Of a stretch of 15,194 nt of DNA, positions 1-15,194 are shown piece after piece. This DNA comes from Bacteroidales bacterium (GTDB taxonomy: Bacteria > Bacteroidota > Bacteroidia > Bacteroidales > UBA12077): NCBI GenBank assembly GCA_028282585.1, contig JANQHR010000157.1, positions 1 through 15,194 on the forward strand, written 5' to 3'. The notes beneath the pieces were generated by a model. The model ran no database searches, was not told the origin of the DNA, and saw only the letters and a list, made by a program, of their open reading frames with translations. Every line of letters starts with the position of its first letter. The stretch's first letter is position 1. The position numbers and the translations under genes are program-made.

Positions 1-31
1 TAAACGCGTTTTCTTAATTTATAATATTTCG

Positions 32-39
32 TAACTTGC
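32..39 (+). promoter_or_regulatory. Possible Bacteroidota/FCB-type -7 promoter element for the first gene
   Basis: TAACTTGC (context ttcgTAACTTGCa) resembles TAnnTTTG/TAnnTTGC and lies 10-22 nt upstream of the candidate start codons. The motif is short and the background is AT-rich. Confidence 0.3.
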
Positions 40-61
40 ATTCCAAATAGTGATTAAAATT

Positions 62-2053
62 ATGACAAGATTTTTTTTCCTAATCTTTTTTATCTTATCA
101 ATACCTCTCTTCCCCAATATTCATGGGGTTAAAGACTCTATCGATGTTTCTAAAAAAAATAATATAGATTCATTAAAAACTTCATCGAGTGACTCGTTAG
201 CATTTCTAAAAAAAGGCACATTAACAAATAGTAATATCTTGCTATATAGTTTAAACAAAAATGAAATTAATAAAAGAGATTATCGCTTTACAGGCAACTT
301 GATCAGCTACATGCCATTTGGTTTCCTCAATGATCTTGGGACTAACGGCCAACCTCACCCAATAAGTTTATACGGCAATAGTGTTTCACTCATGTCTGAC
401 GGTGTGTTACTTAATAATAGACTCAACAACACATTCGATTTAATTAATTTCCAATCCGAAAGAATTGACTCAATTGAATTACTCCCGATCACGAAAGGCT
501 TTCTTTACGGAAACTATAACAACTCTGCAGCAGTAAATTTTATTATTCGGGATACAGCTATAACAGCTCCCACAACAAGATTAAGATACTATCAAGCCCC
601 GGAGGATGAAGAGTTTGTAAATCTTTCATTCGATACGAAAATCTTTAATCCCCTTTATTTAACTGTGGATATAACCAACCACAGCGTTGAACCGAGGTAT
701 GAAAATACTCAAGCCGGTGGGTGGAAAGTTAATACGAGACTGAAATACTTATTGTCTGAATCCACTAACATATTTTTAAATTACAACAGCGTCTCAACTG
801 AAACACAATTATTTGGAGGTATAAACGCTTCAAGTAAAGACTTGGTAGAGTACGATAATACACTTGCAGAGGTTGTTTACCCTTTTACAAATAGTTTTTC
901 TTCTCGATTTATGAAAACTAAACAAGACTTTTTAACATTGAGTATTTTATCAAAATTACTCAGTGATAATCCAACGAATATTGATTTTTACTATATATTT
1001 AATAAAACTGAATTCAGACAAAACGAAAGAACAAACCTAGATTATATCGACAATATAATTCATGATAATTCTTTCAAAACATTAGGAATTTCAGCATCAC
1101 AAAAAATTGATCTCAACAAATTTGCAATTACAATTAATTCCAACTTTGAGCAAAACAATTTCACCGCTGATTTATTGGGCGAAAATATATCTCAAAACTT
1201 TTTTAGTGTTGCTGGAATTGCAGAAACAGAAATATTGGATAAATTACATTCTTCAATTTTTACAAAATATTTAAATACTGATGGGAATTCGTACGGTGGA
1301 TTTGGAGGAAATTTAAATTTCTCTATAAGTAATGAAGTTAAATTTTTTGTAGGTTATTCAATTTATGAAAAACCAATTCCAATTTCGTTTAATTTGGAAC
1401 CGGGAATTCTTTATTTCACTCCTAAGGAAAAAGTTTTTGAAAGTTCAATAAAATATTCCTCTAAAAATATTTCAACAATGCTTTCATTTTTCTCAAAAGA
1501 AAATGAAGGGGATTTACTTCCTTTAATTACAAATCTTTCCGACACAACAATTGTAAACGAAGTTGGATATTTCAGAACAATTTCATCAACACAAAAAGGG
1601 CTCAATCTGAATTTTGATGTCCAGCTTTGGAAAATTTTGTTACAAGGTAATGCAAATTACATGCCTGAGTTTGAGGAAAAGACTTCAATCTATCCTGAAT
1701 ATAATTTTATAGGCGGCATATATTATTTAGATACCCTATTCAATAATAATTTAAAACTAAAAGCAGGCTTCAATTTTCAATCGATTGGGCAGCAACAGTA
1801 TTTTGTTATTGATTTCGAAAGGAACGTTCCGGTCAAATACTTTCTGCAAGATTCTCAAGTGGCTTTACTCAAAAATGAATACACCGATTTGGTTAACACT
1901 GTGGATTTATTTATCTCAGCAACTTTTCAAGATGCGGCGGTAGTAAACTTCGTTTTCGAAAATATTTTTGATCAAGAATATTTCATCGCTCCATATTATC
2001 CCAAGCAAGGCCAAGGAATTAGATTTGGAATAACCTGGGAAATTTTGAACTAA
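62..2053 (+). CDS. Outer-membrane beta-barrel protein with plug-like N-terminal region (putative porin / TonB-dependent-receptor-like)
   Basis: ORF 50..2053; ATG at 62 preferred over GTG at 50. N-terminal signal peptide (MTRFFFLIFFILSIPLFP). Plug-like segment 'DGVLLN...FDL...ERIDSIELLP...LYG...AVNFI'. Amphipathic strands follow, and the C-terminus 'ENIFDQEYFIAPYYP...IRFGITWEILN' is typical of FCB-group putative porins. Confidence 0.7.
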   Translation: MTRFFFLIFFILSIPLFPNIHGVKDSIDVSKKNNIDSLKTSSSDSLAFLKKGTLTNSNILLYSLNKNEINKRDYRFTGNLISYMPFGFLNDLGTNGQPHPISLYGNSVSLMSDGVLLNNRLNNTFDLINFQSERIDSIELLPITKGFLYGNYNNSAAVNFIIRDTAITAPTTRLRYYQAPEDEEFVNLSFDTKIFNPLYLTVDITNHSVEPRYENTQAGGWKVNTRLKYLLSESTNIFLNYNSVSTETQLFGGINASSKDLVEYDNTLAEVVYPFTNSFSSRFMKTKQDFLTLSILSKLLSDNPTNIDFYYIFNKTEFRQNERTNLDYIDNIIHDNSFKTLGISASQKIDLNKFAITINSNFEQNNFTADLLGENISQNFFSVAGIAETEILDKLHSSIFTKYLNTDGNSYGGFGGNLNFSISNEVKFFVGYSIYEKPIPISFNLEPGILYFTPKEKVFESSIKYSSKNISTMLSFFSKENEGDLLPLITNLSDTTIVNEVGYFRTISSTQKGLNLNFDVQLWKILLQGNANYMPEFEEKTSIYPEYNFIGGIYYLDTLFNNNLKLKAGFNFQSIGQQQYFVIDFERNVPVKYFLQDSQVALLKNEYTDLVNTVDLFISATFQDAAVVNFVFENIFDQEYFIAPYYPKQGQGIRFGITWEILN

Positions 2054-2130
2054 ACTCCCCATTCGTGTAGTTGTAATTATCACTTCTAATAATTATTTAT
2101 ATGTACTTTTTGATGAAAGAAAGGAAAGTG

Positions 2131-4947
2131 ATGAAATTCAAAATTCTATTTTTGTTATTATTCATTTCCGGATCAATTTTTTCACAAGTAACAGTTGAAC
2201 CGGAATTTGCTACAGAAACAGATACGATTACCGTAACATTTGATGCAACTGAGGCAACTAGAACAGATCTAGTCGGTTATTCAGGCACTCTTTATACCCA
2301 CACAGGAGTCACTACAGTTACGGGGAATAACTCCCCCGCACAGTGGCAGCATGTAATTGGAAGCTGGGGCAACAATTCTAATCAGCCTTCTTGGACTAGA
2401 ATCGGAACTGATCTCTATCAATTAGTGATTCCGAATGCCAGAAGTTTTTACGGCGTTACAAATCCTGCAGAAACAATTACTGAATTAAATTTTGTATTTA
2501 GAAGTGCAGATGCATCTAGGCAAACTGAAGATTTTTTTGTTCCTCTTTTTGAAGACGGATTAAACGTGAAATTGTTAACTCCAACAGCATTGCCAATTTA
2601 TCCGGAGCAAAATAATGAAATCAATATTTCGTTTACCGCATCTGAACCGGATAGTTTATTTTTAATATTTCAGGATAACATAATCTCCCAAACTACTAGC
2701 GATACTTTGACACATGTTATAAATGCTGAAGGAACAGGAAGGCAATGGATAATAATTTCAGCAAAAAAAGGAGAAGAAGTTGTCTCCGATTCATTTTACT
2801 TTTTTGTTCGCGAGCCAGTAAATATTGCTGACCTGCCTGCTGGTGTTGAACACGGGATCAACTATATAAATTCCACCACAGTTACTTTTGTTTTATATGC
2901 ACCCAACAAAGAATTTGTTTATATGATTGGTGACTTTAATAACTGGGAATTTGATCCTGAAGATGAACAGCTTTGGCAGTTATCAGATAACTACTACATG
3001 AATCTTACACCGGACAGTACTACTTATTGGAAAACAATCTCCGGACTTACACCAACTCAAGAATTTAGATTCCAATACCTGGTAGATGGAAATTTAAGAA
3101 TCGCTGATCCGTACGCAGACAAAATTTTAGAAAGTGAGGATTCGTTTATACCCGAAAGTGTTTATCCTAATTTAATTGAATATCCTTCCGATAAAACGAG
3201 TTTTTCTGTTTCCGTTTTTCAAACAGATCAAGAAGAATATCAATGGGAAGTAACAGATTTTGAACGGCCGGCAAAAGAAGAGCTTGTAATTTACGAATTG
3301 CTGGTGAGAGATTTTGTTTCAACGCATAGCTATCAAACACTAATCGATACACTAAGTTATTTTGAAACACTGGGCGTAAACGCGATAGAACTTATGCCTA
3401 TAATGGAATTCGAAGGAAACAGCAGCTGGGGTTACAACTCTGCTTTCATGTTTGCTCCTGACAAATACTACGGTACTAAAAACGATCTCAAGCAATTTAT
3501 CGATGAATGTCACAAAAGAGGAATTGCAGTTATTCTCGATATAGTTCACAACCACCACTACGGAAGGTCGTCATTTGTGAGGCTTTACAATCAAGGCGAT
3601 TTCGGTCCGCCAACTTCGGAGAATCCTTGGTTTAACACAACAAGTCCAAACCCGGTTTTTTCTTTTGGATACGACTTGAATCACGAAGCACAAGTAACAA
3701 AAGATTTAATAGATAGAATCAATAGATACTGGCTTGAAGAATACAACATTGACGGTTTCCGCTTTGACTTTACAAAAGGGATGACTAATACACCTGGTGA
3801 CGGTGGAAGTTTTGATCAAGCAAGAATAGAAATCCTGAAAAGAATGGCTGATGAGATTTGGCAATTTGATTCAACGGCATATGTGATTTTAGAACATTTT
3901 GCACCTGACACTGAGGAGAGAGTCTTAACCGATGCAGGGATGATGGTATGGGGTAATAGCAACTTTAATTATAGCGAAGCAACAATGGGATACCATGAAA
4001 ATGGCAAATCAGATTTCGGTAGAGTGTCGTGGAAAAATCACTCCGGCTTTTCCGGTCCATACGTAGTGGGCTACATGGAAAGTCACGATGAAGAAAGGTT
4101 AATGTATAAAAACCTTCAATTCGGTAATTCAAGTGGAGATTATACTACAAAAGATATTCTAACAGCATTACAAAGAATGAAGATGGCTGCAACATTTTTC
4201 TTTACTATTCCTGGCCCAAAATTGATTTGGCAGTTTGGTGAGCTAGGTTATGATTTTAGTATTGACTACAATGGCAGAGTGGGAGAAAAACCTATCAGAT
4301 GGGATTACTTTGAAGATGAAGCCAGAAAAAAATTATACGACGTTTATGCTGCGCTAATTAATCTCAGAAGGGATTATGATATTTTTAATACATCTGATTT
4401 TGATTTGTCAGTCGGTTCAACAATCAAAAAAATCCAACTTAATTCAGACTCATTAAATATTATGATCTTGGGCAACTTCGGCGTTCTTGAAGGCGGCTTC
4501 AGGCCAAGTTTTCAATCCACTGGTATGTGGTACAACTTTTTTACTGGCGATAGTATGAATATTTCCGATCCTCAAGCTGAAATCAGATTGGAACCTGGAG
4601 AGTTTCATATTTACTCTGACAAAAAATTAACCTCTGTTGACCCTGATATAATTACCGATATTGAAAACAACAACGAAATACCCAATGAATTTAAGCTTCA
4701 TCAGAATTATCCGAATCCATTTAATCCGACGACGGTGATTAGCTATCAACTTTCAGCTGTTAGTGATGTGAAGCTCACTGTTTTTGATATTTTAGGAAGG
4801 CAAATAAAAACTCTGGTAAATCAGGAACAAAGTCCCGGTGTTTATAATATTGAATTCAATTCGGCACAATTATCAAGTGGAATATATTTTTACAGAATTG
4901 AAGCCGGGAGTTTTACAGACATAAAAAAAATGATTTTGCTCAAATAA
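2131..4947 (+). CDS. Secreted GH13 alpha-amylase-family glycoside hydrolase with N-terminal carbohydrate-binding modules (CBM48-like) and T9SS C-terminal sorting domain
   Basis: ORF 2101..4947. ATG at 2131 follows AAGGAAA and begins a signal peptide (MKFKILFLLLFISGSIFSQ). GH13 regions: ILDIVHNH, DGFRFDFTKG (nucleophile D), VILEHF (acid/base E), YMESHDEER. CBM48-like 'VTFVLYAP..VYMIGDFNNW..FQYLVDG..IADPY'. C-terminal 'LHQNYPNPFNPTTVISY..SSGIYFYRI..KKMILLK' matches a Por/T9SS sorting domain. Confidence 0.9.
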   Translation: MKFKILFLLLFISGSIFSQVTVEPEFATETDTITVTFDATEATRTDLVGYSGTLYTHTGVTTVTGNNSPAQWQHVIGSWGNNSNQPSWTRIGTDLYQLVIPNARSFYGVTNPAETITELNFVFRSADASRQTEDFFVPLFEDGLNVKLLTPTALPIYPEQNNEINISFTASEPDSLFLIFQDNIISQTTSDTLTHVINAEGTGRQWIIISAKKGEEVVSDSFYFFVREPVNIADLPAGVEHGINYINSTTVTFVLYAPNKEFVYMIGDFNNWEFDPEDEQLWQLSDNYYMNLTPDSTTYWKTISGLTPTQEFRFQYLVDGNLRIADPYADKILESEDSFIPESVYPNLIEYPSDKTSFSVSVFQTDQEEYQWEVTDFERPAKEELVIYELLVRDFVSTHSYQTLIDTLSYFETLGVNAIELMPIMEFEGNSSWGYNSAFMFAPDKYYGTKNDLKQFIDECHKRGIAVILDIVHNHHYGRSSFVRLYNQGDFGPPTSENPWFNTTSPNPVFSFGYDLNHEAQVTKDLIDRINRYWLEEYNIDGFRFDFTKGMTNTPGDGGSFDQARIEILKRMADEIWQFDSTAYVILEHFAPDTEERVLTDAGMMVWGNSNFNYSEATMGYHENGKSDFGRVSWKNHSGFSGPYVVGYMESHDEERLMYKNLQFGNSSGDYTTKDILTALQRMKMAATFFFTIPGPKLIWQFGELGYDFSIDYNGRVGEKPIRWDYFEDEARKKLYDVYAALINLRRDYDIFNTSDFDLSVGSTIKKIQLNSDSLNIMILGNFGVLEGGFRPSFQSTGMWYNFFTGDSMNISDPQAEIRLEPGEFHIYSDKKLTSVDPDIITDIENNNEIPNEFKLHQNYPNPFNPTTVISYQLSAVSDVKLTVFDILGRQIKTLVNQEQSPGVYNIEFNSAQLSSGIYFYRIEAGSFTDIKKMILLK

Positions 4948-4948
4948 G

Positions 4949-4977
4949 AAAAAGGCGGTTTTAAGACCGCCTTTTTT
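4949..4977. terminator. Bidirectional intrinsic terminator between the convergent GH13 and TrmH genes
   Basis: AAAAAGGCGGT-tttaag-ACCGCCTTTTT(T): GC-rich stem flanked by an A-tract and a T-tract, spanning the gap between the two stop codons. Confidence 0.9.
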
Positions 4978-5725
4978 ATTTTGTCAATTCGGATAAAATC
5001 ACTGCACTTGCACTTGCCACATTTAAAGACTCTGCTTTACCTTTCCCGGGGATGCAAATTTTCACATCACATAAATTTAATATTTCTTCTGAAGGGCCGT
5101 GTGCTTCATTTGAAAAGATTATCACCAACTTTTCTCTTTTATCAAATTTATATAAACTAATTCCCTCTAAATCGGAACTAACATTTTTATACCCGTTATC
5201 TTTAAATGATTGTAAATCTTTAATAAAATTTTCGCTGTTGTAAATATTGAGGCGGAAAACCGCCCCCATACTTGCTCTGAGTGTTTTTGGATTATATATC
5301 TCGGCTGAATTTTCACTCAATAAAACATCTGAAATTCCAAACCAATCGCAGTTACGTAATATTGTCCCGCAATTTCCGGGATCATTGATGTTATCTAAAG
5401 CAACTATGATATTCGCACTAAAATTTGCTTGTTTTTTTGAAGGCATTTCAAATACTGCTGCTATTCCTTGGGGATTATTAGTATCTGTAACTTTTTTTAG
5501 TTCAGCGTTTTTAATTTTCTCAATTCTGACACTTTCAAAATCATCAAAAAAACTATTGTTTTCATTTAAGAAATCTTCAGTGTATAAAACAATTTCACAT
5601 CTGAAATCGCTTAGGAAACCTTCTTCGACTAATCGTTTACCTTCACAAATAAATTTGCTCTCAGAGCTACGGTATTTTTTCTGCAAAAGTTTGGAATAAT
5701 ATTTCAATTCATTGTTAGAAATCAT
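4976..5725 (-). CDS. TrmH/SpoU-family (SPOUT) RNA 2'-O-methyltransferase
   Basis: 249 aa. Motifs 'FICEGKRLVEE', 'PQGIAAVF', 'LDNINDPGNCGTILRNCDWFG', 'NPKTLRASMGA', 'NEAHG', 'IPGKGKAESLNVASA'. Confidence 0.93.
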   Translation of the reverse strand: MISNNELKYYSKLLQKKYRSSESKFICEGKRLVEEGFLSDFRCEIVLYTEDFLNENNSFFDDFESVRIEKIKNAELKKVTDTNNPQGIAAVFEMPSKKQANFSANIIVALDNINDPGNCGTILRNCDWFGISDVLLSENSAEIYNPKTLRASMGAVFRLNIYNSENFIKDLQSFKDNGYKNVSSDLEGISLYKFDKREKLVIIFSNEAHGPSEEILNLCDVKICIPGKGKAESLNVASASAVILSELTK

Positions 5726-5766
5726 GTTCTTAAGATAAATATTTATTGAAGAAGTGTAAAAAAATA

Positions 5767-5798
5767 ATTGCTTTGAATTAGAAAATAGATTAGATTTG
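5767..5798 (+). promoter_or_regulatory. Putative FCB-type housekeeping promoter of tRNA-Thr
   Basis: TAGATTTG at 5791-5798 matches TAnnTTTG exactly. (A)TTG at 5767-5770 lies 20 nt upstream of it. The element ends 34 nt before the tRNA. Confidence 0.55.
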
Positions 5799-5800
5799 GA

Positions 5801-5820
5801 ATCTTCAATTTATTGAAGAT
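5801..5820. repeat. Perfect 9-bp inverted repeat in the tRNA leader
   Basis: ATCTTCAAT-tt-ATTGAAGAT. Confidence 0.7.
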
Positions 5821-5832
5821 CGTATTGAAAAT

Positions 5833-5905
5833 GCTGGTGTAGCTCAATTGGCAGAGCAGCTGATTTGTAATCAGCAGGTTGCGGGTTCGAGTCCCATCAC
5901 CAGCT
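5833..5905 (+). tRNA. tRNA-Thr (anticodon TGT)
   Basis: Acceptor stem GCTGGTG/CACCAGC, D arm GCTC..GAGC, anticodon arm GCTGA-TT-TGT-AA-TCAGC, T loop TTCGAGT, discriminator T at 5905. CCA is not encoded. Confidence 0.97.
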
Positions 5906-5910
5906 CACTT

Positions 5911-5938
5911 AAAACCTCACTATACGTGAGGTTTTTTT
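5911..5938. terminator. Intrinsic terminator after tRNA-Thr, probably also serving the convergent TonB-dependent receptor gene
   Basis: AAAACCTCAC-tatac-GTGAGGTTTT followed by further T residues. Confidence 0.88.
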
Positions 5939-5960
5939 AATTTTAAATCACTTACTTTTA

Positions 5961-8111
5961 TCAGTTAATATTAAAGTTCAGACTTAAGTAAAATGAGCGG
6001 CCTGCTGCCGGTTCAAAAAAATTATTCCCAAACGCGTTCGGCACGACCCCGCCATTATATTGCTTGTCAAAAAGGTTCTCTATTCCGGCTTTTAAATTTG
6101 CTTTTCCTAAACCGAAATTGGTTGAATAAATAAAAATCAAGCTTACAACAGAATAACCATCGTTTATAAATTCTTCTTTGGGTTTGCTATCACCGGGAGC
6201 AGGCCCGTTTAAATCATTTGCATAAATTCTGCTTACCGCGTTAAAATTCATCTCGGCAGATAATCCATATAATAATTGAGAGTTAAATCTGAAATTAAAA
6301 TAGTGCTTTGGTATGCCCGGCACACGGTTTCCGCCTAATTGTATTGACTGATTGTTTCGTTCTACCAGGAATTCATCAAACTTCATATCTTGGTAAGTAT
6401 AAGATATCCCGGCTGTAGCAGCATTAAAAGGCGACCAGCTTAAAGAAAGTTCTAAACCGTTATTAGTGCTTTTTCCACTATTACGGTAAAATGTTTCTTC
6501 AAAATCATTTTGAAATGGAATCAATACATCATCGATATTCATTTTATATAAAACCGCATCGTAGTTTAAACCTATTGCCGCCAATGACCCTCTGAAGCCT
6601 ATTTCAAAACTTTCAATATTTTCCGGCACAATAGATTCATTAAATCCGCCAGCACCATCCGGCTTATTGCTCAACTCGTTAGTAGTAGGGGTTTGAAAAG
6701 CTGTCGATAAATTTCCATATAATATCATCCTTTCAGAAAATTTATAGCTTGCGCCTACTATTGGGCTTAATTTATCCATGACTCTTTCACCGGAATCATT
6801 TCCATTAACCAAAAAATTATCTGCTGCCTCAAAATTAAAACTATCATAACGTAGACCAACAATTAGCTTAATTTTTTCGCTAGGTAAAAATTCAAGTTGA
6901 GAAAACACTCCAACACTTTTAACTACTTCGTCTTGCTCTAAAATTTTTTCGCCGTAATTTATATTATCAAAAATTTCATCCGCCTTTATGGAAGTGCTAT
7001 TCGTTATCCCTTCATTTTCAAATTCAATTCTTTCATCATCTTGAACCTCGTAATCAAATCCCGTAATTAAATTTATGTCTCCCAATGAAAATTCCGACGC
7101 AAAAGAGAACGTGGATCTTATTCCATAAGAAAATCTTTCTAAATCAATTACTCTCGTTGTTATTGCATTTAACAATGAACGATGAATTCCGTAGAAGGTA
7201 GTATTAAAAACGGAGTTGCTTGATAAATCATATCTCAGCGATATACCAGCCTGAAGTTGTTCAACATCTTTACCCGATCCACTGTTGATTATTCTATCAC
7301 GGGCTTTTTCAGGATTCTCACCAGCATCCCTTTTATTTAATGATCCCGGATTAAGCAAATAAGGTGAGTTAAAATAATTAGCTACGAAATTTAATTTAAG
7401 ATCATCCAATAAATGTTGTGCGGTTATAAAATTAATTCCACTGAATTTGGCCTCTGAATGCTCCCTAACTCCCTCGTAATCAACAGTAAACAAATTTATA
7501 CCCACCGCCCCCTTTAAGAATTTACCGGACAATCCTACACTATATTTTCTAAAACCAAAACTACCAACATTAAATTCAGGGCTTATCCGAATTTTCCCAT
7601 TAGACGAAAGGACATTGCTTGTAATAAAGATTACACCACCTGAAGAATTACCGTATAACGTAGAATTTGGGCCCCGCAATATTTCTATTTTTTCTAATCC
7701 ACCCGGATTTAAGTTGTTAAGCTGGGATTGGCCATCAGGAAAAGTTAAAGGTATTCCATCCAATAAAATTTTAATACCTCTTACTCCGAACTGTGCTCTA
7801 CTGCCTATTCCGCGAATAATAATTTTATCACCTTGTGAAGGATTAAATCTGTTGCTTACATTCATCCCCGGAACAGAGTTAAACAAATCTTTGATAGTTG
7901 TTAGATTGTTTATACGAGAAAGAGAATTAGAATCAACAATGCTAATCGAATAAGGCATTGTTTTTACATCTGAGGGCTGCCTACTGATTTGTACAAAAAC
8001 TGTATCTAAATCTGCAGTATAAATATTGGTTTGTGCAGATAATTCAAACAGATATCCTGTTAAGAAAAAAACGAGCATCACTGATTTGATTATCTTTAAC
8101 AAAAACTTCAA
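5961..8111 (-). CDS. pqqU: TonB-dependent receptor, YncD/PqqU-like (putative PQQ importer)
   Basis: 716 aa, TTG start (alternative ATG at 8078), signal peptide, TonB-box-like 'DTVFVQ'. The plug 'NRFNPSQGDKIIIRGIGSRAQFGVRGIKILLDGIPLTFPDGQSQLNNL..EKIEILRGPNSTLYGNSSGGVI', the barrel motif 'FQTPTTNEL' and the C-terminus 'NLFDKQYNGGVVPNAFGNNFFEPAAGR' closely parallel E. coli YncD/PqqU as I recall it. It is adjacent to a PQQ-dependent dehydrogenase. The TBDR call is secure; the substrate is inferred. Confidence 0.78.
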   Translation of the reverse strand: MKFLLKIIKSVMLVFFLTGYLFELSAQTNIYTADLDTVFVQISRQPSDVKTMPYSISIVDSNSLSRINNLTTIKDLFNSVPGMNVSNRFNPSQGDKIIIRGIGSRAQFGVRGIKILLDGIPLTFPDGQSQLNNLNPGGLEKIEILRGPNSTLYGNSSGGVIFITSNVLSSNGKIRISPEFNVGSFGFRKYSVGLSGKFLKGAVGINLFTVDYEGVREHSEAKFSGINFITAQHLLDDLKLNFVANYFNSPYLLNPGSLNKRDAGENPEKARDRIINSGSGKDVEQLQAGISLRYDLSSNSVFNTTFYGIHRSLLNAITTRVIDLERFSYGIRSTFSFASEFSLGDINLITGFDYEVQDDERIEFENEGITNSTSIKADEIFDNINYGEKILEQDEVVKSVGVFSQLEFLPSEKIKLIVGLRYDSFNFEAADNFLVNGNDSGERVMDKLSPIVGASYKFSERMILYGNLSTAFQTPTTNELSNKPDGAGGFNESIVPENIESFEIGFRGSLAAIGLNYDAVLYKMNIDDVLIPFQNDFEETFYRNSGKSTNNGLELSLSWSPFNAATAGISYTYQDMKFDEFLVERNNQSIQLGGNRVPGIPKHYFNFRFNSQLLYGLSAEMNFNAVSRIYANDLNGPAPGDSKPKEEFINDGYSVVSLIFIYSTNFGLGKANLKAGIENLFDKQYNGGVVPNAFGNNFFEPAAGRSFYLSLNFNIN

Positions 8112-8194
8112 CTTATTATTAATCCCAAGATTTAATCAGAAAATTTTAAATAGGCTAACAAAACAATAGACATAATTTTTGAAGCATTACATTA

Positions 8195-9649
8195 TTATTT
8201 AGGCAAAGGAATTATTCTATAAACAATTCCCGGTTCTTCTACCGAGACATAAAGATAACCATCAGGCCCTTGCTTAACATTTCTAACTCTGCCGATGTCT
8301 TCCATTATTTTCTCTTCAGATATCACTTTCTCACCTTCTATTTTACACAAGTGTAAATATTCAAAACGTAGCGAACCTATAAGTAAATGTCCTTCCCAGC
8401 CTGGATAAAGATTACCACGCACAAAATCCATCCCCGAAGGAGCTATTGAAGGGTCCCAGTAATGGAGAGGCTGTTCCATTCCCTCTTTTTCAGTTAAGTC
8501 GGTAAATCTGGTTCCAATATAGTTTATACCGTAAGATATTACCGGCCACCCGTAGTTCAAGCCTTTTCTAACAATATTAATTTCGTCTCCGCCTTTTGGG
8601 CCATGTTCGTGAGTCCATAATTCTCCTGTTACAGGATGTTTAATCATACCCTGTTGATTACGGTGCCCGTAAGAGTAAATACTTTTTATTGCATCGGATA
8701 CATCTACAAAAGGATTATCTTCAGGGATTCTACCGTCGTCGTAGAGGCGATGAACCTTGCCCAGATGTGTTGATAAGTCTTGCGGGTATTCATCCCTATT
8801 ACCTCTATCGCCAACTGTTACATATAAATAACCTTCGTTATCAAATTCCAATCTTGATCCGTAATGACGTCCAGTGGTCTCATGAGGGTGTGCTACAAAT
8901 ATAAGTTTGCTATCTACAAGTTTACTTTCCTCCAATTTATATCTTGAAACCGCTGTTGATGATAATACTTTACCCCCTTTTTGGTAAATCGAATAAGATA
9001 AATACAGCCAACTATTTTCACTAAAGTTTGGGTGTAGTTCTACATCCATTAAACCGCCCTGTCCTCTAAACAATACATCAGGCACACCTTCAATTTTTAT
9101 TTTTGTTTTATCTTTATTTATTCTCCATAACTCCCCTGATTTGTCAGTGACCAATAAACTGCCGTCAGCTAGAAAAGCCATTCCCCAGGGGCTTTCCATA
9201 TCTTCAACTATTTTCTCCAGTTTAAAGTTGAAATCTTCAGCTTCGTAAACTTCAGATTCCTCTATTAAATTATATTTATCAAGTCCGCTTCTTTTATGAA
9301 GGAGTGCGGCGGAAAGCTCACCGATTTGTTCATCGCTGAACCCATCTTTAAAAGCGGGCATTTCACCTTCGGCTCGTCCTTCCGAAATAGATGCATAAAC
9401 TTCTTCAGGCGAATCGCCATATATCCATTCTTCTTTAGCAAAATCTTCCATTGATCGGCCATGGCAGCCAGAACAATATTCTTTATAAAGAGCTTCCGAA
9501 CGTGAAATTAGCGATTCAAGATCAGTGTCACTTACTTTCATTTTCTGTAAGCTGTCTTTTTTACACGCGACAGTTAAAGCGGGAAGTAAAACTATTAGAG
9601 AAAAGTATACAACTGTGTTTTTATTAAGAATTTTTTTAAGTGTTTTCAT
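8195..9649 (-). CDS. Lipoprotein: N-terminal c-type cytochrome fused to a PQQ-dependent glucose/sorbosone (aldose sugar) dehydrogenase
   Basis: 484 aa with AAGGA RBS. Lipobox LTVA-C29. Heme motif C59-S-G-C62-H63 with distal 'MPAF' (M97). sGDH/YliI-family motifs GQGGLMDV.LHPNF, HYGSRL.F, GDRG, GKVHRL..DG.IP.DNPF, YGHRNQQG, EHGPKGGDEIN, NYGWP, SIAPSG, GRVRNV.QGPDG.LY. Confidence 0.9.
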   Translation of the reverse strand: MKTLKKILNKNTVVYFSLIVLLPALTVACKKDSLQKMKVSDTDLESLISRSEALYKEYCSGCHGRSMEDFAKEEWIYGDSPEEVYASISEGRAEGEMPAFKDGFSDEQIGELSAALLHKRSGLDKYNLIEESEVYEAEDFNFKLEKIVEDMESPWGMAFLADGSLLVTDKSGELWRINKDKTKIKIEGVPDVLFRGQGGLMDVELHPNFSENSWLYLSYSIYQKGGKVLSSTAVSRYKLEESKLVDSKLIFVAHPHETTGRHYGSRLEFDNEGYLYVTVGDRGNRDEYPQDLSTHLGKVHRLYDDGRIPEDNPFVDVSDAIKSIYSYGHRNQQGMIKHPVTGELWTHEHGPKGGDEINIVRKGLNYGWPVISYGINYIGTRFTDLTEKEGMEQPLHYWDPSIAPSGMDFVRGNLYPGWEGHLLIGSLRFEYLHLCKIEGEKVISEEKIMEDIGRVRNVKQGPDGYLYVSVEEPGIVYRIIPLPK

Positions 9650-9924
9650 AAGTTAATCCTTATAACGAGATATTAAATTCATTACTGGTAATCACAACAA
9701 AGGATAAAAATTCAAAAAAGACTACTCATTTTAGATAGTTTATAAGCTCATTTGTTGTAAATGTCTGTTATTTTTCAACAAGAAAGTAGCAAATTTCAAA
9801 ACTTATAGCACTTAGGAAAACATTTTTAATGTTATTCAAGTTCTCTTTTCCTAATAAATATTTAAGTGCTAGTCGAAAAATGTAGCTGTTTGATTAGTGA
9901 TAATATTCAAATGAAAATATTTCT

Positions 9925-12096
9925 TTATTTGAATATTATCTTAAATGTGGAACCCTCACCTTTTTTACTTTCAACAGAAATCTCAGCATTGTTTAATTCA
10001 CAATATTTTTTAACTAACGCTAAACCCAATCCTGTACCTTCAAATTTGCGTGTATAACCTTGATCTTCTTGAGAAAACGAATCAAATAAATGGGGCAGAT
10101 AGTTTTCAGAAATTCCAATGCCTGTATCAATTATTTTTACAACTTTTTTATTATCAATAATTTTGCAAACAACACTTATTTTACCTTCAGGAGTATATTT
10201 AATGGCATTGTCAATTAAGTTGGAAAACATCTGAACTAATGTGTATTGGTCACCGGTAATAATAAAATTTGGATCGCCACAAATAATTTCAAATTCCAAC
10301 CCTTTTTCTTTTGCATAATTGTAATACTCTAGTTTTAAGTTTTCTAAAACATCTTTGTATAAGTTTAGTTTTATTGGGTTAATCACCAGCGACCCAATCT
10401 GAATTTCTGACATATTTAACAGCAAATCTATTGTTCGTATTATCCGCTTTCCGGCATTAGAAATAACTGTGAAGCTTAATTTTAAATCTTCGTTTACTTT
10501 TTCTCCTATTTCATCTCTTAGCAAGCTGGCAAAACTCATCATTGTATTTATCGGAGTTCTGATTTCATGTGACATTTGGGCTAGAAACTCTGACTTGAGT
10601 TTATCGGAGTATTCCGCAGCTCCTTTTGCAAGAAGCAATTCTTTTTCCGTATTTTTTCTTATTTGAATATCTTTTTCCAATTTAGCATTCGCTTCAAGTA
10701 GTTCTTTAGTCCTTTCCTTTACTTGTTTTTCTAATTTAACTTTATGTTCAGAAAGTTCTTTTTCTGCGAGTTTACGGGCAGTAATGTTTTTCATTGTACC
10801 AATTAAACAGATTGGTGTTTTATCCAGGCAACTATAAACCCCATTATCATCGATATAAACGTAATCCCCCGCCTTATCTTTAAAACGGTACTCTGCTTGG
10901 AACTTACTTAAATTCTTTTCAGATTCATTTAACAGTTCTCTCAGACTTTCTCTATCATCTTGATGAATATTATCAACCCATTTATTCAAATCGAAACTTT
11001 TGAATTCTTCAGGACTATAACCAACTACTTCTTCAATTGCACCAAACCATTTTATCTCTCCGGTTCCAACATGGTATTCATAGATCATTTGCCCGGTTTG
11101 CTCAGTTGCAATTTTGTATTTTTCTTCTTCTTCCCTTAGCTTTTTTTCAGCATTGATTTTCGTTCTGAAATAACCGAAGACAAACATGAAAAAGGTAAAT
11201 CCACTTATAAAGACAATCAAAAGGAAATAGTTTACAAAGCTATCATTAGCATGCAAGGCCTCGTCAATTGCCATTGTAACAGCAACTGACCAAAAAGTAT
11301 TTTCAAGTTCTACAGGATGGTAGGCAGCAATTTTTTCTATTGCGACTTTTGATTTACTTTCCGGAGGATGGTAATAATATTCCCCGATCCCGGATTCTTT
11401 TTTCAACATTTTCTGAACGAGATTAAAAACTGTGGGATATTGTTCTGGAGTTTCAAATACACTTAAGCCAGTGCGTCCCTCAATCGGAGAAAAAAGTTCA
11501 ATACCTTTTTCACTTAATACATAAGCATAGCCAGACTCACCTATCCTTATGTTTTCCAAAAACCGTTTAGCAATTAATTCAAACGGAATAAGTAGTGAGA
11601 TACACCCATTGTATTCTTCATTTTTAAATACAGGATATGCAAAAGCAATAGCTCGATAACCTTGTACCGTATTAAATACATCACTAATAACCGGCTCATG
11701 AGTTTCCATGATTAGTGCATTGTGAGGTTGATAAGAAATATCCCGTCCAATTACTTCATCATTAAAAGGTATAGTGAAATTAATTATGCCATTTTTATCA
11801 ACTCTGGTTATTGCCTTTATTTCGTTGGCATAACTTTCGTAAAACTTTTTAAGTTCATTCAGCATATCACCATTCATATCAATAATCGAATCATGCTGTG
11901 CTAAATGATTTAATGCACTTTTACTATGGGCAAAAAAAGACTCTATTCCGCTTGCGGCTTGTTCTGCATAAAGGCGTTGTAGTTGAACTAATTGGTCTAA
12001 GGTTTTTTTGAAGACTTGATCATAGATCTGATAAAGTAAAATTCCACCAAAAAAAAGAGGGACAATTGATAGAATAATGAAAAGGTATCTTCGCAT
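9925..12096 (-). CDS. Membrane sensor histidine kinase (periplasmic Cache-like domain, PAS, HisKA, HATPase)
   Basis: 723 aa. Two TM segments (about aa 5-23 and 290-310) flank a dCache-like region ('PVISDVF..VQGYRAIAFAYPV', 'IGESGYAYVLSEKG'). PAS 'WVDNIHQDDRE..EYRFKDKAGDYVYI'. H box MSHEIRTP, N box NLIDNAIKYT, G1 DTGIGI, G2 GTGLGL. No receiver domain. Confidence 0.93.
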   Translation of the reverse strand: MRRYLFIILSIVPLFFGGILLYQIYDQVFKKTLDQLVQLQRLYAEQAASGIESFFAHSKSALNHLAQHDSIIDMNGDMLNELKKFYESYANEIKAITRVDKNGIINFTIPFNDEVIGRDISYQPHNALIMETHEPVISDVFNTVQGYRAIAFAYPVFKNEEYNGCISLLIPFELIAKRFLENIRIGESGYAYVLSEKGIELFSPIEGRTGLSVFETPEQYPTVFNLVQKMLKKESGIGEYYYHPPESKSKVAIEKIAAYHPVELENTFWSVAVTMAIDEALHANDSFVNYFLLIVFISGFTFFMFVFGYFRTKINAEKKLREEEEKYKIATEQTGQMIYEYHVGTGEIKWFGAIEEVVGYSPEEFKSFDLNKWVDNIHQDDRESLRELLNESEKNLSKFQAEYRFKDKAGDYVYIDDNGVYSCLDKTPICLIGTMKNITARKLAEKELSEHKVKLEKQVKERTKELLEANAKLEKDIQIRKNTEKELLLAKGAAEYSDKLKSEFLAQMSHEIRTPINTMMSFASLLRDEIGEKVNEDLKLSFTVISNAGKRIIRTIDLLLNMSEIQIGSLVINPIKLNLYKDVLENLKLEYYNYAKEKGLEFEIICGDPNFIITGDQYTLVQMFSNLIDNAIKYTPEGKISVVCKIIDNKKVVKIIDTGIGISENYLPHLFDSFSQEDQGYTRKFEGTGLGLALVKKYCELNNAEISVESKKGEGSTFKIIFK

Positions 12097-12161
12097 AAGT
12101 AATAATATAATCTTTGCTTAACGCTTATTTAAATTATCAAAAATAATATTGAATTTACAAA

Positions 12162-12974
12162 CTAAATTATATCATTAATCATTTTTTCACTAATATCCCA
12201 AAGATTGATCCATAAATCTTTGTCATAAGAAATTTGTGACGATTGAGTAATTCTGGAATCAATAAAATATTTACCAGTTAGGTCTTCAATCGAATTAGAA
12301 TCGGCAAGAAAAACAGAAGTGCTCGCTCCTTCTTTCAAAGAAGCTCCTGTTATGTCAAATCCTGCTCTAAGTAATTTTGTATCTATAACACCAGGATGCA
12401 GACAATTAACTGAAATGTGAAAATTATTTAAACGATTTGCTAACTCATAAGTAAATAATACATTTGCTAATTTTGATTGAGCGTAAGCCTCGTATGAATC
12501 AAATCTTTTTTCCGAATTCAAATTACTAAAATCAATACTTCCCCTGTTGTGTGCTATTGAACTTACATTTATAATTCTAGCGTATTCGGAATTTTTTACT
12601 AAATCCAAAATTTTATTCGTAAATAAAAACATCGCAAGATGATTAACAGCAAATGTAGTTTCAAAGCCTTCATTGGTAATAACCCTGTCATTCATATAAA
12701 CACCGGCATTGTTTATCAAAACATCTATTTTGCTATAACTTTCCTTAAGCAATTCTGCAGAGTGATTAACTTCTTTCATCAAAGAGAAGTTGCACACAAA
12801 GTAATCAACATTACTTGAAGGATATTTAATGTTTATGAATTCTTTTGTTTCAATACATTTGTTTTTATTCCTGCCGTGAATAATAATATCGTAGCCTTTT
12901 TCCGCTAAATCTATTGCTGTCTGCTTACCAATGCCGTCTGTTGAACCAGTAATTAATACAATCTTATTTTTCAT
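12162..12974 (-). CDS. Short-chain dehydrogenase/reductase (retinol-dehydrogenase-like classical SDR)
   Basis: 270 aa. TGSTDGIG, NNAG, 'FAVNHLA', 'RIINVSS', catalytic YAQSK, 'LHPGVIDT'. The Arg in 'HGRN' suggests NADP(H) preference. Confidence 0.92.
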   Translation of the reverse strand: MKNKIVLITGSTDGIGKQTAIDLAEKGYDIIIHGRNKNKCIETKEFINIKYPSSNVDYFVCNFSLMKEVNHSAELLKESYSKIDVLINNAGVYMNDRVITNEGFETTFAVNHLAMFLFTNKILDLVKNSEYARIINVSSIAHNRGSIDFSNLNSEKRFDSYEAYAQSKLANVLFTYELANRLNNFHISVNCLHPGVIDTKLLRAGFDITGASLKEGASTSVFLADSNSIEDLTGKYFIDSRITQSSQISYDKDLWINLWDISEKMINDII

Positions 12975-12981
12975 AAATTTC

Positions 12982-13968
12982 TCAAAATAATTTTGATTTC
13001 AATATGTTCCATGTTTCTTTCTTTGTCGCCAAATCAAAATGAAATGGGAAAGATTTCATGCCATGATAAAATGCCGATGATTCCCTGTGGCATTGCAACG
13101 GGCATAAATAGCATTCTGCATCATTCAAAATAAAAACATCGCCATTTAAGTTACCCAAAATGTTATCTTTAACCATACACTCATAAACATCTAATTTATT
13201 ATCAACATAGAAAACGTTTTCCCCACTTTTACAGGCATATTTTTGTTTACTACCCAAATAATAATTTTTGATGTCTTTCAAAAATAATTCATGATGAACC
13301 ATCTTGTTATTTAATTCAGCTTTAAGAGTGCTAAGCCTATCGGCAATGTTTGCAAGTTCATCGTTTGAAAAATCTATTACATCGGGAGAATCCAAACCTA
13401 TTTTATATGTAGATGCCGGATTAGAAATAGGGAAAGAAAAGAAAACTAGTTCGAATCCAATTTCTAAAACATAGTTTGCAATTTGTTCAAGTTCATTTAC
13501 GTTATGTTTTGCAATTGTAATTCCTGCGGAAGTTATAATTTTTGTATCCGAAAAATATTTCAGATTTTTTTCAATGATCTCCTTTAAATTATCAATCCCC
13601 CGGTGATTATTAAATATTTCATCTTTGTAATGATCAAACGAAATTGAAAGAATATCTAACCCGGCTTTATCAAGTTTTTGTATTTTTTCTTGGTTAAGTA
13701 AACCTCCATGCGTCATTACTTGGGTTATGATTTTATGGTTGGCAGCTTCAGAAACAAGTTCGTATAAATAGGGATAAGCAAACGGTTCGCCACCGGTTAT
13801 TTCTAAATAACCACACTTTAATTTTTGCTTTAGATTTTTTATTAGTTTTTCGATTTCATCCTTAGGAATGTAATTCGCTTTTTCAGTTTTCCAAAAATCA
13901 CAAAAACTACATTTTGCATTACAAAAATCTGTTACACACAAAAAAACTGTGTTTCTATTAATCATCAT
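12982..13968 (-). CDS. Radical SAM protein with C-terminal twitch/SPASM-like auxiliary Fe-S domain
   Basis: 328 aa. C16xxxC20xxC23 (CNAKCSFC), TGGEP, 'SISFDH', 'HRG'. C-terminal cysteines C246, C264, C286, C289, C293. Confidence 0.9.
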   Translation of the reverse strand: MMINRNTVFLCVTDFCNAKCSFCDFWKTEKANYIPKDEIEKLIKNLKQKLKCGYLEITGGEPFAYPYLYELVSEAANHKIITQVMTHGGLLNQEKIQKLDKAGLDILSISFDHYKDEIFNNHRGIDNLKEIIEKNLKYFSDTKIITSAGITIAKHNVNELEQIANYVLEIGFELVFFSFPISNPASTYKIGLDSPDVIDFSNDELANIADRLSTLKAELNNKMVHHELFLKDIKNYYLGSKQKYACKSGENVFYVDNKLDVYECMVKDNILGNLNGDVFILNDAECYLCPLQCHRESSAFYHGMKSFPFHFDLATKKETWNILKSKLF

Positions 13969-15180
13969 TTAAGTAGAAAGTTTTTTTCTATTAATATAAC
14001 TATCCAATATTAAGTAGGCCGCTGAAACAATAATACCAGTTATCCCGACGATAAACCACAATGAATTTGCACCTAGGTTTTGATATAGCCACATCCCAAA
14101 TATTGGCCCGAGAACTATTGTTAGAGAAAAAGTAAATGAAAACATACCCATGTACTTACCTCTATTTTGATCATTTGTTAAAGTAGCTATATAGCTAATT
14201 AACAAAGGCAATACAAACATTTCGCCTATCGTCCATAACACAACTGTAAAAACTACATAAGTAAATCCTGAACCTAATGGTTGGATTGCAAATCCGCCGA
14301 AAAGAAAAATTGCTCCGATAGACATTACTTTTAGCGGATTATATTCACTTACCTTATGAATTAAAGGCATCTCTACGAAAGTTATCATAAATGCATTTAT
14401 TGCAAGAAGCAAACCTATTGTATCTTCACTAAAAAGATAATTTTCTTTCAAATAAATAGGCCATGTATTAAAAATTTGAATGAACACCAATCCTATCGGC
14501 ACCATTATTAAGAGCACAGCCATAAAAATTTTATCTTTCCAAGGGAAATGGCTTTTATGATCCTTTCCTTTTGTTTCCTTTTTTTCATTTATGTAATTAC
14601 GGAAATAATAATAAAACAATCCGGCTGCAAAAAGGCATGTTAATCCATCTACCCAAAATAAATAACTGTAATCAATTAGTGCCAAGAAGCCTCCTATTGC
14701 CGGGCCAATTGCAACACCCAAATTTATAGCAAGCCTATTTAAAGCATAGCTTCTTGAAACACTTTCCTTGGGAGAGAATTCGGCTAAAGCTGCAGCGTTA
14801 GCAGGCCTTAATGCATCCGCAAACATTGCAACTAAAAAAACTGTAATTGCAATTTCATAATCGTCCCGCATAAAATCTAAGCAAATGTAGCTAATCCCCG
14901 CGGTTATCAAACTATAAAATTGAACCTTTTTAGAATTCAAATGATCAGTTAACCATCCGCCAAGAAATGATCCAACGAGTGATCCTAATCCATAAACAGT
15001 CAGCACTTCGCCGGCTTCAATATTGGTGTAGTTCAATTCTTTAGTTAAATAAAGTGTAAGAAAAAAGAGTACCATTGAACCGCTTCTGTTCAGAAACATA
15101 ACAATGCATAAATACCAAATCGGTTTTGGCAAACCGGAAAATGAATCACGATATAAGTTTAATATGTTTTTAAACATCAC
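13969..15180 (-). CDS. MFS transporter (drug/metabolite exporter-like, MdtH-like)
   Basis: 403 aa, about 12 hydrophobic segments. Motif-A-like 'GGWLTDHLNSKK', antiporter-type 'NLGVAIGPAIGG', and 'NRGKYMG'. GTG start at 15180 or ATG at 15177. Confidence 0.9.
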   Translation of the reverse strand: MMFKNILNLYRDSFSGLPKPIWYLCIVMFLNRSGSMVLFFLTLYLTKELNYTNIEAGEVLTVYGLGSLVGSFLGGWLTDHLNSKKVQFYSLITAGISYICLDFMRDDYEIAITVFLVAMFADALRPANAAALAEFSPKESVSRSYALNRLAINLGVAIGPAIGGFLALIDYSYLFWVDGLTCLFAAGLFYYYFRNYINEKKETKGKDHKSHFPWKDKIFMAVLLIMVPIGLVFIQIFNTWPIYLKENYLFSEDTIGLLLAINAFMITFVEMPLIHKVSEYNPLKVMSIGAIFLFGGFAIQPLGSGFTYVVFTVVLWTIGEMFVLPLLISYIATLTNDQNRGKYMGMFSFTFSLTIVLGPIFGMWLYQNLGANSLWFIVGITGIIVSAAYLILDSYINRKKLST

Positions 15181-15194
15181 AAACGATTAGTATA

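What the first reader, a model, noticed from the sequence alone, without database searches (positions are those of the whole stretch)
5961..9649. Two-gene putative PQQ-scavenging module: PqqU-like importer plus its client quinoprotein
Seen: a PQQ-dependent aldose dehydrogenase gene is followed after 83 nt, on the same strand and with no evident terminator, by a TonB-dependent receptor carrying YncD-like plug and C-terminal motifs. No pqqA-E genes are in the window. Established: E. coli YncD (PqqU) imports PQQ for apo-quinoproteins in a non-producer. Inference: this FCB-group (probably Ignavibacteria-like) organism takes PQQ from its community and loads it onto the co-encoded periplasmic enzyme, forming a self-contained cofactor-uptake and sugar-oxidation cassette.
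Basis: partly seen in the sequence, partly recalled or inferred. Interest (0 to 1): 0.8.

Follow-up and report, generated by a model that had tools for sequence, protein, structure and literature searches.

The report
PQQ importer gene beside PQQ-dependent dehydrogenase
Two neighbouring genes encode an outer-membrane importer for the cofactor PQQ and a sugar-oxidising enzyme that needs PQQ, a tidy example of a cofactor-scavenging strategy already described in 2025 rather than a new system.

Summary
On the minus strand, a 484-aa gene (8195-9649) is followed after 83 nt by a 716-aa TonB-dependent transporter gene (5961-8111). The gap has no terminator; a clean one follows the transporter.

The transporter is a PqqU-type PQQ importer. 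PqqU is its best family, sequence and fold match by a wide margin, and it keeps the published PqqU signature (F108, R311, R361, plus K281).

It is a probable lipoprotein with an N-terminal haem-c domain fused to a YliI/Asd-like six-bladed PQQ dehydrogenase.

The pair recurs, often only 6-12 nt apart, in six related Ignavibacteria-like loci with otherwise unrelated flanks. PqqC and PqqE were found neither in the host MAG nor in the PqqU-bearing relatives searched (positive control worked).

Caveat: the 15-kb contig looks Ignavibacteria-like and is probably mis-binned in a different MAG.

Novelty is modest. PqqU scavenging, also in Ignavibacteria, was published in 2025, and this scan has already noted PqqU beside PQQ enzymes on other DNA. 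What is new is the likely client enzyme that the 2025 survey could not find in Ignavibacteriota. No expression or biochemical data exist.

The parts
8195..9649 (-). Gene for a cytochrome c-fused, YliI/Asd-like six-bladed PQQ-dependent sugar dehydrogenase (484 aa, P0002)
   Evidence: ORF. PF07995 429 bits and PF13442 37.7 bits. PDB 2g8s (E. coli YliI) 281.7 bits, 7cdy 274.4 bits.
9563..9649 (-). Signal peptide ending in a lipobox-like LTVAC (Cys29): probable lipoprotein
   Evidence: Read from the translation. A Cys at the same place in 7 of 8 orthologues inspected. The lipobox rule is recalled, not computed.
9311..9502 (-). Monohaem cytochrome c domain (residues 50-113; CSGCH 59-63, Met97 in GEMPAF)
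   Evidence: PF13442 above its cut-off. Motif positions. CxxCH present in 8 of 8 orthologues inspected.
8228..9196 (-). GSDH beta-propeller domain. H262 aligns with catalytic H144 of A. calcoaceticus sGDH. Also R330/N331/Q333, G350-P351 and R454/R456
   Evidence: Domain limits. Residue-by-residue alignment to 5min/1c9u and 2g8s; positions. Residue roles are recalled from the sGDH literature.
8112..8194 (-). 83-nt spacer between the two genes, with no terminator and no stable structure
   Evidence: z +0.43. Related loci have 6-12 nt here.
5961..8111 (-). Gene for a PqqU-type TonB-dependent PQQ transporter (716 aa from TTG; 705 aa from ATG 8078)
   Evidence: NF041535 283 bits against 154 for the next model. 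PDB 6v81/9c4o 242/239 bits against 54 for the next. Model pLDDT 83.9; best folds 9c4o and 6v81, TM 0.89 and 0.91.
7632..7967 (-). Plug domain (residues 49-160) with F108 (= E. coli Y99) and Q93 (= Q84). TonB-box-like DTVFVQ lies just upstream
   Evidence: Alignments; positions.
6072..7391 (-). Beta-barrel (residues 241-680) with K281 (= K274), R311 (= R304), R361 (= R365) and E539 (in place of R536)
5911..5935 (.). Hairpin with flanking A- and U-runs: a two-way intrinsic terminator closing the transporter gene and the convergent tRNA gene
   Evidence: Fold -14.1 kcal/mol, z -4.56, 0 of 200 shuffles as good.
5833..5906 (+). tRNA-Thr(TGT), context only. An Ignavibacteria-like copy that differs from the MAG's two native copies
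   Evidence: 68/74 identical to the copy of genome G053, 62/75 to the MAG's own copies.

Best explanation
The two genes form one transcription unit of an Ignavibacteria-like bacterium that does not make PQQ. The outer-membrane TonB-dependent transporter (a PqqU homologue) captures free PQQ released by other community members and moves it into the periplasm, powered by TonB. There PQQ, with a metal ion, loads the apo-form of the co-encoded dehydrogenase. That enzyme is a lipid-anchored six-bladed propeller related to E. coli YliI/Asd. It oxidises aldose sugars to lactones and passes the electrons through its own fused haem-c domain towards the respiratory chain.

Shown here: family assignments, signature residues, gene order, conservation of the pair, and the failure to find PqqC or PqqE.

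Inferred: PQQ as cargo, co-transcription, sugar substrates, metal identity, lipid anchoring and the electron route.
For: Transporter.
- PqqU is the top NCBIfam model over the full length (283 bits against 154).
- It is the top solved sequence (6v81 241.7 and 9c4o 238.6 bits against 54.5).
- It is the top fold (E 5.5e-56 and 7.8e-53, TM 0.89 and 0.91, against 8.6e-38 and 0.80 for FoxA).
- The signature used by Munder et al. 2025 to call PqqU (Y/F/W99, R304, R365; PMC12124388 sections 9, 10 and 25) is met. F108, R311 and R361 are invariant in 24 of 24 homologues.
- K274, R304 and R365 are invariant in 13 of 13 sequences aligned with E. coli PqqU itself.
- K281 keeps the lysine, so this is the plain PQQ type.

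Enzyme.
- PF07995 scores 429 bits and YliI (2g8s) 281.7 bits.
- The catalytic His and the PQQ/Ca-contact motifs are aligned and kept.
- The haem site CSGCH is present.

Linkage.
- The same cyt c-GSDH gene lies directly upstream on the same strand in L027 and L084 (2 of 80 genome loci) and in L130, L146, L168 and L186 (4 of 80 metagenome loci).
- The stop-to-start gaps are 6-12 nt in 5 of these 6.
- No other window gene is shared.
- The identities of the two proteins fall in parallel (63/63, 53/61, 51/58, 41/42 %).

No synthesis found.
- PqqC: 0 of 20 PqqU-bearing genomes, including the MAG and G053 and G054, which carry the pair.
- PqqE: no match above 67 bits, against a cut-off of 381.
- Controls on S. 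meliloti pSymB scored 428 and 610 bits.
- In G053 the only PF07995 match in the genome is the gene beside pqqU.
- PF01011 enzymes were found in 0 of 5 Ignavibacteria-like genomes.
Against: - Identity to E. coli PqqU is only 28%.
- The score is far below NCBIfam's equivalog cut-off (283 against 1200).
- E. coli R536 is Glu here (E539), and R536E lengthened the lag phase in E. coli.
- Munder et al. themselves warn that TBDT cargo cannot be read from homology alone.
- Most PqqU-like loci lack an adjacent GSDH gene: 74 of 80 genome loci and 66 to 69 of 80 metagenome loci have no GSDH-type neighbour.
- Three loci with 48-49% matches (L094, and the plug-only fragments L177 and L198) have no cyt c-GSDH upstream.
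- The window's gap is 83-116 nt, longer than in relatives.
- A weak hairpin lies in the 3' end of the dehydrogenase ORF.
- The contig is probably not from the MAG it is binned in, so the true host genome was not searched for pqq genes.
- pqqA is too small to search reliably, and pqqB and pqqD were not searched.
Confidence: 0.72

Rival explanations
1. The transporter imports something other than free PQQ, for example a lanthanide or lanthanide chelate. Those TBDTs are routinely mis-annotated as YncD/PqqU. Alternatively it imports a siderophore, and merely sits beside a PQQ enzyme that needs the metal.
For: A 2026 preprint (10.64898/2026.07.10.737718, passages seen) reports 74 lanthanide-type TBDTs whose top PDB hit is PqqU 6v81. 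Many six-bladed PQQ enzymes are predicted there to be lanthanide-dependent. The window protein is below the NCBIfam PqqU cut-off.
Against: The same preprint says the lanthanide TBDTs lack the conserved PQQ-binding residues. The window protein has all three signature residues plus K281 and Q93, invariant or nearly so across its clade. Siderophore, haem and B12 models score at most 154 bits against 283.
Confidence: 0.1
2. The organism makes its own PQQ, and the transporter recaptures leaked cofactor, as in Pseudomonas, rather than supporting an auxotroph.
For: The contig is probably mis-binned, so its true genome is unseen. Munder et al. found PQQ biosynthesis genes in 23% of PqqU carriers. P. 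aeruginosa has both (abstract).
Against: PqqC was found in 0 of 20 PqqU-bearing genomes searched, including the two that carry the same gene pair, with a working control. PqqE was not found in G053-G056. Munder et al. report no biosynthesis genes in Bacteroidota (n = 206).
Confidence: 0.1
3. The two genes are neighbours without a functional link. They would be separately transcribed, and the enzyme would obtain PQQ by porin diffusion or not use PQQ at all.
For: The gap is 83-116 nt, with promoter-like matches at chance level (18 found against 16.5 expected). Most PqqU homologues have other neighbours. In the genus of the host MAG, 9 of 36 genomes carry a cyt c-GSDH. None of the 24 of those genomes searched has a PqqU homologue.
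Against: The pair recurs in 6 further loci across transporter divergence down to 41% identity, with 6-12 nt gaps and otherwise unrelated flanks. Independent lineages place PqqU inside operons with a non-homologous 8-bladed PQQ dehydrogenase and a small cytochrome c.
Confidence: 0.08

Closest known systems
E. coli PqqU (YncD), the TonB-dependent PQQ importer (PDB 6v81, 9c4o; Hantke & Friz 2022; Munder et al. 2025, PMC12124388)
   Same: Plug plus 22-strand barrel. It is the best sequence, profile and fold match. Signature residues Y/F99, K274, R304 and R365 are kept.
   Different: Identity is 28%. R536 is replaced by Glu. In E. coli, pqqU stands apart from its client genes gcd and yliI, next to divergent yncE; here it follows a client gene directly.
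E. coli YliI/Asd soluble aldose sugar dehydrogenase (PDB 2g8s) and A. calcoaceticus sGDH (1c9u)
   Same: Six-bladed GSDH fold. Scores 281.7 bits to 2g8s. The catalytic His and the PQQ/Ca-contact motifs are aligned. YliI is an apo-enzyme loaded with imported PQQ in a non-producer (passages).
   Different: The window enzyme carries an N-terminal haem-c domain and a lipobox. Substrate and metal are unknown.
Bacterial six-bladed PQQ proteins with adjacent or fused cytochromes (Voutsinos et al. 2026 preprint, 10.64898/2026.07.10.737718)
   Same: The preprint notes that some bacterial six-bladed PQQ proteins contain a haem-binding domain, and that Bacteroidetes ones sit beside cytochrome c551 (section 9). 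The fused architecture is very common: the top 120 of at least 8000 hits all have PF13442 plus PF07995, including Pontibacter and Spirosoma.
   Different: In the passages and sections read the preprint does not describe pqqU adjacent to such genes. Whether the window enzyme is of the Ca or the lanthanide type was not resolved here.
P. aeruginosa PA2289 (pqqU) and PA2290 (gcd) (preprint 10.64898/2026.04.27.721047)
   Same: The importer and a PQQ-dependent glucose dehydrogenase carry consecutive locus tags. Adjacency is my inference from the tags.
   Different: Gcd is an 8-bladed membrane enzyme, the organism also synthesises PQQ, and the passages seen do not discuss the adjacency.
XoxF3 gene clusters of Acidobacteria and Gemmatimonadetes that include a TonB-dependent receptor (Voutsinos et al. 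2024, PMC10875860, section 11 and the Fig. 5 legend)
   Same: A PQQ dehydrogenase, cytochromes and a TonB-dependent receptor sit in one cluster. This resembles the PF01011 - PF06439 - PqqU - small cytochrome c operons I saw in 11 loci.
   Different: A different (8-bladed) enzyme class. The section read does not call the receptor a PQQ importer.

Membership tests
PqqU sensu Munder et al. 2025 (homologue of E. coli PqqU with the PQQ-binding signature) | Detectable homology to E. coli PqqU (their BLASTP cut-off was 1e-5), with PqqU as the best match among TBDTs | tested here: met
   6v81 E 1.7e-70, 241.7 bits, against 54.5 for the next. NF041535 is the top model. Foldseek places 9c4o and 6v81 first.
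PqqU sensu Munder et al. 2025 (homologue of E. coli PqqU with the PQQ-binding signature) | Aromatic residue at Y99, and Arg at R304 and R365 | tested here: met
   F108, R311 and R361 by HMMER alignment and by MAFFT with E. coli b1451. Invariant in 24 of 24 clade members.
PqqU sensu Munder et al. 2025 (homologue of E. coli PqqU with the PQQ-binding signature) | Semi-conserved K274 and R536 (not used by the authors as filters) | tested here: inconclusive
   K281 is kept. R536 is Glu (E539), as in at least 90% of this clade. The paper says R536 is poorly conserved.
PqqU sensu Munder et al. 2025 (homologue of E. coli PqqU with the PQQ-binding signature) | High-affinity PQQ binding and TonB-dependent PQQ uptake | not testable with these tools
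   Needs ITC or a complementation assay. PQQ is not among the ligands offered for complex prediction.
NCBIfam NF041535 TonB_rec_PqqU (equivalog) | Score at or above the curated cut-off of 1200 bits | tested here: not met
   283 bits. Of the 14 control genomes only one passes the cut-off, although three ring (E. coli, C. vibrioides, B. thetaiotaomicron). I therefore do not file the protein under this equivalog.
Lanthanide-type TBDTs mis-annotated as YncD (preprint 10.64898/2026.07.10.737718) | Absence of the conserved PQQ-binding residues | tested here: not met
   The residues are present, so the protein is not of this group by the preprint's own criterion.
GSDH / soluble PQQ-dependent sugar dehydrogenases (PF07995; YliI, sGDH) | PF07995 above its gathering score over the whole domain | tested here: met
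   429.1 bits against a cut-off of 25, profile positions 2-328 of 332.
GSDH / soluble PQQ-dependent sugar dehydrogenases (PF07995; YliI, sGDH) | Catalytic His (sGDH H144) and PQQ/Ca contacts (R228, N229, Q231, G247-P248, R406/R408) | tested here: met
   H262, R330, N331, Q333, G350-P351 and R454/R456 are aligned; positions. The residue roles are recalled from the sGDH literature, not taken from a call.
GSDH / soluble PQQ-dependent sugar dehydrogenases (PF07995; YliI, sGDH) | NCBIfam TIGR03606 subfamily cut-off (434.55 bits) | tested here: not met
   130.8 bits. That model matches only residues 131-371.
Class I c-type cytochrome domain (PF13442) | CxxCH haem site plus a distal Met, with the domain above its cut-off | tested here: met
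   37.7 bits against 27. CSGCH at 59-63 and Met97. CxxCH in 8 of 8 orthologues.
PQQ auxotroph (scavenger) | No pqqC or pqqE in the genome | tested here: inconclusive
   Not found in the 98%-complete MAG or in 19 other PqqU-bearing genomes, with working controls. The contig's true host genome is not identified.

The most novel reading that the evidence does not exclude
PqqU genes have repeatedly been built into operons with whichever PQQ enzyme the lineage uses, together with a c-type cytochrome. In Ignavibacteria-like bacteria the partner is a haem-fused six-bladed dehydrogenase. In Gemmatimonadota- and Latescibacterota-type MAGs it is an 8-bladed dehydrogenase, a PF06439 protein and an unannotated ~130-aa membrane cytochrome c. 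If so, 'importer + client + electron outlet' cassettes would be portable respiratory modules for PQQ auxotrophs. The neighbours of pqqU could then be used to discover unrecognised PQQ enzymes and accessory proteins, including the clients missing from the 2025 survey of Ignavibacteriota.
Probability: 0.45. Interest if true: 0.5.

Novelty: new member of a known kind. Interest (0 to 1): 0.32.

Why it matters
Munder et al. 2025 found PqqU in Ignavibacteriota but no PQQ-dependent enzyme there. They suggested an undetected enzyme or an antioxidant role. Their methods name only the 8-bladed Pfam families.

This locus and its relatives point to a concrete candidate: a haem-fused GSDH-family dehydrogenase encoded directly in front of pqqU. 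In one related genome it is the only PQQ-type enzyme detected.

That turns a small open point into a simple bench test, and it suggests that pqqU neighbourhoods are a useful guide to PQQ clients. It does not change the picture of PQQ scavenging itself.

Tried and rejected
- RNA evidence: the look-up of sequencing runs listed no RNA holder. The only holder is a DNA run that may be the source sample.
- A metagenome scan with the single protein found nothing. The second scan, with alignment A1, worked.
- tblastn with the window dehydrogenase at 1e-5 missed distant GSDH/DUF7133-like neighbours, which Pfam then showed.
- PF13360 is too unspecific to count quinoproteins. It rings in 11 of 14 control genomes, and most of the MAG's own matches lie in frames of about 380-480 aa on contig C28. 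I dropped it.
- Base composition cannot decide the binning question. C113 ranks 31st of 125 contigs in tetranucleotide distance.
- Rfam found only the tRNA, so there is no riboswitch or leader.
- I could not place the enzyme in the Ca-type or lanthanide-type motif classes of the 2026 preprint, because its alignment numbering could not be mapped.
- The supplements of PMC12124388 were not available as text. I therefore could not see which Ignavibacteriota genomes that study used. bioRxiv supplements are closed.
- No TBDT phylogeny was built; profile, sequence and fold rankings were used instead.
- Complex prediction was not used, because an importer and an enzyme need not touch.
- Considered and rejected: the radical SAM gene at 12982-13968 as pqqE (46.9 bits against a cut-off of 381).


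Full report
**What is there.** The window is one whole 15,194-bp contig (C113) of a 4.89-Mb MAG (98.35% complete, 3.89% contamination). On the minus strand, an ORF at 8195-9649 (484 aa) is followed by an ORF at 5961-8111 (716 aa from a TTG start). The gap is 83 nt. It is 116 nt if the ATG at 8078 is used, as in the database gene call P0003. The gap has no terminator-like site and folds no better than shuffled sequence (z +0.43). A clean hairpin flanked by A- and U-runs at 5911-5935 closes the second gene (z -4.56). A convergent tRNA-Thr(TGT) lies at 5833-5906. One weak hairpin lies inside the last ~50 nt of the first ORF.

**The transporter.** It has Plug and TonB-dependent barrel domains.
- Against NCBIfam the best model by far is PqqU (NF041535). 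It scores 283 bits over profile positions 14-670 of 676, against 154 bits for the generic siderophore model. That is well below the 1200-bit equivalog cut-off.
- Among solved structures, YncD/PqqU (6v81, 9c4o) score 242 and 239 bits, against 54.5 for the next chain.
- An AlphaFold2 model (pLDDT 83.9, pTM 0.84) is closest to 9c4o and 6v81 (E 5.5e-56 and 7.8e-53, TM 0.89 and 0.91). The next match is FoxA (8.6e-38, TM 0.80).

Munder et al. 2025 (PMC12124388; I read the abstract and sections 9, 10, 11 and 25) showed that homology alone is not enough. They defined PqqU by Y99 (or F/W), R304 and R365. K274 and R536 are important in E. coli but less conserved. In the HMMER alignment and in a MAFFT alignment with E. 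coli b1451 fetched from NC_000913.3, these positions are F108, R311, R361, K281 and E539.
- K274, R304 and R365 are invariant in 13 of 13 aligned sequences.
- F108, R311 and R361 are invariant in 24 of 24 clade members.
- Lys at the K274 position argues for the plain PQQ type, not the Glu variant that the authors link to possible metal co-transport.

A 2026 preprint (10.64898/2026.07.10.737718; passages and sections 7, 9 and 10 read) warns that lanthanide TBDTs are mis-annotated as YncD, but says they lack the PQQ residues. By that criterion this protein is not one of them.

**The enzyme.** PF07995 (GSDH) scores 429 bits over residues 152-474, and a cytochrome c domain (PF13442, 37.7 bits) covers residues 50-113. 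The propeller matches E. coli YliI/Asd (2g8s, 281.7 bits) and 7cdy (274.4 bits). In the alignment to A. calcoaceticus sGDH, H262 falls on H144, R330/N331/Q333 on R228/N229/Q231, G350-P351 on G247-P248, and R454/R456 on the C-terminal Arg pair. The roles of those residues are recalled from the sGDH literature. The N-terminus ends in LTVAC (Cys29). A Cys stands at that place in 7 of 8 orthologues, and CxxCH is present in 8 of 8. The architecture is common: all 8000 scored candidates had E <= 1e-40, and the top 120 all carry PF13442 plus PF07995, including proteins of cultured Pontibacter and Spirosoma. The 2026 preprint already remarks that some bacterial six-bladed PQQ proteins have a haem domain.

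**Is the pairing more than chance?** I collected 80 loci around PqqU homologues from species-representative genomes and 80 from metagenomes. Of these, 71 and 56 respectively have at least 1.5 kb of upstream DNA.
- A cyt c-GSDH like the window's lies directly upstream on the same strand in L027 and L084 (2 of 80) and in L130, L146, L168 (split over two frames) and L186 (4 of 80).
- The stop-to-start distance is 6-12 nt in L027, L130, L146, L168 and L186, and about 78 nt in L084.
- The identities of transporter and enzyme to the window's proteins fall together: 63/63, 53/61, 51/58 and 41/42 %.
- No other window gene is shared with these loci apart from T9SS sorting tails. The two genes therefore travel as a unit.
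- Equal contig lengths suggest that the two closest database relatives are also paired: P0004/P0123 at 69/73% and P0005/P0125 at 60/63%. This is an inference that I could not check.

Against this, most PqqU-like loci have other neighbours. Among loci with at least 48% identity and at least 1 kb upstream, 5 of 8 have the pair. L094 instead has a distant GSDH/DUF7133-like gene downstream. L177 and L198, which are plug-only fragments, have none.

**A wider pattern.**
- Distant GSDH-like genes flank PqqU in L028 and L094, and tblastn suggests the same for L132, L137, L145 and L147.
- In 11 of the 80 genome loci (L031, L034-L037, L039, L041, L042, L045, L046, L068) an 8-bladed PF01011 dehydrogenase lies two genes upstream (Pfam-confirmed for L036).
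- In L041 the order is dehydrogenase, PF06439 protein, PqqU, then a 130-aa ORF, with gaps of 48, 54 and 48 nt.
- That small ORF has an N-terminal hydrophobic helix and an ECxxCHPT motif conserved in six loci, so it is probably a membrane cytochrome c.
- PqqU is thus wired to non-homologous PQQ enzymes plus a cytochrome in separate lineages.

Munder et al. examined co-localisation only with the pqq operon. A 2024 paper shows a TonB receptor in XoxF3 clusters (PMC10875860, section 11). PA2289 (pqqU) and PA2290 (gcd) of P. aeruginosa bear consecutive tags. Three full-text searches gave no paper describing a pqqU-GSDH operon. This scan has itself noted PqqU beside PQQ enzymes on other DNA.

**Producer or scavenger?** PqqC (TIGR02111) has no match in the MAG or in any of 20 PqqU-bearing genomes, including G053 (L027) and G054 (L084). 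PqqE matches stay at or below 67 bits, against a cut-off of 381. The same searches found pqqC (428 bits) and pqqE (610 bits) on S. meliloti pSymB. In five Ignavibacteria-like PqqU genomes, PF01011 was found in 0 of 5 and PF07995 in 5 of 5. In G053 the only PF07995 match is the gene beside pqqU.

This fits, and may explain, a statement by Munder et al. They found no PQQ-dependent enzyme in Ignavibacteriota (n = 4), possibly because it was 'not identified in our search'. Their methods name PF01011, PF13360, PF13570 and one external HMM, not PF07995.

**Whose contig is it?** Earlier notes of this scan call the MAG an uncultured, coral-associated Bacteroidales (I did not check the name). Several results set the contig apart from the rest of the MAG.
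- None of 24 same-genus genomes has a PqqU homologue. One of 16 same-order genomes has a 26%-identical hit.
- The window's SpoU-type methyltransferase is at most 37% identical to same-genus copies, but 43-54% identical to copies in 4 of 5 Ignavibacteria-like genomes.
- The MAG has a second copy on contig C41, which is 61-83% identical to the same-genus copies.
- The MAG holds three tRNA-Thr(TGT) genes where most tRNAs are single. The window's copy is 68/74 identical to that of G053, which also lies beside the SpoU orthologue. It is only 62/75 identical to the MAG's two identical native copies.
- The MAG's other cyt c-GSDH (on C172) has 69-91% orthologues in 9 of 36 same-genus genomes. The window's enzyme is 48% identical to it.
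- Composition does not separate the contig.

I conclude that C113 is probably a mis-binned Ignavibacteria-like contig; a large transfer is the alternative. The case for 'no pqq genes' has to lean on related genomes.

**Verdict.** It is a new member of a known kind. PQQ scavenging through PqqU, also in Ignavibacteria, is published, and fused-haem six-bladed PQQ enzymes have been noted. The added value is the likely client of PqqU in Ignavibacteriota and the recurrent operon theme. Nothing here shows transport, binding, activity or co-transcription. No RNA data were available (listed under tried and rejected).

Noticed in passing
whole window (contig C113) against the MAG's contigs C41 and C9: The contig's SpoU methyltransferase and tRNA-Thr(TGT) are Ignavibacteria-like, while the MAG holds its own genus-typical copies elsewhere. 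The contig is therefore probably mis-binned, or less likely a large transfer.
   Followed up: yes
L036:8227-8619, L037:8259-8651, L041:8137-8529, L045:7394-7786, L046:8232-8612, L068:8153-8545: A ~130-aa ORF directly downstream of PqqU homologues has an N-terminal hydrophobic helix and a conserved ECxxCHPT motif, with no Pfam hit at 1e-8. It looks like an unannotated membrane-anchored monohaem cytochrome c in a PF01011 dehydrogenase - PF06439 - PqqU - cytochrome operon.
   Followed up: partly
L028:8175-9386 and L094:8140-9288: A distant GSDH/DUF7133-like propeller gene (PF07995 47-52 bits) lies directly downstream of PqqU homologues in two Ignavibacteriales/Bacteroidetes MAGs. tblastn suggests similar genes next to PqqU in L132, L137, L145 and L147. 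These are possible further PQQ clients.
   Followed up: partly
G000:C172:22396-23883 (L008:1009-2499): The MAG's native cyt c-GSDH has 69-91% orthologues in 9 of 36 same-genus genomes. No PqqU homologue was found in the 24 same-genus genomes searched, and no pqqC in the MAG. How these bacteria obtain PQQ is open.
   Followed up: partly
L168:2060-3479: In this metagenome contig the cyt c-GSDH gene upstream of the PqqU homologue is split over two reading frames. This is either a frameshift or a sequencing error.
   Followed up: no
window 50-2053 (+): A 667-aa ORF has no Pfam or NCBIfam match and no paralogue in the MAG.
   Followed up: no
window 2101-4947 (+): A GH13 alpha-amylase-family protein of 948 aa carries a T9SS C-terminal sorting domain, with a 47.6%-identical paralogue on C62. 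A secreted starch-degrading enzyme near a sugar dehydrogenase may be coincidence. L060 also has an alpha-amylase next to its PqqU homologue.
   Followed up: no
window 12162-15180 (-): MFS transporter, radical SAM and SDR genes are tightly packed on one strand (0 and 7 nt apart). The radical SAM protein matches no specific family above its cut-off. This is a small operon of unknown role.
   Followed up: no
window 9925-12096 (-): An orphan dCache-PAS histidine kinase lies 275 nt upstream of the dehydrogenase gene on the same strand, with no response regulator in the window. It is not conserved beside the pair in related loci.
   Followed up: partly
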